A stretch of 64,000 bases of DNA from an uncultured Actinomycetes bacterium (GCA_902826025.1 CADEDH010000020.1:5012-69011), one strand, 5' to 3'. Shown: positions 1 through 64,000, counted from the first letter of the stretch. Notes: generated from the letters alone by a model not told the origin. Translations and numbers: made by a program.

Positions 1-2
1 CC

Positions 3-740
3 CGCCGCCAGTTCCTCATCGAGGGCCGCCGCGAGCTGAGCCGGGCTCTGGCCGCCGGGGTGGAGGTGGTCCAGCTGTTCGTCGACCCGTCCCGCCTCGG
101 GCCCGACGAAGCCGAGCTGGTGGATCGGGCGGCGGCCGGCGGGGCCGATGTGGTTGAGGTTTCGGGCGAAGTGCTGGAGCGGCTCGGCTACCGGGCCCCC
201 ACCGAGCCCCTGGTGGCAGTGGCCGCCATGTTCGACACCTCGCTCGATCGTTTGGCCCGCCCCGCCGCCGCTCCCCTACTGCTGGTGATGGCCGGGGTGG
301 AGAAGCCGGGCAACATCGGCGCCATGCTGCGAACAGCGGCCGCCGCCGGGGTCGACGGCGTCGTGGTGGCCGACCCCGTGGCCGACGTGTTCAACCCGAA
401 CGTGGTCCGAGCCTCCGTGGGGGCGCTGTTCACCGTGCCGGTGGCTGTGGCCGACGGAGGCGAGGCCATCGCCTGGCTGCGGGAGCGGGGCATCGCCGTG
501 CTGGCCGCCACCCCCGATGGCGGGCGACCTCACTGGGAGGTGCCGCTCACCGTTCCGGCGGCAGTGGTGGTGGGGGCGGAGCACGCCGGGTTGTCACCGG
601 AATGGCTGGCGGCGGCCGATGACCATCTCACGATCCCCATGCCGCCCGAGACGGCGTCGGGGGCCGACTCGATGAACGTGGGCACGGCGGCCGCCGTCCT
701 GCTGTTCGAAGCCGTCCGCCAGCGGGCCACCGGCTGTTAA
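3..740 (+). CDS. TrmH/SpoU family RNA methyltransferase, 5' partial
   Basis: Motifs EKPGNIGAMLRTA, VVGAEHAG, IPM and SMNVGTAAAVLLFE are SPOUT/TrmH signatures; the frame is open to the window edge (RRQFLIEGRRE from position 3). Confidence 0.9.
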   Translation, partial: RRQFLIEGRRELSRALAAGVEVVQLFVDPSRLGPDEAELVDRAAAGGADVVEVSGEVLERLGYRAPTEPLVAVAAMFDTSLDRLARPAAAPLLLVMAGVEKPGNIGAMLRTAAAAGVDGVVVADPVADVFNPNVVRASVGALFTVPVAVADGGEAIAWLRERGIAVLAATPDGGRPHWEVPLTVPAAVVVGAEHAGLSPEWLAAADDHLTIPMPPETASGADSMNVGTAAAVLLFEAVRQRATGC

Positions 741-2809
741 CCGTCGAGGGTGAGCGCGGCGGGCAGGGGCTGGGTGTGGACGATGCCGAGGTGCTGGACG
801 GCTCGGGTCATGGCCACGTAGAGGTGGCGCAGGCCGTTGTCGAGGGCGGCGATCTCGGCCGGCTCGACCACCACTACGGCGTCGAACTCGAGGCCCTTGG
901 CCGTGGCCGGGCCCAGCACGGCGACGGCGTCGGCCCCCGGTAGACCGGCCGAGCCCACCGTGCCGACGGTCCCGACGGAGGCGCCGGCGGCGGCCAGGGC
1001 GGCGGTGAGTTGGTCGAGGCGGTGGTCGGCGGCCACCACGGCCACGCTCGTGACCCGCTGGCGCAAGGCGGTGATCTCACTGGCCACGGTGGCCGCCAGG
1101 TCGGCCTCGGATACGGCCAGCACCAGGGGCGGGTCGCCGCCGGGCCGGACCGACCGGGCCGGGGTGACACCGGGGGCGGCCTCGGGCAGGAGGCGGTTGG
1201 CCACGTCGAGGATGGCGGCCGGTACCCGGTAGCCCACGGTCAGCTCCGTCCGCCGCACCTGCGCCGCCGCCCCGTCGTCCATGGCGGCGGTGAGCGCATC
1301 GAGGGCGGCGTCCCAGGAGCCGGCGGCGTCCACTGCGGTGGCCTGGGCCAGGTCTCCCAGCACGGTCATCGAGCCGCCCTCGGTCCGGCGGGCCAGCATG
1401 CGCAGGGCCATGGCCGACAGGTCCTGGGCCTCGTCCACCACCACGTGGCCGTAGGTGGCGGGCACGCCGGCGCACAGGTGCTGGGCCTCGTCGAGCAGAG
1501 GCAGGTCGGCCGCCGTCCACGGGGTGTCGTCGACCTTGGGCGTGCCCTTGCGCCGCAGCAGCTTCTGGTCGGCCGGTGACAGCAGGCCGGCCGACGCTTC
1601 CGTCAGCCGCTTGGGCGAACCCATCAGCGCGGCCACCACCGCCGCCGGGCTCAGCGTGGGCCACATCTTGTCGAGCGCCGTCTTGAACCGGCTGTCGGAC
1701 CGGAGGCCCCCGGTGAAGATCGGCTCGGAGCCGGGGTCGACGCCGGGCCGCACGCTGTGCCGCCGCCACGCCTCCTGCAGCACCAGGTTGCGGAACACGT
1801 CGCGGCCCTGGTTGGCCGGGAGACGCCGGGCCTGGACCGTCTTCTGCAGCTGCTCCAGGTCGGCCTCGGTCAGGCGGACCGTGTAGATCCCCGACCGAAG
1901 CTCCAGCCCGCCGGCCAGGGGCCCGATCCGGGCCCACACCGCGGCCCGCACCACCTCGGCCATCACCGGGGAACCCTTGAGCCGGGTCACCTCGTCGGTG
2001 TCGGTGGCCCGCACCCGGAACCGGGCGGCGAGCAGGCCGGCCACCGTCGTCTGGGTGACAGCGGTCTCGCCCAGCGACGGGAGCACATCGGCGATGTAAC
2101 GGAGGAACACCGGGTTGGGGCCCACCACCAGCACCCGGCGGTCTATGAGCCGGGTGCGGTGCTCGAACAGCAGGAAGGCGGCCCGGTGGAGGCCGACTGC
2201 CGTCTTGCCCGTGCCCGGACCGCCCTGCACCACCAGCAGCTCGGCCAGCGGAGCCCGGATGATCTCGTCCTGCTCGGCGGCGATGGTGGCCACGATGTCG
2301 CGCATCTGGCCGGTGCGGGAGCGCTCCAGCTCGGCCAGCAGGGGGTCGGGCAGGCCGCCGGCGGCGGGGCTGTCGGGATCGTCGAGGGCCTCGTCGAGAA
2401 GGGCCACGATCCGGCGCTCCTCCACCACGAACCGGCGGCGATGGGTGAGCCCGCACGGATCCACGGCGGTGGCCCGGTAGAAGGCGGCGGCCACCGGGGC
2501 CCGCCAGTCGATCACCACCGGCCGGGAACGCTCGTCCTCCACGTGCCGACGTCCGACGTACCACTGCTCGGCGTCTTCGGTGCGGATCCGGCCGAAGGCG
2601 AGGGGGCCGCCGACGTCGCGCAGGGCCGCCTCCCGCCGCTGGAGGTGGAAGCGGGCGATCCGGGCGTCGACCGTGTTCTCCTGGGCCACGGCCCGGTCGG
2701 TGACGGCCCGGGCATCGGCCGCCCGAGCGGCCATGGCGGTGAGATGGGCGTAGGCGGCGTCGAGCCACCCTTGCTCGGCTGCGAGCTCGGGGTCGGTGTC
2801 GGGCACCAT
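737..2809 (-). CDS. helD: HelD-type RNA polymerase recycling SF1 helicase-like ATPase
   Basis: DWRAP motif, Walker A GGPGTGKT, VVVDEAQD, KGLEFDAV, YVAMTRA. Start trimmed to ATG 2809 (or GTG 2806) just downstream of a TAGTGT -10 box at 2819-2814. Confidence 0.85.
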   Translation of the reverse strand: MVPDTDPELAAEQGWLDAAYAHLTAMAARAADARAVTDRAVAQENTVDARIARFHLQRREAALRDVGGPLAFGRIRTEDAEQWYVGRRHVEDERSRPVVIDWRAPVAAAFYRATAVDPCGLTHRRRFVVEERRIVALLDEALDDPDSPAAGGLPDPLLAELERSRTGQMRDIVATIAAEQDEIIRAPLAELLVVQGGPGTGKTAVGLHRAAFLLFEHRTRLIDRRVLVVGPNPVFLRYIADVLPSLGETAVTQTTVAGLLAARFRVRATDTDEVTRLKGSPVMAEVVRAAVWARIGPLAGGLELRSGIYTVRLTEADLEQLQKTVQARRLPANQGRDVFRNLVLQEAWRRHSVRPGVDPGSEPIFTGGLRSDSRFKTALDKMWPTLSPAAVVAALMGSPKRLTEASAGLLSPADQKLLRRKGTPKVDDTPWTAADLPLLDEAQHLCAGVPATYGHVVVDEAQDLSAMALRMLARRTEGGSMTVLGDLAQATAVDAAGSWDAALDALTAAMDDGAAAQVRRTELTVGYRVPAAILDVANRLLPEAAPGVTPARSVRPGGDPPLVLAVSEADLAATVASEITALRQRVTSVAVVAADHRLDQLTAALAAAGASVGTVGTVGSAGLPGADAVAVLGPATAKGLEFDAVVVVEPAEIAALDNGLRHLYVAMTRAVQHLGIVHTQPLPAALTLDG

Positions 2810-2858
2810 GTCGACACTACCGGGATGACCGCCGGCGCCACGCCGGTTTGGGCCGGGC

Positions 2859-4004
2859 TCAGCGCCGTACCCGGGCGCTCCCTCCGCCGGCCAGGCGCTG
2901 CACCTCGGCCAGCGTCGCCATCGACGTGTCACCCGGTGTGGTCATGGCCAGGGCGCCGTGGGCGGCGCCGTATTCGAGCGCCACCTCGATCGGGAGGCCC
3001 TGGATGAGACCGTAGATGAGCCCCGAGGCGAAGCCGTCGCCGCCGCCCACCCGGTCCAGGATGTCCAGGTCGCCCCGATGGGTCGCCTGGTGCAGGCATC
3101 CCCGGGCCCAGGCCAGGGCCCCCCAGTCGTTGCGGCTGGCTGAGCGCACCGTGCGCAGGGTGGTGGCGATCACGGCCAGATGGCCGTGGGCGGCGGCCAG
3201 CCGACCGAGCATCGCCCCGTAGGCGTCGACGTCGAGCGCGGCCAGGCTGGCGTCCCCGCCGTCGACCTCGAAGCCGAGTGCGGCGCCGAAATCCTCCTCG
3301 TTGCCGAACAGCACGTCGACCTGGGACACGAGCCGCCGGTTCACCTCCTGGGCCCGGGCCTGGCCGCCGTACGCCTCCCACAGGCTGGGCCGGTAGTTGA
3401 GGTCGAACGACACGACGGTGCCGTGACGCCGGGCGGCGGTCATCGCCTCCTCCACCACGGTCGGGGTCTCGGCCCCCAATGCAGCGAAGATGCCGCCGGT
3501 GTGGAACCAGCGGACGCCGTCGCCGCCGAAGAGCCGGTCCCAGTCGACATCGTCGGGCCCCATCTGCGACGCCGCAGTGTGACCCCGGTCGGACACGCCG
3601 ACGGCGCCGCGCACCCCGAAGCCCCGCTCGGTGAAGTTCAGGCCGTTGCGGACCGAACGCCCGAGGCCGTCGTAGGGGACCCACCGGATCAGCGAGGTGT
3701 CGACCCCGCCCTGGCACATCAGGTCCTCCACCAGGCGACCCACCTCGTTGTCGGCCAACGCCGTCACCGCCCCGGCCCGAAGGCCGAAGCACTTCCGCAG
3801 GGCCCGAGCCACGTTGTACTCGCCCCCGCCCTCCCACACCTGCAGGGCGCGGGCCGACCGGATCCGGCCCTCGCCCGGATCGAGCCGGAGCATGACCTCG
3901 CCCAGGGAGACGAGGTCGTACCGGCACTCCCCGGCCGGGCGCACCACGACCGGCGAATAGGCGTCCGGGCCGGCGCCGCCCGTTCCCGAGCCGGGCGCGC
4001 TCAC
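2859..4004 (-). CDS. kdgK: 2-keto-3-deoxygluconate kinase (PfkB family)
   Basis: GGGEYNVA, SFDLNYRPSLW and DRVGGGDGFASG PfkB motifs; GTGA overlap with the eda stop gives start 4004. Confidence 0.85.
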   Translation of the reverse strand: MSAPGSGTGGAGPDAYSPVVVRPAGECRYDLVSLGEVMLRLDPGEGRIRSARALQVWEGGGEYNVARALRKCFGLRAGAVTALADNEVGRLVEDLMCQGGVDTSLIRWVPYDGLGRSVRNGLNFTERGFGVRGAVGVSDRGHTAASQMGPDDVDWDRLFGGDGVRWFHTGGIFAALGAETPTVVEEAMTAARRHGTVVSFDLNYRPSLWEAYGGQARAQEVNRRLVSQVDVLFGNEEDFGAALGFEVDGGDASLAALDVDAYGAMLGRLAAAHGHLAVIATTLRTVRSASRNDWGALAWARGCLHQATHRGDLDILDRVGGGDGFASGLIYGLIQGLPIEVALEYGAAHGALAMTTPGDTSMATLAEVQRLAGGGSARVRR

Positions 4005-4639
4005 GGCCGGACCTCGGCGGCGGCCGACACCGCCGCCCGGCACGACCCGACGATCTCGGCGAAACGACCGGCGCCGATGAGCCCCTGGTCCACCATCCAG
4101 CTCCCGCCCACGGCCAACACCGCCGGCTCGGCCAGGTAGGTGGCCAGGTTCGCCGGACCCACCCCACCCGTGGGCACCACGCGCAGGCCGGGGAACGGGG
4201 CGATCAGTGCCCGCACCCCCGGCGGGCCACCGAGCTGGGCCGCCGGGAAGAGCTTCACCACCTCCACCCCGGCGGCCAGGGCCCGCATGATCTCGGTGGC
4301 GGTGGCCACGCCGGGCAGAGCCGGGACGCCGTGATCCCGGCAGCAGGCGACGACGTCCTCACTGAACCCGGGACTGACGATGAACCGGGCCCCGGCCGCG
4401 ATCGCCCGGCGGGCCTGGCCGGCCGACAGCACACTGCCGGCCCCCACCAGGAGATCGGGGCGACCGGCCAGGACCCGGAGGGCTTCGAGGGCGGCGGGGG
4501 TGCGCAGGGTTACCTCGGCGCAGGGCAGGCCGCCCTCGATCAGTGCGTCGGCCAGCGGACCCGCCGCCGCTGCCGAGTCGATGACGATGACCGGCACGAT
4601 CGGCCGGTCACGGAACAGAGTGATCAGGGAGCTGCCCAT
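4001..4639 (-). CDS. eda: KDPG/KHG aldolase
   Basis: EVTLRT, GAGSV, FIVSPG, KLFPA, PTGGV and GGSWM motifs. Confidence 0.92.
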   Translation of the reverse strand: MGSSLITLFRDRPIVPVIVIDSAAAAGPLADALIEGGLPCAEVTLRTPAALEALRVLAGRPDLLVGAGSVLSAGQARRAIAAGARFIVSPGFSEDVVACCRDHGVPALPGVATATEIMRALAAGVEVVKLFPAAQLGGPPGVRALIAPFPGLRVVPTGGVGPANLATYLAEPAVLAVGGSWMVDQGLIGAGRFAEIVGSCRAAVSAAAEVRP

Positions 4640-4658
4640 CGGTCCTCTCTCGTCGGCC

Positions 4659-6209
4659 TCATCGGGGCCGGGGATCGTCGGGTCCGGGCGAGCCGGATGC
4701 GGTATCGGGTGGCGAAGCCAGGATCTGGCGGACGTTGCCGGTCCACAGTCGGCCGGCCAGGCCGGTCACGTCGGAGGCGAAGGCCCGGTGGGTGGGGTCG
4801 CTCCGGTCGAGGAAGCCGGGCCGCCACAGCAGGGCGTCGACCGCCGCTTCGGCCCCCGACCGACGGACACCGGCCGGCACCACAGGCCTGGAGGTGGATC
4901 CACCCGCCGTCCGGGCCGAGGCCAGAGCGGGGTCCGACAAGGCGAACGAGGGGGCCCGGGGCCCCGCCGTGCAGGTCACCCAGGCGGCCAGGACCAGCGC
5001 GGCGCGGGGCGCCGGGAGGCCGGCGGCCAGGCGGGCCCGGATGGTGGGCAGGAGTCGGACGGCCAGCTTCTGGGAGCCGTCGCCGGCGACCTTGGCCGTC
5101 GTGTAGGGAAGGGACCGATTGGCGAACCGGCCGAGCACCTGGGCGGCATAGGCCGCCAGGTCCCAGCCGGGCGGAGCCGTCAGGGTGGGGATCACCTCGG
5201 CGCTGATCAGCTCCCGTACGGCGGCCGCCAGCGCCGGGTCGGCCGCCGCCCCGGCCACCCGGTCGTGCCCGGCGAGCAGGCCCCAGTACGCCAGGGCGGA
5301 GTGGGCGGCGTTGAGGATCCGGAGCTTCGCCTGCTCGTGCCGGTCGACCCCGGCCACCAGCTCGACCCCCACCCGCTCCCAGGGGGGACGTCCGGCCGGG
5401 AACGTGTCCTCCAGCACCCACTGGGAGAACGGCTCGGTGACCACCGGCCAGGCGTCGTCGATGCCGAGGCCGGCCAGGTGCCGGCGGTCGGCGTCGGACG
5501 TAGCGGGCACCATGCGGTCGACCATCGAGGACGGAAAGGCCACGTGATCCCGGATCCAGGCGGCGAGGGAGGAGTCGCGGTGCTCGGCCAGCTCGGTCAC
5601 CACCCGGCCCGCCGCCGCCCCGTTGCGCGGGAGGTTGTCGCACGAGGCGACGGCGAACGGGGCGATGCCAGCGGAGCGACGCTGAGCCAGCGCCTCCACC
5701 AGCAGGCCGGGGAGCGAACAGGGTGCGTGCGGTCGCCCGAGGTCGTGGACGATCTCCGGCCGCGAGGTGTCGAGCGGACCCCCGGGGTCGACGGCGCAGT
5801 AGCCGTGCTCGGTGACCGTGATCGTCACCACCGTGACGGCCGGGTCGGCCAGCCGGGCCAGGGCCGGGCCCGGTTCGCCAGCGGCGACGTCGATACCGAG
5901 CAGCGCCCCGACCGGGCGGGGTGGGGGCCGGCGCCCGCCGTCGCCGTCGCCGTCGCCGTCGCGTTCCAGCACGTGATAGAGGTAGCCGGCCGGCGCCAGG
6001 GCGTCGCGCACGGAGGGGGACCGCAACGACACCCCCCAGATGGCGCCGGCCGTCGACCCGGTACGGAGCACGTCGTCGGCGTAGACCGCCTGGTGGGCCC
6101 GGTGGAAGACGCCGGGCCCGATGTGGACGACCGTCGGGCGGAGCGAACCGCGGCGGTAGCCCAGCTCGGCGCCCCCGGCGACCCGGGCCGGGCCACCGCC
6201 CCCGCTCAT
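4659..6209 (-). CDS. Mannitol dehydrogenase family long-chain oxidoreductase (fructuronate reductase/UxuB-like)
   Basis: HIGPGVFHRAHQAVY, SCDNL, SMVDRMVP, EPFSQWVLED, KLRILNAAHS, DGSQKL; ATGA overlap with the upstream gene. Confidence 0.85.
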   Translation of the reverse strand: MSGGGGPARVAGGAELGYRRGSLRPTVVHIGPGVFHRAHQAVYADDVLRTGSTAGAIWGVSLRSPSVRDALAPAGYLYHVLERDGDGDGDGGRRPPPRPVGALLGIDVAAGEPGPALARLADPAVTVVTITVTEHGYCAVDPGGPLDTSRPEIVHDLGRPHAPCSLPGLLVEALAQRRSAGIAPFAVASCDNLPRNGAAAGRVVTELAEHRDSSLAAWIRDHVAFPSSMVDRMVPATSDADRRHLAGLGIDDAWPVVTEPFSQWVLEDTFPAGRPPWERVGVELVAGVDRHEQAKLRILNAAHSALAYWGLLAGHDRVAGAAADPALAAAVRELISAEVIPTLTAPPGWDLAAYAAQVLGRFANRSLPYTTAKVAGDGSQKLAVRLLPTIRARLAAGLPAPRAALVLAAWVTCTAGPRAPSFALSDPALASARTAGGSTSRPVVPAGVRRSGAEAAVDALLWRPGFLDRSDPTHRAFASDVTGLAGRLWTGNVRQILASPPDTASGSPGPDDPRPR

Positions 6210-7420
6210 CGGGCTGTCGGCAGGCACGCGGGGCCCGCCGGCTCGGCCGACTTGTAGGTGAGGACGAACTCCCGGTGGCCGAGCCGCTCGCTGGCCGTCT
6301 CCCGGCCCCCGGCCACAGCGGCGATCAGGGCCAGTAGTTCCTCGGCCACCTCGTCGAGCCGGGCCCGGCCCTCCAGGATCCGGCCGGCGTCGATGTCCAT
6401 GTCGTCCGCCATGCGGCGGAACGTCTCAGGGTTGGCGCACACCTTCACCACCGGGGCGATGGCGGAGCCGACCACCGAGCCCCGCCCCGTGGTGAACACC
6501 ACCACCTGGGCTCCAGCGGCGATGATCTCGGCGATCTCGGCGTTGTCGTTGATGTTGGGGAACCCCCAGCGGGGGTCGCCCTCGGGCACCACGTCGAGCA
6601 GGTAGAGGCCGGGGCCGGGCAGGGCCTGGCCCGGGGTCACGACCCCGCTGATGGGTCTGGTTCCCGACTTCGAGTAGGCGCCGAGCGACTTCTCCTCCAG
6701 GGTGGTGAGGCCGCCCTCGGCGTTGCCCGGGGCGAAGCTGCCGTGGCCCATGGCGAGGTGGTAGCGGGCGGCCTTGGCCACCCGGGCCTCGATCTCCCGG
6801 CCCAGCTCGGGCGTGACGGCCCGGCCCGCCATGTGGTGTTCGCAGCCGATCAGCTCCCCGGTCTCCTCGAACAACGCAGTGGCGCCGGCATCGATCAACC
6901 GGTCGAAGGCCCGGCCCACGACCGGATTGGCGGTGATGCCACTGGTGCTGTCGGACCCGCCGCAAATGGTCCCCACCACCAGGTCGGCCGGGAGGAGAGG
7001 TGCGGTGCGGGCGGCGGCGAGCGTGGATGCCTGCTCGTCGATCCAGCGCCGGCCGGCGTCCACCGTGGCCGCCGTCCCGCCCACCTGCTGGATCACGAAC
7101 GTGGTGACCGGGCGGCCCGAGGCGGCCACCACCCGGGTGAGGTGCTCCCGGTCGAACCCCTCGCACCCGAGCGACACCAGGGCCACGGCCCCCACGTTGG
7201 GATGGGTGCACAGCCGCTCCAGCATCTGGCGGGCGTAGGGGTTCGGGTAGCAGCCCCCGAAGCCGATGACGTGCACGTCCCGGCGTCCGGCGGCGATGGC
7301 GTCGGCCACGAAGCGGGCACATTCCACCAGGTACACGACCACCGTCAGGTTCCGGATGCCGATCCGGCCGTCGGCCCTCGGATAGCCGTGGGCGACGGGC
7401 TCGATGTCGGGCCGGCTCAC
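6206..7420 (-). CDS. UxaA/GarD family dehydratase, large (C-terminal) subunit
   Basis: HPNVGAVALVSLGCE, CGGSDSTSGITANP, GNAEGGLTTLEEKSLG and FTTGRGS motifs of the altronate/galactarate dehydratase family. Confidence 0.88.
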   Translation of the reverse strand: MSRPDIEPVAHGYPRADGRIGIRNLTVVVYLVECARFVADAIAAGRRDVHVIGFGGCYPNPYARQMLERLCTHPNVGAVALVSLGCEGFDREHLTRVVAASGRPVTTFVIQQVGGTAATVDAGRRWIDEQASTLAAARTAPLLPADLVVGTICGGSDSTSGITANPVVGRAFDRLIDAGATALFEETGELIGCEHHMAGRAVTPELGREIEARVAKAARYHLAMGHGSFAPGNAEGGLTTLEEKSLGAYSKSGTRPISGVVTPGQALPGPGLYLLDVVPEGDPRWGFPNINDNAEIAEIIAAGAQVVVFTTGRGSVVGSAIAPVVKVCANPETFRRMADDMDIDAGRILEGRARLDEVAEELLALIAAVAGGRETASERLGHREFVLTYKSAEPAGPACLPTAR

Positions 7421-7734
7421 CGGTTGCCTCCCCGGTGGGCGAAGGTGGCGATGTAGTCGCTGGCCAGGTTGTGCACATGGACCCAGGCCCCGGTCGGGAT
7501 CGTCTCGGTGGCCGAGCCGATCGGCATACCGCAGCGCACCACGGGCTCGGCGGCGGCGATGGGTCGGGCCGCCACCTTGTGGCCGAGGGCCACGGGCCCG
7601 GTCACCACGACCGTGGCTCCCGTCGAGGCCAGGTGGGGGCCGGCGTCGAGATCGGCGACGGCGATCAGCACGCTGTCACCCTCGGCCAGCAGGAGCAACG
7701 CCGGAGCGCCGGCGACCCGGGGCCCCTCAGCCAT
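7417..7734 (-). CDS. SAF-domain small subunit of the UxaA family dehydratase (105 aa)
   Basis: D-x-V-x-[IV]A, GHKVA, G-x-PIG-x-A and G-x-WVHVHN pattern. This is the C-terminal part of track ORF 7417..8679, starting at ATG 7734 and overlapping both neighbours. Confidence 0.85.
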   Translation of the reverse strand: MAEGPRVAGAPALLLLAEGDSVLIAVADLDAGPHLASTGATVVVTGPVALGHKVAARPIAAAEPVVRCGMPIGSATETIPTGAWVHVHNLASDYIATFAHRGGNR

Positions 7735-8755
7735 CGTGGGCACCGCCGATCTCCACCACGGCCTTGACCACGGCCCCCGGATCGGCGGCCAGCCGAGGGA
7801 GGTCGTCGACGATGCCGGCCAGCGTGGTGCGGTGATTGATCCAGCCGGTGGCGTCGAGCGAGCCGTTGGCGACCGCCCCCAGCACCCCGTCCCAGTCGGC
7901 GGTCGTGGCGTTCCGGGAGGCCCGCACGTCGAGCTCGCGGGCATGGAGCCCCGGATTGGCGAACTCGATCGGCCCTCGCGTATGGCCGACGAGGACCAGC
8001 GTCCCGCAGGCGGCGGTGAGCCCGAACGCCGCCTCCATCGACGCCCGGCTGCCGGTGGCATCGAACACCACCGATGGCAGGGCGCCCCCCAGCAGGTCGC
8101 GGACGTCCGATTCGAGACCCTCGCCGGCGGGGAGCGTCTCGAACCCCGACGCCCGGGCGAAGGCGGCCCGCCCCGGAGACAGGTCGGCCAGCACGATCCG
8201 GGCGGCGCGGCTCCGCGTCGAGTGGGCGACGGCGAGGCCGATGGGCCCGGCGCCGAGCACGAGGACCGTGTCGTCGGGACGGGCCTTGGCCCGGGCCATG
8301 GCGTGCCAACCGATGCCCAGCGCCTCCACCAGCACCAGCTGATCGAGGCTGAGGCCGGGCAGGCGGAACAGATGGGCCTCGGGCAGCACCATCCGCTCGC
8401 ACAGCCCACCGTCCCGGGTGACCCCGAGGACCGAGATCCGCTCGCAGGCGTTGGCCCGTCCCTGACGGCACGGGCGGCAGAGCCCGCACGACAGGTACGG
8501 GAGCACGGCGCAGGCGTCGCCGGGGCCCACCCGGGTGACCCCGGGTCCGGCCTCCAGCACCTCCACCGCCAGCTCGTGGCCGAGCACCCGGGGGTAGTCG
8601 AAGAAGTTCTGGGTACCCCCGTAGGCGTGATGGTCGGTGCCGCAGATCCCGACCCGCCGCACGGCAGCGAGGACCTCACCCGGCCCTGGGGCCGGCGGAT
8701 CGGGACGGTGCTCGAGCACCAACTGCCCGGGTCGGGCCAACACTGCCGCCTGCAT
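7727..8755 (-). CDS. Zn-dependent MDR dehydrogenase (L-galactonate/L-gulonate 5-dehydrogenase-like)
   Basis: GICGTDHH, LGHE, structural Zn CxxCxxCx7C, GAGPIG, FDATG, ASRNAT; sugar-acid cluster context. Confidence 0.8.
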   Translation of the reverse strand: MQAAVLARPGQLVLEHRPDPPAPGPGEVLAAVRRVGICGTDHHAYGGTQNFFDYPRVLGHELAVEVLEAGPGVTRVGPGDACAVLPYLSCGLCRPCRQGRANACERISVLGVTRDGGLCERMVLPEAHLFRLPGLSLDQLVLVEALGIGWHAMARAKARPDDTVLVLGAGPIGLAVAHSTRSRAARIVLADLSPGRAAFARASGFETLPAGEGLESDVRDLLGGALPSVVFDATGSRASMEAAFGLTAACGTLVLVGHTRGPIEFANPGLHARELDVRASRNATTADWDGVLGAVANGSLDATGWINHRTTLAGIVDDLPRLAADPGAVVKAVVEIGGAHDG

Positions 8756-8783
8756 CGCTCTCCTCTCGGGCCGGGCCGGCCGC

Positions 8784-9809
8784 TCAGCGGAAGTTGAGGA
8801 AGTCGGCGGCGTTCTTGTCGGTCACCAGCTCGGTCCCGGTGTCGACGAACGGTTCGACCTTCTCGCCCCGGGCCGCCTTCACCGCGGCGTCGAGCCCCAG
8901 CTCGCCCATCTTCCCGGGGAACTGGGCGATGGTGGCCCCCATGTCACCGGCCTGGATCGCCTTGGCCGCATCGGGCAGCCCGTCGTAGCCCATCACCAGC
9001 ACCGTCTTGCCCTTGTCCTTGGCCACCTTGGCCGCGGCGATGGCGGGATCGTCGCATGCCGAGTAGATGGCGGCGAGGTCGGGCTCGCGGGTGAGGAGGT
9101 CCTCGGCCACGGTGGCGCCCTGGGCCGAGTCGCACTTGGTCTCGGCCCCGCCGATCACCACCTCGACGCCGGTGCCTTCGAGCGCATCCTTGACCCCCTG
9201 GATGCGGGCGTCGAGCGCCGGCACGCCCCGTACTCCTTCCATCAGGCCGATCTTGTCGCCCGACTTCAGCACCGACTTGAGGTAGGCGCCGGCGGCCTGC
9301 CCACCCTTCACGTTGTCGGTGGCGGCCACCGCTGTCTTCTTCGTGAAGTCGTCGAGGTTGTTGTCGGCCAGCACCACCTTGACGCCCTTGTCGCTGGCGG
9401 CGTCGAGGGCCGGGATGACCTCGGTGCCCATCGGGGTGATCACGATGGCGTCGAACTCCTTGGCCACGGCGTCCTCGATCTGGGCGATCTGGCAGGCCGT
9501 GTCCGATGGCGACTTGCAGCTGAAGTAGGTGACGTCGACCCCGGCATGGTCCTCGGCGTAGACCTTGGCCGCGTCTTCCATGGCGGTGAAGAATGCCACC
9601 GGGAACTTGGTGATGAAGGCGACCGTCACCGCCTCGGAGGACCCGCCGGTGGACTCGTCGGTCGTGGCCGCCTCGGTCGTCGGCGCGGCGTCGGCCTTCG
9701 TGGTGGGGGCGGCGCTCGTGTCCGAGCCGGTGTCGCTGCTGCTGCCGCAGCTGGTGGCGAGCAGGGCCAGAGCCCAGCCCGCGGCCAGGGCGGTATGACG
9801 GAATCTCAC
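8784..9809 (-). CDS. Sugar ABC transporter substrate-binding lipoprotein (RbsB-like)
   Basis: Lipobox LLATSC, Thr/Ala-rich linker, periplasmic binding protein type 1 motifs (DN, R, D, Q); GTG start with a GAAGGAG SD. Confidence 0.9.
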   Translation of the reverse strand: MRFRHTALAAGWALALLATSCGSSSDTGSDTSAAPTTKADAAPTTEAATTDESTGGSSEAVTVAFITKFPVAFFTAMEDAAKVYAEDHAGVDVTYFSCKSPSDTACQIAQIEDAVAKEFDAIVITPMGTEVIPALDAASDKGVKVVLADNNLDDFTKKTAVAATDNVKGGQAAGAYLKSVLKSGDKIGLMEGVRGVPALDARIQGVKDALEGTGVEVVIGGAETKCDSAQGATVAEDLLTREPDLAAIYSACDDPAIAAAKVAKDKGKTVLVMGYDGLPDAAKAIQAGDMGATIAQFPGKMGELGLDAAVKAARGEKVEPFVDTGTELVTDKNAADFLNFR

Positions 9810-9876
9810 GGTTGAACGCTCCTTCGGGTTGTGGTTGATGGAGACCTCGGTGGCGACGAGCCCGCCGGCGGGCCGG

Positions 9877-10659
9877 TCACCCGGCGGCGCCGGCGGAGGC
9901 GCCGACGATCCAGGACACGAGCAGCTCGTGATTCTCGGCGGTCGGTACCGCCTCACCCACAGCCCGGCCCCGGCGCAGAACGAGGGCCCGGTCGGCCACG
10001 GCCTGGACCTGGTCCATGCTGTGGGAGATGAGGATGACGGCCACCCCGTCGTCCTTCAGGCGCCGCACGAGCTCGATCACCCGGCCCGACTCCCGCAGGC
10101 CCAGGGCAGCGGTTGGCTCGTCGAGGATCACGACCCGGGTGGAGAAGGCCACGGCCCGGGCCACCGCCACCGCCTGGCGCTGGCCGCCCGACATGAGCGC
10201 CACCGGGGCGTCGAGGTCGGGCAAGCTCACCTGGAGCCGGTCGAGCAGCTCCCGGGTCCGCTGGGCCATCTGGCCATGACGGAGGAAGCGGAGGGGCGGA
10301 GGAAGCCAGGCCGGGCCGGCCAGCTCACGCCCGGCGTAGAAGTTGGCCGCCGGATCGAGATTGTCGAACAGGGCGAGGTCCTGGTACACGGTCTCGATCC
10401 CGTTGGCCCGGACGGTCATGGCGTTGGCCCCGGTCAGGTCCACGCCGTCGAGCGTGACCGTTCCCGAGTCGAGGTGGTGCACGCCGCTGATCGCCTTGAT
10501 GAGCGTCGACTTGCCGGCCCCGTTGTCGCCCAGCAGGGCGAGGACCTCGCCGCCCTCGACAACGAGCGACACCCCATCGAGGGCGGTCACGGCGCCGAAC
10601 CGCTTGCGGGCGTCGCGGACCTCGAGGACCGGGCGGGAAGTGGGGTCGGAGCCGCTCAT
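9877..10659 (-). CDS. Sugar ABC transporter ATP-binding protein (single domain)
   Basis: GDNGAGKST, MSGGQRQ, ILDEPT, ISH. Confidence 0.92.
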   Translation of the reverse strand: MSGSDPTSRPVLEVRDARKRFGAVTALDGVSLVVEGGEVLALLGDNGAGKSTLIKAISGVHHLDSGTVTLDGVDLTGANAMTVRANGIETVYQDLALFDNLDPAANFYAGRELAGPAWLPPPLRFLRHGQMAQRTRELLDRLQVSLPDLDAPVALMSGGQRQAVAVARAVAFSTRVVILDEPTAALGLRESGRVIELVRRLKDDGVAVILISHSMDQVQAVADRALVLRRGRAVGEAVPTAENHELLVSWIVGASAGAAG

Positions 10660-11765
10660 TGGGCCGCCACCGCCTGCAGGCTGCGGACCCGGCCTTCCAC
10701 GTGGCCCCGGAGCACGTCGAGCTCGACCGCCAGCACGATCACGGCCCCGGTGGCCATGTACTGCCAGTTGGGGTCGATGCCCAGCAGGTTGAGGCCGTTG
10801 CGGAGCACGGCGATCACGAGCGCCCCGGTCAGAGCGTTGATCACACGGCCCCGGCCGCCGAGGAAGCTGGCCCCGCCGATGATCACCGCCGCGATGGCGT
10901 CGAGCTCGGCCAGGCTGCCCGACGTCGGCGACGCCGCGTTCCCCTTGCCCATCGTCAGCAGGGCAGCCACCCCGGCCATCAAACCCGACAGGGCATAGAC
11001 CGAGATGAGCACCGACGGGACGGGGATGCCGTTGCGGACCGCCGCCTCCGGGTTACCCCCGACGGCGTACACCCATCGGCCCCACACCAGCCCCCGGGTG
11101 ATGAGCACCACCACGGCGGCCACGCCCACCACCACCAGTGTGGCCACCGGGAACCAGCCGATCGGGCCGGCGCCCGGGATCCAACCGAGCCGACCGGCCC
11201 CCAGGGTGTTCACCACCGGAGGTGCGCCCTGGATGGTCTGGGCGTGCGACAGGTACAGCGCGAGGCCGCTGGCGGCGGTGAGCATGGCCAGGGTGGGGAT
11301 GAACGGGTGCGGCAGCCGGCCCTTCACGTAGAGCAGCCCGTTGACCATCCCGACCACGCACCCCGTGGCCAGCGTGGCCAGGATGGCCGCGGCGGCCGAG
11401 CGGTGGTCCCGCCAGACGATGGCCCCCACCACGCCGCTCAACGACAGGTTCGAGCCCACCGACAGATCGATGCCCCGGGTCAGGATGACCAGGAGCTGCC
11501 CCAGAGCCAGCACGCAGACGACGGCCGACTGCTTCATCACGTTGCCGGCGTTCTCGAAGGAGAGGAACACGTCGGAGAGCAGGCTCAGGACCACCACCAA
11601 CGTCACCAGGATCATGGCCGGGCCGAGCTGCATCACCCTCAGGCTCAGCGTGAGGACGTGATGGCTGGCGGCCGGTGCCGCCGCTGTCGGCTCTCCGCCC
11701 GCCGTCGCTGTCGCCTCGTTCTCGACCTCCACCACCGCGACCGTGGCGCCACCCGGTTGTTTCAC
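10656..11765 (-). CDS. Sugar ABC transporter permease (RbsC-like)
   Basis: GIDLSVGS, PFIPTLAM, GGNPEAA, ELDAIAAVIIGGASFLGGRG. Confidence 0.92.
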   Translation of the reverse strand: MKQPGGATVAVVEVENEATATAGGEPTAAAPAASHHVLTLSLRVMQLGPAMILVTLVVVLSLLSDVFLSFENAGNVMKQSAVVCVLALGQLLVILTRGIDLSVGSNLSLSGVVGAIVWRDHRSAAAAILATLATGCVVGMVNGLLYVKGRLPHPFIPTLAMLTAASGLALYLSHAQTIQGAPPVVNTLGAGRLGWIPGAGPIGWFPVATLVVVGVAAVVVLITRGLVWGRWVYAVGGNPEAAVRNGIPVPSVLISVYALSGLMAGVAALLTMGKGNAASPTSGSLAELDAIAAVIIGGASFLGGRGRVINALTGALVIAVLRNGLNLLGIDPNWQYMATGAVIVLAVELDVLRGHVEGRVRSLQAVAAQ

Positions 11766-11822
11766 CGCTCTCCTCCCACCCCGCCCGGCCGCGATCCCCG
11801 CAGTCGCCGACGGCTATCCCGA

Positions 11823-11868
11823 ATATGACATTTCCTATAGGATCTTGGCAAGAGGAACATACGATATG
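11823..11868. promoter_or_regulatory. AT-rich divergent promoter region with palindromes, putative GntR operator(s)
   Basis: Perfect palindrome TCCTATAGGA at 11833-11842 and CATA-cga-TATG at 11858-11868, between the ABC operon and gntR. Confidence 0.45.
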
Positions 11869-11906
11869 CTCGCACCCGTCGAGACGAAACAGGGAGATCC
11901 GTACCG

Positions 11907-12641
11907 TTGACCAACATCGACCCTGAGGCCGCCCTTCGTGCGTCCCAGGCCGGGCGAAGGCTCAGCGAGCGCCAGCCGCTGGTGGACGACGTGCACGACG
12001 TCCTCGTCGACATGGTGATGAACCACCACGTGGAGGCCGGGGCCCGGCTGAACATCGACGCCCTCTCCCGGACGCTGGGGGTCTCCCCCACACCCGTGCG
12101 GGAAGCCCTGGCCCGGATGGAGGCGGAGGGCCTCGTGGCCAAAGAGCCCCGGCGGGGCTACACCGTCGCCCCGTTGATCGGCCTGGAGGACCTCAGGGCC
12201 ATGATCGACTTCCGGCTCCTCATCGAGCCGGCAGCGGCGGCCGAAGCCGCTCGCCGGGCGTCCGGGGACGACGGGCGCGCCCTCCTGGCCTTCGCCAACA
12301 GCGGTGGGGCCGGTCTGCACGACGACACCGCCAACCGCCTCGACATGACCTACGACGCCGCCTTCCACGACCGCATCGCCGAGTTGGCCGGCAACCACTG
12401 GTTACGCGAGGCGCTGGCCCGGCTCCGGGGCCACCTGCACATGTACCGCTTGTACCACCACGCTCAGGCCTCGGCCGCCACCAAGCCCGAGCACGTGGCC
12501 GTCGCCGCCGCCATCGCCGCCGGCGACCCCGAAGGAGCGGCGGAGGCGATGCGGGTGCACCTGCAGACGGCCATGCACCGGCTGGACGCCGTGTTCGCCT
12601 CGGGCCGCCTCAACACGACAGCGGGGGGACAAGCGACATGA
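11907..12641 (+). CDS. GntR family (FadR/FCD) transcriptional regulator
   Basis: wHTH LGVSPTPVREAL, FCD domain with DAAFH and EH; divergent from the catabolic operon. Confidence 0.9.
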   Translation: MTNIDPEAALRASQAGRRLSERQPLVDDVHDVLVDMVMNHHVEAGARLNIDALSRTLGVSPTPVREALARMEAEGLVAKEPRRGYTVAPLIGLEDLRAMIDFRLLIEPAAAAEAARRASGDDGRALLAFANSGGAGLHDDTANRLDMTYDAAFHDRIAELAGNHWLREALARLRGHLHMYRLYHHAQASAATKPEHVAVAAAIAAGDPEGAAEAMRVHLQTAMHRLDAVFASGRLNTTAGGQAT

Positions 12642-13429
12642 CCGAGCTCGGCACCGACCACGCCGACCACGCCGGCGCCACGGCACCCGAGCAGGACCTG
12701 GCCGGACTGGTGGCGATCGTCACCGGTGGCGCGTCAGGTATCGGCCTGGCGACGGTGAGGACCCTGGCGGCGCGAGGGGCGTCGGTGGCGGCGCTCGACG
12801 TGGCCCCGCCCCCAGCTGCTGTCTACGGCATCACCTGCGACGTGACTGAATCCCGGTCGATCGGCGCCGCCATCGACACCGTGGTGAAGCGCTGGGGCCG
12901 GCTCGACGTCGTGGTGGCCAACGCCGGGATCGGGGCCCAGGGCTCGGTAGCCGATGCGACCGACGAGGAGTGGCACCGGGTGCTCGACGTGAACGTCGTG
13001 GGCACCGCCCGTACCGTGCAGGCCGCGCTCCCCCATCTGCGGTCTTCGCCGGCGGCGGCCGTGGTCGTCACCTGCTCGATCGCCTCCTGGGCCGGCCTGC
13101 CCCGTCGGGCCGTCTACAGCGCCAGCAAGGGTGCGCTGTACGCCCTGGTGCTGGCGATGGCGGCCGACCACGTGGGCGACAGGATCCGGGTGAACGGCGT
13201 GGCCCCGGGCACGGCCGATACGCCATGGGTCGGGCGCCTCCTGGACGCAGCGGCAGACCCTGCCGGTGAGCGGGCCGCCCTTGCGGCCCGCCAGCCGATC
13301 GGGCGGCTCGTCACCGCCGACGAGGTGGCCCACGCCATCGCCTACCTGGCCTCCCCCCGTTCGGCCTCGACCACCGGGACGATCCTGCCGGTGGACGGCG
13401 GGATGCTCGGCCTCCGCCTGCCTCGCTGA
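12638..13429 (+). CDS. SDR family oxidoreductase
   Basis: TGGASGIG, NAG, YSASKGA, VDGG; ATGA overlap with gntR. Confidence 0.9.
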   Translation: MTELGTDHADHAGATAPEQDLAGLVAIVTGGASGIGLATVRTLAARGASVAALDVAPPPAAVYGITCDVTESRSIGAAIDTVVKRWGRLDVVVANAGIGAQGSVADATDEEWHRVLDVNVVGTARTVQAALPHLRSSPAAAVVVTCSIASWAGLPRRAVYSASKGALYALVLAMAADHVGDRIRVNGVAPGTADTPWVGRLLDAAADPAGERAALAARQPIGRLVTADEVAHAIAYLASPRSASTTGTILPVDGGMLGLRLPR

Positions 13430-13447
13430 GGCGCCGGCGGCTACCGG

Positions 13448-14572
13448 TCAGGCATCGGCCGGACCGGCGCCGGTGGTGGCCAGGCCACCGCCGCCCTCGC
13501 CCTCGCCCGACTCGAGATCCGCCGACTCCTCGACCGGGCCCAAGAGGTTCCGATACAGCAGCGAGAGGGCGATGCCCCACAGCACCGTGGCGGCCCCGTT
13601 GCCCAGAGCGCCGAACAGTTGGCGGATGGCCAGCACGGCCGGGTTGGAGCCGAGCAGCTCCTGCAGGGGGATGCGCTCGGCCCCGGGCTGGAGGTTCGAC
13701 GCCCCCTCGCCCCCGATGGCAGCGAAGGGGCTGGCCACGAGGCTGGCCAGGACGCTCAGCATCAGACCCACCAGGACCAGCAGGAGGCAACGGCCGAAGA
13801 CGGCCCAGAACCGGCCCCGGGTGAGGTCCCAGCTGATGGCCAGTGATCTGGTACCGGGTGGAGCCAGAGCCGCCGCCACCGGGGCCAGGCTGAGGCGGAC
13901 CATGGCCAGCAGGGAACCGACCAGCCACAGGGGGAAGGTCAGCAGCACCAGCGCCGGGGCGAAGGCGACACTGGCCACCACCATCCCGTACAGGCCGCCC
14001 AGAATGGCGAGCAGTGCGGCCCCCACGCCCAGACTGCGTAGGAGACGGGCACCGGTGCCGGCCAACGACACCGACCACGGCTCGGGGCGTTCGGCCACCT
14101 CGGCCTGGGCCTGGCGGGCGGCCGACACCACCAGCACCAGGCTGGCCACCGCGACCAGCAGCGACGTCAGGCCGACGAGGGCGTAGGGGCCGGCGCCACC
14201 GCCGGGATTGTCGAAGTCGATCGTGCCGGCCTCGGTGTCGGTGGTGATCACGGCCTGACGCAGGGCCAGCCACAGGGCGAGCCCGTTGAGCAGGCTGGTG
14301 GGCACCATCAGCAGCACCACCAGGGGAAAGAAGTGCCCGGCGCGCGCCTTGCCGATGCGGACGGCCTCCCGCAGCCACTCGCCGGGGGCCACCAGCCCGT
14401 GGCCCGGCCCGCTCGGACCCGAGCCGATGCCGGGCACAGGGGCGGGCGGCGAATCACCGACGTGCTCGGTCCACGTGGTGCCATCCCACCAACGCAGGCC
14501 GATACCCGTGCTCGGGTCGGGATACCAGCCCGGGGGCGGGCCGCCGATGGGCGGTGGGGGCGGATCGGACAT
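13448..14572 (-). CDS. DUF2510-domain membrane protein
   Basis: N-terminal PPGWYPDP...LRWWDGTTWTEH motif followed by several hydrophobic helices; start trimmed to ATG 14572. Confidence 0.8.
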   Translation of the reverse strand: MSDPPPPPIGGPPPGWYPDPSTGIGLRWWDGTTWTEHVGDSPPAPVPGIGSGPSGPGHGLVAPGEWLREAVRIGKARAGHFFPLVVLLMVPTSLLNGLALWLALRQAVITTDTEAGTIDFDNPGGGAGPYALVGLTSLLVAVASLVLVVSAARQAQAEVAERPEPWSVSLAGTGARLLRSLGVGAALLAILGGLYGMVVASVAFAPALVLLTFPLWLVGSLLAMVRLSLAPVAAALAPPGTRSLAISWDLTRGRFWAVFGRCLLLVLVGLMLSVLASLVASPFAAIGGEGASNLQPGAERIPLQELLGSNPAVLAIRQLFGALGNGAATVLWGIALSLLYRNLLGPVEESADLESGEGEGGGGLATTGAGPADA

Positions 14573-14672
14573 TGGGAGATCGGTTCCTGAGGCTCGTCGG
14601 AGGGGGGCTGGGAGCGATGGCGGGGGTGGCGGCCCGGTGAGATGCCGAGGCGGGGCCCGATGGGCCGCTCCT

Positions 14673-15506
14673 TCAGCTCTCGGCCGGTGGACGGTCGTCG
14701 AGCTCGACCAGTACACCGTAGTGATCGGAGGGCACGACGCCTCCGCTGCCGGCGCTGGTTCCGATCAACCGGGCCGACTGCGGGTTGCCGGTGGGCTTGG
14801 GCCGGGGCCAGGTCACGAGCACGTAATCGAGCCGGCGGCGGGGCCACAGGGCCTCCGCTGCATTCGGGTTGTCGCGGGTCCAGGTGTGGCCCGGCCCGTC
14901 GCCCACCGCGGCCCAGCAGTCGGTGAACACGAGACCGGGCCGGTACGGGGCAGCCAGGCCGGTGAGACGACGTATCTCGTCGGACTCGGGTACGGCGTTG
15001 AGATCGCCGCCCAGGATGACGGGCGGGTGGCGATCGGGCTCGGCCGGTAGGTGACGACCGATGAGGTCCACCACCTCGGCCAACTGGCGCTGGCGCAGCT
15101 CGCTCTCGTCGTAGCGCCAGGCCAGGTGGGTGACCACCACCAGCCAGGGCTCGGGTGGGGCGTCCACCCAGCAGGCCAGGGCGCTGCGGTGCGAGGGACG
15201 GCCGTCGGGCCCCACCAGGCGGATGGCTTCGGCCACCCGCAGGGGCCATCGGCTGAGGATGGCGTTGCCGAACTGATCGATGCTGCCGTCGGGCGCATGG
15301 GTGCGGGCCAGATGGAGTCCGGTGGCATCGGCCAATATTCGGGCCTGATCCCGGGTACCACCGGGTAAAGCTCCGTCGGGAGAAGCCCAGACCTCCTGCA
15401 ACAGGGCGAGATCGGGGGCCACGGCCGCCAACTCCTCGGCGATGGCGGGCTGGCGCTGCTCCCACGGCCCGAACCGCCACCAGAGATTCCACGTCACGAC
15501 CCGCAT
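14673..15506 (-). CDS. Endonuclease/exonuclease/phosphatase (EEP) family protein
   Basis: TWNL, LQEV, GNAILSR, THL, GGDLN, RLDY, SDHYGV. Confidence 0.9.
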   Translation of the reverse strand: MRVVTWNLWWRFGPWEQRQPAIAEELAAVAPDLALLQEVWASPDGALPGGTRDQARILADATGLHLARTHAPDGSIDQFGNAILSRWPLRVAEAIRLVGPDGRPSHRSALACWVDAPPEPWLVVVTHLAWRYDESELRQRQLAEVVDLIGRHLPAEPDRHPPVILGGDLNAVPESDEIRRLTGLAAPYRPGLVFTDCWAAVGDGPGHTWTRDNPNAAEALWPRRRLDYVLVTWPRPKPTGNPQSARLIGTSAGSGGVVPSDHYGVLVELDDRPPAES

Positions 15507-15554
15507 ACCGCATCCGAGGTTAGCCATCGATCGGATGATCTGTATGCCTAACAT

Positions 15555-15582
15555 TTGACCGATCGCTCAGCCTTGCTAGACT
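15555..15582 (+). promoter_or_regulatory. Housekeeping-sigma promoter for the whiB-like gene
   Basis: TTGACC (15555-60), 16-nt spacer ending in TGn, then TAGACT (15577-82); GGAGGT SD before ATG 15640. Confidence 0.6.
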
Positions 15583-15639
15583 TGAGCACGGACGCCTACC
15601 CGGGCACCCGCCCCCGTCGGCGCTCACCAGGGAGGTGCC

Positions 15640-15984
15640 ATGGACACCGAGTACGGCCTACACCCCGAGACCGATGTGACCTGGGCGGAGCAGGCGATAT
15701 GCCGTGGCCTCACCCATGTGTTCTTCGGGCCGGCGTCCGAGCGGCCCGAGCGCCGGGCGGAGCGGGAGGCCATCGCCGCCAGCTACTGCATGGCCTGTCC
15801 GGTCATGTTGCCATGCCGGCGGACGGCCAGGCTCAACCGGGAGCACGGGTTCTGGGGCTGTGAGAACGACGAGCAACGGGCGGCGGCCGGCTTCGCTCCC
15901 CGCTCCCCCAGCCGTCGGGCCGTCATCCAGGCCCGCGACAACGCCCGGCGCGAAGCCGACGGGCTGGTGCCGGCCAAACGCTGA
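15640..15984 (+). CDS. WhiB family Fe-S transcription factor (WhiB3/WhiD-like)
   Basis: C-x28-C-x2-C-x5-C, FFxPxxER...REA and GFWG turn; strong SD. Confidence 0.85.
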   Translation: MDTEYGLHPETDVTWAEQAICRGLTHVFFGPASERPERRAEREAIAASYCMACPVMLPCRRTARLNREHGFWGCENDEQRAAAGFAPRSPSRRAVIQARDNARREADGLVPAKR

Positions 15985-15987
15985 CGG

Positions 15988-16031
15988 GAACCCTTCGGGT
16001 TCTTCGGGTTCCTTGGGTTCGTCCGGCGAAC
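15988..16031. repeat. Three tandem 9-nt units (CTTCGGGTT x2, CCTTGGGTT) plus two small hairpins
   Basis: Units at 15993-16001, 16002-16010 and 16011-16019; stems GAACCC/GGGTTC (15988-16002) and GTTCG/CGAAC (16017-16031). Confidence 0.5.
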
Positions 16032-16058
16032 ACCGGGAACGCTCGTATCCTGCGATCC

Positions 16059-17087
16059 ATCGCTACCGACGCCATCCTCCTGCTGTCGTTCGGAGGCCCG
16101 GAAGGGCCCGACGACGTCATGCCCTTCCTCCGCAACGTCACCCGGGGCCGCGGCGTTCCCGACGAGCGCCTGGCCGTGGTGGCCGAGCAGTACGCCCTCT
16201 TCGGAGGCCGCTCGCCGCTGAACGACCAGTGCCGTGATCTGCTGGCGGCACTTCGGACCGAGCTCGACACCCACGGCATCGACCTGCCCCTGTACTGGGG
16301 CAACCGGAACTGGGATCCCTTCCTGGCCGATGCCGTGGCCGCCATGGCCGCCGACGGTGTCACCGACGCCCTGGTCCTGGCCACGTCGGCCTTCGGCACC
16401 TACTCCGGGTGCCGCCAGTACCGGGAAGACCTGGAACGGGCGGCCGCCACCGTCGACGGCGACGCGGGCCCGGCCGCCCCCCGGCTGGCGAAGCTGCGGC
16501 TGTTCTACAACCACCCGGGGTTCGTCGAAGCGGCCGCCGACCGGCTGGTCACGGCCGTCGACGGCGGCCGACCCGGCCCCGGCGACCGGCTCGTGTTCAC
16601 CGCCCACTCCATCCCCCGGTCGATGGCCGCCGGCTGCTCCTACGTCGAGCAGCTCCACGAGGCGGCCCGCCTCGTGCTCGACACCGCCGGCTGGCCCGGC
16701 GTCCCGTACGACGTGGTGTTCCAGAGCCGAAGCGGCCCGCCCCAGGTGCCGTGGCTGGAGCCCGACGTCAACGACCACCTGCGGGCCCTGGCTGCCGCCG
16801 GTGACACCCGCCGGGTGATACTGGTTCCCCTCGGGTTCCTGTCGGACCACATGGAGGTGTTGTTCGACCTCGACACCCAGGCCCGAGCCACGGCCGACGA
16901 GCTGGCCCTCGAGCTGGTTCGGGTACCCACCGTGGGCACCCATCCCCGGTTCGTGGCCGGCATCCGGGAGCTGATCGAGGAACGCCTCCACCCCGGCACC
17001 GCCCCCCGCCTGGCCCTGGGCACCGACGGCCCCTGGCCCGACGAATGCCCCGCCGGCCACTGCCCCGCCCCCTCCCGCCCGGCCTAG
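16059..17087 (+). CDS. hemH: Ferrochelatase (actinobacterial coproporphyrin ferrochelatase type); start inferred at near-cognate ATC
   Basis: LLSFGGPE (upstream of the track start 16119), FTAHSIP, FQSRSGPPQVPWLEPD, GFLSDHMEVLFDLD. Confidence 0.88.
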   Translation: MATDAILLLSFGGPEGPDDVMPFLRNVTRGRGVPDERLAVVAEQYALFGGRSPLNDQCRDLLAALRTELDTHGIDLPLYWGNRNWDPFLADAVAAMAADGVTDALVLATSAFGTYSGCRQYREDLERAAATVDGDAGPAAPRLAKLRLFYNHPGFVEAAADRLVTAVDGGRPGPGDRLVFTAHSIPRSMAAGCSYVEQLHEAARLVLDTAGWPGVPYDVVFQSRSGPPQVPWLEPDVNDHLRALAAAGDTRRVILVPLGFLSDHMEVLFDLDTQARATADELALELVRVPTVGTHPRFVAGIRELIEERLHPGTAPRLALGTDGPWPDECPAGHCPAPSRPA

Positions 17088-17113
17088 CTGTTCGGGGCGC
17101 CAACCCCGCCGGG

Positions 17114-18211
17114 TCAGAAGGTGAGGACGGCGCGGCCGGCGATCCGGCCCTGCTCCAGGTCGTGGACGGCGTCGTCGATGGCGTCGATCGGGTACCGGGC
17201 CGTCACCAGGGAAGCCAGATCGAGCTGGCCTTTTGCCTGCCAGTCGAGGAAGCGGGGGAAGTCCTCGCCCGGCGAGCAGCTCCCGCCCAGGCTGCACCGG
17301 TAGCTGCGCTCGCCGATGAACATGAGGCGGCTGTCGAGCTCGATCGGGGTCTGGGGCACGCCCACCAGCACCGCCGTGCCGCCCCGGGTGAGGCCGAACT
17401 CGCCGGCCCGCACCACCTCGGAGATCTGGCGCATGGTCACCGGCACGCCGATGCAGTCGAAGGCGTAGTCGACACCTTCCAGCGGGTTGCGCAGGATGTC
17501 GAACCGGCCCTCCTGGCGGGTCATGGCCCGGATGGTGGCCACGGCGTCGACCGTGCCGGCGTTGACCCCGTGGGTGGCCCCGAACCGCTTGGCGAAGTCG
17601 AGCTTCTCGTCGTCGAGGTCCACGGCGATGATGGGATCGGCCCCGCAGGCCTTGGCCGCCGCCACTGCGCTGAGGCCAACGCCGCCCACGCCGAAGATGG
17701 CCACACTGTCGCCGGGCTGCACCATGGCGGTGTGGAGCACGGCGCCGGCCCCGGTGATCACGGCGCAGCCGATGATCGAGGTCGACTCCCGGTCGATGGC
17801 GTCGGGCACCTTCACCACGAACATCTCGTCGGCCAGGGTGTGGGTGGCCCAGGTGAACACGTTGAGGGTGGCGGCCCGGCGACCATCAGGCAGGTCCAGG
17901 TGGAGCGGGGCGCCTTGGCGGCGGGCCGTCCGCTCGTCCTTGGGCACCCAGGTGACCATCACCGTGTCGCCAACGGCTAGGTCTTCCACCGCCGACCCGA
18001 CAGCCAGCACCTTTCCCGTCGACTCGTGGCCCAGGATGGCCGGCGCCGTGCGGGGATTGTGGATGGTGTGGAGCTGGCTGTGGCACACGCCGGAGGCGTA
18101 CTGCTCGACCACCACCTGGTGGGGGCCGGGATCGGGCAGGTCGAGATCGACGACCTCCAGCGGCTGGCCCTGCTCCTGGGGAACGACGACGACGCGGGCT
18201 GGTGTGGGCAT
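17114..18211 (-). CDS. Zn-dependent alcohol dehydrogenase (MDR)
   Basis: GVCHS, GHE, IGCAVITGAG, GVGGVG; lacks the four-Cys structural Zn lobe. Confidence 0.85.
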   Translation of the reverse strand: MPTPARVVVVPQEQGQPLEVVDLDLPDPGPHQVVVEQYASGVCHSQLHTIHNPRTAPAILGHESTGKVLAVGSAVEDLAVGDTVMVTWVPKDERTARRQGAPLHLDLPDGRRAATLNVFTWATHTLADEMFVVKVPDAIDRESTSIIGCAVITGAGAVLHTAMVQPGDSVAIFGVGGVGLSAVAAAKACGADPIIAVDLDDEKLDFAKRFGATHGVNAGTVDAVATIRAMTRQEGRFDILRNPLEGVDYAFDCIGVPVTMRQISEVVRAGEFGLTRGGTAVLVGVPQTPIELDSRLMFIGERSYRCSLGGSCSPGEDFPRFLDWQAKGQLDLASLVTARYPIDAIDDAVHDLEQGRIAGRAVLTF

Positions 18212-18320
18212 GGTGGCCTCTTCTCTCGGCTTCTCTCGGCGGGTCGCCCGGGGCGACGACCCTCATCGATCCGCCAATCATGTCCGAGCAGCCCGCGGTC
18301 ACGCCAAGGGCGGCGGGCGA

Positions 18321-19904
18321 TCAAGCCAGGGTGAGGAGGCGCACGGAGCCGTCGCCGTCGCAGCCGACCAGCACGGCGCCAGCGCCGTCGGCCTGGAGCG
18401 GGGTGAAGGCGTGCGGGGCCCGGGCCCCCTCCACGGCGAGGCCGATGGGGGCGTCGGTGACGAGGTCGCGGCGCTGGCCCGATATCGGATCGAGGCCCAC
18501 CACGGCCCGGCGGGACGGGTCGGCCACCACCACCGTGGCCCCGCCTCCTCCCCCGGTGGCGACGACCACGGCGATCCCCTGCGGGGTGCCGAAGCCGTCG
18601 TGGCGGGCCGTCACGGCTCCGTCCCGAACGGCGCACACGGCACCGGCGGCGCTGGTGACCCACAGGGTGCCGTCGGCAGCCTCGGCCACCGCTTGGGGGC
18701 GGTCGAGCCCGGTGACCACCGGCTCGAGCCCACCCTCGCCGTCGATCCGGCTGACCCGGCCGGCCCGGCTCTCCACCAGCCAGGCCCCGCCGCCGGCCGC
18801 CGACACCAGGGCCGTTGCTCCCTCCAGCCGGCCGGCCACCGAGTCGAGCCGGCCGTCGGGCCGGCGCCGCAGCACCTGGCCCCGGGCCAGCAGCACGAGA
18901 GGATCATCACCGGCGTGGGCCACGTCCACCGCCATGGCCGGCAGGTCGGCCAGCAGGCTCATGATCACCGTCGACTCGCCGTCAGGGCCGGTGCGGTTGA
19001 CGGCCAGGGCGTCGGCGCTGAGCAGGGACCCGTCAGCCATACGGTCGAGGCCGAACGGCCCCACCAGGCCCGACGGCGACAACACCCGCTCCACCCCACC
19101 CGTCACCTCGGCCACCCGGCCGTCGGTGAAGTGCGACACGAACAGCCGGCCGTCGGCGGCGATGGCGAAGTTGTCGATGCCGGGGTTGACCTGGATCAGG
19201 GTCTCCCGGGCCCCGGTGGCCAGGTCGATCCGGGTGAGGCGACCGCTGCCGCCCTCGCTGGTGAGGAGCCGGCCCTGGGTGTCGAACTTCACCGCCGTGG
19301 GGGTGGCCAGGTCGGCGAAGCGGCGCTCCAGGGTGCTGCGGTCGAGGTCGTAGCGCCAGATCTCGCCCGCCAGCACCTGGGGGAACCACAGGGCGCCGTC
19401 GGGGCCCATGGCGAAGGCGTTGGGCATGGCCAGGTCGTCCGCCAGCACCACCGGCTCCTTCTCACCGGCCGGATCGAGCTCCAGCAGGCGGCCGCCGGGG
19501 CGGAATTCGTCGGCGAACAGGCGCCGGCGGTCGTGGCTGACGGTCATGCCGTTGACTCCGGGCAGGTCGTCGCGCACGGTGCGGTAGGTACCGTCGGGCC
19601 GGCGGGCCGACACGGTGGCGTTCATGGGCTCGGTGGCGAAGAACGTGCCGTCGATACCGAATGCCCCGTCGTCGGGGGCGGCGATGCCCCCGCCGAGAGC
19701 GGCGAACGCCGTGTGCTGACCGGAGTCGACGTCGATGGCGGTGACCTGGGAACCGAAGACCTGGGTGACCATCAGGCGTCCGTCGGGCGACCACACGATG
19801 CCGTTGGCCCCGCCCAGGCGGGCCGGAGCCACCACGGTGTCGAGCCGACACCCCGGCGCCACGGTCACCGGTGCACTGACGTAGGTGGTCCAGCGGTCGC
19901 TCAT
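18321..19904 (-). CDS. SMP-30/gluconolactonase-like tandem beta-propeller protein
   Basis: Repeated propeller blades (NGIVWSPDG, PDDGAFGIDG, PNAFAMGPDG, DNFAIAADG, PFGLD, PQAVA, PQGIA); 527 aa suggests two propellers. Confidence 0.7.
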   Translation of the reverse strand: MSDRWTTYVSAPVTVAPGCRLDTVVAPARLGGANGIVWSPDGRLMVTQVFGSQVTAIDVDSGQHTAFAALGGGIAAPDDGAFGIDGTFFATEPMNATVSARRPDGTYRTVRDDLPGVNGMTVSHDRRRLFADEFRPGGRLLELDPAGEKEPVVLADDLAMPNAFAMGPDGALWFPQVLAGEIWRYDLDRSTLERRFADLATPTAVKFDTQGRLLTSEGGSGRLTRIDLATGARETLIQVNPGIDNFAIAADGRLFVSHFTDGRVAEVTGGVERVLSPSGLVGPFGLDRMADGSLLSADALAVNRTGPDGESTVIMSLLADLPAMAVDVAHAGDDPLVLLARGQVLRRRPDGRLDSVAGRLEGATALVSAAGGGAWLVESRAGRVSRIDGEGGLEPVVTGLDRPQAVAEAADGTLWVTSAAGAVCAVRDGAVTARHDGFGTPQGIAVVVATGGGGGATVVVADPSRRAVVGLDPISGQRRDLVTDAPIGLAVEGARAPHAFTPLQADGAGAVLVGCDGDGSVRLLTLA

Positions 19905-20033
19905 TGACGGTCCCCTTCGGTTCGATCGTCCCCGTCCGGGACACTAGGTCTGGTAGCGGCGCAGGTGAAGCCCGGCAGCGGATTGGGCTACCGTTCAGGG
20001 GGAGGAGCAGACCCCAGGGGGTGGCGGCCAACC

Positions 20034-20282
20034 ATGAGCGGACCCGGGACCCGGCCCGACGGTGCAGCGGAAACCGACGTGCCCTGCACCGCACTCGACA
20101 GCCGCGACGACTGGGCCGCCCTCGTGGTCACGCCACCCTGCAACTGTCCCCGGTGCCGGGGCGAAGACGTCTACCGTCCGGCCCCGGTCGACGACGGCTG
20201 GCTCCGTATGAGCGGCACCACCCAGCGATTCCGGGTGGAGCGCTTCGAGCTGGGCGACACCGGCCGGGCTGTCCTGGGCTGA
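20034..20282 (+). CDS. Small hypothetical protein with CxCxxC motif (82 aa)
   Basis: ORF fills the gap between divergent and convergent genes and contains PPCNCPRC; I recognise no family. Confidence 0.4.
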   Translation: MSGPGTRPDGAAETDVPCTALDSRDDWAALVVTPPCNCPRCRGEDVYRPAPVDDGWLRMSGTTQRFRVERFELGDTGRAVLG

Positions 20283-20298
20283 CCCCGGGCCCGGGCGA

Positions 20299-21264
20299 TC
20301 AGGGAGCGGCCTGGGCCAGGAGGCCGACGTCGAGGGGGTGGCCGTCGAGCCCGAACAGGGTGCCGGCGACCTGGCTGTCTCCCAGGAGGCGTTCCCCGGC
20401 GTCGAACCCGGCCAGCAGCGCCGCCTTGGCCAGCACCTCGGCCCACCAGGCGGCGCCGGTGGCCACCACCACCGTGCCGACGGTGGAGGTCGAAGCGGCG
20501 CCGGTGGTGGGATCGAGCAGGTGGTGGCGGTCGCCCCGGCCCGTGGTCCAGCGCCGCTGGAGTTGGCTGCTGGTGGCCACGCCACCGTCGGCGAAGCCGA
20601 AACGGAACAGGTCGCGGCCCCGCTGGGCCGGGTCGTCGATGGCCACCGTCCAGGTCGATCCGCCGTCGGGGTGCTCCCCGATGATCCGCAGATCGCCGCC
20701 CAGCTCCACCATCGCCCCCTCGGCCCCCCGCACCATCAGCTCGGTGGCCACCATGTCGGCGGCCAGCCCCTTGCCGATGCCACCGGGATCGAAGGCCACG
20801 CCGGCCGGCAGCGTCACCAGGTGCACACCCGGCTCCAGGGCGATGTCGCCGCAGCGCGACCATCGCCGGCCGGTCCCCACCGCCGTCGTCGCCGCCGCCG
20901 ATGCCGATGGTTCCGACCCGGACGCCGGCGGGACGGCCACCGGGGGCGGGAGCAGACCGTGGCTCCGGTCGTACCCCTCGGCCAGCAACTCGCCCAGCAT
21001 GGTGGGATCGAACCAGCCGTCGGTGGCCGACCAGGCCTCGACGGCGTGATGGATCAGGGTGAAGGTGTCGGCCGAGACGATCGTGGGCACTCCGCCGGCC
21101 CGGTTGAGGGCGCAGATCTCGCTGCTGGGCCGGAACCGGCTCCAGCGGGCCTCCAGCCCTTCCAGGCGGCGCTGGGCCCACACCGCCAGCCTGTCGGCCT
21201 CCCGGCCGGTGACGACCACCCGGGCCCGGTTCCCCATCACATGGAAGGTCACGTCATCGTGCAA
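20299..21264 (-). CDS. apbE: FAD:protein FMN transferase
   Basis: MG at N-terminus, WSRFRPSSEI, FDPT, FDPGGIGKG, ELGGD, VATSS, HHLLDPTTG. Confidence 0.88.
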   Translation of the reverse strand: MHDDVTFHVMGNRARVVVTGREADRLAVWAQRRLEGLEARWSRFRPSSEICALNRAGGVPTIVSADTFTLIHHAVEAWSATDGWFDPTMLGELLAEGYDRSHGLLPPPVAVPPASGSEPSASAAATTAVGTGRRWSRCGDIALEPGVHLVTLPAGVAFDPGGIGKGLAADMVATELMVRGAEGAMVELGGDLRIIGEHPDGGSTWTVAIDDPAQRGRDLFRFGFADGGVATSSQLQRRWTTGRGDRHHLLDPTTGAASTSTVGTVVVATGAAWWAEVLAKAALLAGFDAGERLLGDSQVAGTLFGLDGHPLDVGLLAQAAP

Positions 21265-21351
21265 GTCCTGCTCCTCGCTGCGCTCCGACCATCGGGTAGC
21301 GGCCGCGGTCAGGGGCGGGCCGACCGGCCCGCCCCTGAGCGCACGCCGTGA

Positions 21352-22137
21352 TCAGCCGCCGCTGGGGGCCGACTTGGCCGGCGCCGTGGTCGACTCCGAC
21401 ACCGACGGGCTGATGGTGCCGCCGGACGGCGAGACGAACGAGGCCACCGGGGCACCGTTGGTGAGGGTGACGGTGAAGTCGCTCTCACCCGAGGCGTCCT
21501 GGATGAGGACCACGACCTTGGCGCCCGTCCTGGTCTTGGCGTACCACTGGTAGCCGGGAGTGTTGATGGCCCAGTAGGTCAGCACGCCGTTGTTCAACTC
21601 CACGGTGAACGTGCCGGCCGGGGTGCTGTAGGTGAGGTACTTGGCCGCCGGAGCCGGAGGCGGGGTGCTGGGCGGCACCGTGGTCGGCGGCTGGGTGGGG
21701 GGCAGCGTCGGCGGCGGCTGGGTGCCTCCACTGCCGGGGTTGGTCGGGGGCGGGGTGCCAGCCGGAGCCGCCACGGAGCAGCGGCCCAGATCCGCCTCAA
21801 CCGACAGACGACCCCTGCGTTCGCCGTTGAGGCGGAACGACACCTTTCCTTGCTTGTCGAACACCACGTCGACGCCCTTCTTGCGGCTGTCGAGGTGGTT
21901 GGTGGGGCCTGTCACCTTGTTGACGGTCACTTTGCCGGCGGCCACCGCGTAGCGGATCTCGAACTTCTCACCGTTGCAGAACTCGCCTGTCCAGACCCGC
22001 TCACCTCCCGATGAGATGGCGGCATCGGACCGGTCGTGGTCGCCCCGCTCGCCGTCGGCCAGGGCGGGGGCCACCGCCCATGCCAGGAACAGGGAAAACA
22101 AGCCCGCGACAAGCAGGGCGAATTTCTTGATGGACAT
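21352..22137 (-). CDS. Secreted hypothetical protein with central Pro/Thr linker
   Basis: Sec signal peptide (MSIKK...APALA), two beta-rich domains joined by a PPT-rich linker, two Cys in the N-domain. Confidence 0.75.
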   Translation of the reverse strand: MSIKKFALLVAGLFSLFLAWAVAPALADGERGDHDRSDAAISSGGERVWTGEFCNGEKFEIRYAVAAGKVTVNKVTGPTNHLDSRKKGVDVVFDKQGKVSFRLNGERRGRLSVEADLGRCSVAAPAGTPPPTNPGSGGTQPPPTLPPTQPPTTVPPSTPPPAPAAKYLTYSTPAGTFTVELNNGVLTYWAINTPGYQWYAKTRTGAKVVVLIQDASGESDFTVTLTNGAPVASFVSPSGGTISPSVSESTTAPAKSAPSGG

Positions 22138-22160
22138 GAAGATGCAACCTCGCAGTTGAG

Positions 22161-22261
22161 TTGACGTCTGCCCCGTTCGGAGAGCGCGTCAAATCGACAA
22201 CCACTGCTCGACGCACCGGGTCACGTGAGCCGAACTAGAGGCTGGATTTGCTCTCCGTCAA
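22161..22261 (-). other. Candidate structured 5' leader RNA
   Basis: Nested inverted repeats CGGAGAG/CTCTCCG, CAAATC/GATTTG and AGCC/GGCT, plus alternative TTGACG/CGTCAA pairings, upstream of the secreted-protein gene. Confidence 0.3.
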
Positions 22262-22336
22262 TGACCTAGACGACGCCGACCACCAACCGGGTTTGGAAGA
22301 AACCGGGAAATTCTCCCTAGTCCCTGTGCCCCCTGA

Positions 22337-23284
22337 TCAGTCAAAGGAGATCACGCAGCGGCCCCGGGTGCCTCCGGCCTCGAGACGGCGATGGGCGTCG
22401 GCCGCCCGCACGGCCGGGTACACCTCGGCCACCCGCAGGGTCACGGCACCGGACTCGACCTGCTGGCGGAGCCGATCGAGCCGGGCCTGCTCCCGGGCGT
22501 AGTCGCGCACGAAGGTGGCGGTGAAGCTGATGCCCCGGGCGCCGCCCTCGGGCCCGGTCCATCCCCGGACCGAGGTGAACGCCCCGCCGTCGCGCACGGC
22601 GCCGACCGCCAGATGGTTCTGCACGGCACCGTCGGCCATGGCGTCCACCCCGTCGGGGAAGTGGCGCCGGATCTCGGCCGCCACCCCGTCGCCCCGGGGG
22701 ACCACGATGTCGGCTCCGAGCCCTTCGACCAGTGCACGGTCGGCCTCGGAGGCGTCGGCGACAACCGTCAGACCGTCGGCCTTGGCCAGCTGCATCACGT
22801 AGCCACCGTAGGCCCCGGCCGCCCCCGTGACCGCCAGCACCTGGCCGGGCGCCAGGCCCATCAGGTCGAGCGAGAGGCGGGCGGTGAGCCCGTTCATGGG
22901 CAGAGTGGCCGCTTCGGCGTGGGACGACCCGGCGGGCGCCCGGGCCACCGAGGCGGCCGGCACCACCAGGCTCTCCCGGTAGGCGCCGTGGGACCCTCGG
23001 GGCAGCACGATGGCCATGGCCCGCTCGCCCACCTGGAGGTTGGTGTCGGCCCCGGGGCCGATCTCGTCGATCACGCCGGCGGCGTCCATCCCCGGCACGT
23101 AGGGCGGCGGATCCACCTTTTGCTGCTCGGCCCGCGAGCCGTCGCGGGCCAATGTGTCGGTGGGGTTCACGGCGGCGGCGTACACCCGCAGCCGGATCTG
23201 GCCCTCGCCGGCGTGCTGCTCCGGCACGTCCACCAACTGCAGGGCCTCCGGGCCCCCGTACTCGATAACCCCGACTGCTCGCAT
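22337..23284 (-). CDS. NADP-dependent quinone oxidoreductase-like MDR protein
   Basis: [32 protein letters not shown]; TACATT -10 box 6 nt before the ATG (leaderless). Confidence 0.88.
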
Positions 23285-23359
23285 GGAGCAAATGTAGGGA
23301 GGCTGGCCCCTTTAGCGGTGTTCGCCGAAGGCGAACCCGAGGCGCCCGAAAGGGCGCAC

Positions 23360-24838
23360 TTATACCCCGTGCAGGTCGAGATCCTGGCTGCGGCGCCAAT
23401 CCCGGATGATCTCACCCATGGGCGTGGAGGGCGCAGCGGCGGTGAACGGCCACAGCTCCATGGCGATGCGCTTCCAGTTGGCCGTGGCCTCCAGCTGGGC
23501 GAACAGGCCGATCAGGCCCAGGGTGATCCGCTGCACCACCACGAACGACGGAGGCACGTTGAGGTACCGCATCAGCTCCTTGTAGGGGCCGTTCATGTCG
23601 AATAGATGGGCCACCCCGCCGGCGGCGTACTCCTCGTCCAGCGTGACCGGCCCGTCGGTCATCACGTACCGGTAGTAGTACGAGAAGTACTCGTTGACGG
23701 TGGCATCGTCGAAAGGGGCGCCGCGGCCGAGGATGCCGGCGTTCTCCACCACCAGGCGGAAGGCGGCGTGGTCGCCCGTGATCACCATCTGCTTGATCAG
23801 ATCCTCGAACAGCACGGTCTCGGCCGCGTCGAACCGTTTCACCAGCCCGAAGTCGAGGAAGGTGACCTGGCCCCCCGGGTTGAACAGGTAGTTCCCGGGA
23901 TGGGGATCACCGTTGAAGGCGTGGAGCCGGTAGATGGCGCCGAAGGAGAACCGGAACAGGGTCTCGGCCGCCAGGTTCCGCTCGGGCTCCGACCATCCCA
24001 CCACCTCGCCGAAGCGGCTGCCGGTGGCCAGGTCCGTGGTGAGGATGCGCCCGGTCGACAGCTCGTCGACCACCCCCGGCACCGACACGAACGGATGGCC
24101 GGCCACGTAGCGGTGGAACAGGCGCTGGTTGTCGGCCTCCCGGCGGTAGTCGAGCTCCTCCAGCAGGCGGGCCCGGATCTCACCCACGATCGGGTCGGGG
24201 TCGACGCCGGGGAACATGGAGGCCAGTGCCCCGAAGATCCAGCCGGCGTTGCGCAGGTCCGACGCCACCGCCTCGGCCACCCCGGGGTACTGGATCTTCA
24301 CCGCCACCGCTCGCCCGTCACGGGTGATGGCCCGGTGGACCTGGCCGATCGAGGCCGAGGCGATGGGCACCTCGTCCCAGGTGTCGAACAGCTGATGGGG
24401 CCAGCGGCCGAGCTCGTCGAAGATCTGGCGAGCGGCCAGCTCAGGCGACATGGGCGGGGCGTCGTGCTGGAGCGAGGCCATCGTGGCCCGCACCGTCTCG
24501 GGCAGGCCGGTGTCGAGATACGACGCCATCTGCCCGATCTTCATCATGGCGCCCTTCATGTTGCCCAGCTCGTTGGTGACGTCCTGCGCCGTTCGGAGTT
24601 GGAACGTCGTGTCGAGCTCGGTGGCGCGGGCGGCCGAGGCGAACGTGCGCCGGGCCTTGTACAGGGCGTAGCGGCCCCCGCCCCGCAGGCCCAGCCGGGC
24701 CAGCCGGAGGTTGCGGGTGGCCAGGCGGTGGCTGCTCACCGGCCATCCCCGGCGATGACGCCGGCGCCGCCGGGCGACGAGAGCCGCCCCGGCGGTGGAC
24801 GCCACCCCTGCCGCCAGGACCTGGTTCCTCGAGACCAT
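23360..24838 (-). CDS. ABC1/AarF/UbiB family atypical kinase
   Basis: KGAMMKIGQ, ASASIGQVH, VAVKIQYPG, EELDY, GDPHPGNY, LDFG. Confidence 0.9.
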   Translation of the reverse strand: MVSRNQVLAAGVASTAGAALVARRRRRHRRGWPVSSHRLATRNLRLARLGLRGGGRYALYKARRTFASAARATELDTTFQLRTAQDVTNELGNMKGAMMKIGQMASYLDTGLPETVRATMASLQHDAPPMSPELAARQIFDELGRWPHQLFDTWDEVPIASASIGQVHRAITRDGRAVAVKIQYPGVAEAVASDLRNAGWIFGALASMFPGVDPDPIVGEIRARLLEELDYRREADNQRLFHRYVAGHPFVSVPGVVDELSTGRILTTDLATGSRFGEVVGWSEPERNLAAETLFRFSFGAIYRLHAFNGDPHPGNYLFNPGGQVTFLDFGLVKRFDAAETVLFEDLIKQMVITGDHAAFRLVVENAGILGRGAPFDDATVNEYFSYYYRYVMTDGPVTLDEEYAAGGVAHLFDMNGPYKELMRYLNVPPSFVVVQRITLGLIGLFAQLEATANWKRIAMELWPFTAAAPSTPMGEIIRDWRRSQDLDLHGV

Positions 24839-24970
24839 CGAGGACCAGAGTAGGCAGTGGGGCGGCCCGCTCCTCGGCGGAGCGCCCCGGGCCCCCGCAA
24901 ACGCTGGTTCCGGGTGGCGGGGCGAGGACCGACACCCGGCGTCCGAGATCGCGTCGATTACGCTGGCGGC

Positions 24971-25420
24971 GTGGCCTCCTCTCCCGGCGGTTCCTCCGCC
25001 TACCGCCTGCGCCGTCGCCAGCCGGCCGGAACGGCCGGGCCCCGCATCCGGCCCCTGTCAAGTGCCGAGATCGCCTCCTACGACCATCTGGCGCCCGATC
25101 TGGCCGCCCGGGTGCGGGTGGTGCGCCTCCCCATGATTCCGGGCCGCTACGTGGGGATCACGCTGGGCCGGTTCGTCTGTCTCGACCGGAACCTGCCCCC
25201 CAACGGGGCCAGCCACCTCCTGGCCCACGAGCTCACCCACGCCCGCCAGTGGGCCGAGCTGGGTGTGGTCGGGTTCCTCGCCCGCTATCTGGGCGGGTTC
25301 GGGCGGGGGGTGGTCCGGCACCGCCGCTGGCACCCGGCCTACCGGGACATCGAGCTGGAGCAGGAGGCCCGGGCCCAGGCCGACGCCTGGACCCAACGGC
25401 GAGGTGGCGTCGGCGCCTGA
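24971..25420 (+). CDS. DUF4157-like zincin-motif protein
   Basis: GITLG, LLAHELTHARQW (HExxH) and E-x-EA; start set at GTG 24971, 6 nt after a TACGCT -10 box. Confidence 0.7.
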   Translation: MASSPGGSSAYRLRRRQPAGTAGPRIRPLSSAEIASYDHLAPDLAARVRVVRLPMIPGRYVGITLGRFVCLDRNLPPNGASHLLAHELTHARQWAELGVVGFLARYLGGFGRGVVRHRRWHPAYRDIELEQEARAQADAWTQRRGGVGA

Positions 25421-25488
25421 ACCCGTCTCACCGGACGGGGCGCGCTGACCCAGGCCCCCTGGCCGCCGGGGACCGGTAGGCTCGCCCC

Positions 25489-26943
25489 GTGCGCCGGATG
25501 GTCCTCTCCCTCGTCGTCGCCCTGCTCCTGTGCCTGGCGGGGTCGCCCGGGCACGGGCCCATGGCCATCACCCCGGCGGGGGCCCAGTCCGCTCCCCCGG
25601 CCGACCAGATCGCCGACCAGCTCGACTCGAGCGGCCGGTACCTGCAATTCGACGCCACCCCAGCGGAAGACCAGGCCATCGCCGCCGCCAACGAGCGGGG
25701 GGTGGCCTTCGTGTGGCTCGATGTCGACGACGACGCCGAGCAGCTGGCCGAAGCGGTGGCCGACGAGCTGTTCTCCCGCCCCGCTCGCTACTCCACCGTG
25801 CTCGTGCTCACCGCCGACGGGGTGGGCGCCCGGTCCGACACGGTGGGCTCGGGCGAGCTCTCCGACGCCATCGACGCCAGCTTCGACAGCCTCGGGCAGG
25901 GGGCGGTGGCCGACGGCCTGTCCGAGTTCGTGGCCAGCCTGGCCGGCGAGCAGACCCCGCGCACCTCGGTGGCCTCCCCCGGTTCGGGCACCGACAACGA
26001 CGGGGGTGGGGGCGGGGGCGGCGGCTCGATCCTCCTACCGGTGCTGGGCGTGCTGGTGGTGGGCGGCGGCGGTCTCCTGCTGCTCCGCTCCCTGTCCCGC
26101 CGGCGCAAGACCCGCCAGCTGGCGGCGGCCGAGATGGAGTCCGACCGGGCCGAGATCACCGAGCAGCTGCGGGACAACGCCGATCGGGTGCTCCAGCTGG
26201 GCGACCGGGTGATCGCCTCCAAGGACAACGATCTGATCACGAGCTACGAGCAGGCCAGCGCCGCCTACCAGGAGGTGAGCCTGGCCATCGCCGGGGCCAC
26301 CACGGCCGAGCAGATCGACGCCCTGGACGACAAGATCGACCATGCCGAATGGCAGCTCCAGTCGATCGAGGCGCGGCTCGACGGCCGCCCTGCCCCGCCC
26401 CCGCCCGCCGATGACGATGCCGGTCGCGGCGCCGGTAGCGGCCCGCCTCCGCCTCCCGGCGGGCCCACCCCGCCGGCCCCGGGGGCGCCGGTTCCGACGT
26501 CGTCCCGCTCGGGTGACGACGGCCCGGCGCTGGGCCCCGACGACTCGATCTTCGGCGGCCGGAGCGGCGGCTTGCCGTCCGGCCCCACCGCGCCCGCGCC
26601 GTCCCGACGCCGGGGCGGTGGCCTCGGCGGCGGGCGGGGCGGCGGCCTCGGCAGCATCCTGGGCAGCATCGTGCTCGGTGGGCTGGCCCGGGGCGGCGGT
26701 GGCCTGGGCGGCCTGCCCACCTCCCGCCGCAGCCAACGGCGACGAACCGATTCAGGCAGCTCCGGCGGGTTCGGCGGCTCGCTCGGAGGTGGCTCGATCG
26801 GCGGTGGCTCGATCGGCGGCGGGCTGGGAGGCGGCGTGCTGCGGCCCGGCGGTTCCGGCCGATCCGGACGGTCGGGAGGCGGATCCGGGGGCCGCAGCTT
26901 CGGTCGACGCTCCTCGGGCGGCTCGGGCGGGCGCCGGTTCTGA
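25489..26943 (+). CDS. Membrane protein with TPM-like extracytoplasmic domain, coiled coil and Gly/Arg-rich tail
   Basis: Signal peptide, single TM at about aa 180-200, helical region, tail ending GGSGGRRF; TAGGCT 6 nt before the GTG. Confidence 0.75.
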   Translation: MRRMVLSLVVALLLCLAGSPGHGPMAITPAGAQSAPPADQIADQLDSSGRYLQFDATPAEDQAIAAANERGVAFVWLDVDDDAEQLAEAVADELFSRPARYSTVLVLTADGVGARSDTVGSGELSDAIDASFDSLGQGAVADGLSEFVASLAGEQTPRTSVASPGSGTDNDGGGGGGGGSILLPVLGVLVVGGGGLLLLRSLSRRRKTRQLAAAEMESDRAEITEQLRDNADRVLQLGDRVIASKDNDLITSYEQASAAYQEVSLAIAGATTAEQIDALDDKIDHAEWQLQSIEARLDGRPAPPPPADDDAGRGAGSGPPPPPGGPTPPAPGAPVPTSSRSGDDGPALGPDDSIFGGRSGGLPSGPTAPAPSRRRGGGLGGGRGGGLGSILGSIVLGGLARGGGGLGGLPTSRRSQRRRTDSGSSGGFGGSLGGGSIGGGSIGGGLGGGVLRPGGSGRSGRSGGGSGGRSFGRRSSGGSGGRRF

Positions 26944-26983
26944 CGGCCCGGGACCGAACCGGCACGTCAGGTCCACCATCCCC

Positions 26984-27010
26984 GTGACTGTCACACCCTT
27001 CGGTCATGAT
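26984..27010 (+). promoter_or_regulatory. Promoter with GTGACTGTCACA element (TGTCAC-N10-CATGAT)
   Basis: Palindrome 26984-26994; -10 CATGAT 27005-27010; ATG 27018 lies 7 nt later. The identical 12-mer occurs upstream of addB. Confidence 0.65.
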
Positions 27011-27017
27011 CTCCCCC

Positions 27018-27857
27018 ATGGCTGAGCTGCCCCCACATCTGTCTCCCTCGTCGGCCAGCCTGTTCGACCAGTGCCCTCGGCGCTGGCGGTTCAAGTACGT
27101 CGACCGGCAGCCCGAGCCGTCGGGCCAGGCCGCCCTGGTGGGATCGTTCGCCCACAGGGTGCTGGAGCTGACCTGCGGGCTGCCGGCCGCCTATCGCACC
27201 CTCGACCAGGCCAAGGCGCTGGCCAAACAGCTGTGGCCCGAGGTCGAGGCCGACCCCGACTACCAGGCGCTGGAGCTGGGCGAGGAGGCCGCCCGGGCCT
27301 TCCGGTGGCAGGGGTGGCTGGCCATCACCGGGCTGTGGGCCCTGGAAGACCCGGCCCAGGTCGATGTGGTGTCCACCGAGCAGAAGGTGAAGGCGTCGCT
27401 GGCCGGCGTGCCCTTCGTCGGTGTGATCGACCGGGTGGACCGCCAAGGCGACCATCTGGTCGTCAGCGACTACAAGTCGGGCTCGCTGCCCGGCGCCCGG
27501 TACCGCCAGGGGCGGCTGCAGCAGGTGATGCTGTACGCCGCCGCCCTGGCCGCCACCGGCACCGAGCAGCCCCACCGGGCCCGGCTGTTGTACCTGGGCC
27601 AGCGCATCCTCAACGTGGCCGTCACCGAACGGCGGATGGAGGAGGCGGCCGGCCAGCTCGCCACCACGTGGAACGCCGTCACCTCGGCCTGCGTTGGCGA
27701 AACGTTCGCCGCCAAACCTGGCGTGCTGTGCGGCTGGTGTCCCTTCGTCGACCAGTGCCCCGAAGGCCGGCGCGAGCTGGAGCGGCGGGCCGAAGCCGGC
27801 ACGCTACCGGCCCACGCCCCGGCCGCCGCCACCGTCCTCGCCGCCACTGCCGCCTGA
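27018..27857 (+). CDS. Stand-alone RecB-family / Cas4-like PD-(D/E)XK exonuclease with probable 4Fe-4S cluster
   Basis: LSPSS..QCPRRW, GSFAH, GVIDRVD, SDYKSG, QxxxY, CGWCPFVDQC. Confidence 0.88.
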   Translation: MAELPPHLSPSSASLFDQCPRRWRFKYVDRQPEPSGQAALVGSFAHRVLELTCGLPAAYRTLDQAKALAKQLWPEVEADPDYQALELGEEAARAFRWQGWLAITGLWALEDPAQVDVVSTEQKVKASLAGVPFVGVIDRVDRQGDHLVVSDYKSGSLPGARYRQGRLQQVMLYAAALAATGTEQPHRARLLYLGQRILNVAVTERRMEEAAGQLATTWNAVTSACVGETFAAKPGVLCGWCPFVDQCPEGRRELERRAEAGTLPAHAPAAATVLAATAA

Positions 27858-27865
27858 GCGCTTTT

Positions 27866-27922
27866 GGCCAAACTTTGTCACCTTGTGCCGCCTCTGGCGG
27901 CATTAAGTGACAAAGTTCGGCC
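27866..27922. terminator. Long AT-rich inverted repeat between convergent genes (putative bidirectional terminator)
   Basis: GGCC-a-AACTTTGTCAC-cttg-TGCCGCC-tct-GGCGGCA-ttaa-GTGACAAAGTT-c-GGCC; 27-nt arms with a few mismatches. Confidence 0.6.
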
Positions 27923-27953
27923 GGTTTGGGGGCCGTTCGGGCCGGGGGCGGGG

Positions 27954-28700
27954 CTACAGCAGAGAGGCGAAGAGGGCTTCGCCGTCGATGGGGTGGCCCT
28001 TCTGGGTGAACCACTGGGCCACGTTGGTCACGTCACGGTGGAGGAAGTTGAGCCCCTGGGGGTTGGCGGCCAGGTCCAGGGCCTGGGGGAAGTCGATGAA
28101 CCACAGCTCCCCCTCCCACCACAGCAGGTTGTAGGCCGACAGGTCACCGTGAACCCAGCCCTCCCCCACCATCAGGGCCAGCCCGGCCTCCAACTGGTGG
28201 GCGGCGTCGGCCAGCTCTCGGGGGCCGAGCTGGGCCCGGGCCAGCTGGGGGGCCGCCCCGTCGGGGTCGCCCACGTACTGGAGGACGAACGTGTCCTCGG
28301 TGTACGACACGGGATAGGGCACCCGCAGCCCGGTCTCCCACAGGGCGGACATCACCCGGTGCTCGTGGCCGGTCCACCGGTCCTGCATCAGGCGGCGGCC
28401 GTAGGCCGACATGCGCTCCACGGCCCGGCGGTCGCGCGTCTTGCGGAACTGGCGGCCCTCCCGGTACTGGACATCGTGACGGAAGGCGGAGGCCCGCTCG
28501 ATACCGAGCGACTCCAGCTCCCCCTTGGCCGACACGGTGCGGGGCACGTAGCGCTTCTGGACCAGCAGGCAGGAGCTGCCGTCGGCGCCGGTGCGGCGGA
28601 TGAGATCGATCTGGGCCTCCTTGCCCGGGCGGAGGAGGCCGAGGGGCTCGTCGAGGAACGGTTCAGGGACCAGCCAGGCCGGCTGGTTGACGGTGGACAT
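27954..28700 (-). CDS. RIO1 family kinase/ATPase
   Basis: RPGKEA, VQKRY, F-R-x-x-x-Y-R-E-G-R, VPYP, HGDLSAYNLL, IDFPQ. Confidence 0.9.
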   Translation of the reverse strand: MSTVNQPAWLVPEPFLDEPLGLLRPGKEAQIDLIRRTGADGSSCLLVQKRYVPRTVSAKGELESLGIERASAFRHDVQYREGRQFRKTRDRRAVERMSAYGRRLMQDRWTGHEHRVMSALWETGLRVPYPVSYTEDTFVLQYVGDPDGAAPQLARAQLGPRELADAAHQLEAGLALMVGEGWVHGDLSAYNLLWWEGELWFIDFPQALDLAANPQGLNFLHRDVTNVAQWFTQKGHPIDGEALFASLL

Positions 28701-28838
28701 GACAGGGTGACTCCGGCGTTCGCTACAGACAACGGGAGCGGCCAAACGGGCCGCGGACCCGGTCGCTCGCCGGCTTCAGGGCAGCGCACCGCTCCAGCTA
28801 CGGGGAACCCGTGCGAGCGGCCAACCGCGAGCCGGCGG

Positions 28839-28892
28839 TCAGGCCCCTTCGGAGGCGCGACCGGGGATGGCCTGGACAACAGCTGCAGTCAT
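28839..28892 (-). CDS. Putative leader peptide MTAAVVQAIPGRASEGA (17 aa) upstream of the RIO1 kinase
   Basis: ATG 28892, TGA 28841-28839, GGAGGT SD 9 nt upstream, in an otherwise unassigned intergenic gap. Confidence 0.4.
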   Translation of the reverse strand: MTAAVVQAIPGRASEGA

Positions 28893-28973
28893 GGAACGCA
28901 CACCTCCCCTTCCCCGGTGACGGGGCTCGATCCGCTCACCCTACGCCCCGTACCCCGCCCGGTCATCTGAATT

Positions 28974-31900
28974 TCAGCCGCCACCCACCAGATCGGCCAC
29001 GGCGGCAACGGCGGCGGGTAGATCGTCGACCTCGCGCTCGACGGCCTCGCCGTCGGTGCGCAGGAACAGGAACCGGCAGCCCGCCACCGGGCGGCCGGTC
29101 ACCTCCTGGAGGGCCAGGGCGTAGGCTGCGCCCTGCCACCGGTGGTGGGCCATCTGACGGTCGATCTCGGCTTCGGGCACCCGGTCGGTCTTGTAGTCAA
29201 CCACCACCAGGCCCCCGTCGTCGGTCTCGTAGCACAGGTCGATGAAGCCCTCGAGCAGGGCGTCGCCCACCGGGGCGGCCACGTACAGCTCGCGCCACAG
29301 CCGGGGGGCGGCCGCCGCCTCGGCGATGGCCGGCGCGGTGAGGGCCGACGCCGCCAGGGTGGCCACCTCCCGGGCGTGGTCGGGCACGCCGGCCTGGGCC
29401 GCCGCCCGGGCCGCCAGCGGAACCAGCTCGGCCGCGGTGGCGGTGAGCGCCGCCTGCTCCAACGTGGCGTGGACGGCGGTGCCGATGGCGGTCGACGCCC
29501 GACGGGCCGCCGGGGCGACCTCGTCGCCGCTCTCGGCCAACTCGTCCACCACCTCCGCCCCGGCCCCCGCCGGGCTTCCATGCGCCATCTGGTGCCCGGG
29601 GGCGTCACCGGTGACGGCGGGGGATACCAGATGGGGAGCCAGCGTCTCGGCCACCCGGGTGGCCGACCAGGTGGCGGCCCGGCGGTTGCCGTCGAGCAAT
29701 CGGTCCTGCTCCTCGGCCCACACCCGGCTGGTCTCGCCCCACGAGCCGGCCGACAACCGGAGCTGGGTGGGGGGCTCCACCCGGTAGCGCTCGTCGCCCC
29801 GGCGCTCGAACGGCCGCCACAGCTCCTCACACCCCTGAATGGCGGCCCAGGTGCGCTGACCGCTGCTCTGCAGCCCCTCCCGGTGATGGGCCGACAGGAC
29901 CAGCAGGTCGCGGGCGCGGGTGGTGGCCACGTAGTGGAGCCGCACCCGCTCGTGGCGATCGAGCACCTCCTCCACCGAGGCGTGCACGTCGAACCCGGCG
30001 GTGGTGCGGTCTTTGCCCACCTTCACCTCGGGCGGCCGTCCCGGGGGGAACAGCACCTGAGGCCCGGCACCCCGGTTGGCGTCCCGCGTCGGGGCCCCGG
30101 CCACCACCACCATGGGGAACTCGAGGCCTTTTGAGCCGTGGATGGTGAGCACCCGTACGGCATCGTCGTCGGGCTCGGCCGGGATGGGTTCGGTGACCCG
30201 GGCCAGGTCGCTCGACTGGACCTCCACCCAGGCCACGAAGTCGAGCAGGTCGCCGCCCCGGGTGGCGGTGAACTCCCGGGCCTGCTCGGCCAGGAACCGG
30301 TAGCGGCGCCACCGGTCTCGGGGCCGGGGCTCGGCCAGGGCCGCCTCCCGCAGGCGCCGCTCCCGCACGATCCGCTCGATCACCGCCGAGGGCTCCATCC
30401 ACCACCGATCGAGGTGCCAGCGGGCCAGTTCGGCCAGGGCGGCGACCACCGGGTGGTCGGCAGGGGCGGCCGGGGGCGGTGGTTGGAGATAGTCGAACGA
30501 GCCCCCGACCAGGTGCCACGACAGCAGCTCGTCGTCACCCAGGGCGAACAGGCCCGAGCGGAGGGCGGCCACCACGTCGATGGCGCTGCCCGGGTCGACC
30601 ACGGCCCGCACCCCGGCCAGCACGTCGCGCACCTCCTGGGTGGCGTAGACGAGGGAGCTGGTCTCGGGCCGGAAGGGGATGTTGGCCGCGCCGAACGCCG
30701 CCTCCAGGGCCGGCAGTGACAGGCGGGAGGGGATGAGCACGGCGATGTCCTGCAACCGAACCGGCCGCCACGAGCCTTCGCGCTCGCACCGCCAGCCCTC
30801 GTCCATGGCCCGGCAGATCACGGCGGCCACGTCGGCCGCCTCCAGCTCCCGGATCTCACCCACCGGGACGGTGCGGGGATGGGGGCCCCCGATCACCAGC
30901 ACCGGTGCCCCCGGCGCCTCGGGGTCGGGGCTGCGGACGGCGCCCAGCGGCGTGTAGCGGGGCTGGGCCCCAGGCTCGCCCTCGCCGATGAGCTGGCCGA
31001 ACAGGGCGTTGACCAGCTCCACCACGCCGGGCACGGACCGGAAGTTGGTGGTGAGCCGCAACGGCTCGCTGACCAGGGCCTCCTCGGCCTCGGCGTAGAC
31101 GGCCATGTCGGCCCGGCGGAACCGGTAGATGGACTGCTTGGGGTCGCCCACCACCACCAGGCGCCCCGGGCTGAGGGTGGCGGCCAGCTCGGGCCAGGCC
31201 TTCGTGCCCACGAGGCCGTCGGCCCCGATGAGCACGGCCAGCTCGATCTGGATGGGATCGGTGTCCTGGAACTCGTCGAGCAGGATCCGGCTGTAGCGCT
31301 GGTGGAGGTCTTCCCGCACCAGGGCGTTGCGCCGCAGGAGCTGGCGGGCCAGCACCAGCAGATCGTGGAAGGCCAGCTCGCCCCGCTGCTGGCGGTCCTC
31401 CACCCGGCCCCGCACGAACCCGGCCACCCGTTCCACCAGCTCGCCGATCACCTCATGGCGCCAGCGGGCCACGTCAGCCGCCACCGACTCCTGGGCCTCG
31501 GCCACCTGGCGTCGCACCTCGTCGACGTCGAGGCGGACCCAGCTGGCCTTGCGCCCAACGTTGCGGCGGGGCCACTTAACCTGGTCGAGCCAGCGGAGCT
31601 GGGTGATGGCGTCTCGTCCGAGGGCGATGGTGGCCTCGTCGGCCAGCGCGGTGAGCCCCACCGCCAGGTGATCGGAGGCGTCGAGGCAGTGCCCGACCAG
31701 CGATCCCAGGGCCACGATCCGCTGTACCACCGGCGCCGGCTCCAGCGGGGACAGACCGGGGGCGGGGGCCAGGTTGTCGAGCAGGTCCCAGTTGTCGTCG
31801 AAGCGGCGGGCCACGTCGGCGAAGTGGCGCAGCTCCACCCCCAGGGCGGCCGCCCGCTCCAGTAGGTCGAGCAGGCTGAGGTCGTCGCCCAGCTGGGCGG

Positions 31901-32345
31901 CGAAGGTTCGCCAGGCGTCCTGGAACTCGAGCAGGGAGCCGATCTCGTCGGCCACGGCGAACCCCGGCGGCAGGCCGGCCTCCACCGGATGATCGGCCAG
32001 GATGCGCAGGGCGAAGCCGTGCAGGGTGGTGAACGCCGCGCTCTCCACCTGGCCGGCGGCGTTGAGCAGCTGCCGGTCGTTGCGGTCGGCCCCTTGGCGC
32101 TCCAGCTCGTCCCGCACCCGGGTGCGCAGCTCCCGGGCCGCCGCCTCGGTGAACGTGATGGCCGCGATCCGGCCGACCGGGGCCCCGTTGGCCACCAGGT
32201 TGACGATCCGCTCCACCAGCGAGCTGGTCTTGCCGCTGCCCGCGCCGGCCTCCACGAACAGGGTGTCGCTGAGCGAGGCCCGCACCCGGCGCCGGGCCTC
32301 GGCATCCTCCAGGGGCACGGCGCCCCGTTCCGAGGTGAGCGTCAC
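28974..32345 (-). CDS. addA: AddA-type UvrD helicase-nuclease
   Basis: AGAGSGKT, AITFT, TTLHGF, LDEFQDT, VGDPKQSIYRFR, TIHGSKGLEF, YVATTRARD, C-terminal GFIDL...VDYKT; GTGA overlap with addB. Confidence 0.88.
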   Translation of the reverse strand: MTLTSERGAVPLEDAEARRRVRASLSDTLFVEAGAGSGKTSSLVERIVNLVANGAPVGRIAAITFTEAAARELRTRVRDELERQGADRNDRQLLNAAGQVESAAFTTLHGFALRILADHPVEAGLPPGFAVADEIGSLLEFQDAWRTFAAQLGDDLSLLDLLERAAALGVELRHFADVARRFDDNWDLLDNLAPAPGLSPLEPAPVVQRIVALGSLVGHCLDASDHLAVGLTALADEATIALGRDAITQLRWLDQVKWPRRNVGRKASWVRLDVDEVRRQVAEAQESVAADVARWRHEVIGELVERVAGFVRGRVEDRQQRGELAFHDLLVLARQLLRRNALVREDLHQRYSRILLDEFQDTDPIQIELAVLIGADGLVGTKAWPELAATLSPGRLVVVGDPKQSIYRFRRADMAVYAEAEEALVSEPLRLTTNFRSVPGVVELVNALFGQLIGEGEPGAQPRYTPLGAVRSPDPEAPGAPVLVIGGPHPRTVPVGEIRELEAADVAAVICRAMDEGWRCEREGSWRPVRLQDIAVLIPSRLSLPALEAAFGAANIPFRPETSSLVYATQEVRDVLAGVRAVVDPGSAIDVVAALRSGLFALGDDELLSWHLVGGSFDYLQPPPPAAPADHPVVAALAELARWHLDRWWMEPSAVIERIVRERRLREAALAEPRPRDRWRRYRFLAEQAREFTATRGGDLLDFVAWVEVQSSDLARVTEPIPAEPDDDAVRVLTIHGSKGLEFPMVVVAGAPTRDANRGAGPQVLFPPGRPPEVKVGKDRTTAGFDVHASVEEVLDRHERVRLHYVATTRARDLLVLSAHHREGLQSSGQRTWAAIQGCEELWRPFERRGDERYRVEPPTQLRLSAGSWGETSRVWAEEQDRLLDGNRRAATWSATRVAETLAPHLVSPAVTGDAPGHQMAHGSPAGAGAEVVDELAESGDEVAPAARRASTAIGTAVHATLEQAALTATAAELVPLAARAAAQAGVPDHAREVATLAASALTAPAIAEAAAAPRLWRELYVAAPVGDALLEGFIDLCYETDDGGLVVVDYKTDRVPEAEIDRQMAHHRWQGAAYALALQEVTGRPVAGCRFLFLRTDGEAVEREVDDLPAAVAAVADLVGGG

Positions 32346-35326
32346 TGCCGGTCTTCTTTCGGTCGCAGCAGGATCTCCACCGGGGCCAGCGCCGGGTCGG
32401 GGCGGACGTTGTCCCACTCCCGTTGGCGGTCGGTGGGGCAGATCTTGTCGAAGTCGCAGTACCGGCAGTGCTCGTAGCTGACCCGGGGCCAGCCGATGGC
32501 GTCCCCCGGTACGCCGGGGAACAAGCCGCCCGAGATCCCGTCGAGGGCCGCCCCCACCATCGTGAGCAGCTCGGTCTCCAGCTCATCCTCCAGCTCGATG
32601 GGCCGCAGGTCGGCCTTGGCGGTGAGCCAGTAGAGCGCCGTGCGGGGGCCGTCGTAACCGAGCTTCTCGGCCACCACCCGGGCGTAGAGCGGGAGCTGGA
32701 GACGGCGGCCGCCCTTCAGCGGGTCGTCTTTGATGCCGTCGAAGGCCCGGCCCGAGCCGCCCTTGTAGTCGATGACGAGGAGCCCGCCGTCTTCGGTGGC
32801 GTCGACCCGGTCGACCCGGCCCCGCAGGCGCAGGGTGCGGCCGTCGGGCAGGGTGAGCACCGTGTGGTCGTCGTCGAAGCCGAAGGCCAGCTCCACATGC
32901 GACGGGGTGGACCGCCGGTCGGCCCGCATGGCGTTGTCGGTGGCCAGGAACTGCTCCATCTCCACCCGCAGGCGCCGCTCCAGGATGATCGTGCTCACCC
33001 GGCCGCCGGTGAGGCCCCGACCCTGCGCCCCGGCCAGCTCTTCCACCAGGACCCCCAGCAGGTGGGCCCGCCGGTCGGCCGACCACGGCTCTCCTGGGGC
33101 CGGCACCTCGCCCGACACGATCGACTCGGCGATGAAGCGCTCCAGCACGGCGTGGGTGAGGTTGCCCCGGTCCAGCGGGGTGATCTCGTCGATCCGCTCG
33201 GGACGCTCGTCGTCGGCCAGGCGCAGCACCCGCTCGAACAGGTAGCGGCGGGGGCAGCCGGCGTAGGTCTCCAGCGCCGTGGCCGACAGCAGCCATTCGG
33301 TGGCGTCGATGGCGCCGGCCGGAACCCGGCCCACGTGGGGATTCAGGTCTCCCCGGCGCCGGTTCAGGTTGCGGGTGAGGTTGCGGGACAGGACGGGATC
33401 GAGGTGGGCCAGCTCGTGGGTGTTGACCGGATCTCCCCCGTCGACGTGGCCGATCAGGTCTCGGAGGCCGGCGTCGGCGGCCGACGCCGGGCGGCCGTGA
33501 TCGACCAGGCCCCGCCGGTGCGACTCGAGCACGTTGCGGGCGGCCACCAGCGGGTTGAGCACCCGGGGCCAGGAGCGGGAGCGGATGCTGCGCATGTCGC
33601 CCCGGGCCGTGAGCAGCAGGGGGGCCTGACGGGTACCGGCCAGCACGGCGGCCACGGCCCGGACGTCGAGCTCGCCCACCGCCTCGGTGGGGGCCAGCAG
33701 GCCCCGGGCCTCGGCCCGCAACCGGTCGGGCAGGAGGGAGTCTTCCCGGGGTGTGCGGGGGAACGACCCCTCGGCCAGGCCCACCACGGCCACCCGCTCG
33801 AAGGCCAGCCCGGCGGCCGAGTTGACCGGGGCCACCAGCAACCCGGTGCCCAGCGGCCGGCCCTGCATCCGGCGCTGATCCAGCTGGGCCGACACCATGG
33901 AGGCGAACCCGGACAGGCCGGGGCGGGGCTGCAGGGGTTCGAGTCGGGTGAGCTGGGTGAGCAGATCCACCACCGCCGCCCGGGCCGTGCGCTCCTCCAC
34001 CGGCCAGGCCCCGGCCCGCTCCGGGGGCAGGTAGCGGTCGAGCAGAGCCCGGGCCCACGCCCCCCACGCCTCCCAGGTGACCGGCTCGGGATGGGGCCAG
34101 AGCCGGTCGCTCAACTCGGCCACGAAGGTGGCCAGGCCCCGGACCAGCCCGGCCTCGGGCTCGGCGGTGTGGGCCGCCATCTCCTCCAGCCGGGGCAACC
34201 AGTGGGCGTGCTCCACGATCCCGGCCCGGCGCGACAGCCGGTCCCAGGCCGGGGCCGGCACCGGCGTGCCCTCGGCGGTGGTGACCGGACCGGAGGCCAG
34301 GAAGGCGGCCACGGCTGTGCGCTCCAACCCGTCGGCGGCCAACGCCAGCAGACGGCCCAGGAGGCGCCCGGCCAGCGACGACGACAGCGGGCGGTGCCCC
34401 GGCCCGCACCACGGCAGCCCGGCCCCCTCCAGGTGCTCGTGGAGGAGGCTGGCGTAGGGGTCGGCGGCGGTGTGGAGCACGGCCATGGCCGTGAGCGGCA
34501 CGCCGAGGGCGGCGTGGGCCACCAGATCACGCACCGCGGCCCGCACCTCGTCTTCGGGGTCGGCCACCTCCAGCACCACGGCCTGATCGGCCGCCCCCGC
34601 CGCCACACCCTCGATCTGGATGCCCCAGGCGGCCAGCCGGTCGAGGTGGCGCCGGTCGACCCCGGGCTCGCCGGTGACGCCCACCACCACCGTGCAGTCG
34701 GTGCGGCGGGCCAGGGCCGCTACCAGGCGGCCCTCGAAGGGCCGGGCCGGCTCGGGCAGGTGGAGCAGGATCGGACCCCGGGCCAGCGGGGGCATCGCCT
34801 CCAGCTCGGCCAGCGCCCGGTGCAGCAGCCGTTGGCGGATCTCGGCCCGGCCGGTGCGCCCGTTGGCCCCCCGGATCACCCGGATGGCGTCGTTGGCCAG
34901 GCCGGAGCCGGCGAGCTGCATCCGCTCCAGCACGTCGTCGTCGAGGCCGTCGAGCTGGCGGTGGAGGACGACCAGGCGCTCCTCGGTGGTGCGGTGGTCG
35001 GCCACCCGCCCGAACAGGCCGGGCTGGGCCGCCAGCTCGCCCCGGATGGCGGCCTGGATCTCCACCGGATCTCCGACGTGGCGGCCGTCGGCGGCCAGGC
35101 CAGGCCCGGCCAGGTCCTCGGCCAGCTGGTCGAGCGTGACCACGGCGACGTTGGCCACCCCACCGGCCCGGCGACCGAGCGCCCGGCGCACCCCCACCGC
35201 CACCAACGCCCCGGAGCACACCACCAGGGCGGGAGCCAGCGGGTCCGCTCCCCGGCGATCAGCCAGGATCCGGCCCAGCGTCTCGACCGCGGCCGAGCCG
35301 AACCCCGTGGTGGTGACGGTAGCCAT
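32342..35326 (-). CDS. addB: AddB-type inactive helicase with PD-(D/E)XK nuclease and Fe-S Cys motif
   Basis: SATALETYAGCPRRY, GRVDRVD, IDYKGG, LQLPLY, CRYCDFDKIC. Confidence 0.85.
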   Translation of the reverse strand: MATVTTTGFGSAAVETLGRILADRRGADPLAPALVVCSGALVAVGVRRALGRRAGGVANVAVVTLDQLAEDLAGPGLAADGRHVGDPVEIQAAIRGELAAQPGLFGRVADHRTTEERLVVLHRQLDGLDDDVLERMQLAGSGLANDAIRVIRGANGRTGRAEIRQRLLHRALAELEAMPPLARGPILLHLPEPARPFEGRLVAALARRTDCTVVVGVTGEPGVDRRHLDRLAAWGIQIEGVAAGAADQAVVLEVADPEDEVRAAVRDLVAHAALGVPLTAMAVLHTAADPYASLLHEHLEGAGLPWCGPGHRPLSSSLAGRLLGRLLALAADGLERTAVAAFLASGPVTTAEGTPVPAPAWDRLSRRAGIVEHAHWLPRLEEMAAHTAEPEAGLVRGLATFVAELSDRLWPHPEPVTWEAWGAWARALLDRYLPPERAGAWPVEERTARAAVVDLLTQLTRLEPLQPRPGLSGFASMVSAQLDQRRMQGRPLGTGLLVAPVNSAAGLAFERVAVVGLAEGSFPRTPREDSLLPDRLRAEARGLLAPTEAVGELDVRAVAAVLAGTRQAPLLLTARGDMRSIRSRSWPRVLNPLVAARNVLESHRRGLVDHGRPASAADAGLRDLIGHVDGGDPVNTHELAHLDPVLSRNLTRNLNRRRGDLNPHVGRVPAGAIDATEWLLSATALETYAGCPRRYLFERVLRLADDERPERIDEITPLDRGNLTHAVLERFIAESIVSGEVPAPGEPWSADRRAHLLGVLVEELAGAQGRGLTGGRVSTIILERRLRVEMEQFLATDNAMRADRRSTPSHVELAFGFDDDHTVLTLPDGRTLRLRGRVDRVDATEDGGLLVIDYKGGSGRAFDGIKDDPLKGGRRLQLPLYARVVAEKLGYDGPRTALYWLTAKADLRPIELEDELETELLTMVGAALDGISGGLFPGVPGDAIGWPRVSYEHCRYCDFDKICPTDRQREWDNVRPDPALAPVEILLRPKEDRQ

Positions 35327-35335
35327 CGCCCGTTC

Positions 35336-35364
35336 AGGCTACGGCGCCCCTGTGACAGTCACAG
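35336..35364 (-). promoter_or_regulatory. addBA promoter with GTGACTGTCACA element (TGTCAC-N10-TAGCCT)
   Basis: Perfect palindrome CTGTGAC-W-GTCACAG at 35350-35364; -10 TAGCCT 35341-35336; ATG 35326. Confidence 0.65.
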
Positions 35365-35391
35365 TCACTGGGGCTCTTCACCCCCAGGGGC

Positions 35392-36738
35392 TCACTCCCA
35401 CAAACGGTCGACGACGTCGAGCCAGAGCTGGACGGTGAGGCGGAGCGACTCGATGTCGATGCGCTCGTCGTGGCCGTGGAAGCGGCGGAAGAACTCCTGG
35501 GTGTCGATGTCGGCGCTGAGCAGCCCGGCCCCGTAGGCCACAGCGCCCTTCTTACGGAAGAAGCGGGCGTCGGTGCCACCGGTGACGATGCTGGGCACGA
35601 TCTTGGCCTGGGGGTAGGCGGCCCGCATGGAGCCGGCCAGGGCGTCCCACAACCGGTTGTCGGTGGGCGAAGCGGTGGACGGATCCTCGTGGATGACCTC
35701 CAGCTCCACCCGGTCGAACAGCTCGCCGAGGGCGTTGCGCAGGTGCTGATTCACGTCGTCGCGGGTCTCGCCGGGCAGGGTGCGGATATCGACGTCGATG
35801 GCCACCTTGTCGGGGATCACGTTGGTCTTGACCCCGCCGTGCACCACGTTGGGGCTGAACGTGGTGTGGCTGCAGGCGTGGGCGTTCGCCGCCAGCTGGG
35901 GCGGCAGCTCGTGCAGGGCGTCGCGCAGGCGGCCCGGATCGAGCAGCTTGGCCGTGAGATCGTCGGGTAGGCCCATGGCCGCCACCCGGGCCGCCCACAG
36001 CTCGTCGAGCTGGGGGGCCGGGGCGTAGGCGCTGATCCGGCGCACCACCTCGGCCGCCGTGACCAGGGCGTTGTCGCTGCCCCAGGGCATCGAGCCGTGG
36101 CCCGGCGTCCCCTTGACCGTGAGGCGCCGCCAACCGATCCCCTTCTCGGCCGTGGTCACCAGGATGCTCGACCCCTTCGGGCTGTGGAGCGGGATGCCCC
36201 CGAACTCGGTGAGCACGTAGTCACACCTCAGCTCGTCCCAGTTGCTCGCCACCAGGGACTCGGCCCCCCACCGGCCGCCGGCCTCCTCGTCGGCCACGGC
36301 GAAGTAGACGACGTCGCCCGGCAGGCGGCGCCCGGTGGCCACCAGGTGGCGAAACACCGTGGTCATGGAGGCGGTGAGGTTCAACATGTCCACCGCCCCC
36401 CGACCCCAGATCTCGCCGTCGATCAGCTCCCCGCCGAACGGGTCGTGGGTCCAGCCGTCGGGCGACACCGGCACCACGTCGGTGTGGCCCATCAGGCACA
36501 GGGCCGGAGCGTCGGGGTCGGTGCCGGGCCAGCGGGCGATCAGCGAGCTGCGACCGGGCAGGATGTCGAACATCTGGAGGTCGACCCCGGTCCCCTCCAG
36601 CTCGTCGCGCAGGAGGCGGGCGCTGCGCTCCTCCTGGCCCGATTCCCGGGTGCCGTCGTTCACGCACTGGTTGCGGATGAGCGCCTGCAGCAGCTCCACC
36701 GTCTCGTTGGTCAGGGTGTCGGTGACGTCTCGGGCCAT
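35392..36738 (-). CDS. M20/M25/M40 family metallo-hydrolase
   Basis: GHTDVVP, WGRGAVDM, ADEE, GHGS, NVIP, GGTDARF, HGHDE. Confidence 0.9.
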   Translation of the reverse strand: MARDVTDTLTNETVELLQALIRNQCVNDGTRESGQEERSARLLRDELEGTGVDLQMFDILPGRSSLIARWPGTDPDAPALCLMGHTDVVPVSPDGWTHDPFGGELIDGEIWGRGAVDMLNLTASMTTVFRHLVATGRRLPGDVVYFAVADEEAGGRWGAESLVASNWDELRCDYVLTEFGGIPLHSPKGSSILVTTAEKGIGWRRLTVKGTPGHGSMPWGSDNALVTAAEVVRRISAYAPAPQLDELWAARVAAMGLPDDLTAKLLDPGRLRDALHELPPQLAANAHACSHTTFSPNVVHGGVKTNVIPDKVAIDVDIRTLPGETRDDVNQHLRNALGELFDRVELEVIHEDPSTASPTDNRLWDALAGSMRAAYPQAKIVPSIVTGGTDARFFRKKGAVAYGAGLLSADIDTQEFFRRFHGHDERIDIESLRLTVQLWLDVVDRLWE

Positions 36739-36905
36739 GGCCGCCATCCTCGCACCGGTGGGAGGCCGTAGCCAGTGTCGGGCGCAGTGACTCTTCCCGG
36801 GCGACCGGGCGCCAGGATCGCCCCACCAGCCAGTACGGTGATGCCCGGACGGGCGGTCCGGTCCCGGGCGGGCGGACGACGAGGTCGCCCCTCATCTCCC
36901 CAAGC

Positions 36906-37967
36906 ATGACTCCACGCGCGCAGCTCTCACGTTCCGGCTCCGGCCGCCGCCGGCTCCTGATCGCCGTCGCCGCTGTGCTGAGCACCCTCGCCGCCTGCTC
37001 CGACGACCGCGGCAGCCAGGGGTCGGCGCCGTCGTCGGTGACGCTGGGCAGCGCCGAGGCCGGCGATCCCGCCGTGCCGGCGGCGGCCGACGTCACCGTT
37101 CCCGAAGGTCCGATCGGGCCGCCGCTGGCCGCCGCCGCCCCGGCCGCCGACATCCTGCAGGCCGTCGAGGACGCCCACGGGCCCACCGTGGACGCCACGG
37201 CCCAGATCCGCCGGTTCACCGACTTCCCGGCGTTGGCCACTCCCGACGGGGCGGTGCTCACCGAGCTCCGGGCTGACGCCCGCAACACGGTGGACGGCCA
37301 GGCTGTCACCATCACGTCGGATCTGGCTCTCTCGGCCCGGCTCGGCCTCGACGAGCTGACCACGTTCTACCGAGACCAGTTGGTGGCCCTGGGGTGGGCC
37401 GTCACCCTCGACTCGGCGGCCACCGGCCCCGGAGCCGACGCCGCCGTCCACCGTCTGGCCTTCCAGGCCCCCGAAAGCCCCTACCCACTCGACGACCTCA
37501 CGATTGAGGTGGCCCCCGGCCCGGTCGCCCCCGCCGGGCCCGACGGCGGCCAACCGCCGCCGACGAGCACGGCCCGGCTGCACTACGTGGAGCAGGTGCC
37601 CGCGGGCGAGACCACCGTCCTCCAGCGGTTCCAGGGCTGGGCCACCGGTCTGCCGCTGCCCGTGGGGGGCACGATCACGGGCGCCGGCATCCAGACCAGC
37701 AGCGAGGGCCGGGAGAGCCTGTATTACACCCTCACCGTCACCTACGGCTCGGGCAGCGACCCGGCGGCCCTGGCCGACGCCGTGCGCCGCTCGTTGCCGA
37801 CGCCCGAGTTCTCGGTCGATCCCAAGCCCCCCACCGGCGACGCCCTCGACAACTGGGTCTACCTCACCAGCCCGTTCTTCGCCGACGCCCGCTTGAGCCC
37901 CCACCAGACAGCGGCCGGTCCGATCCTGGTGAACGTGAACGCCCGAGTGCCGTTCACCCCCCGGTGA
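36906..37967 (+). CDS. Hypothetical lipoprotein
   Basis: Arg-rich n-region and lipobox LAAC; I recognise no domain. Confidence 0.7.
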   Translation: MTPRAQLSRSGSGRRRLLIAVAAVLSTLAACSDDRGSQGSAPSSVTLGSAEAGDPAVPAAADVTVPEGPIGPPLAAAAPAADILQAVEDAHGPTVDATAQIRRFTDFPALATPDGAVLTELRADARNTVDGQAVTITSDLALSARLGLDELTTFYRDQLVALGWAVTLDSAATGPGADAAVHRLAFQAPESPYPLDDLTIEVAPGPVAPAGPDGGQPPPTSTARLHYVEQVPAGETTVLQRFQGWATGLPLPVGGTITGAGIQTSSEGRESLYYTLTVTYGSGSDPAALADAVRRSLPTPEFSVDPKPPTGDALDNWVYLTSPFFADARLSPHQTAAGPILVNVNARVPFTPR

Positions 37968-37970
37968 CCG

Positions 37971-39158
37971 TCAGCGACCGCTGACGGCCGGGCACCCGCT
38001 GGCCGCCAGGTCGCCCGTGAACGGGCCCCGATCATGGCTGACGGCATGGCTGACGTCCCAGAACTTCTGCCCGTATGGCGTGAGGTTGCCGCTGTTGTCG
38101 GCTGTCCAGAACCCGCTCCGGTCGTTCTTGAGAGCGTAGAGGGAGAAATAGGCCTCGTCGCCGGTGGCGTGCCACCACAGCAGGCCGACCCCGTACCGGG
38201 GGCCGAGCTCGACCATGGCGTCGAACCCGGTGATGTTCCACTCCCACGGTCCGGCGTTGCCCCACTCCTGGGGTGTTGCCACACCCATCTCACCCACCAC
38301 CAGTGCCATCCCCTTGCGCTGGGCCGCCTGGATCATCGCCTCGTGGTCGGCCACCGTGCCCTGCTTGCCGGCGATGGCGCCGTAGGCGTGCCAGCCGAAT
38401 ACGGTGTTGCAGGCGGCATTGATCTTGTCGCCGGCTTTGCCATTCACCACCAGGTCGATGCCCTGGGACCACATCGGCAGGTCGACCACGATCAGGTTGT
38501 CGGCCCCGGCCTTGCGGATCCGGTCGACATAGAACTCGTGGAGCTTGGCCCAGCGGGCCGTGTTCCCCTTGGAGTCGGGCTCGTTGTAGATGTTGAACCA
38601 CACGTACGGATTGTCCTTGTACCGACGCACCATCTCGTCCCAGAAGCGGCGGATCCGCTTGTCCCGGGAGCTGCCCAGCGTGGGGTTCTTGCCGGTCTGG
38701 TCGTGGCATTCGAGCATCACAACGATCTTGGCCTCGGTGAGCTGGCGGATCACCGGGTCGATGCCGTTCACCAACTCGGTGAACCTGGGCACGCCGGAGC
38801 GGTTGTCGCAGATCAGGCTGGCCCGGATCGTGTTCCAGTTCCAGGCCTTCACGCTGTCCAGGTGGTCGTTGACCCCACCGTTGTTGCCCTCGAACACGTA
38901 GCCGTAGGGAGTGAACTTGATGGCGGCGTTGGCCCCGATGGGATAGAAGATGTGGCCGTCGGGACCGACGATGTCGGATCCCACCACGTAGAACCGCCCG
39001 GTGGCGGGGTTGGGCGGGGCGGTGGGCCCGGCCGGGTCCCCGGCGCCGGTAGCCGGTGTGGCCGGTGTGGTGGCCACCGCCAGCACCAGGCAGAGCAGGG
39101 TGGCGAGGGCGGCCAGGACGCGGCGGACGGCGGGCGGGAGCGCCGGGGCGGGAACCAT
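37971..39158 (-). CDS. Secreted glycoside hydrolase family 5 (cellulase/mannanase-like)
   Basis: Signal peptide; WNTIR, ECHD, acid/base [14 protein letters not shown], nucleophile VVGEMG, LLWW. Confidence 0.85.
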
Positions 39159-39228
39159 GCCCCTCCCGTCGGTGGCTCACCGCCCGCGGTTGATGGGTCG
39201 AACGACCGGGTGGCAGAAGAACGACCGA

Positions 39229-39306
39229 GCCGGCGGTCCCGGGTGGGAGCCGCCGGCCCGATCGGGGTCGTATGCAGTTCGGCGTCAGCCGGCCCGGTGG
39301 GCCGGC
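39229..39306. terminator. Two GC-rich hairpins between etfA and the GH5 gene
   Basis: GCCGGCGG/CCGCCGGC with inner TCCC/GGGA (39229-39257) and GCCGGCCC-ggt-GGGCCGGC (39288-39306). Confidence 0.45.
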
Positions 39307-39313
39307 CGGGCCC

Positions 39314-40282
39314 TCAGCGCTTGGACAGCGCCTCCAGGATCTGGGGCATCACCTTGTGGACGTCGCCCACGATGCCCAGGTCGGCCACGGCGAAGATCGG
39401 GGCCTCAGGATCCTTGTTGATGGCGATGATGTTCTTGGACCCCTTCATGCCCACCAGGTGCTGGGTGGCGCCGGAGATGCCGCAGGCGATGTACACCGTG
39501 GGCTTCACCACCTTGCCGGTCTGGCCCACCTGCTGGGAGTAGGGCACCCAGCCGGCGTCCACGATGGCCCGGGAGGCGCCGGCCGCCCCCTTGAGCGCCT
39601 TGGCCAGATCGGCCACCATCGAGTACTTCGACGCCTCACCCAGGCCCCGGCCGCCGGACACCACGATGGCGGCCTCGTCGAGCTTCGGGCCCTCCGACTC
39701 CTCCACATGGCGCTCGGTGACCACGGCGCCCCCGGAGGCGCCCAGGTCGGGCACGTCGAGGTCTTCCACGTCGGCCGAGCCGCCGCCCGAGGGCTCGGGG
39801 GCGAACGACTTCGGGCGGACCAGGACGATGAACGGGCCCTCGCCGGTGAACTTGGTCTTCACGTCGGTGGTGCCGCCGAACACGGGCTCGGAGGCCACCA
39901 GGGCGTCTCCGTCGAGCTCGAGGTCCACGCAGTTGGTGAGCACCGTGCGGTCGAGCTTGACCGACAGGCGGGCGGCCGTGTCGCGGCCGTCGTAGGTGGT
40001 GGCGGCCAGGATGGCGTCGGGGCCGTCGCCCGCTTCCACCGCGGCGACGATGGCGGCGGCCAGCGGCACGCCCACCAGGGCCCCCTCCAGGTCGCCGGTC
40101 TGGTGGACGGTCTCGCAGCCGTACTCGCCGAGCGTGTCGGCCAGGTCGTCGGCGTCGTCGCCGGCGTAGACGCACTCCACGGTGTCGGCCAGCTCACGGG
40201 CCTTGGTCAGCAGCTCCAGGGTGGTGGTGGCCACCTCGCCGTCGACGGCCTCGGCCAGGACCCAGATCTTGGACAGTGTCAT
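39314..40282 (-). CDS. etfA: Electron transfer flavoprotein alpha subunit
   Basis: [44 protein letters not shown]. Confidence 0.95.
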
Positions 40283-40297
40283 GTGCCTCTCCCGCTC

Positions 40298-41080
40298 TCA
40301 GATGACCTTCAGGTTCTCGAGGAACTCGATCACCTTGGTGTAGGACTCGCCGTCGTCTTCTACGACCTCGCCCGCCGACCGGGCCGGGGCGGCCGCGATG
40401 TCGACGATCTCCTGGCCGGCGCCGGCCCAGCCGACCTGGCCGGCGTCGAAGCCGAGGTCGGCGGCGGTGCGCTCGTCGACCGGCTTCGACTTGGCCGCCA
40501 TGATCCCCTTGAACGAGGGGTACCGGGGCTCCACGACGCCGGCCGTCACGCTCACCACGCAGGGCAGGGAGCAGGTGACGTCGTCGTAGCCGGCGTTCGT
40601 CTGGCGCTGGATCTGTACCTGGCCGCCGTCGACGGTGATGGCCTTGGCCGCCGTGATCGACGGCAGGTCGAGCACGGCGGCGATCTGGGTGGGCACGGTG
40701 CCGGTGTAGCCGTCGGAGCTCTCCGACCCGGAGATCACCAGATCGACCCCATCACGCTCGCCGATGGCGGCGGCCAGCAGCTTGGCCGTGGTGAGGGCGT
40801 CGGAGCCGAGCAAGGCCGGATCGGAGATCAGGGTGGCCGAGGCGGCGCCCATGGCCAGCGCCGTAGCCAGACCCGAACGCTCGTTGTTGGGGGCCATCGA
40901 GACCAGGTGGACGGAGCCTTCGCCCGCCTTGTCGACCAGCTGCAGCGCCATCTCCACGCCGTAGGTGTCCGACTCGTCGAGGATCAGCTTGACGTCCCGC
41001 TTGAGTGTCTTGGTACCGGGGTCAAGCGCCCCCGGATCAGCCGGATCAGGGATTTGTTTCACGCACACGACCACATTCAT
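40298..41080 (-). CDS. etfB: Electron transfer flavoprotein beta subunit
   Basis: VCVKQIPD, ALAMGA, GSESSDG, PRYPSFKGIM; TACCAT -10 box 7 nt before ATG 41080. Confidence 0.95.
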   Translation of the reverse strand: MNVVVCVKQIPDPADPGALDPGTKTLKRDVKLILDESDTYGVEMALQLVDKAGEGSVHLVSMAPNNERSGLATALAMGAASATLISDPALLGSDALTTAKLLAAAIGERDGVDLVISGSESSDGYTGTVPTQIAAVLDLPSITAAKAITVDGGQVQIQRQTNAGYDDVTCSLPCVVSVTAGVVEPRYPSFKGIMAAKSKPVDERTAADLGFDAGQVGWAGAGQEIVDIAAAPARSAGEVVEDDGESYTKVIEFLENLKVI

Positions 41081-41126
41081 GGCGGGGATGGTAGGCGACT
41101 GGATCGGCCACGGCACACTTGTGCCG

Positions 41127-42047
41127 GTGCGACTGGCCCTGATCGTCAACCCCATCGCCTCGTCGGTCACCAGACGGGCGCTGGTGGTCATCCAGAAGGC
41201 CCTGTCGTCGGACCATTCGCTCACCGTGTCGGAGACGAACCGCAAGGGCCAGGCCATACGCCTGGCCCACGCCGCGGCCCGGGCCGGGGCCGATGTGATC
41301 GTGGCCCTGGGGGGCGATGGCACCATCAATGAGGTGGCGAACGGGGTGCTGGGTGAGGCCTGCGCCGTTGCCCCCCTGCCGGGCGGTTCCACCAACGTGT
41401 TCGCCCGGGCCGTGGGCTACCCCAACGACGCCATCGAGGCCACCGGGGTACTGCTGGAGGCGCTGGCCGCCAACCGCTCGGTGATGGCCAGCGTGGGCCT
41501 GGCCAACGACCGGGCCTTCCTGTTCCACTGCGGGGTGGGCTACGACGCGGCGGTGGTGGACCGGGTGGAGCGCCGGGGTGTGCTGAAGCGCTACCTCGGC
41601 CATCCCCTGTTCATCGGCGCCGCCGTGGCCACCTGGTTCCGCGACGCCGAGCGCCGCCGGGGCGGGTTCTCAGTGGAAACCGACTCCGGGCTGAGCGCTC
41701 GGGGGATCAAACAGCTGGTGGCCATGAACACCCGGCCCTACACCTATCTCGGCGCCAAGCCGATCGACCTGGCGCCCGAGGCGGGGCTCGACACCCCTCT
41801 CACCGTGCTGGCCCTCACCTCGCTGTCGCCCCGGGTGCTGCCGTCCCTGGCCCAGGGCCTGAGCCGCGCCGGCGGCCTGCCCAGCCGGGGGGCCGCCCGC
41901 CATTGGGCCGGCGTGCACTCAGCGGTTGTGACCTCGGCGCGGCCCGTGCCCTGGCAGCTCGACGGCGAGGCCATGACCCCGGCCACCGAGCTCCGCCTGG
42001 CCCATCGGCCCGAGGCGTTGCGCCTGATCGTCCCCGACCACCACTGA
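41127..42047 (+). CDS. Diacylglycerol kinase family protein
   Basis: IVNP, GGDGTINEV, LPGGSTNVFAR, GVGYDA, QLDGE. Confidence 0.9.
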   Translation: MRLALIVNPIASSVTRRALVVIQKALSSDHSLTVSETNRKGQAIRLAHAAARAGADVIVALGGDGTINEVANGVLGEACAVAPLPGGSTNVFARAVGYPNDAIEATGVLLEALAANRSVMASVGLANDRAFLFHCGVGYDAAVVDRVERRGVLKRYLGHPLFIGAAVATWFRDAERRRGGFSVETDSGLSARGIKQLVAMNTRPYTYLGAKPIDLAPEAGLDTPLTVLALTSLSPRVLPSLAQGLSRAGGLPSRGAARHWAGVHSAVVTSARPVPWQLDGEAMTPATELRLAHRPEALRLIVPDHH

Positions 42048-42061
42048 GCCCCCCGCCCGAG

Positions 42062-42769
42062 TCAGAGATCCCGGAGGGCGGCCACGGCGGAGGCCGGGTC
42101 GTTGGTGATGATGGCGTCGACCCCGAGGCGGGCCAGGGCCCGGATGCGGTCGGGGTGGTCGACCGTCCAGACGTTCACGGCCAGTCCGGCGTCGTGGGCG
42201 GTACCCACCAGCCCGGCATCGACCAGGGTGTCCTGGGGGTTCAGGGCCTGCATCCCGGCTCCGGCCGCCCGGGCCACCCATGCCCCGGCGTCGCCCGGGG
42301 TGCCGGTCCACACCAGCCAGGCCACGGCCAGATCAGGCGCCGCCTCCCGGGCCCGACGCACCGTGGCCCAGTCGAACGACGACAGCAGCACCCGCCGCCC
42401 GGCGCGGTGGGCCGCCACCTCGTTCACCACGTGGTCGACCAGGGCACCCGACGGGTCGTGGTCGGGCTCGTCGGGATCGTTCTTGATCTCGATGTTCACG
42501 AACCACGGACCAGCGGTCAGAACCTCACCCAGGCTGGGTACCGACGGTGGCAGTTCACCACGCCGGGTGGCGCCGACTAGACGGCCGTCTGAAAGATTGG
42601 CGTCATGATGGACTACCAGGTCGCCGCCAGCGGCCCACCGGACGTCGATTTCGATGCCATCTGCCCCCTGGGCGACAGCTAAGCGAAAGGCGGCCATCGT
42701 GTTCTCGGGTGCCGCGGCCGACGCCCCCCGGTGGCCGATGACCTGCGGTTTCACCGTTCCCCCCACCAT
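42062..42769 (-). CDS. Glycerophosphodiester phosphodiesterase
   Basis: GHRGAS, PENT, IEIDV, VHHD, NIEIK, SSF, WTVD, DAIITN. Confidence 0.92.
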   Translation of the reverse strand: MVGGTVKPQVIGHRGASAAAPENTMAAFRLAVAQGADGIEIDVRWAAGGDLVVHHDANLSDGRLVGATRRGELPPSVPSLGEVLTAGPWFVNIEIKNDPDEPDHDPSGALVDHVVNEVAAHRAGRRVLLSSFDWATVRRAREAAPDLAVAWLVWTGTPGDAGAWVARAAGAGMQALNPQDTLVDAGLVGTAHDAGLAVNVWTVDHPDRIRALARLGVDAIITNDPASAVAALRDL

Positions 42770-42892
42770 CCCCGAGCGAGGGTACGCCTGCCGCTACGGT
42801 CACCCCGTCACCCGGTCGAAAGATCTTGTGAACTGCGTGTGACATCCAGCGACATCAACTCTTTACGAGGTTCTAACCAATCGACTAGACTC

Positions 42893-42908
42893 CGTGACAC
42901 GGATCACG
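42893..42908. promoter_or_regulatory. CRP/GlxR-type binding site upstream of whiB1
   Basis: CGTGA-cacgga-TCACG matches YGTGA-N6-TCACR; it directly follows a TAGACT -10-like box (42886-42891). Confidence 0.65.
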
Positions 42909-43051
42909 TCGGCCAGGTCAGCAGCCTAGCAGCTGCACCCTTCCTGGTCTGACGCGCCCGTGAGCAAGCGAGCTGAGTAGCCGTTGTGCAATGAAGGACA
43001 AACGTAGCTACACGACTGAAGTTGTACCCAACGCCACACCGGGGAGGAAGA

Positions 43052-43393
43052 GTGGCAGTAGCTAACTGGGACGTCGTTTCACCCGAATTTGCTGAATTCG
43101 AACGAATTGCCCAACGGCTGGCCGATCGGTCAGTTGCCCCTAAGCCCGACTTGTCCTGGCGCCTTGAGGCGTCATGCCGTGACACGAGCCCCACGCTGTT
43201 CTTCCCTATCGGGACGACCGGCCAGGCCGTGGATCAGATCGCGGCGGCAAAGGAGGTGTGCATGGGCTGCCCGGCCCGTGTTCCCTGCCTGGAGTTTGCT
43301 CTGAGCACCAATCAGGACTCCGGTGTATGGGGTGCCACCTCGGAAGAGGAGCGCCGCCACCTGCGTCGGACCTACCTGAGCCGGCGTCGTTGA
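43052..43393 (+). CDS. whiB1: WhiB1-like Fe-S transcription factor
   Basis: W...A-x-CRD..P-x-LFFPIG.TG-x-A..QI..AK-x-VC..CP.R..CL.FAL.TNQDSGVWG..SEEERR; GGGGAGG SD; synteny with DAGK and pdtaS. Confidence 0.9.
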   Translation: MAVANWDVVSPEFAEFERIAQRLADRSVAPKPDLSWRLEASCRDTSPTLFFPIGTTGQAVDQIAAAKEVCMGCPARVPCLEFALSTNQDSGVWGATSEEERRHLRRTYLSRRR

Positions 43394-43415
43394 TTCGTCG
43401 TCGTCGATAGCGAGC

Positions 43416-43441
43416 CGGCGGCACATCAGCGAGTGCCGCCG
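43416..43441. terminator. Hairpin between convergent whiB1 and pdtaS
   Basis: CGGCGGCAC-N8-GTGCCGCCG. Confidence 0.55.
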
Positions 43442-43494
43442 CCTCAAACCACTCGTCTCCGTTCCGGCGGTGCCGACCCGCCGGAGGCGAGACG

Positions 43495-44940
43495 TCAGCG
43501 GGGAGCGAGTGAGACCGTGAGCTGAGCCACGGTCCCCCTTTCCGGTGCTGTGGCCGGACGGATGGTGAGTCGGCCGCCGAGTTCACCTTTGACGAGGGTG
43601 TTGATGATCGTCAGGCCGAGGCCAGGCTCGGCGTCGAGGTCGAAGCCGTCGGGCAGACCGACCCCGTTGTCGTGGACGCTGACCGTCATCTCGGTGTTGG
43701 AGTAGACGAGCTCCACCGTCACCGTGCCCCCGTCGGACCCGGGTGGGAACCCGTGCTCCACCGCGTTCTGCACCAGCTCGTTGAGCACCACGGCCAGCGA
43801 GCTGGCGGCGGTGGTGTTGAGCACCGGGCCGTCGCCCAGCAGGCGGATCTGGATGGGTGCCACCCCGTTGTGGGCGGCCATGTCGAGGATTGGACGCACC
43901 ACATCGCCGAAGATCACGTCGTCGCCGCCGCCGCGGGACAGCAGCTCGTGCACGATGGCGATGGTGGCGATGCGCCGCTCGGCCTCGTTGATGGCCTCCT
44001 TGGCCTCCGGCGCTGTCACCCGCCGAGCCTGGATCCGCAGCAGCGACGACACCGTCTGCAGGTTGTTCTTCACCCGGTGGTGGATCTCCCGGATGGTGGC
44101 GTCCATCGATACCAGCAGCCGCTCCCGGCTCCGCAGCTCCGACACGTCGCGCATGAGCACGAGCGCCCCGTCGACCACGCCGTTGGTGATGAGGGGCACG
44201 ATGCGGGCCATGATCGTGACGTCGTCGGTGCGCTCCAGCTCCTCGGTGGCCGGCACCTTGAGGGTGAACACGGTGCGGGCCGTCTCGCCCCGGAACCCCA
44301 GATCCTCCAGCTTGCGGCCGGCGATCGTTCCGTGGAAGCCGAGCCGGTGGAACGCCGACACGGCGTTGGGCGAGGAGTACACGACGGCGGTGAGCCGGTC
44401 GAGCACGAGCGCACCGTCGCCCACCCGGGGCGACTCCTCCGACTCCTCCTCGAACGGGAACGGGAAGTTCCCGTCGGCGATCATCTGGGCCAGCCGGTGG
44501 AAGACGCCGAGGTAGGCCAGCTCCAGATCGCCCAGCGGGCGATGGCCGAGGTGGGGCGACTCCCGGCTGACCACGGCGATCACGCGGCCCTTGCACGTGA
44601 CCGGAATGGCGGTGACCCGGGCCCGGGTGCCGGCCTCGGCCAGGTCGATCTCCTCCTCCACGATCTTGCCCGTAGCCAGAGACTCGGCGATCATCGGCCG
44701 GTTGGCCATCGGCACGAACCGGCCGATCTGGTCGTCGCGGTAGATGGTCTGGGCCGTGGTGGGCCGGATCTGGCCCAGGCAGACGAGCCGGTCGCCGGCC
44801 GAGGTGGGGGTCAACAGCAGGAGGTCGGCGAAACACAGGTCGGCCACCGGCCCCCAGGCCGCCACCAGGCGCCGCAGGTGCTCCCGTTCCTCCGACCCGA
44901 GCTCGGTGTGCCCTCGGGCGATGTCGCTCAGGCTGGCCAT
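43495..44940 (-). CDS. pdtaS: Cytoplasmic sensor histidine kinase PdtaS-like
   Basis: ADLCFADL, RPTT..T-x-Y, PRVGDG, REIHHRVKNNLQ, NELVQNAVEHG, DNGVG, GLGL; TAACCT 6 nt before the ATG. Confidence 0.92.
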   Translation of the reverse strand: MASLSDIARGHTELGSEEREHLRRLVAAWGPVADLCFADLLLLTPTSAGDRLVCLGQIRPTTAQTIYRDDQIGRFVPMANRPMIAESLATGKIVEEEIDLAEAGTRARVTAIPVTCKGRVIAVVSRESPHLGHRPLGDLELAYLGVFHRLAQMIADGNFPFPFEEESEESPRVGDGALVLDRLTAVVYSSPNAVSAFHRLGFHGTIAGRKLEDLGFRGETARTVFTLKVPATEELERTDDVTIMARIVPLITNGVVDGALVLMRDVSELRSRERLLVSMDATIREIHHRVKNNLQTVSSLLRIQARRVTAPEAKEAINEAERRIATIAIVHELLSRGGGDDVIFGDVVRPILDMAAHNGVAPIQIRLLGDGPVLNTTAASSLAVVLNELVQNAVEHGFPPGSDGGTVTVELVYSNTEMTVSVHDNGVGLPDGFDLDAEPGLGLTIINTLVKGELGGRLTIRPATAPERGTVAQLTVSLAPR

Positions 44941-45029
44941 CGGCTCAGGTTACCGGCGGCCCTGAAGACATCTGGAACTGTGGCGCCAGCGCGCAAAATG
45001 CACCATCTGGGGCCACAGATCGGCCCCGA

Positions 45030-46121
45030 CTACGAGAGAAGCGCCAGCAGCTGGGACACGGTGTTGACCGTGCCGGGCTGCCAGTCGACCGATCGGACGG
45101 CGAGCCCGGCCGGGCCGGCCGACCGACGGCCCCGGTGCAGGGCGGCCAGCGTCTGGTCGTGGCGGAGCAGATCGGTCATGGCCCGGGCCAGCGCGGGATC
45201 GTTCACCGCCCCCTCCACCATCTCGGCCGCCACCGCCCCCGGCGGCACGGCGGGCAGGGCCCGGTTGTGGAGCACGACGTCAGGGGCGTGACCCCGGACC
45301 GCCAGCTCGTCGAGCAGTAGGCCGGCGGCCTCCAGCGCTGCCGGTTCAGCCGTTGTCACCAGCACGTAGCCGGTGGCGGGATCGTCGAGCCGGCGACCCA
45401 CCTCCGCCGCCCGGGTCACCAGGCTCGGTTGGAGCTGGACGAAGAGCCAGAAGAACTCGGCGATGCCGGCCAGGAAACCCTGGCCCAGCAGGCGCTCGGC
45501 CACAGCCAGGAACGGCTTGGCCGTGACCCGGGCCAGCCGGGTCTGGTAGGGGGCGATGAGCCACCGCAGAAGTCGGGAGTCGAAGAACTCGACCATCCGA
45601 CCGGGGGCATCGAGGATGTCGATGGCGTGGGTGGACGGCGGAGTGTCGATCACCACCAGGTCGTAGCGACCGTCATCGGCCAGGTCGCACATGAGGTCGA
45701 GGGCGATGTAGTCGTGGCTCTGGACGAAGCGGGTGGTGAGCGAGCGGTACAGGGGGTTGGCCAGCAGGGCCTCGATCTGGGCCGGATCGGGCCCGTGGCG
45801 GCGCACCAGCTCATCCCACGAACGGCTCATGTCCACCATCAGGGCCCACAGGCGGCCGGCGGGGGCCGCCTTTCCCTTCACCTTCAGGGGAACCAGCACC
45901 GGGTCGGTCGGGAGCTGCTCCACCCCGAGGGCCTCGGCCAGGCGGCGGGCCGGGTCCACCGTGACCACGAGCACCCGACGACCGTGGTCCTGGGCCGCCC
46001 GGGCGGCCAGGGCGGCCGCCAGCGTGGTCTTCCCCACCCCGCCGGGGCCCACCACCAGCAGCACCGCCCGACTGGCCAGCAGCTCGTCGATGTCGGCCTC
46101 CGGACCACCGGTCGGGGTCAC
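45030..46121 (-). CDS. ArsA/Get3 family ATPase (second of pair)
   Basis: GPGGVGKTT, TVDPARRLA, DLVVIDTPP; overlaps the partner's stop. Confidence 0.88.
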   Translation of the reverse strand: MTPTGGPEADIDELLASRAVLLVVGPGGVGKTTLAAALAARAAQDHGRRVLVVTVDPARRLAEALGVEQLPTDPVLVPLKVKGKAAPAGRLWALMVDMSRSWDELVRRHGPDPAQIEALLANPLYRSLTTRFVQSHDYIALDLMCDLADDGRYDLVVIDTPPSTHAIDILDAPGRMVEFFDSRLLRWLIAPYQTRLARVTAKPFLAVAERLLGQGFLAGIAEFFWLFVQLQPSLVTRAAEVGRRLDDPATGYVLVTTAEPAALEAAGLLLDELAVRGHAPDVVLHNRALPAVPPGAVAAEMVEGAVNDPALARAMTDLLRHDQTLAALHRGRRSAGPAGLAVRSVDWQPGTVNTVSQLLALLS

Positions 46122-47011
46122 CACCGGGCGGCCGCCAGAGCATCGACCACGGCCTCGACCGGTCGGGTCGGCTGGTCGGGCACCTCCATCACGGGGCGGC
46201 CGAGGGCGGCCAGCCGCTCCCGTTGGGCGCACCAGGACCGGTGGCGGGCGACGGCCAGCGTGGCCACCGGAGCCAGTTGATCGTGGGCCGCCGCCAGGCG
46301 ACCGGCCTCGGCCTCGCCGGCCGGCCCGATCGCGGGCGGTAGACGGTTGGCCACCAGCGCCGACACCGTGACCTTCGTCTCGGAGGCCAGCCGGCCCACC
46401 AGCTCGGCCGTCTCAGTCACCACCAACTCCTCCCCCACCGACACGGCAACGACCCGGGTGATGGCCGGGTCGGCCAGCAGGGCCGAGAGCCACACCGTGT
46501 CGTCGCGCAGCGGGCCCCGGCCCACCAGCGGGCGCAGGGCGTCGGGCGCCCCCAGCAGCTCCACCACATGGCCGGTGGCCGGGGCGTCCACCACCACCCG
46601 GTCCCAGGCTCCGGTCCGGACCTCATGCCCGATCTTGCCGATGGCCAGGATCTCCCGCACGGCCGGCGCGGCCGTGGCCACGAACTCGAGGATGCGGGCC
46701 AGCGGACCGACCACCCGGGCCCCGGCGGCCAGCTTCAGATTCATCCGGAGGTACTGCTCCAGCGCCGCCTCAGTGTCGAGGGCGAGCAGGCTCGGACGAC
46801 CATCGCCGCCCGCCGTGATCAGGCCCGGCGTGACCGGGCGGTTCCAGGCCAGGGCCGAGGCGAGGCCGCCGGCGGCGGTGGCGTCGACGGCCAGCACCCG
46901 CTCCCCGGCCGCTGCCGCTCGTCGAGCGACGGCGGCCGACACGGTGCTACGACCGGCGCCGCCCTTGCCCACCACCACGAGCAGGCGGGCGTCGAGGGGC
47001 GAATCGGACGT
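46118..47011 (-). CDS. ArsA/Get3 family ATPase (first of pair); start inferred at near-cognate ACG
   Basis: RLLVVVGKGGAGRST, APAVREILAIGKI, VVDAPATGH; track start 46978 cuts into beta-strand 1. Confidence 0.8.
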   Translation of the reverse strand, partial: TSDSPLDARLLVVVGKGGAGRSTVSAAVARRAAAAGERVLAVDATAAGGLASALAWNRPVTPGLITAGGDGRPSLLALDTEAALEQYLRMNLKLAAGARVVGPLARILEFVATAAPAVREILAIGKIGHEVRTGAWDRVVVDAPATGHVVELLGAPDALRPLVGRGPLRDDTVWLSALLADPAITRVVAVSVGEELVVTETAELVGRLASETKVTVSALVANRLPPAIGPAGEAEAGRLAAAHDQLAPVATLAVARHRSWCAQRERLAALGRPVMEVPDQPTRPVEAVVDALAAARW

Positions 47012-47039
47012 GGCGGGGCCCCTCAGCGGGCGGAAGGGG

Positions 47040-47273
47040 TCAGACCCCGAAACCGATGCGGCGCTCGGGGTCGGCCGTGCCCAGCTCGAAGAAGCTGATC
47101 CGGGCGGCCGGGACGCCGATCTCCTTGCCCTTGCGATCGGTCAGCCACAGCACGGCACCGTCCTCGGCCAGGGTCTGATCGACCTGCTTGCGAAGCGCGG
47201 CCCGATCCGTCTCGTCGGCGAGCTCGAGCTCGATGATCTGGCCGGTCTGGGCGATCCCGATGCGGACATCCAT
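47040..47273 (-). CDS. DUF3107 domain protein
   Basis: MDVRIGI...L-x-L...LWLTDRKG...VPA.RI.F.ELG....RRIGFG; TAGGTT 6 nt before the ATG. Confidence 0.85.
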   Translation of the reverse strand: MDVRIGIAQTGQIIELELADETDRAALRKQVDQTLAEDGAVLWLTDRKGKEIGVPAARISFFELGTADPERRIGFGV

Positions 47274-47285
47274 GCCTGCAACCTA

Positions 47286-48443
47286 TCAGACGATCTTCAG
47301 CTCGCTGCGGAAGCGTTTGCGGGGGGCGAGCTCCACGTCGACCCGCTCGGCGAGGGCGGCGAACGTGGCCCCGGCTTCGCTGGCGGTGTCGAGGGCGATG
47401 GGGTCGCCGACGTCGCCCCCGGCCCGCAGGGCCGGCACCAGCGGGATCCGGGCCAGCAGGGGCACGCCGAGGTCGGTGGCCAGCTCCTGGCCCCCACCGG
47501 CCCCGAACAGCTCGTAGCGCTTGCCGTCGTCACCCGTGAACCAGCTCATGTTCTCGATCACGCCCGACACGGTGATGTGGACCTTGTGGGCCATGTAGGC
47601 CGCCCGCTGGGCCACCTTCTGGGCCGCCGGCTGGGGGGTGGTGACCACCAGCAGCTCGGCCCGGGGCAGGAACTGGGCCAGCGACAGGGCGATGTCGCCG
47701 GTGCCGGGCGGCAGATCGACGATCAGGTAGTCGGGGTCGTCCCAGAAGACGTCGGTCAGGAACTGCTCGAGGGCCTTGTGCAGCATCGGGCCCCGCCAGA
47801 TCACCGGCTGGTTCTCCTCGACGAAGAATCCCATCGACATGCACCGCACCCCGTTGGCCTCGGGCGGAACGATCATCTGGTCGATCACCACCGGATCCCG
47901 GTCGACCCCCAGCATGCGGGGAATGGAGAAGCCCCACACGTCGGCGTCGACCACGGCCACCCGCCGGCGGGTGCCGTCGGGGCCGGTGCGGGCGGCCAGG
48001 GCGACGGCCAGGTTGGTGGTGACCGAGCTCTTGCCCACCCCGCCCTTGCCCGAGGCCACCAGGATCACCCGGGTCCGGTTGTCGGCGTCGGCGAAGGGGA
48101 TGGCCCGGCCCTCGGCGTGACCGTGGCCCTGGTTGGTGCCGGCGGTGGCCGACGGGTCGCCGTGGAGCTTCTGGCGCAGGGTGGCCCGCTGCTCGTCGGT
48201 CATGACACCGAACTCCACGACCACGTCGTTCACGCCGTCGAGGGCCGTGACGGCGGCGGTGACGGCTCGGTTGATCTCGGCCCGCAGGGGGCAGCCGGCC
48301 ACCGTCAGGTCCACCCCCACGGTCACCGTGGGGCCGGCGATGGCCACCTGGCGGACCATGTCGAGCTCGACGATGCTTCGCCCCAGCTCGGGGTCGTTCA
48401 CGGGGCGGAGGGCCTCGATGACAGCGGATTCGGTGAGGGCCAC
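47286..48443 (-). CDS. apbC: Mrp/NBP35 (ApbC) Fe-S cluster carrier ATPase with N-terminal DUF59
   Basis: V-x-DPELGRSIV, LTVAGCP, SGKGGVGKS, DADVWGFS, WRGPM, DLPPGTGD, ENMS. Confidence 0.92.
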   Translation of the reverse strand: MALTESAVIEALRPVNDPELGRSIVELDMVRQVAIAGPTVTVGVDLTVAGCPLRAEINRAVTAAVTALDGVNDVVVEFGVMTDEQRATLRQKLHGDPSATAGTNQGHGHAEGRAIPFADADNRTRVILVASGKGGVGKSSVTTNLAVALAARTGPDGTRRRVAVVDADVWGFSIPRMLGVDRDPVVIDQMIVPPEANGVRCMSMGFFVEENQPVIWRGPMLHKALEQFLTDVFWDDPDYLIVDLPPGTGDIALSLAQFLPRAELLVVTTPQPAAQKVAQRAAYMAHKVHITVSGVIENMSWFTGDDGKRYELFGAGGGQELATDLGVPLLARIPLVPALRAGGDVGDPIALDTASEAGATFAALAERVDVELAPRKRFRSELKIV

Positions 48444-48478
48444 GAGCTGCTCCTGGAGGGGGGTTCGACTAGTCCCGA

Positions 48479-48504
48479 ATTTCTCCTACGGGCATAGGAA
48501 GAAT
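48479..48504. promoter_or_regulatory. Imperfect inverted repeat between divergent apbC and the SufR-like gene
   Basis: ATTTCTCCTA-cgggca-TAGGAAGAAT (8/10 arm match), just upstream of the TAGGCT -10 box at 48513-48518. Confidence 0.4.
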
Positions 48505-48524
48505 CTGTCAGCTAGGCTATCCAT

Positions 48525-49256
48525 GTGGCCCAGCGAGCCCTCAACCCGACGGAATTCGCAAACCTGGTGAACGCCATCACCTCGGCCTTCGGCGACCCGA
48601 CGCGGCGGGACATCTACCTGCTGATCCACGAACACCCCGACGGGTTGACGGCCAGCGAGGTGGCCGAGGCCACCGGACTGCACGCCAACGTGGCCCGTCA
48701 CCACCTCGACAAGCTGGTGGGTGGCAGCTACGTGGAGGTCAGCCAACGCCAGTCGTCGGGTGCCGGCCGGCCGGCCAAGGTGTACCGCGCCGCCGAGCCC
48801 GGGCTGGCCCTCGAGTTCGACGTCCGCCACGACGACATCCTGGTCACCCTCCTGGGCAAGGCCCTGTCCCGCCTGGGCGAAGCCGAGGCGGCGGCCCTGG
48901 CCGAAGAGGTGGGCCTCGAGTTCGGCAAGCAGATGGCGGCCTCGATGGGCACCTCCACCGAGGGGCAGCGGTCGTTCCGCTCCGCCCTCCACGTGGTGGC
49001 CGACGCCCTGTCGGCCCACGGTTTCGCCGCCCACGCCGAGCGTCACGGGGAGGAGTTGCGCATCGTGTCGAGCCACTGCCCCTTCGGCGACGTGGCCATC
49101 GAGCACCCCGTGATCTGCGCCGTGGACCGGGGCATGGTGAAGGGTCTGCTGGGCTCGCTCTACGGGGAGACCCAGGTGGCGCTGAGCTCGTCGGTGGCCA
49201 TGGGCGACGACTCGTGCATCGCCGATGTGACCGAGAGCCCGCTGGCTGCCCGCTGA
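48525..49256 (+). CDS. ArsR-like HTH regulator with C-terminal Cys motif (SufR-like)
   Basis: TRRDIY, EVAEATGLHANVARHHLDKL, GAGRPAKVY, HCPF, IC, C; leaderless GTG 6 nt after TAGGCT. Confidence 0.75.
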   Translation: MAQRALNPTEFANLVNAITSAFGDPTRRDIYLLIHEHPDGLTASEVAEATGLHANVARHHLDKLVGGSYVEVSQRQSSGAGRPAKVYRAAEPGLALEFDVRHDDILVTLLGKALSRLGEAEAAALAEEVGLEFGKQMAASMGTSTEGQRSFRSALHVVADALSAHGFAAHAERHGEELRIVSSHCPFGDVAIEHPVICAVDRGMVKGLLGSLYGETQVALSSSVAMGDDSCIADVTESPLAAR

Positions 49257-49835
49257 TCAGCTGGCGGGAGCGGAGTGGGGGTGGTCGAGATACCACTCCA
49301 ACACGGGGGCCAGATCGTGGTAGCCGAGGTCGCGGGCCGCCTGCAGCAGGTCGATCAGCTCCCGCCGGGCTTCGGCTCCACCCAGGTACACGAGCACGAG
49401 CACCGAGGCGAAGAACTCGTGGTGGGGCCATTCGGCCGCCCGGACCCGGGCCCCGGGGGTGGCGTCGCGCATGATCTGCAGCACGTCGGGGGTGGCGCCG
49501 GCGGGATCGTGACGCATCACCGTCCACAGCACCGCCCGGTACAGACGCTGGGCCTGCTCGGTGCGGGGCGGCGTGTGGGCCCCCAGCCGGAACAGGGCCT
49601 CCACCAGCTCGAGCATTCCGGGCACAGGGGCGATCTCGGCCAGCAACTGGTCTATCGGGGTGACGATCTCCCCGAGCGGCTCGTTGGGGAACTGCGGCGT
49701 GTCGATATCGATCAGCCGGAGGAACAGCCGTTCCACCTCAGGGTGACATTCGAAGCGGTTGGCCAACGACTGGCCCAGGAACAGCGCACCGACCCCGAAC
49801 GGGTCCGATCCGTCGATTCCGTAGTCCACGACCAC
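49257..49835 (-). CDS. Hypothetical helical protein (about 192 aa)
   Basis: 3' part of track ORF 49257..50264 has protein-like composition and a GGAGGG SD; no family recognised. Confidence 0.6.
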   Translation of the reverse strand: MVVDYGIDGSDPFGVGALFLGQSLANRFECHPEVERLFLRLIDIDTPQFPNEPLGEIVTPIDQLLAEIAPVPGMLELVEALFRLGAHTPPRTEQAQRLYRAVLWTVMRHDPAGATPDVLQIMRDATPGARVRAAEWPHHEFFASVLVLVYLGGAEARRELIDLLQAARDLGYHDLAPVLEWYLDHPHSAPAS

Positions 49836-49960
49836 CAGACTAGGCCAACCCTCCGGGTTGCTTGAGTTCCGCCCGGGGGGCGAAACTTCTCGGGTCCGGC
49901 CGGCCCCTTCGAGCCCTGCTGGACGACTACCCAATCGGTTCGCCCCCCGTCTCCGGCCGA

Positions 49961-50854
49961 TCAACCTCGCCGCCGGGCCCGGGTGGAGCCCAACCCCCGA
50001 CGGAGCAGGAACACTCCACCGACGGTCATGGCCGTGGCCGCCAGCAGCGCCCCGATCTGCACCACCCGACCGAGGCCGGACGGGCCCGACCCGGCCTCGA
50101 TCAGACCGGTCCGCCCGTCGGCCACCGCCTCGGCCAGCAGGGTCACGGGATTCTGGCCGTCGCCCTGGTCGACGGAGACCGTGATCAGGGTGGTCGGCCG
50201 CAACGGATCGTCGCCCGGGCGGGCCACGGCCAGCTGGGCGAACAGGGCCGTCTGGTCGGGGCAACGACGGTCGCCGCCCTGCCCCGAGCCGGCCACCAGG
50301 CCGGCCAGCAGTGCATCACGGAGATCGGCGCCGCCGGCCCGACTGTCTTCGAAGGCGGCCAGAGCCTGCGTCACCACCTCGTCGGACACCACGAGATTGC
50401 CCTGGACCGACACCGTGGACCCCTGTCGGTCGAGGGCCTGGGGCGACAATTCGGTGCCGGTGTAGGCGGCGGCGCCGGTGGACGAAACGACGGCGTGCTG
50501 GCGGGTGGGGGCGGCGGCGTCGTAGTCGGGACGGATCAGGTCATCGACGATGGCGGCGGGGGCGGCGTCGGCCTCCACCAGCTCGACGATGCGATCGGGG
50601 GCGGCCAGGTTGAGCTCGCCCTGGGTCACCGCCGCCCCCTCCCCCGGTACGAGCACGATCGGCACCAGCGGAGTCTCGGGCCGGCCCAGGATGGAGGGCG
50701 GCACGCAGGAGGCGAGGGCGGCGCCGACCTCGCCCGTCTCGGGGTCGACGGCCACCACCGACCAGGTGGCGGCGGCCGGGGAGGCCACCAGCAGGGCCAG
50801 CACGACCGCCCCGGTCAGGGCACGGAGGGCCAGGATGCAGTGATGTCGGCTCAC
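49961..50854 (-). CDS. DUF1028 (Ntn-hydrolase-like) protein with signal peptide and C-terminal TM anchor
   Basis: Signal peptide then TWSVVAVDPETGEVG; QGNLV, AGSGQGGDRRC; 3' end of track ORF 49961..52258. Confidence 0.8.
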   Translation of the reverse strand: MSRHHCILALRALTGAVVLALLVASPAAATWSVVAVDPETGEVGAALASCVPPSILGRPETPLVPIVLVPGEGAAVTQGELNLAAPDRIVELVEADAAPAAIVDDLIRPDYDAAAPTRQHAVVSSTGAAAYTGTELSPQALDRQGSTVSVQGNLVVSDEVVTQALAAFEDSRAGGADLRDALLAGLVAGSGQGGDRRCPDQTALFAQLAVARPGDDPLRPTTLITVSVDQGDGQNPVTLLAEAVADGRTGLIEAGSGPSGLGRVVQIGALLAATAMTVGGVFLLRRGLGSTRARRRG

Positions 50855-50947
50855 GCCGCTCAGTGTGCCCGGCCCAGACCGGGGCCGGTGTTGTACCCAT
50901 CGCGTCACGACAGGATCCGCCGGAGGCCGCCGGTACCGTTTTGTGCC

Positions 50948-52324
50948 ATGACCAAAGCTGGGACCCGATCTGCTGATTCTCCCGCCGATGAGCAGGCCGG
51001 AAGGGCGAAGCGAACCGAAGACTACGATGCCCTGTCGGAGGTGCTCCACCGCATCGAGACCCGCACCGCCCGGGTGGCGGTGCTGGGCCAGGGCTACGTC
51101 GGCCTGCCGGTGTCGATGCGGGCGTCCGAGATCGGTTTTCCCACGATCGGCTTCGAGATCGACGCCGGCCGCTGCGCCTCGCTGCAGGGCGGGCGGTCCT
51201 ACGTGGAGGACATCCCCCACGAGATGCTGAAGGCGGCGCTCGACCGCAACTACAAGGCGACCTCGGACCTGGGCGACCTCGTCGGGTTCGACGTGGCCGT
51301 GATCACCGTGCCCACCCCACTGCGGGACGGTGCTCCTGACCTGTCCTACGTGGCCGCCGCCGGCGAGCAGCTCACCCGGGTCCTGCGGGCCGGGGCCCTG
51401 ATCGTCCTCGAGTCGACCACCTACCCCGGCACCACTGAGGAGCTCCTGCGCCCGATCCTGGAGCGCAGCGGGCTGAGGGCCGGGGTCGACTTCTTCCTGG
51501 GCTACTCCCCGGAGCGGATCGACCCGGGCAACAAGACCTGGAACTTCGTCAACACCCCCAAGGTGGTGTCGGGCATCGACCCTGGCTCGCTGCAGGCGGT
51601 GTCGGCGTTCTACGCCAGCCTGGTGGACCAGGTGGTGGAGGTCGAGTCGGCCGCCACCGCCGAGCTGGTGAAGATCCTGGAGAACACGTACCGCCACGTG
51701 AACATCGCTCTGGTCAACGAGCTGGCCATGTTCGCCAAGGAGCTGGGGGTCGACGTGTGGTCGGCCATCGACGCCGCCGCATCCAAGCCGTTCGGGTACA
51801 CCGCCTTCCGTCCCGGCCCTGGGGTGGGCGGGCACTGCCTGCCCATCGACCCCTCGTACCTGTCGTGGCGGGTCCGCCAGAACCTGGGCCACACGTTCCG
51901 GTTCGTGGAGTTGGCCAACGACGTCAACGACCACATGCCCGACTACGTGGTCAGCCGCATCGGCCTGCTGCTCAACGATCACGAGCGTTCGGTGAAGGGC
52001 ACACGCACCCTCCTGCTCGGCCTCACGTACAAGGCCGGCACCTCCGACTGGCGGGAGTCGCCGTCGCTGGCCATCGCCCGCCAGCTGGCGGCCCTGGGCG
52101 CTGACCTGCGGCTGTGCGATCCCCACCTGGCCGAAGGGGCCCGGCTGAACCTTCCCGGCCCGCTGGTGGACCTCACGGCCAACGAGCTCGCCGCCGCTGA
52201 CCTGGTGGTGGTGCTGGTGGATCACCCGGAGTTCGACCCGGCGTTGATCGCCGGCCACGCCCCCCTGGTGTTCGACGCCAAGGCCCTCCTCCGGGGCCAG
52301 ACCTTCACCGGTGAGCTGCTCTGA
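50948..52324 (+). CDS. UDP-N-acetylhexosamine/nucleotide-sugar dehydrogenase
   Basis: GQGYVGLP, VPTPL, ESTTYPGTT, SPERIDPG, KILENTYRHVNIALVNE, GVGGHCLPIDP, GLTYKAGTSDWRESP. Confidence 0.92.
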   Translation: MTKAGTRSADSPADEQAGRAKRTEDYDALSEVLHRIETRTARVAVLGQGYVGLPVSMRASEIGFPTIGFEIDAGRCASLQGGRSYVEDIPHEMLKAALDRNYKATSDLGDLVGFDVAVITVPTPLRDGAPDLSYVAAAGEQLTRVLRAGALIVLESTTYPGTTEELLRPILERSGLRAGVDFFLGYSPERIDPGNKTWNFVNTPKVVSGIDPGSLQAVSAFYASLVDQVVEVESAATAELVKILENTYRHVNIALVNELAMFAKELGVDVWSAIDAAASKPFGYTAFRPGPGVGGHCLPIDPSYLSWRVRQNLGHTFRFVELANDVNDHMPDYVVSRIGLLLNDHERSVKGTRTLLLGLTYKAGTSDWRESPSLAIARQLAALGADLRLCDPHLAEGARLNLPGPLVDLTANELAAADLVVVLVDHPEFDPALIAGHAPLVFDAKALLRGQTFTGELL

Positions 52325-52332
52325 TCCTGCCG

Positions 52333-52812
52333 ATGCGACTGTTCCTGATCCGTCACGCCCAGGCCGGAGACCGCACCAACAGCCAGCGGGACCGATTCCG
52401 GCCGCTCACGCCCAAGGGCCACCGGCGGGCCGAGGAGCTGGCCGCGATCCTGGGCCATCAAGGCGTGGCTCGGGTGCTGTCGAGCCCGGCCACCCGGTGT
52501 TGGCAGACCGTCGCCCCCCTGGCCAAGGCCGCCGGGGTGGAGGTGGAGGAGGTCGACGAGCTGTGGGAAGGCTCATCGCTGGACGACGTGTTCGCCCTGT
52601 TCGATGAGCTGGTGGTGCCGGTGGTGGTCGCCTGCTCGCACGGCGACATCATCCCCGAGGTGGTCGACGCGCTGCACCGCGCCGGTGTTCCGGTCACCGG
52701 GCGGGGCTGTGAGAAGGGCTCGATCTGGGTGCTCGACCACGACGGCCGGCAATGGACGGCGGCTTCCTACGTGTCGAAGTCGAACGGCCAGCTTCCCCCC
52801 GTCCCGAGCTAG
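52333..52812 (+). CDS. SixA-like histidine phosphatase
   Basis: LIRHA, RPLT..G, SSPATRC, SHG, KGSIW. Confidence 0.88.
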   Translation: MRLFLIRHAQAGDRTNSQRDRFRPLTPKGHRRAEELAAILGHQGVARVLSSPATRCWQTVAPLAKAAGVEVEEVDELWEGSSLDDVFALFDELVVPVVVACSHGDIIPEVVDALHRAGVPVTGRGCEKGSIWVLDHDGRQWTAASYVSKSNGQLPPVPS

Positions 52813-54966
52813 CCCTGTCGAGAGTCCCAGGACGTCAGGGATGTCGTCGTCCGGCTCCAGCACATGGTGCTGGACAGCCGCTTCGAGGGCGGCCAGGGCG
52901 GGGTCGGTCCCGGCGCTGGGATCGACATCGACATCGGCATCGGCATCGATGCGAGGGGGGCGGGCGAAGGTGGCGGACTCGACGGCGGCGGTGGCCGCCG
53001 TCACCACGGCCGGGTCGAGCCCGGCCGCCAGCAGGTCGGCCGCCTTCTCCCTCACCGTCCTCGACGCGGGCCAGGCCAGACCCAGGGCCGCGCCGCATCG
53101 GTCGTAGCGGCGGCCAGCCACCACCGCCGCCGCCACCGGTCCGCCGGCCCCGGTGATCGTCGGGCCCAACCGCTCCCGGGCCCGCAGCCGGCGTCCGACC
53201 ACCCCGATGGCAACAGCCAGCCCGACCGCCGTCACCACCGTGGCCCGGCCCGGCAGCCCGAGCGCCGCCGACAGCCACACCGGCCGCCCGTCGATCCGGG
53301 CCGGCTCGGGCGGGGCCCCACCCGGGTCGAGCGGCACGGAAGCGGTGGGATCGAAACCCTGCCAGCCGATGCCGGGGAAGTAGACCTCCGCCCAGGCGTG
53401 GGCATCGGACCCCCGCGACACCCATTCGCCCGTGGCGCCGTCGAACTCGCTGGGCACGTAGCCCACCACCAGGCGGGCCGGGACGCCGAGCGACCGCAGC
53501 ATCACCACCAGCGCCGTGCCGATCTGCTCGCAGAACCCCCGGTGGCTGGCAAACAGCAGCTCGTGGACGGCGTCGCGCCCCTCGGGCAGGACCGGGATGT
53601 CCCGGGAGTAGGTGATGTTGGCCGCCATCCAGGCCTCCAGGGCCCGGATGCGGTCGTAGGCGGTGGGGGCGGCGCCGGCCGTGATCGTGCGGGCCAACTC
53701 GGCCACCTCGGGGTCGACGTCGTCTTCGGAGGCATAGCGAGCCAGCACGGCGGAACCGGCCGGGAGCTGCCCGGGGTCGGCCCGGCGGAGGTCGTCGGCC
53801 GACGGGGTGACCACCGCGCTGACCACCCGCCAGGTGGCCCCGGCCTCCAGCGGGGTGTCGAGCTGGAGCGAGCGGTCCTCGCCGAGAGCGGCCGACCGCA
53901 CGGCGGCCTCCACTTCCACCGGTCGCCACGCTGCCAGGAGCACGTCGAGGCCGCCGCCGACGGCCGTGAACACCTGCTCCTCCCGGGCCATCGGCACACC
54001 GCCATCAGCGGCCGCCTCATCGGCCCCGGCCGTGGCTCCCTCGCCGACACCGGTGCCGGCCCCGCCGGCGGTGGGATCGAGCGCCAGCACCTCCGAGGCC
54101 CAGGTGACGGTGCGCGCCGGGCCGGTGGAGCGCCACCGCCGGCCGTCCCAGTCGTCGTAGGTGACACCCCGCCAGTACCGGGGCTGCGTGGCCTTCACCC
54201 GGAGCACCACGTCGTCGCTGAGGTTCACCGGCTGCCCGGTGTCGAGCCCTCCGGTGAGGCCGGGGTGGGAAGCCACCGCCGCGCTGCCGTCGGAACCATC
54301 GCCGGCCCCGCCCGGGGCTGGCACCACCGAGGCCAGGCCGTGGGCCGCCAGCACCGCCACGGGAAGGGTCAGTACCACCACGACCAGGGCCTGAACCGCG
54401 CGCCGGGGGCTGAACACGAGCCGGTGGTGGCGCCCGCCGGCGCGGCCCGGCGACGAGCCGGCCGCGTTCCGGGTGGCGGCGGGCGAACCGGCCGGCCCCC
54501 CGGGGGGCGGATCGTCGTCGCCCAGCCACGCCCCCCACTCCACCGGGCTGGCCCGGTTGGCCAGCACCACCATGGCCACCACCGCCGCCACCCAGGCGCA
54601 CAGCAGCGTCAGCGGCAGGGTCGTGCCCCGGCGGAAGGCGAACGTGAGCAGCGGCAGCCCCAGGGCCGGCACCGCCCGCTCCATCCCGGCGAAGCTGAAG
54701 CAGGCGAACCCGATCAGGCTCAGGGCCACCAGCGCGGCCAGGCCCCACAAACCGGCGGGCGGGGCCAGGGCCAGCAGCAGCACCGACGGCCCCACGATCC
54801 AGGCCGCCCAGTGGTCGTAACCCGGCATCACCGAGGCCAGAGCAACCCCCAGGCTGAAGGCGGCCAGCGCCATGAGCCGCTCCGACCCCGTCACCGGGGC
54901 CAGGGCCGCCACCAGGCACACGGCGGTGATGCCGATGAGGCGGACGCTCAGGCTGGTGAGCGCCAC
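52573..54966 (-). CDS. Transglutaminase-like membrane protein (TgpA/DUF3488 type)
   Basis: N-terminal TM helices, YWRGVTYD.WDG, GFCEQ, GVPARLVVGY, AHAWAEVY, FDPT; 3' end overlaps sixA antisense by 240 nt. Confidence 0.85.
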   Translation of the reverse strand: MALTSLSVRLIGITAVCLVAALAPVTGSERLMALAAFSLGVALASVMPGYDHWAAWIVGPSVLLLALAPPAGLWGLAALVALSLIGFACFSFAGMERAVPALGLPLLTFAFRRGTTLPLTLLCAWVAAVVAMVVLANRASPVEWGAWLGDDDPPPGGPAGSPAATRNAAGSSPGRAGGRHHRLVFSPRRAVQALVVVVLTLPVAVLAAHGLASVVPAPGGAGDGSDGSAAVASHPGLTGGLDTGQPVNLSDDVVLRVKATQPRYWRGVTYDDWDGRRWRSTGPARTVTWASEVLALDPTAGGAGTGVGEGATAGADEAAADGGVPMAREEQVFTAVGGGLDVLLAAWRPVEVEAAVRSAALGEDRSLQLDTPLEAGATWRVVSAVVTPSADDLRRADPGQLPAGSAVLARYASEDDVDPEVAELARTITAGAAPTAYDRIRALEAWMAANITYSRDIPVLPEGRDAVHELLFASHRGFCEQIGTALVVMLRSLGVPARLVVGYVPSEFDGATGEWVSRGSDAHAWAEVYFPGIGWQGFDPTASVPLDPGGAPPEPARIDGRPVWLSAALGLPGRATVVTAVGLAVAIGVVGRRLRARERLGPTITGAGGPVAAAVVAGRRYDRCGAALGLAWPASRTVREKAADLLAAGLDPAVVTAATAAVESATFARPPRIDADADVDVDPSAGTDPALAALEAAVQHHVLEPDDDIPDVLGLSTGLARDGGKLAVRLRHVGSRRPLPAVVVEHPDRALLTAPPGDRNTGAVQRVDHLGDDVAVRAGDHHRHHQLIEQGEHVVQR
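52856..52874. terminator. Hairpin downstream of sixA
   Basis: TCCAGCAC-atg-GTGCTGGA. Confidence 0.35.
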
Positions 54967-56030
54967 CGCAGCCCGTCCTCGTCGACCACCAGACGGGGCC
55001 CCGGCTCCCGCCGACCGTCGGCCGGGGCCGGCTCGCCCGGGTCGAGCCGGGCCAGGCGCACGATGAGATCGTCCCGCCCGTGTACGGCTTCCACCACCCG
55101 GACCCCCGCCTCCACCGAGTCGATGCGGACCTGATAGCCGGCCTGCAGCAGCTGCTCGGCCGCCCCCCGGGCCCGGCCCACCACCCGGTCGAGTTCGGCC
55201 TCGTCGGCCGCCCGCACCGCCACCGTCACCTCGGGGGCGAACGCCGGCCCGGGTGGCCGCTCCCGCACCATGAGGGTGCCGGTCCGGGCCACGGTGGGCC
55301 AGTGGACGTCGCGCCCCGGGTCGCCGGGCACGTAGGGTCGGAGCCCGACGGGGTCGCCCGGTCCGCCCCCGCCCGCCACCAGCACCCGGCCGTCGGCGAC
55401 GCCGGCGTCGGGGCTCAGGCCCGCCGGCGGAACCCGGCCGGCCGGCCCGCTCATCGGCCGGGGTGGCGTGGCCGGTACCGCCAGCGGCGCCACCGGCTCG
55501 GCTGCCGGGGCGGCGTGCACCGGGGCCCGGGGGGCCACGGCCAACTCCCGCACCACCGCCACCAGCCCCAGCGGGATCGCCGACTGGAGCCGCACCGTGA
55601 TGCGCTCCGCCACCCCCCGGCTCCGGGGCCGCCACAGCACCACGCCCTCGCCCGGCATCTGAGCCGGAACCCAGCGTCGCACCCCACCCCGCACCCCGAG
55701 CGCCCCTTCCAGCCGGTGGGGGCCCGACACCGCCACCGTCAGGGGCACGGCGCTCCCCACGGTCACCGCCGCCGGCGCCTGCACCGCCACGGTGAACGAC
55801 CGCAGCGCCACCAGGGCCCATACGGCGTTGGCCACCAGCACCAGACCCGCCCCCAGGCTCAGCGCCATCAGGGACCGCTGGCCCGATGCCGCGCTGACCA
55901 GCAGCCCGGGGAAGCAGAGGGTGATCACTCCGGCCCCGGCCGGCGTCAGCGCCAACCGGTACCGGTTCGGGCGCCCGCTCCCGCTGCAGCCGCCGGTCGG
56001 CCGATGACGCCACCGGCCGACGGTGGTCAC
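54948..56030 (-). CDS. DUF58 protein
   Basis: Two N-terminal TM segments, PLGL, LRPYVPGDP.RDVHWPTVARTGTLMVRE; lies between moxR and the transglutaminase gene. Confidence 0.85.
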   Translation of the reverse strand: MTTVGRWRHRPTGGCSGSGRPNRYRLALTPAGAGVITLCFPGLLVSAASGQRSLMALSLGAGLVLVANAVWALVALRSFTVAVQAPAAVTVGSAVPLTVAVSGPHRLEGALGVRGGVRRWVPAQMPGEGVVLWRPRSRGVAERITVRLQSAIPLGLVAVVRELAVAPRAPVHAAPAAEPVAPLAVPATPPRPMSGPAGRVPPAGLSPDAGVADGRVLVAGGGGPGDPVGLRPYVPGDPGRDVHWPTVARTGTLMVRERPPGPAFAPEVTVAVRAADEAELDRVVGRARGAAEQLLQAGYQVRIDSVEAGVRVVEAVHGRDDLIVRLARLDPGEPAPADGRREPGPRLVVDEDGLRWRSPA

Positions 56031-56980
56031 GAGCGGACCAGGTCCGGGACGGGGACCTCTTCCACCGCCAGGCGGACTTCGGCGCTCCTGGCGTCCACCG
56101 GCTCGCCCTCAGCCGCCAGGCGGTGGGCCAGACACGGCCCGGCCAGGGCTTTCACGTCGTCGGGCACCACGTAGGAGCGGGCGTCGAGCACGGCCAGGGC
56201 TCGGGCCAGCGAGACAACCGAGCGGGAAGCCCGGGCGCTCAGGTGACCCAGGGGCTGGAGGGCCTGGCACAGGTCGAGTACGTAGTCGAGCACCAGGTCG
56301 GCCACGTGGACCGACGCCACATAGTCCTGGAGCTCGGGCAACAGGGCGGCGGGCAGGACGGGTTCGACGTGGCTCAGGGCGGCCGGGCCGCCGTCGCCCC
56401 GCAGCACCTGGCGCTGCACCGACCGGGTCACCGGACCGAGCGACAGCGCGGCGCCGAACCGGTCGAGCTGGCCGGCGGTGAGGGGGAAGGTGCCCGCCGA
56501 CCCCGCCGGGTTCATCGTGGCCACCACCACGAACGGCCGCGGGACGGGCCGGGTGACGCCGTCCACCGTGACCTGGCCTTCGGCCATGGCCTCCAGAAGG
56601 GCCGATTGGGTACGGGGGGTGATCCGGTTGACCTCGTCCACCAGCACCACGTTGGCCTGGAGTGGCCCGGGCCGAAAGGACCATCGGCCGGTGTCGGCTT
56701 GGTACACCGAGCAGCCGGTGAGGTCGGTGGGCAGAAGGTCAGGGGTGCCCTGGATCCGGCCGAAGGAACCCTCGATCACCCGGGCCATCGCCGTGCCCAA
56801 CGTGGTCTTGCCCATGCCCGGCAAGTCGTTGACCAGGAGATGCTGGCCGGCCAGGAGCGCAGCGGTGGCCAACCGGACCGGTGCCGGCTGGCCCAGCAGC
56901 ACCGCCCCGACACGTTCCTCGATGGCGCGGGCGGCCGACACGATGGCCGCGTCGACATCCGTCCCGAGTCCCGCTCTCAC
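56027..56980 (-). CDS. MoxR family AAA+ ATPase
   Basis: DLPGMGKTT, RIQGTPDLLPTD, DEVNR, TQSALLEAM, ATMNP, QLDRF. Confidence 0.92.
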   Translation of the reverse strand: MRAGLGTDVDAAIVSAARAIEERVGAVLLGQPAPVRLATAALLAGQHLLVNDLPGMGKTTLGTAMARVIEGSFGRIQGTPDLLPTDLTGCSVYQADTGRWSFRPGPLQANVVLVDEVNRITPRTQSALLEAMAEGQVTVDGVTRPVPRPFVVVATMNPAGSAGTFPLTAGQLDRFGAALSLGPVTRSVQRQVLRGDGGPAALSHVEPVLPAALLPELQDYVASVHVADLVLDYVLDLCQALQPLGHLSARASRSVVSLARALAVLDARSYVVPDDVKALAGPCLAHRLAAEGEPVDARSAEVRLAVEEVPVPDLVRS

Positions 56981-57036
56981 CTCGCAAGGGTCGGTTCGTC
57001 ACGGGTTGCTATTAGAGGGAGCCTGTAGCCGGAGGT

Positions 57037-57849
57037 TCAGCAGCCGTTGCGTTCGGCCAGAGCGCTCGTCTGCTGGAGGAAGAACGGTGGCGGGTCCAAC
57101 GCCTCGAGGGCGGCCACATCGGCGCAGGCCTCCTCGGAACGGCCCAGGCGGTCGTAGGCCACGGCCCGGAAGGCCAAGGGGTCGGGCAGGGTGGGGTCGG
57201 CATCGATGGCCCGGGTGAGATAGTCGAGCCCACCGTCGATCAGAGCCTCGAGGTCGGCTGGGGGCACGGTGTCGCTCGGGCCGCCTCCCTGCTGCACCGA
57301 GCCGGCCGCCAGCAACAGGTACCAGCCCCGGTAGGCCAGGGCCTCGGCGTTGTCGGGGTCGACCGTGAGTACCTGGTCGAAGCACTTGATGGCGCCCAGC
57401 AGGTCGGCCTCGGGCCCTGCCCCCTGGGACTGGCACTCCATCACCCGGGTGCGGGACGAGGGATCCACCGCACCGGTGAGGCTGTCGTTGACCCCCCGCT
57501 CCCCCAACCCCTGGGCCAGGGCCAGGCCGGCCACCACGGCGAACACGGCCAGCCCGCCGATCACCAACAGCCGCCGGGTGAGCCTCGTACGGCCCGCCGC
57601 CTCGGTGGCCGGGCCGGCGGCGTTCCCGACGGTGGGAGCCCTGGTTGCCGACGCGGTGGGTTCGTCCAGCTGCCGCAACACCTCGGCCGCCCGCTGCGTG
57701 TAGCTGTCCCGCAGGGCCTCGTAATCGTCGTCGTCGAGGTCGCCGGCGGCGTGCTCGGCGTCGAGGTCGTCGAGCGAGCGCAGCAGCAGGTCACGCTCCT
57801 CCTCCAGCGCCGTTCGGCGGCTGGTGGTGGTGTCGGTGGCCGGCGCCAC
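57037..57849 (-). CDS. CcmI/CycH-like TPR membrane protein
   Basis: L-x-DLD.E...GDL...DY..L..Y N-terminus, one TM helix, TPR-like repeats; last gene of the ccm operon. Confidence 0.7.
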   Translation of the reverse strand: MAPATDTTTSRRTALEEERDLLLRSLDDLDAEHAAGDLDDDDYEALRDSYTQRAAEVLRQLDEPTASATRAPTVGNAAGPATEAAGRTRLTRRLLVIGGLAVFAVVAGLALAQGLGERGVNDSLTGAVDPSSRTRVMECQSQGAGPEADLLGAIKCFDQVLTVDPDNAEALAYRGWYLLLAAGSVQQGGGPSDTVPPADLEALIDGGLDYLTRAIDADPTLPDPLAFRAVAYDRLGRSEEACADVAALEALDPPPFFLQQTSALAERNGC

Positions 57850-57850
57850 G

Positions 57851-58423
57851 CTACAGGTCCTCGTCGGCCACGGCGTCGGGGCCCGACGTGCCGTCGGACG
57901 TGACTCCCAGGGCCTCCCGGGCCCGGCGCACCAGCTCCCGGTCGGCGTCGCTCACTGTGGTGCCCGCCCGCTGGCGCCGGCCCATCATCGTCGCCACGCC
58001 GGCCGCCCCGCCCACCGCCGCCAGCACCGGCAGCAGCCACACCAGGGTGGCCACCCCGTCGGCCGGCGGGTTGCGCAGCACCTTCGCCGTGTAGCCGTCG
58101 ACCAGGCGATCCCGGATCTCGGCATCGGAGCGGCCGGCGGTCACCTCGTTGGCGATGAACTCCCGGATCGTGGCGGCGGCCGCGGCGTTCGACTCGGCCA
58201 CGCTCTCGCCGTTGCACACGGGGCAGGCGAAGGACTCGGTGAGGCGCTGGATGCGTTCGGCGTCGGTCTCGGCGCCGCCCCCGTCGATCGAGGCCACCAC
58301 CAGCAGGGCCAGCGCGGCCACCACGATGGCCACCCACCCGACCCGGCGGACGGCGGGGCTGAGCCGTCGGCTGGGGCCGGCCGGAGGGGCTTCGGCAGCG
58401 GCCGCAGCAGGGCCGGCCGTCAT
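57851..58423 (-). CDS. ccmH: Cytochrome c biogenesis protein CcmH
   Basis: CPVCNGESVAESN, IR..G.SD.EI, LRNPP, LVWLLP; ATGA overlap with ccmG. Confidence 0.88.
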   Translation of the reverse strand: MTAGPAAAAAEAPPAGPSRRLSPAVRRVGWVAIVVAALALLVVASIDGGGAETDAERIQRLTESFACPVCNGESVAESNAAAAATIREFIANEVTAGRSDAEIRDRLVDGYTAKVLRNPPADGVATLVWLLPVLAAVGGAAGVATMMGRRQRAGTTVSDADRELVRRAREALGVTSDGTSGPDAVADEDL

Positions 58424-59056
58424 GACTGGCCCGCCCCGGAGGAGTCGACGCCGGCACCACTGCCGTCGTCGGCCGAGGACTGGGCCACCACCGAGCGGAT
58501 CTCGTCGGCCGTGATGCCGCCCTCGTAGTGCTGCACCACCTGGCCCGCCGGCGACACGAGGAACGTCTCGGGCACCTGCGCCACCTGGAACTCGATGGGG
58601 ATCTCGGGGTTGTCGAGCACGGGCCAACCACCGCCCTTCTCGTCGAAGAACGTCTTTACCGTGTCGACCGGGTCGTTGAACACCACCGCCACCACCTCGG
58701 CTTCACCGGTGGTACCGCCCCATTCCTCCAGCTCCACCAGCTCCGGATGCTCCTGCACGCAAGGGCCACACCAGGTGGCGAAGAAGTTCACCACCACCCA
58801 TTTACCCCGGGCGCTGTCGATGTCGTACGTGCCACCGTCGAGCGTGGGGCCAGCCACCCGGGGCACCCGCTTACCGATCCACACGTTGGCCTGATCGGTC
58901 TTGTCTCCCCCGAAGGCCAGGATCCCGACGAAGGCCACGAGCACGGCGCCCACGGCCAGCGCCGTCCACCGGGCCCGGTGGGAGCCGGGCCCGCCCTCGA
59001 TCGCCTGGCCGTCGAGCGGCTCGGCCCCGAGATCACGGGCACTGTCGACCTGCTGC

Positions 59057-59064
<8 letters not shown>
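58420..59064 (-). CDS. ccmG: CcmG/DsbE-TlpA thiol-disulfide oxidoreductase
   Basis: TM anchor, VVNFFATWCGPCVQEHP, VPETF. Confidence 0.88.
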
Positions 59065-61066
<2,002 letters not shown>

Positions 61067-61088
61067 CGGCAGGGTCCGTGGCGGCCCA

Positions 61089-61631
61089 TCACGGTGCGGT
61101 GCGCGTGGTGCTCGGCGTCTCGTACTCGAGGCGGTCGGGGTTGTTCTCCACGTACTCTTCGGAGTGCTTCAGCAGGATCTGGCGGGACTCGAAGGTGTCG
61201 CCGGTCCAGCGACCGTCCACCACCACCTTCTGGCCCACGTCGAACAGGTCCGACGGTTCGTCGCCAAGATGGCGGACGGTGGCCGAGGTGTCGGCGTAGG
61301 CCATGGTGAACACCAGCGCGCCGGAGGCGTCGGCCCCGTCGACCTGCATCACCTCGCCCTGCATACGGAAGGTCTGGCCACCCAACTCGGTCTGTCGGGC
61401 CACCGCCTCGTCGACGTTGAGGTAGAAGACCCGGGCGTTGGTGAGGGCCTGGTACAGCACGAAGCCCAGCACCACGGCGAGCACCGACAGCACGGCCACG
61501 TTGCGGTAGGAGCGCCGTTTGCGCCGCTCCGTCGGGGAGCGGCCGAGATCCCGGGGGGTGAGATCGATGCCGGTGAGGTCGGGGTTGGCGCTCTCGTCGC
61601 CGGCACCGACGTTGGTGCTGGTCTCAGTCAA
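61089..61631 (-). CDS. ccmE: Heme chaperone CcmE
   Basis: TM anchor, FYLNVDE, R-x-x-G-x-V, LF..G..VVVDG, LLKHSEEY (HxxxY); TTG start overlaps the ccmD end. Confidence 0.9.
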   Translation of the reverse strand: MTETSTNVGAGDESANPDLTGIDLTPRDLGRSPTERRKRRSYRNVAVLSVLAVVLGFVLYQALTNARVFYLNVDEAVARQTELGGQTFRMQGEVMQVDGADASGALVFTMAYADTSATVRHLGDEPSDLFDVGQKVVVDGRWTGDTFESRQILLKHSEEYVENNPDRLEYETPSTTRTAP

Positions 61632-61758
61632 GGAACCGTCTCCGCTCTGGCGGGAGCTTGCGGGACAGGCGGCGGCCCTGGCGGAGCACCCAGCTGGTGT
61701 AGAGGGCGAGCCCCACGGCCACGAAGCCGTAGCCGCCGGCAACGTACTGCCAGTACAT
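61624..61758 (-). CDS. ccmD: Heme exporter protein D (44 aa, absent from the ORF track)
   Basis: MYWQYVAGGYGFVAVGLALYTSWVLRQGRRLSRKLPPERRRFLD: aromatic N-terminus, one TM helix, basic tail; TGATG coupling to ccmC and overlap with the ccmE start. Confidence 0.8.
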   Translation of the reverse strand: MYWQYVAGGYGFVAVGLALYTSWVLRQGRRLSRKLPPERRRFLD

Positions 61759-62564
61759 CAGCGTGACCTCCCGACCAGGCCGGTGGCATCGGTCTCGGCC
61801 CGCCGTTCGGCCAGAGCCTGAGCCAGGCCCACCTGCTCCACCTCACGGGCCAGCCAGGACACCCGGAACCGGTGGATCAGCAGCCAGGCGGCCAGCACCA
61901 GGAAGGACATCAGGCCGAGGAAGACCGTGAATAGCATCAGGCCGTCCATCTTGGTGTCGGCCCCGAACGTCTGGCCCTGGTGCAGGCCCCGCCACCACTT
62001 GACCGAGTAGTGGACGATGATCACGTTGCCGAAGCTCACGATGCCGAGCACGGCGGCCCGACGGGATCGCACCTCGGGCGGCAACTCCAGGCGGCGCACC
62101 GCCAGGTACCCCAGGTACATCACGAACAGCACGGTGGTGCTGGTGAGCCGGGCGTCCCACTGCCAGTAGACGCCCCACGTGGGCTTGCCCCACAGCGAGC
62201 CCGTGACCAGTACGAAGCTGCAGAACAGCACACCGATCTCGGCTGCCGCCCCGGCCACCAGGTCCCAGTAGACCGAGCCCTTACGGAGGTAGAGAGCGCT
62301 GCCCACGGCGGTGGTGAGGAAGGCCAGGTAGGTGACGGCGATCGACGGGAGGTGGAGGTACATCAACCGCACCGCGTCGCGCTGGCTCACCTCCGGGGGC
62401 GAGAGCACCAGCCCGAACAATAGTGTGAGGGCGAGAAGCACGATGGCGGCGACTCCCAAGCGGCGGGTCGCCACCGACCCGGTGTGGGGCGGGTTCACCG
62501 CCGACGCCACTAGTGGTTTGTCTCCCGGCTCAGCGCCGGTCGGTTCAGCAGCGGTGGTGCTCAC
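61758..62564 (-). CDS. ccmC: Heme exporter/CcmC
   Basis: MYLHLP, TGSLWGKPTWGVYWQWDARLT (WWD motif), IVHYSV.WW..LHQ; GGAGGA SD before GTG 62564. Confidence 0.93.
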   Translation of the reverse strand: MSTTAAEPTGAEPGDKPLVASAVNPPHTGSVATRRLGVAAIVLLALTLLFGLVLSPPEVSQRDAVRLMYLHLPSIAVTYLAFLTTAVGSALYLRKGSVYWDLVAGAAAEIGVLFCSFVLVTGSLWGKPTWGVYWQWDARLTSTTVLFVMYLGYLAVRRLELPPEVRSRRAAVLGIVSFGNVIIVHYSVKWWRGLHQGQTFGADTKMDGLMLFTVFLGLMSFLVLAAWLLIHRFRVSWLAREVEQVGLAQALAERRAETDATGLVGRSR

Positions 62565-63256
62565 GACTCCTCCAGTAGCGGACCAAAGGCGAGCATCCCA
62601 ACTCCCAGGTAAAGCAACGAGAAAACCGCCAGCAGCCCGGCCCACGACCAGCCCGGTACGCCGGGGTCGGCGAACAGGGCATCCCGGGAGGCTTGCGTGG
62701 CTCCCAGCAGCACAGGGGCCAGCACCGGCAGCACGAGCAACGGCACCAGGGTATCCCGCACCCGTAGCCCCGCGGCCAACGCAGCGTAGAGCGTGCCGGC
62801 CAGCGTGATGCCCACGGTCGCCAGCAGCACGGTGGCGGCCAACAGGCCGGGGCGGGCCACCGGAGCCCCGAACACCACGAAGGCGCCGAAGCCGAGCACG
62901 GTCTCCACCGCCACCAGCTGCACGGTCACGGCCAGAGCCTTGCCCAGGAAGACGCCGGCCGGGTCGAGGCCGGCCATGCGCAGGGCGTCGAGGTTGCCGT
63001 CGTCGGCCTCCAGGGCGAAGGCCCGACCGAGGGCCATGAGGGCCGACAGGAGCACGGTGAGCCAGAACAGGCCGGGAGCGATCTCCTCGATCACCGGCCG
63101 GCGGGCATCGCCCACCACCACCAGGTCGGGTGAGATGGCCAGGCCGAACAGGATGAGGATGAGCAGCCCGAAGGGAAGGATCTGGGCCATCACCACGCGC
63201 GACGTCAGCTCGATCCGCAGGTCCTTCACCGTCATCAACCAGGTGTCTCGTAGCAC
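62561..63256 (-). CDS. ccmB: Heme exporter CcmB
   Basis: KDLRIE, PGLFW, F..E.D.G.LD, GK, LLVLPVLAPVL; six TM segments. Confidence 0.9.
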   Translation of the reverse strand: MLRDTWLMTVKDLRIELTSRVVMAQILPFGLLILILFGLAISPDLVVVGDARRPVIEEIAPGLFWLTVLLSALMALGRAFALEADDGNLDALRMAGLDPAGVFLGKALAVTVQLVAVETVLGFGAFVVFGAPVARPGLLAATVLLATVGITLAGTLYAALAAGLRVRDTLVPLLVLPVLAPVLLGATQASRDALFADPGVPGWSWAGLLAVFSLLYLGVGMLAFGPLLEES

Positions 63257-63269
63257 CGCGGGTCTCCGT

Positions 63270-64000
63270 TCAGCCTGATTCCGCCGGGGCCCGGCGGCGA
63301 CCCCGCCACCGGGAGCCAGGTCCGGCCCCCACCGCCGGGGGCTGGGGCGGGCCGGAACGCCCGGTACCGGACCCGTCGCCCTCGCCGTCGGCCGGGGCGG
63401 GCTCCGGGGCCGGGTCGGCCACCGCCTCGTTGCCCGCCGCCCCATCGATCGCGGCCCGGCTGGGCCGGGGCGGGTCGGCAGTGGCCCGGCCCCCGAGGCG
63501 GGAGCCGGCGGCCTCGACCCGGGGCGGCCGCCCCACCAGGGGCGAGCCGGCGCCGGGGTCGGGCGGGGGTGAATCGTCGGGCTCATGGCCCCAGCGGGGC
63601 GGGGGGGCGACGTAGGGGGCGGGGGCCACCGGCGGGCGGCGGGCCATCCGACCCTCAGGGCTGCCTCCGAGGCCGGCCGGGTCGGTCTCCTGCACCTGGC
63701 CGCCGGCCACGATGACGGTACGGGTGGCGATCTCGGCCGCCCGGTCGAAATCGTGCGACGCCAGCAGCACCGTTCCGCCGAAAGCCACGGCGTGCTTGAT
63801 CAGGCCGTCGACGAAGTCACGGCCGTTCACGTCGAGCCCGGCGTGCGGTTCGTCGAGCAGCCACAGGCGGGGGCGACGGCACACGAGCACGGCGAGCGAC
63901 GCCCGCCGCCGCTGACCGGCCGACAGGTTGGCCACCCGCACGTGGCGAAGCCGATTGGCCAGGGCCAGCCGGTCGAGCACGGGCTCCACCGACGCCTCGT
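63270..64000 (-). CDS. ccmA: Heme exporter ATP-binding protein CcmA, 5' partial, with long Pro-rich tail
   Basis: LSAGQRRR, WLLDEPHAGLD, LASH; first gene of the ccm run, truncated by the window edge. Confidence 0.85.
   Translation of the reverse strand, partial: EASVEPVLDRLALANRLRHVRVANLSAGQRRRASLAVLVCRRPRLWLLDEPHAGLDVNGRDFVDGLIKHAVAFGGTVLLASHDFDRAAEIATRTVIVAGGQVQETDPAGLGGSPEGRMARRPPVAPAPYVAPPPRWGHEPDDSPPPDPGAGSPLVGRPPRVEAAGSRLGGRATADPPRPSRAAIDGAAGNEAVADPAPEPAPADGEGDGSGTGRSGPPQPPAVGAGPGSRWRGRRRAPAESG

What the first reader, a model, noticed from the sequence alone, without database searches (positions are those of the whole stretch)
26984..35364. Identical palindromic GTGACTGTCACA element at PafBC-like spacing in front of two DNA-repair nuclease transcription units
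Seen: on the coding strand both the RecB-like nuclease (+, 26984-26995) and addB (-, 35362-35351) carry the same 12-mer GTGACTGTCACA followed by exactly 9 nt and a -10 box: TGTCAC-N10-CATGAT and TGTCAC-N10-TAGCCT. At addB the palindrome extends to CTGTGAC-W-GTCACAG with a further GTGACT repeat. I saw this 12-mer nowhere else in the window. Established: the mycobacterial LexA-independent DNA-damage promoter recognised by the WYL activator PafBC (RecA-NDp) is TGTCGG-N10-TANNNT and controls end-resection helicase-nucleases. Inference: this lineage uses the same -26 geometry but a fully palindromic TGTCAC site, suggesting a variant or homodimeric WYL-type activator (or an overlapping repressor) running an undescribed DNA-damage regulon that covers addBA, probably rio1 downstream, and the orphan Fe-S nuclease. 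No regulator gene is in this window.
Basis: partly seen in the sequence, partly recalled or inferred. Interest (0 to 1): 0.75.

Follow-up and report, generated by a model that had tools for sequence, protein, structure and literature searches.

The report
PafBC-type DNA-damage promoters, Acidimicrobiales form

Summary
GTGACTGTCACA-N9-(CATGAT|TAGCCT) lies directly upstream of a 279-aa Fe-S PD-(D/E)XK nuclease gene and of addB-addA. There are 2 exact copies in the window against 0.03 expected.

The PafBC-like geometry holds. The genome is a 6.9-Mb Acidimicrobiales MAG. It has 62 exact TGTCACA-N9-TANNNT sites, against 0-2 at any other spacing tested. These sites lie before recA, radA, uvrB, two lhr genes, ligA, rmuC, comM, dnaX and about 17 DUF222 (13E12-like) genes. 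In 41 of 94 matrix hits a start codon follows the -10 box by 6-8 nt, which indicates leaderless mRNAs. A canonical mpa-dop-prcBA-pafA-pafB-pafC locus is present, and PafB keeps the GTC-reading arginines.

The palindrome idea fails. The left arm GTGAC is not conserved in the regulon: 2.6 full matches are expected from the position frequencies and 3 are observed. It is also not conserved in 43 orthologous nuclease promoters or in addB promoters across the order.

This is therefore the known PafBC/RecA-NDp system, in which adnA is a textbook target. It appears here with a lineage consensus of TGTCACA in place of tGTCgg/TGTCRGTG. Across the phylum the two consensus types are largely mutually exclusive between families. 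Damage induction is inferred, not shown.

The parts
26989..26995 (+). -26 element TGTCACA of the nuclease promoter.
   Evidence: It matches the genome-wide consensus. GTCACA is conserved in most of 43 orthologous promoters.
27005..27010 (+). -10 hexamer CATGAT, 9 nt after TGTCACA.
   Evidence: Orthologs have cA(t/g)GAT at the same spacing.
27018..27857 (+). Gene for a 279-aa PD-(D/E)XK nuclease with a Cas4/AddB-type 4-Cys (Fe-S) pattern. The start codon ATG at 27018 lies 7 nt after the -10 box, so the mRNA is predicted to be leaderless. The in-frame ATG at 27006 lies inside the -10 box.
   Evidence: A 7-nt spacing to ATG is found in 23 of 35 aligned orthologs.
26976..26981 (+). CCATCC box at about -42 to -37. 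It is specific to this gene's promoter and is conserved in orthologs.
   Evidence: ATCC is present in 29-34 of 35 aligned orthologous promoters. The regulon matrix shows no conservation at these positions.
35351..35357 (-). -26 element TGTCACA of the addB-addA promoter. The 12-mer is 35362-35351, and an extra GTGACT repeat extends to 35368.
   Evidence: addB orthologs across the order carry TGTCACA-N9-TAnnnT with a variable left flank.
35336..35341 (-). -10 hexamer TAGCCT. The addB ATG (35326) follows after 9 nt, giving a predicted 5' UTR of 0-3 nt.
   Evidence: Orthologs have 7-9 nt between the -10 box and the start codon.
32342..35326 (-). addB-like subunit, 994 aa. It has a C-terminal PD-(D/E)XK nuclease domain with a 4-Cys Fe-S pattern and no Walker A motif.
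28974..32417 (-). addA-like subunit, 1147 aa. It has a UvrD-type helicase domain with Walker A at residue 57 and a PD-(D/E)XK nuclease domain. It overlaps the end of addB, so the two genes form one operon.
27954..28745 (-). RIO1-like kinase gene, 228 nt downstream of addA. Co-transcription is not resolved. The 368-aa ORF on the + strand (27864-28970) is its shadow.

Best explanation
Both sites are PafBC-dependent ('RecA-NDp', sigma-adaptation) promoters in the form used by Acidimicrobiales. The -26 element TGTCACA lies 9 nt upstream of a SigA-type -10 box (TAnnnT or cAnnAT). There is no -35 box. Transcription is predicted to start at, or 0-3 nt before, the start codon.

By analogy with the mycobacterial system, single-stranded DNA produced by damage activates the PafB/PafC heterodimer encoded on contig C4. 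PafB's helix-turn-helix reads the GTC core at about -27. The complex sits between the DNA and sigma region 4, and this lets the housekeeping RNA polymerase fire at these promoters, which lack a -35 box. The result is more AddAB helicase-nuclease and more of the small Fe-S nuclease, together with recA, radA, uvrB, lhr, ligA and the other targets.

That the two promoters share this variant, which makes the site look palindromic, is coincidence.

Shown here: the motif, its spacing, its genome-wide enrichment, the regulon content, its conservation in orthologs, the presence of pafBC, and the conserved DNA-reading residues. Inferred: that PafBC is the binding factor, that the promoters are damage-inducible, and where transcription starts.
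For: (1) Spacing is specific. TGTCACA-N9-TANNNT occurs 62 times in the genome. There are 0, 2, 0, 0 and 1 matches at N7, N8, N10, N11 and N12, and 0 for reversed or complemented cores. About a third of all 192 TGTCACA heptamers carry the -10 box at N9.
(2) An iterated weight matrix gives 94 sites with the consensus gTTCaCTGTCACAccccctgcgTAgggT.
(3) Downstream genes include recA (score 41), radA, uvrB, two lhr genes, ligA, rmuC, comM, dnaX, about 17 DUF222/13E12-like genes, and two glyoxalase/bleomycin-resistance proteins. In mycobacteria recA, uvrB, adnA/adnAB and lhr are PafBC-dependent (PMC5656591, PMC8682763, PMC8635444).
(4) In 41 of 94 sites an ORF start of at least 70 aa lies 6-8 nt after the -10 box, and 36 of these are ATG. 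At random positions the rate is 5.3% (binomial p = 2e-27).
(5) No -35/-10 sigma-70-type promoter and no LexA box is found at either site.
(6) Contig C4 carries mpa-dop-prcB-prcA-pafA-pafB-pafC. PafC has HTH_PafC, WYL and WCX domains. PafB aligns to M. smegmatis PafB of the cryo-EM complex 7P5X (E = 6e-32), with K5, R8, A43, R46, R50, K52 and R56 conserved.
(7) The site is conserved in orthologs. The nuclease promoters of 43 Acidimicrobiales loci, and the addB promoters across the order, keep (T)GTCACA-N9 and the -10 box close to the start codon.
(8) The published motif is tGTCgg(N10)tA(N3)T. Only the GTC triplet is strictly conserved across actinobacteria, and the motif is explicitly non-palindromic (PMC8635444, PMC6789036).
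Against: - There is no expression, TSS or binding data for this organism. It is an uncultured MAG from wastewater, and the listed RNA-labelled runs held at most 10% of the gene's sampled words.
- The bases after GTC are ACA, not gg or RGTG. They are far more constrained here (89-98%) than in mycobacteria, so recognition differs in detail.
- Five other WYL proteins are encoded, and any of them could in principle be the reader of the motif.
- Lower-scoring sites precede metabolic genes such as thiolases, amidohydrolases, TauD and a CoA-transferase. The regulon is therefore broader than DNA repair, or some matches are not functional.
- The nuclease -10 box is CATGAT, not TAnnnT.
Confidence: 0.85

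Rival explanations
1. The TGTCACA-N9-TAnnnT regulon is real, but a factor other than PafB/PafC reads it. Candidates are one of the five other WYL-domain regulators (possibly a homodimer) or an alternative sigma factor.
For: Seven WYL-domain ORFs are in the genome. The element differs from the mycobacterial consensus after GTC. PafB residue 47 is A/S in 6 of 11 genomes that use TGTCACA, against M in 9 of 10 genomes that use TGTCRGTG. This hints at altered recognition, but it is compatible with PafB itself having diverged.
Against: The pafB-pafC pair is intact in the Pup-proteasome locus, with conserved DNA-reading arginines. All 20 genomes tested, of either motif type, have a PafB ortholog. The geometry and the regulon content match the PafBC system. 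None of the WYL genes carries the motif. The -10 box is SigA-type, and the upstream element lies too close (10 nt) to be a sigma -35 contact.
Confidence: 0.08
2. At these two end-resection nuclease promoters, the palindrome GTGAC-T-GTCAC is an operator for a second, dimeric regulator (a repressor or co-activator) that overlaps the PafBC element.
For: The 12-mer is identical at two functionally related promoters 8 kb apart. At addB the dyad extends to 7+7 bp. The closest relatives (97-100% protein identity) keep it.
Against: The regulon's position frequencies predict 2.6 sites with a full GTGAC arm, and 3 are seen. The third precedes an unrelated 82-aa ORF. In 35 aligned orthologous nuclease promoters only positions -3 (A) and -1 (T) of the arm are conserved, and these are the regulon-wide consensus bases. 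addB orthologs have arms such as tagac, ggggc, aaccg and agcac. No divergent promoter is encoded on the opposite strand (read).
Confidence: 0.05
3. The match is a chance repeat with no promoter function.
For: None beyond the small size of the element.
Against: 0 of 100 shuffles give 2 copies. The spacing is strictly specific genome-wide. The element is conserved in orthologs and is coupled to start codons.
Confidence: 0.01

Closest known systems
PafBC-dependent (RecA-NDp / recA P1) promoters of Mycobacterium and other Actinomycetes, which work by 'sigma adaptation' (PMC8635444, PMC6789036, PMC8682763)
   Same: A bipartite element with a GTC core at about -27, exactly 10 nt between the hexamer and a SigA-type -10 box, and no -35 box. 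The motif is non-palindromic at regulon level. The targets are recA, uvrB, lhr and the AddAB/AdnAB-type end-resection enzyme. The regulator genes pafB-pafC lie downstream of pafA in the Pup-proteasome locus. PafB R46 and R50 are conserved.
   Different: The consensus is TGTCACA, with all seven positions at 88-99%, plus a weaker upstream T-x-A-C. The mycobacterial forms are tGTCgg and TGTCRGTG. The host is class Acidimicrobiia, not Actinomycetes. A very high share of targets is leaderless. The helicase-nuclease is AddAB-type (one motor, Fe-S AddB) and not the two-motor AdnAB. Nothing has been verified experimentally.
DriD and other homodimeric WYL activators (Caulobacter, Acinetobacter), which bind dyad-symmetric sites (PMC9186387, PMC10853764)
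   Same: WYL-domain, ssDNA-sensing activation of SOS-independent damage genes.
   Different: Those regulators need a conserved inverted repeat. Here the second half-site is not conserved in the regulon or in orthologs.
LexA/SOS boxes of Actinomycetota (GAAC-N4-GTTC type)
   Same: A palindromic operator upstream of DNA-repair genes.
   Different: No such box lies at either site. The sequence and the position relative to the -10 box are different.

Membership tests
PafBC-dependent (RecA-NDp) promoter | A -26 element containing the GTC triplet, separated by 10 nt from a tA(N3)T -10 box [tGTCgg(N10)tA(N3)T] | tested here: met
   The sites read TGTCAC-N10-TAGCCT (addB) and TGTCAC-N10-CATGAT (nuclease). 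The spacing is strict genome-wide: 62 sites at N9 after TGTCACA against 0-2 at other spacings. The nuclease -10 box has C instead of T at position 1.
PafBC-dependent (RecA-NDp) promoter | The bases following GTC are 'gg' or 'RGTG', which are the weakly conserved positions of the published motif | tested here: not met
   Here they are ACA, at 0.98, 0.96 and 0.89. TGTCGG-N10-TANNNT is not enriched: 6 sites against 7 and 3 at neighbouring spacings. The published motif marks these positions as at most 50% conserved, and only GTC is strict across actinobacteria (PMC8635444).
PafBC-dependent (RecA-NDp) promoter | No -35 consensus | tested here: met
   No sigma-70-type -35/-10 pair is found at either site. 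The regulon matrix shows only a weak TTCAC 15 nt from the -10 box.
PafBC-dependent (RecA-NDp) promoter | The motif is non-palindromic and is read by one HTH (that of PafB) | tested here: met
   The regulon consensus of the left flank is gTTCAC, not GTGAC. Full dyads occur at chance frequency.
PafBC-dependent (RecA-NDp) promoter | The genome encodes a PafB/PafC pair next to pafA, with the DNA-reading residues R46 and R50 | tested here: met
   L008 (contig C4) carries mpa-dop-prcBA-pafA-pafB-pafC. Alignment to chains AY and AX of 7P5X shows K5, R8, A43, R46, R50, K52 and R56 conserved.
PafBC-dependent (RecA-NDp) promoter | The regulon includes recA and other repair genes, among them the AdnAB-type enzyme | tested here: met
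   recA, radA, uvrB, lhr (two genes), ligA, rmuC, comM, dnaX, addBA and DUF222 genes.
PafBC-dependent (RecA-NDp) promoter | Induction by DNA damage that is RecA/LexA-independent, PafBC-dependent and triggered by ssDNA | not testable with these tools
   The organism is an uncultured MAG. No usable RNA data were found.
   (see the rival explanations).
AddAB helicase-nuclease | AddB has an inactive motor (no Walker A) and a nuclease domain stapled by a C...CX2CX5C Fe-S cluster. AddA has a UvrD-type motor and a RecB nuclease domain. | tested here: met

The most novel reading that the evidence does not exclude
The nuclease promoter may be composite. Besides the PafBC -26 element it carries a gene-specific CCATCC box at about -42 to -37 (window 26976-26981). 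This box is kept in about 30 of 35 aligned orthologous promoters across Acidimicrobiales but is absent from the rest of the regulon. It could be the site of a second, unknown regulator. It could also be a DNA contact of the PafC helix-turn-helix, which in mycobacteria touches only sigma region 4. Either way, this Fe-S nuclease would get control that the rest of the damage regulon lacks. Separately, TGTCACA and TGTCRGTG appear to be two largely exclusive specificity classes of the PafBC system across the phylum.
Probability: 0.25. Interest if true: 0.45.

Novelty: new member of a known kind. Interest (0 to 1): 0.3.

Why it matters
It extends the PafBC 'sigma adaptation' DNA-damage regulon to the deep-branching, mostly uncultured class Acidimicrobiia. 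PafBC work has so far been done in mycobacteria, and the actinobacterial comparison I read (PMC8635444) covers only Actinomycetes. It also gives a sharp, searchable promoter definition (TGTCACA-N9-TAnnnT, mostly leaderless) that corrects start codons and predicts damage-inducible genes in metagenome-assembled genomes. The split of the phylum into families that use TGTCACA and families that use TGTCRGTG offers a natural experiment on how PafB reads DNA beyond the GTC triplet. It does not reveal a new regulatory principle, and the palindrome that motivated the finding has no support.

Tried and rejected
- Palindrome as the functional unit: rejected. Left-arm frequencies in 94 sites (67 non-redundant) predict the observed number of full dyads. 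Orthologous promoters do not keep the arm.
- Divergent promoter on the other strand of the dyad: reading the reverse strand gives no -10 box at the right spacing.
- Canonical -35/-10 promoters, intrinsic terminators and LexA boxes at the sites: none found.
- Mycobacterial consensus in this genome: TGTCGG-N10-TANNNT is not enriched, and TGTCRGTG-N8-TANNNT has only 3 sites.
- RNA evidence for the TSS or for induction: the runs that hold the locus well are wastewater metagenomes (some of unlabelled type). The RNA-labelled runs hold at most 10% of the words. Read laying was not attempted.
- A PafB residue that explains ACA versus RGTG specificity: position 47 (A/S versus M) correlates only partly. 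Inconclusive.
- A hairpin or inverted repeat CCATCC...GGATGG spanning the nuclease promoter: significant in only 7 of 43 orthologs, from about three clades, and absent in the window. It was not pursued as a general feature.
- An autoregulated WYL gene carrying the motif: none of the 7 WYL ORFs has a site in front of it.
- Whether Rv2119, the M. tuberculosis relative of the small nuclease named in PMC2587704, is a documented RecA-NDp/PafBC target: I could not verify this in the searchable literature.


Full report
**Observation.** The 12-mer GTGACTGTCACA is at 26984-26995 (+) and 35362-35351 (-). It occurs nowhere else in the window. Dinucleotide shuffles give a mean of 0.03 copies, and none of 100 shuffles reaches two. 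Each copy is followed by 9 nt and a -10-like hexamer, CATGAT at 27005-27010 and TAGCCT at 35341-35336.

**Genes.**
- 27018-27857 (+) encodes a 279-aa PDDEXK_1 protein with a Cas4/AddB-type Cys pattern, C19...C238-X2-C-X5-C. Sources name its relatives 'RecB family exonuclease'.
- 35326-32342 (-) is AddB-like. It has a PD-(D/E)XK domain, no Walker A motif, and Cys 691/954/957/963.
- 32417-28974 (-) is AddA-like, with a UvrD motor and a nuclease domain.
- A RIO1-type kinase gene lies on the minus strand at 28745-27954. The longer plus-strand ORF 27864-28970 has no family match and is its shadow.
- Upstream of addB, an M20 peptidase gene ends at 35392.

**Organism.** The window lies in a 6.87-Mb assembly of 162 contigs with 70.8% GC. 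The nuclease gene is identical to that of an 'Acidimicrobiales bacterium' MAG. All close relatives are Acidimicrobiales or Acidimicrobiia MAGs. The DNA is found in wastewater metagenomes.

**The 12-mer belongs to a much larger motif family.**
- Scanning the genome showed many sites of the form (T/G)(C/G)ACTGTCACA-N9-TAnnnT.
- An iterated weight matrix converged on 94 sites with the consensus gTTCaCTGTCACAccccctgcgTAgggT. The informative positions are T-GTCACA (0.88-0.99 each) and T-A-n-n-n-T of the -10 box.
- Spacing is strict. TGTCACA-N9-TANNNT occurs 62 times. There are 0, 2, 0, 0 and 1 matches at N7, N8, N10, N11 and N12, and 0 for complemented or reversed cores. A third of all 192 TGTCACA heptamers in the genome carry the -10 box at N9.
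- In 41 of 94 sites the first ORF of at least 70 aa starts 6-8 nt after the -10 box, and 36 of these starts are ATG. At random positions the rate is 5.3% (p = 2e-27). The promoters therefore mostly drive leaderless mRNAs.
- This sets the nuclease start codon at ATG 27018, 7 nt after CATGAT, and not at the in-frame ATG 27006, which lies inside the -10 box.
- For addB the gap is 9 nt, giving a 5' UTR of 0-3 nt.

**Regulon content.** Genes directly downstream include the following:
- DNA metabolism: recA (one of the best-scoring sites), radA, uvrB, two lhr helicase genes, NAD-dependent ligA, rmuC, comM, dnaX and a comF-like gene.
- Other named families: DUF3375, an Uma2 nuclease, two glyoxalase/bleomycin-resistance proteins and AbiEi-like proteins.
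- Two paralog clusters, of 12 and 5 genes, whose tested members are DUF222-domain (mycobacterial '13E12'-type) proteins.
- A family of seven small proteins that share the motif PPLRGRALRFVL.
- Among lower-scoring sites, metabolic enzymes such as thiolases, amidohydrolases, TauD and a CoA-transferase.

**Regulator.** Seven WYL-domain ORFs exist in the genome. Two are adjacent on contig C4 and lie downstream of pafA in a canonical mpa-dop-prcB-prcA-pafA-pafB-pafC locus. PafC has HTH_PafC, WYL and WCX domains, and PafB has WYL and WCX domains. PafB aligns to M. smegmatis PafB of the RNAP-PafBC cryo-EM complex 7P5X (E = 6e-32), and PafC aligns to its PafC (E = 3e-33). The residues that the published structure identifies as contacting DNA are mostly identical: K5, R8, A43, R46, R50, K52 and R56. 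S40 is replaced by P and E42 by A (residue roles from PMC8635444). None of the WYL genes is itself preceded by the motif.

**What is known.**
- The PafBC motif is tGTCgg(N10)tA(N3)T.
- The 3' part is the SigA -10 box. The 5' part, the '-26 element' at -23 to -28, is read by the PafB helix-turn-helix through the GTC triplet. There is no -35 element.
- PafBC inserts between the DNA and sigma region 4, a mechanism called 'sigma adaptation'.
- The GTC triplet is the only part strictly conserved across the actinobacteria compared, all of which are Actinomycetes (PMC8635444).
- The motif is described as non-palindromic, which fits a heterodimer (PMC6789036).
- RecA-NDp promoters extend to other Actinobacteria (PMC8223512, PMC5087735).

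The two window sites fit this definition in geometry. Neither has a -35/-10 sigma-70-type promoter or a LexA box.

**The palindrome.**
- Relative to the G of GTCAC, the left flank in the regulon reads as follows. Position -6 is T 0.44 / G 0.31. Position -5 is T 0.63. Position -4 is C 0.57 / G 0.31. Position -3 is A 0.57 / G 0.35. Position -2 is C 0.82. Position -1 is T 0.89.
- The consensus is therefore TTCACT, not GTGACT. The two G's that make the dyad are minority bases.
- Multiplying the position frequencies predicts 2.6 sites with a full GTGAC arm among 94, or 2.3 among 67 non-redundant sites. Three are observed: the two window sites and one before an unrelated 82-aa ORF on contig C98.
- In 35 aligned orthologous nuclease promoters (protein identity about 60-98%) the arm is variable (gtcat, gtaat, ctgat, cagat, ccact and others). 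Only A at -3 and T at -1 are kept, and these are the regulon-wide consensus bases.
- addB orthologs from other families of the order have TGTCACA-N9-TAnnnT with flanks such as tagac, ggggc, aaccg, agcac and atggc.
- The palindrome is therefore confined to this species cluster and is what the degenerate flank produces by chance. It gives no reason to invoke a homodimeric activator or an overlapping repressor.

**Distribution across the phylum.** I scanned 101 Actinomycetota genomes for each consensus type. In the counts below the first number is TGTCACA-N9-TANNNT and the second is TGTCRGTG-N8-TANNNT.
- TGTCACA is enriched over its reversed control in this genome (62/3), in class-mates (31/0 and 12/1) and in several other families (for example f63: 8-21 against 0-2).
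- TGTCRGTG dominates in other families (f81: 2 against 38-57; f95: 0-4 against 17-20).
- The two forms are largely mutually exclusive between families.
- All 20 genomes tested, of both types, have a PafB ortholog.
- Aligning their HTH regions shows R46 and R50 invariant. Residue 47 is A/S in 6 of 11 genomes that use TGTCACA and M in 9 of 10 genomes that use TGTCRGTG. This is a partial correlation and not a clean determinant.
- I found no paper that combines Acidimicrobiia with PafBC or RecA-NDp. Several earlier notes of this scan reached the same reading on other Acidimicrobiia genomes. Those are leads, not independent evidence.

**Verdict.** It is the known system in a lineage-specific consensus. 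It is not a palindrome-reading variant and not an undescribed regulon. Damage inducibility, PafBC binding and the transcription starts are inferences. No RNA data usable for this organism were found. Whether rio1 belongs to the addBA transcript is open. A 228-nt gap follows addA, with no recognisable terminator, promoter or PafBC motif in it.

**A residual oddity.** The nuclease promoter carries a gene-specific CCATCC box about 8 nt upstream of the TGTCACA element (window 26976-26981). It is conserved in about 30 of 35 orthologs but is absent from the regulon matrix. In some clades it pairs with GGATGG in and after the -10 box, forming a 7-11 bp inverted repeat. This holds in only 7 of 43 loci at p < 0.05 and not in the window. 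Its meaning is unknown.

Noticed in passing
window 26976-26981 and orthologous loci L030-L073: A CCATCC box about 8 nt upstream of the -26 element of the nuclease promoter is conserved in about 30 of 35 aligned orthologs but not in other regulon promoters. In a few clades it forms a 7-11 bp inverted repeat with GGATGG(...) that overlaps the -10 box and the start region (for example GACGCCATCCA/TGGATGGCGTC in L046, and CGACCATCC/GGATGGTCG in L061, L062 and L065).
   Followed up: partly
G000 contigs C13:16328-16759, C6, C41, C5:11441-11917, C34, C21, C90 (hits 9, 17, 20, 28, 29, 35, 36): Seven paralogous small proteins (about 136-160 aa; one ORF of 283 aa is interrupted by N's), grouped by all-against-all BLASTP. 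The N-termini shown share the motif PPLRGRALRFVL(V/I)DELM. The two members tested have no Pfam match, and one of them no NCBIfam match either. All sit behind motif sites scoring 30-39 (the maximum is 43), and each is leaderless.
   Followed up: partly
G000 contigs C133, C159, C52, C39, C21, C62, C5, C88, C51, C15, C95, C6 and C73, C67, C9, C55, C23: About 17 genes in two paralog clusters, of which the four members tested carry DUF222 (mycobacterial 13E12-type). They hold most of the best-scoring promoters (up to 43 bits), and the promoter regions are nearly identical. The family looks like a mobile or expanding gene family wired to the damage regulon.
   Followed up: partly
G000:C30:2900-3460 (-), locus L025: A 187-aa leaderless ORF behind a strong TGTCACA element (score 33). 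Its -10 position reads GACACT, which is not TAnnnT. Its C-terminus matches the cell-division suppressor YneA only weakly (NCBIfam E = 0.004). It is a candidate damage-induced division inhibitor.
   Followed up: no
G000, lower-scoring sites, e.g. C1:78700-79971, C74:16864-18045, C77:24820-26526, C34:20380-21345, C1:190838-191980: Motif sites also precede thiolases, amidohydrolases, a TauD dioxygenase, a CoA-transferase, a luciferase-like monooxygenase and a citrate synthase-like gene. Several of these are exact TGTCACA-N9-TAnnnT matches. The regulon may be broader than DNA repair, or these matches may be non-functional.
   Followed up: no
window 42844-42823 (-): A third TGTCACA-N9-CAAGAT match in the window lies about 50 nt upstream of a 235-aa ORF (42769-42062). 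I did not run that ORF against the family libraries. The site falls below the matrix threshold, so it is a weak candidate promoter.
   Followed up: no
G000:C98:14201-14212, C35:~30367 and C26:26925-26936: Two other copies of the exact 12-mer exist. The C98 copy (…TGTCACAACCCATGTGTAGAAC) resembles a site on C35. Both precede only very short ORFs of 82-87 aa, so the product might be a small protein or an RNA. The C26 copy has no -10 box at the right spacing.
   Followed up: no
locus L032, upstream of its nuclease gene: In one Acidimicrobiales relative, a LexA-box-like CGAACgtatGTTCG lies about 25 nt upstream of the TGTCACA element. Some lineages may therefore combine SOS and PafBC-type control on this gene.
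   Followed up: no
window 27864-28970 (+) versus 27954-28745 (-): The longest ORF between the nuclease gene and addA is on the plus strand (368 aa). It has no family match. The real gene is the RIO1 kinase on the minus strand. This is a trap for ORF-length-based annotation in this 73% GC DNA.
   Followed up: yes
phylum-wide scans: Across 101 Actinomycetota genomes, TGTCACA-N9-TANNNT and TGTCRGTG-N8-TANNNT are enriched in largely non-overlapping sets of families. One genome (G146) has both types, 13 and 7 sites.
   Followed up: partly
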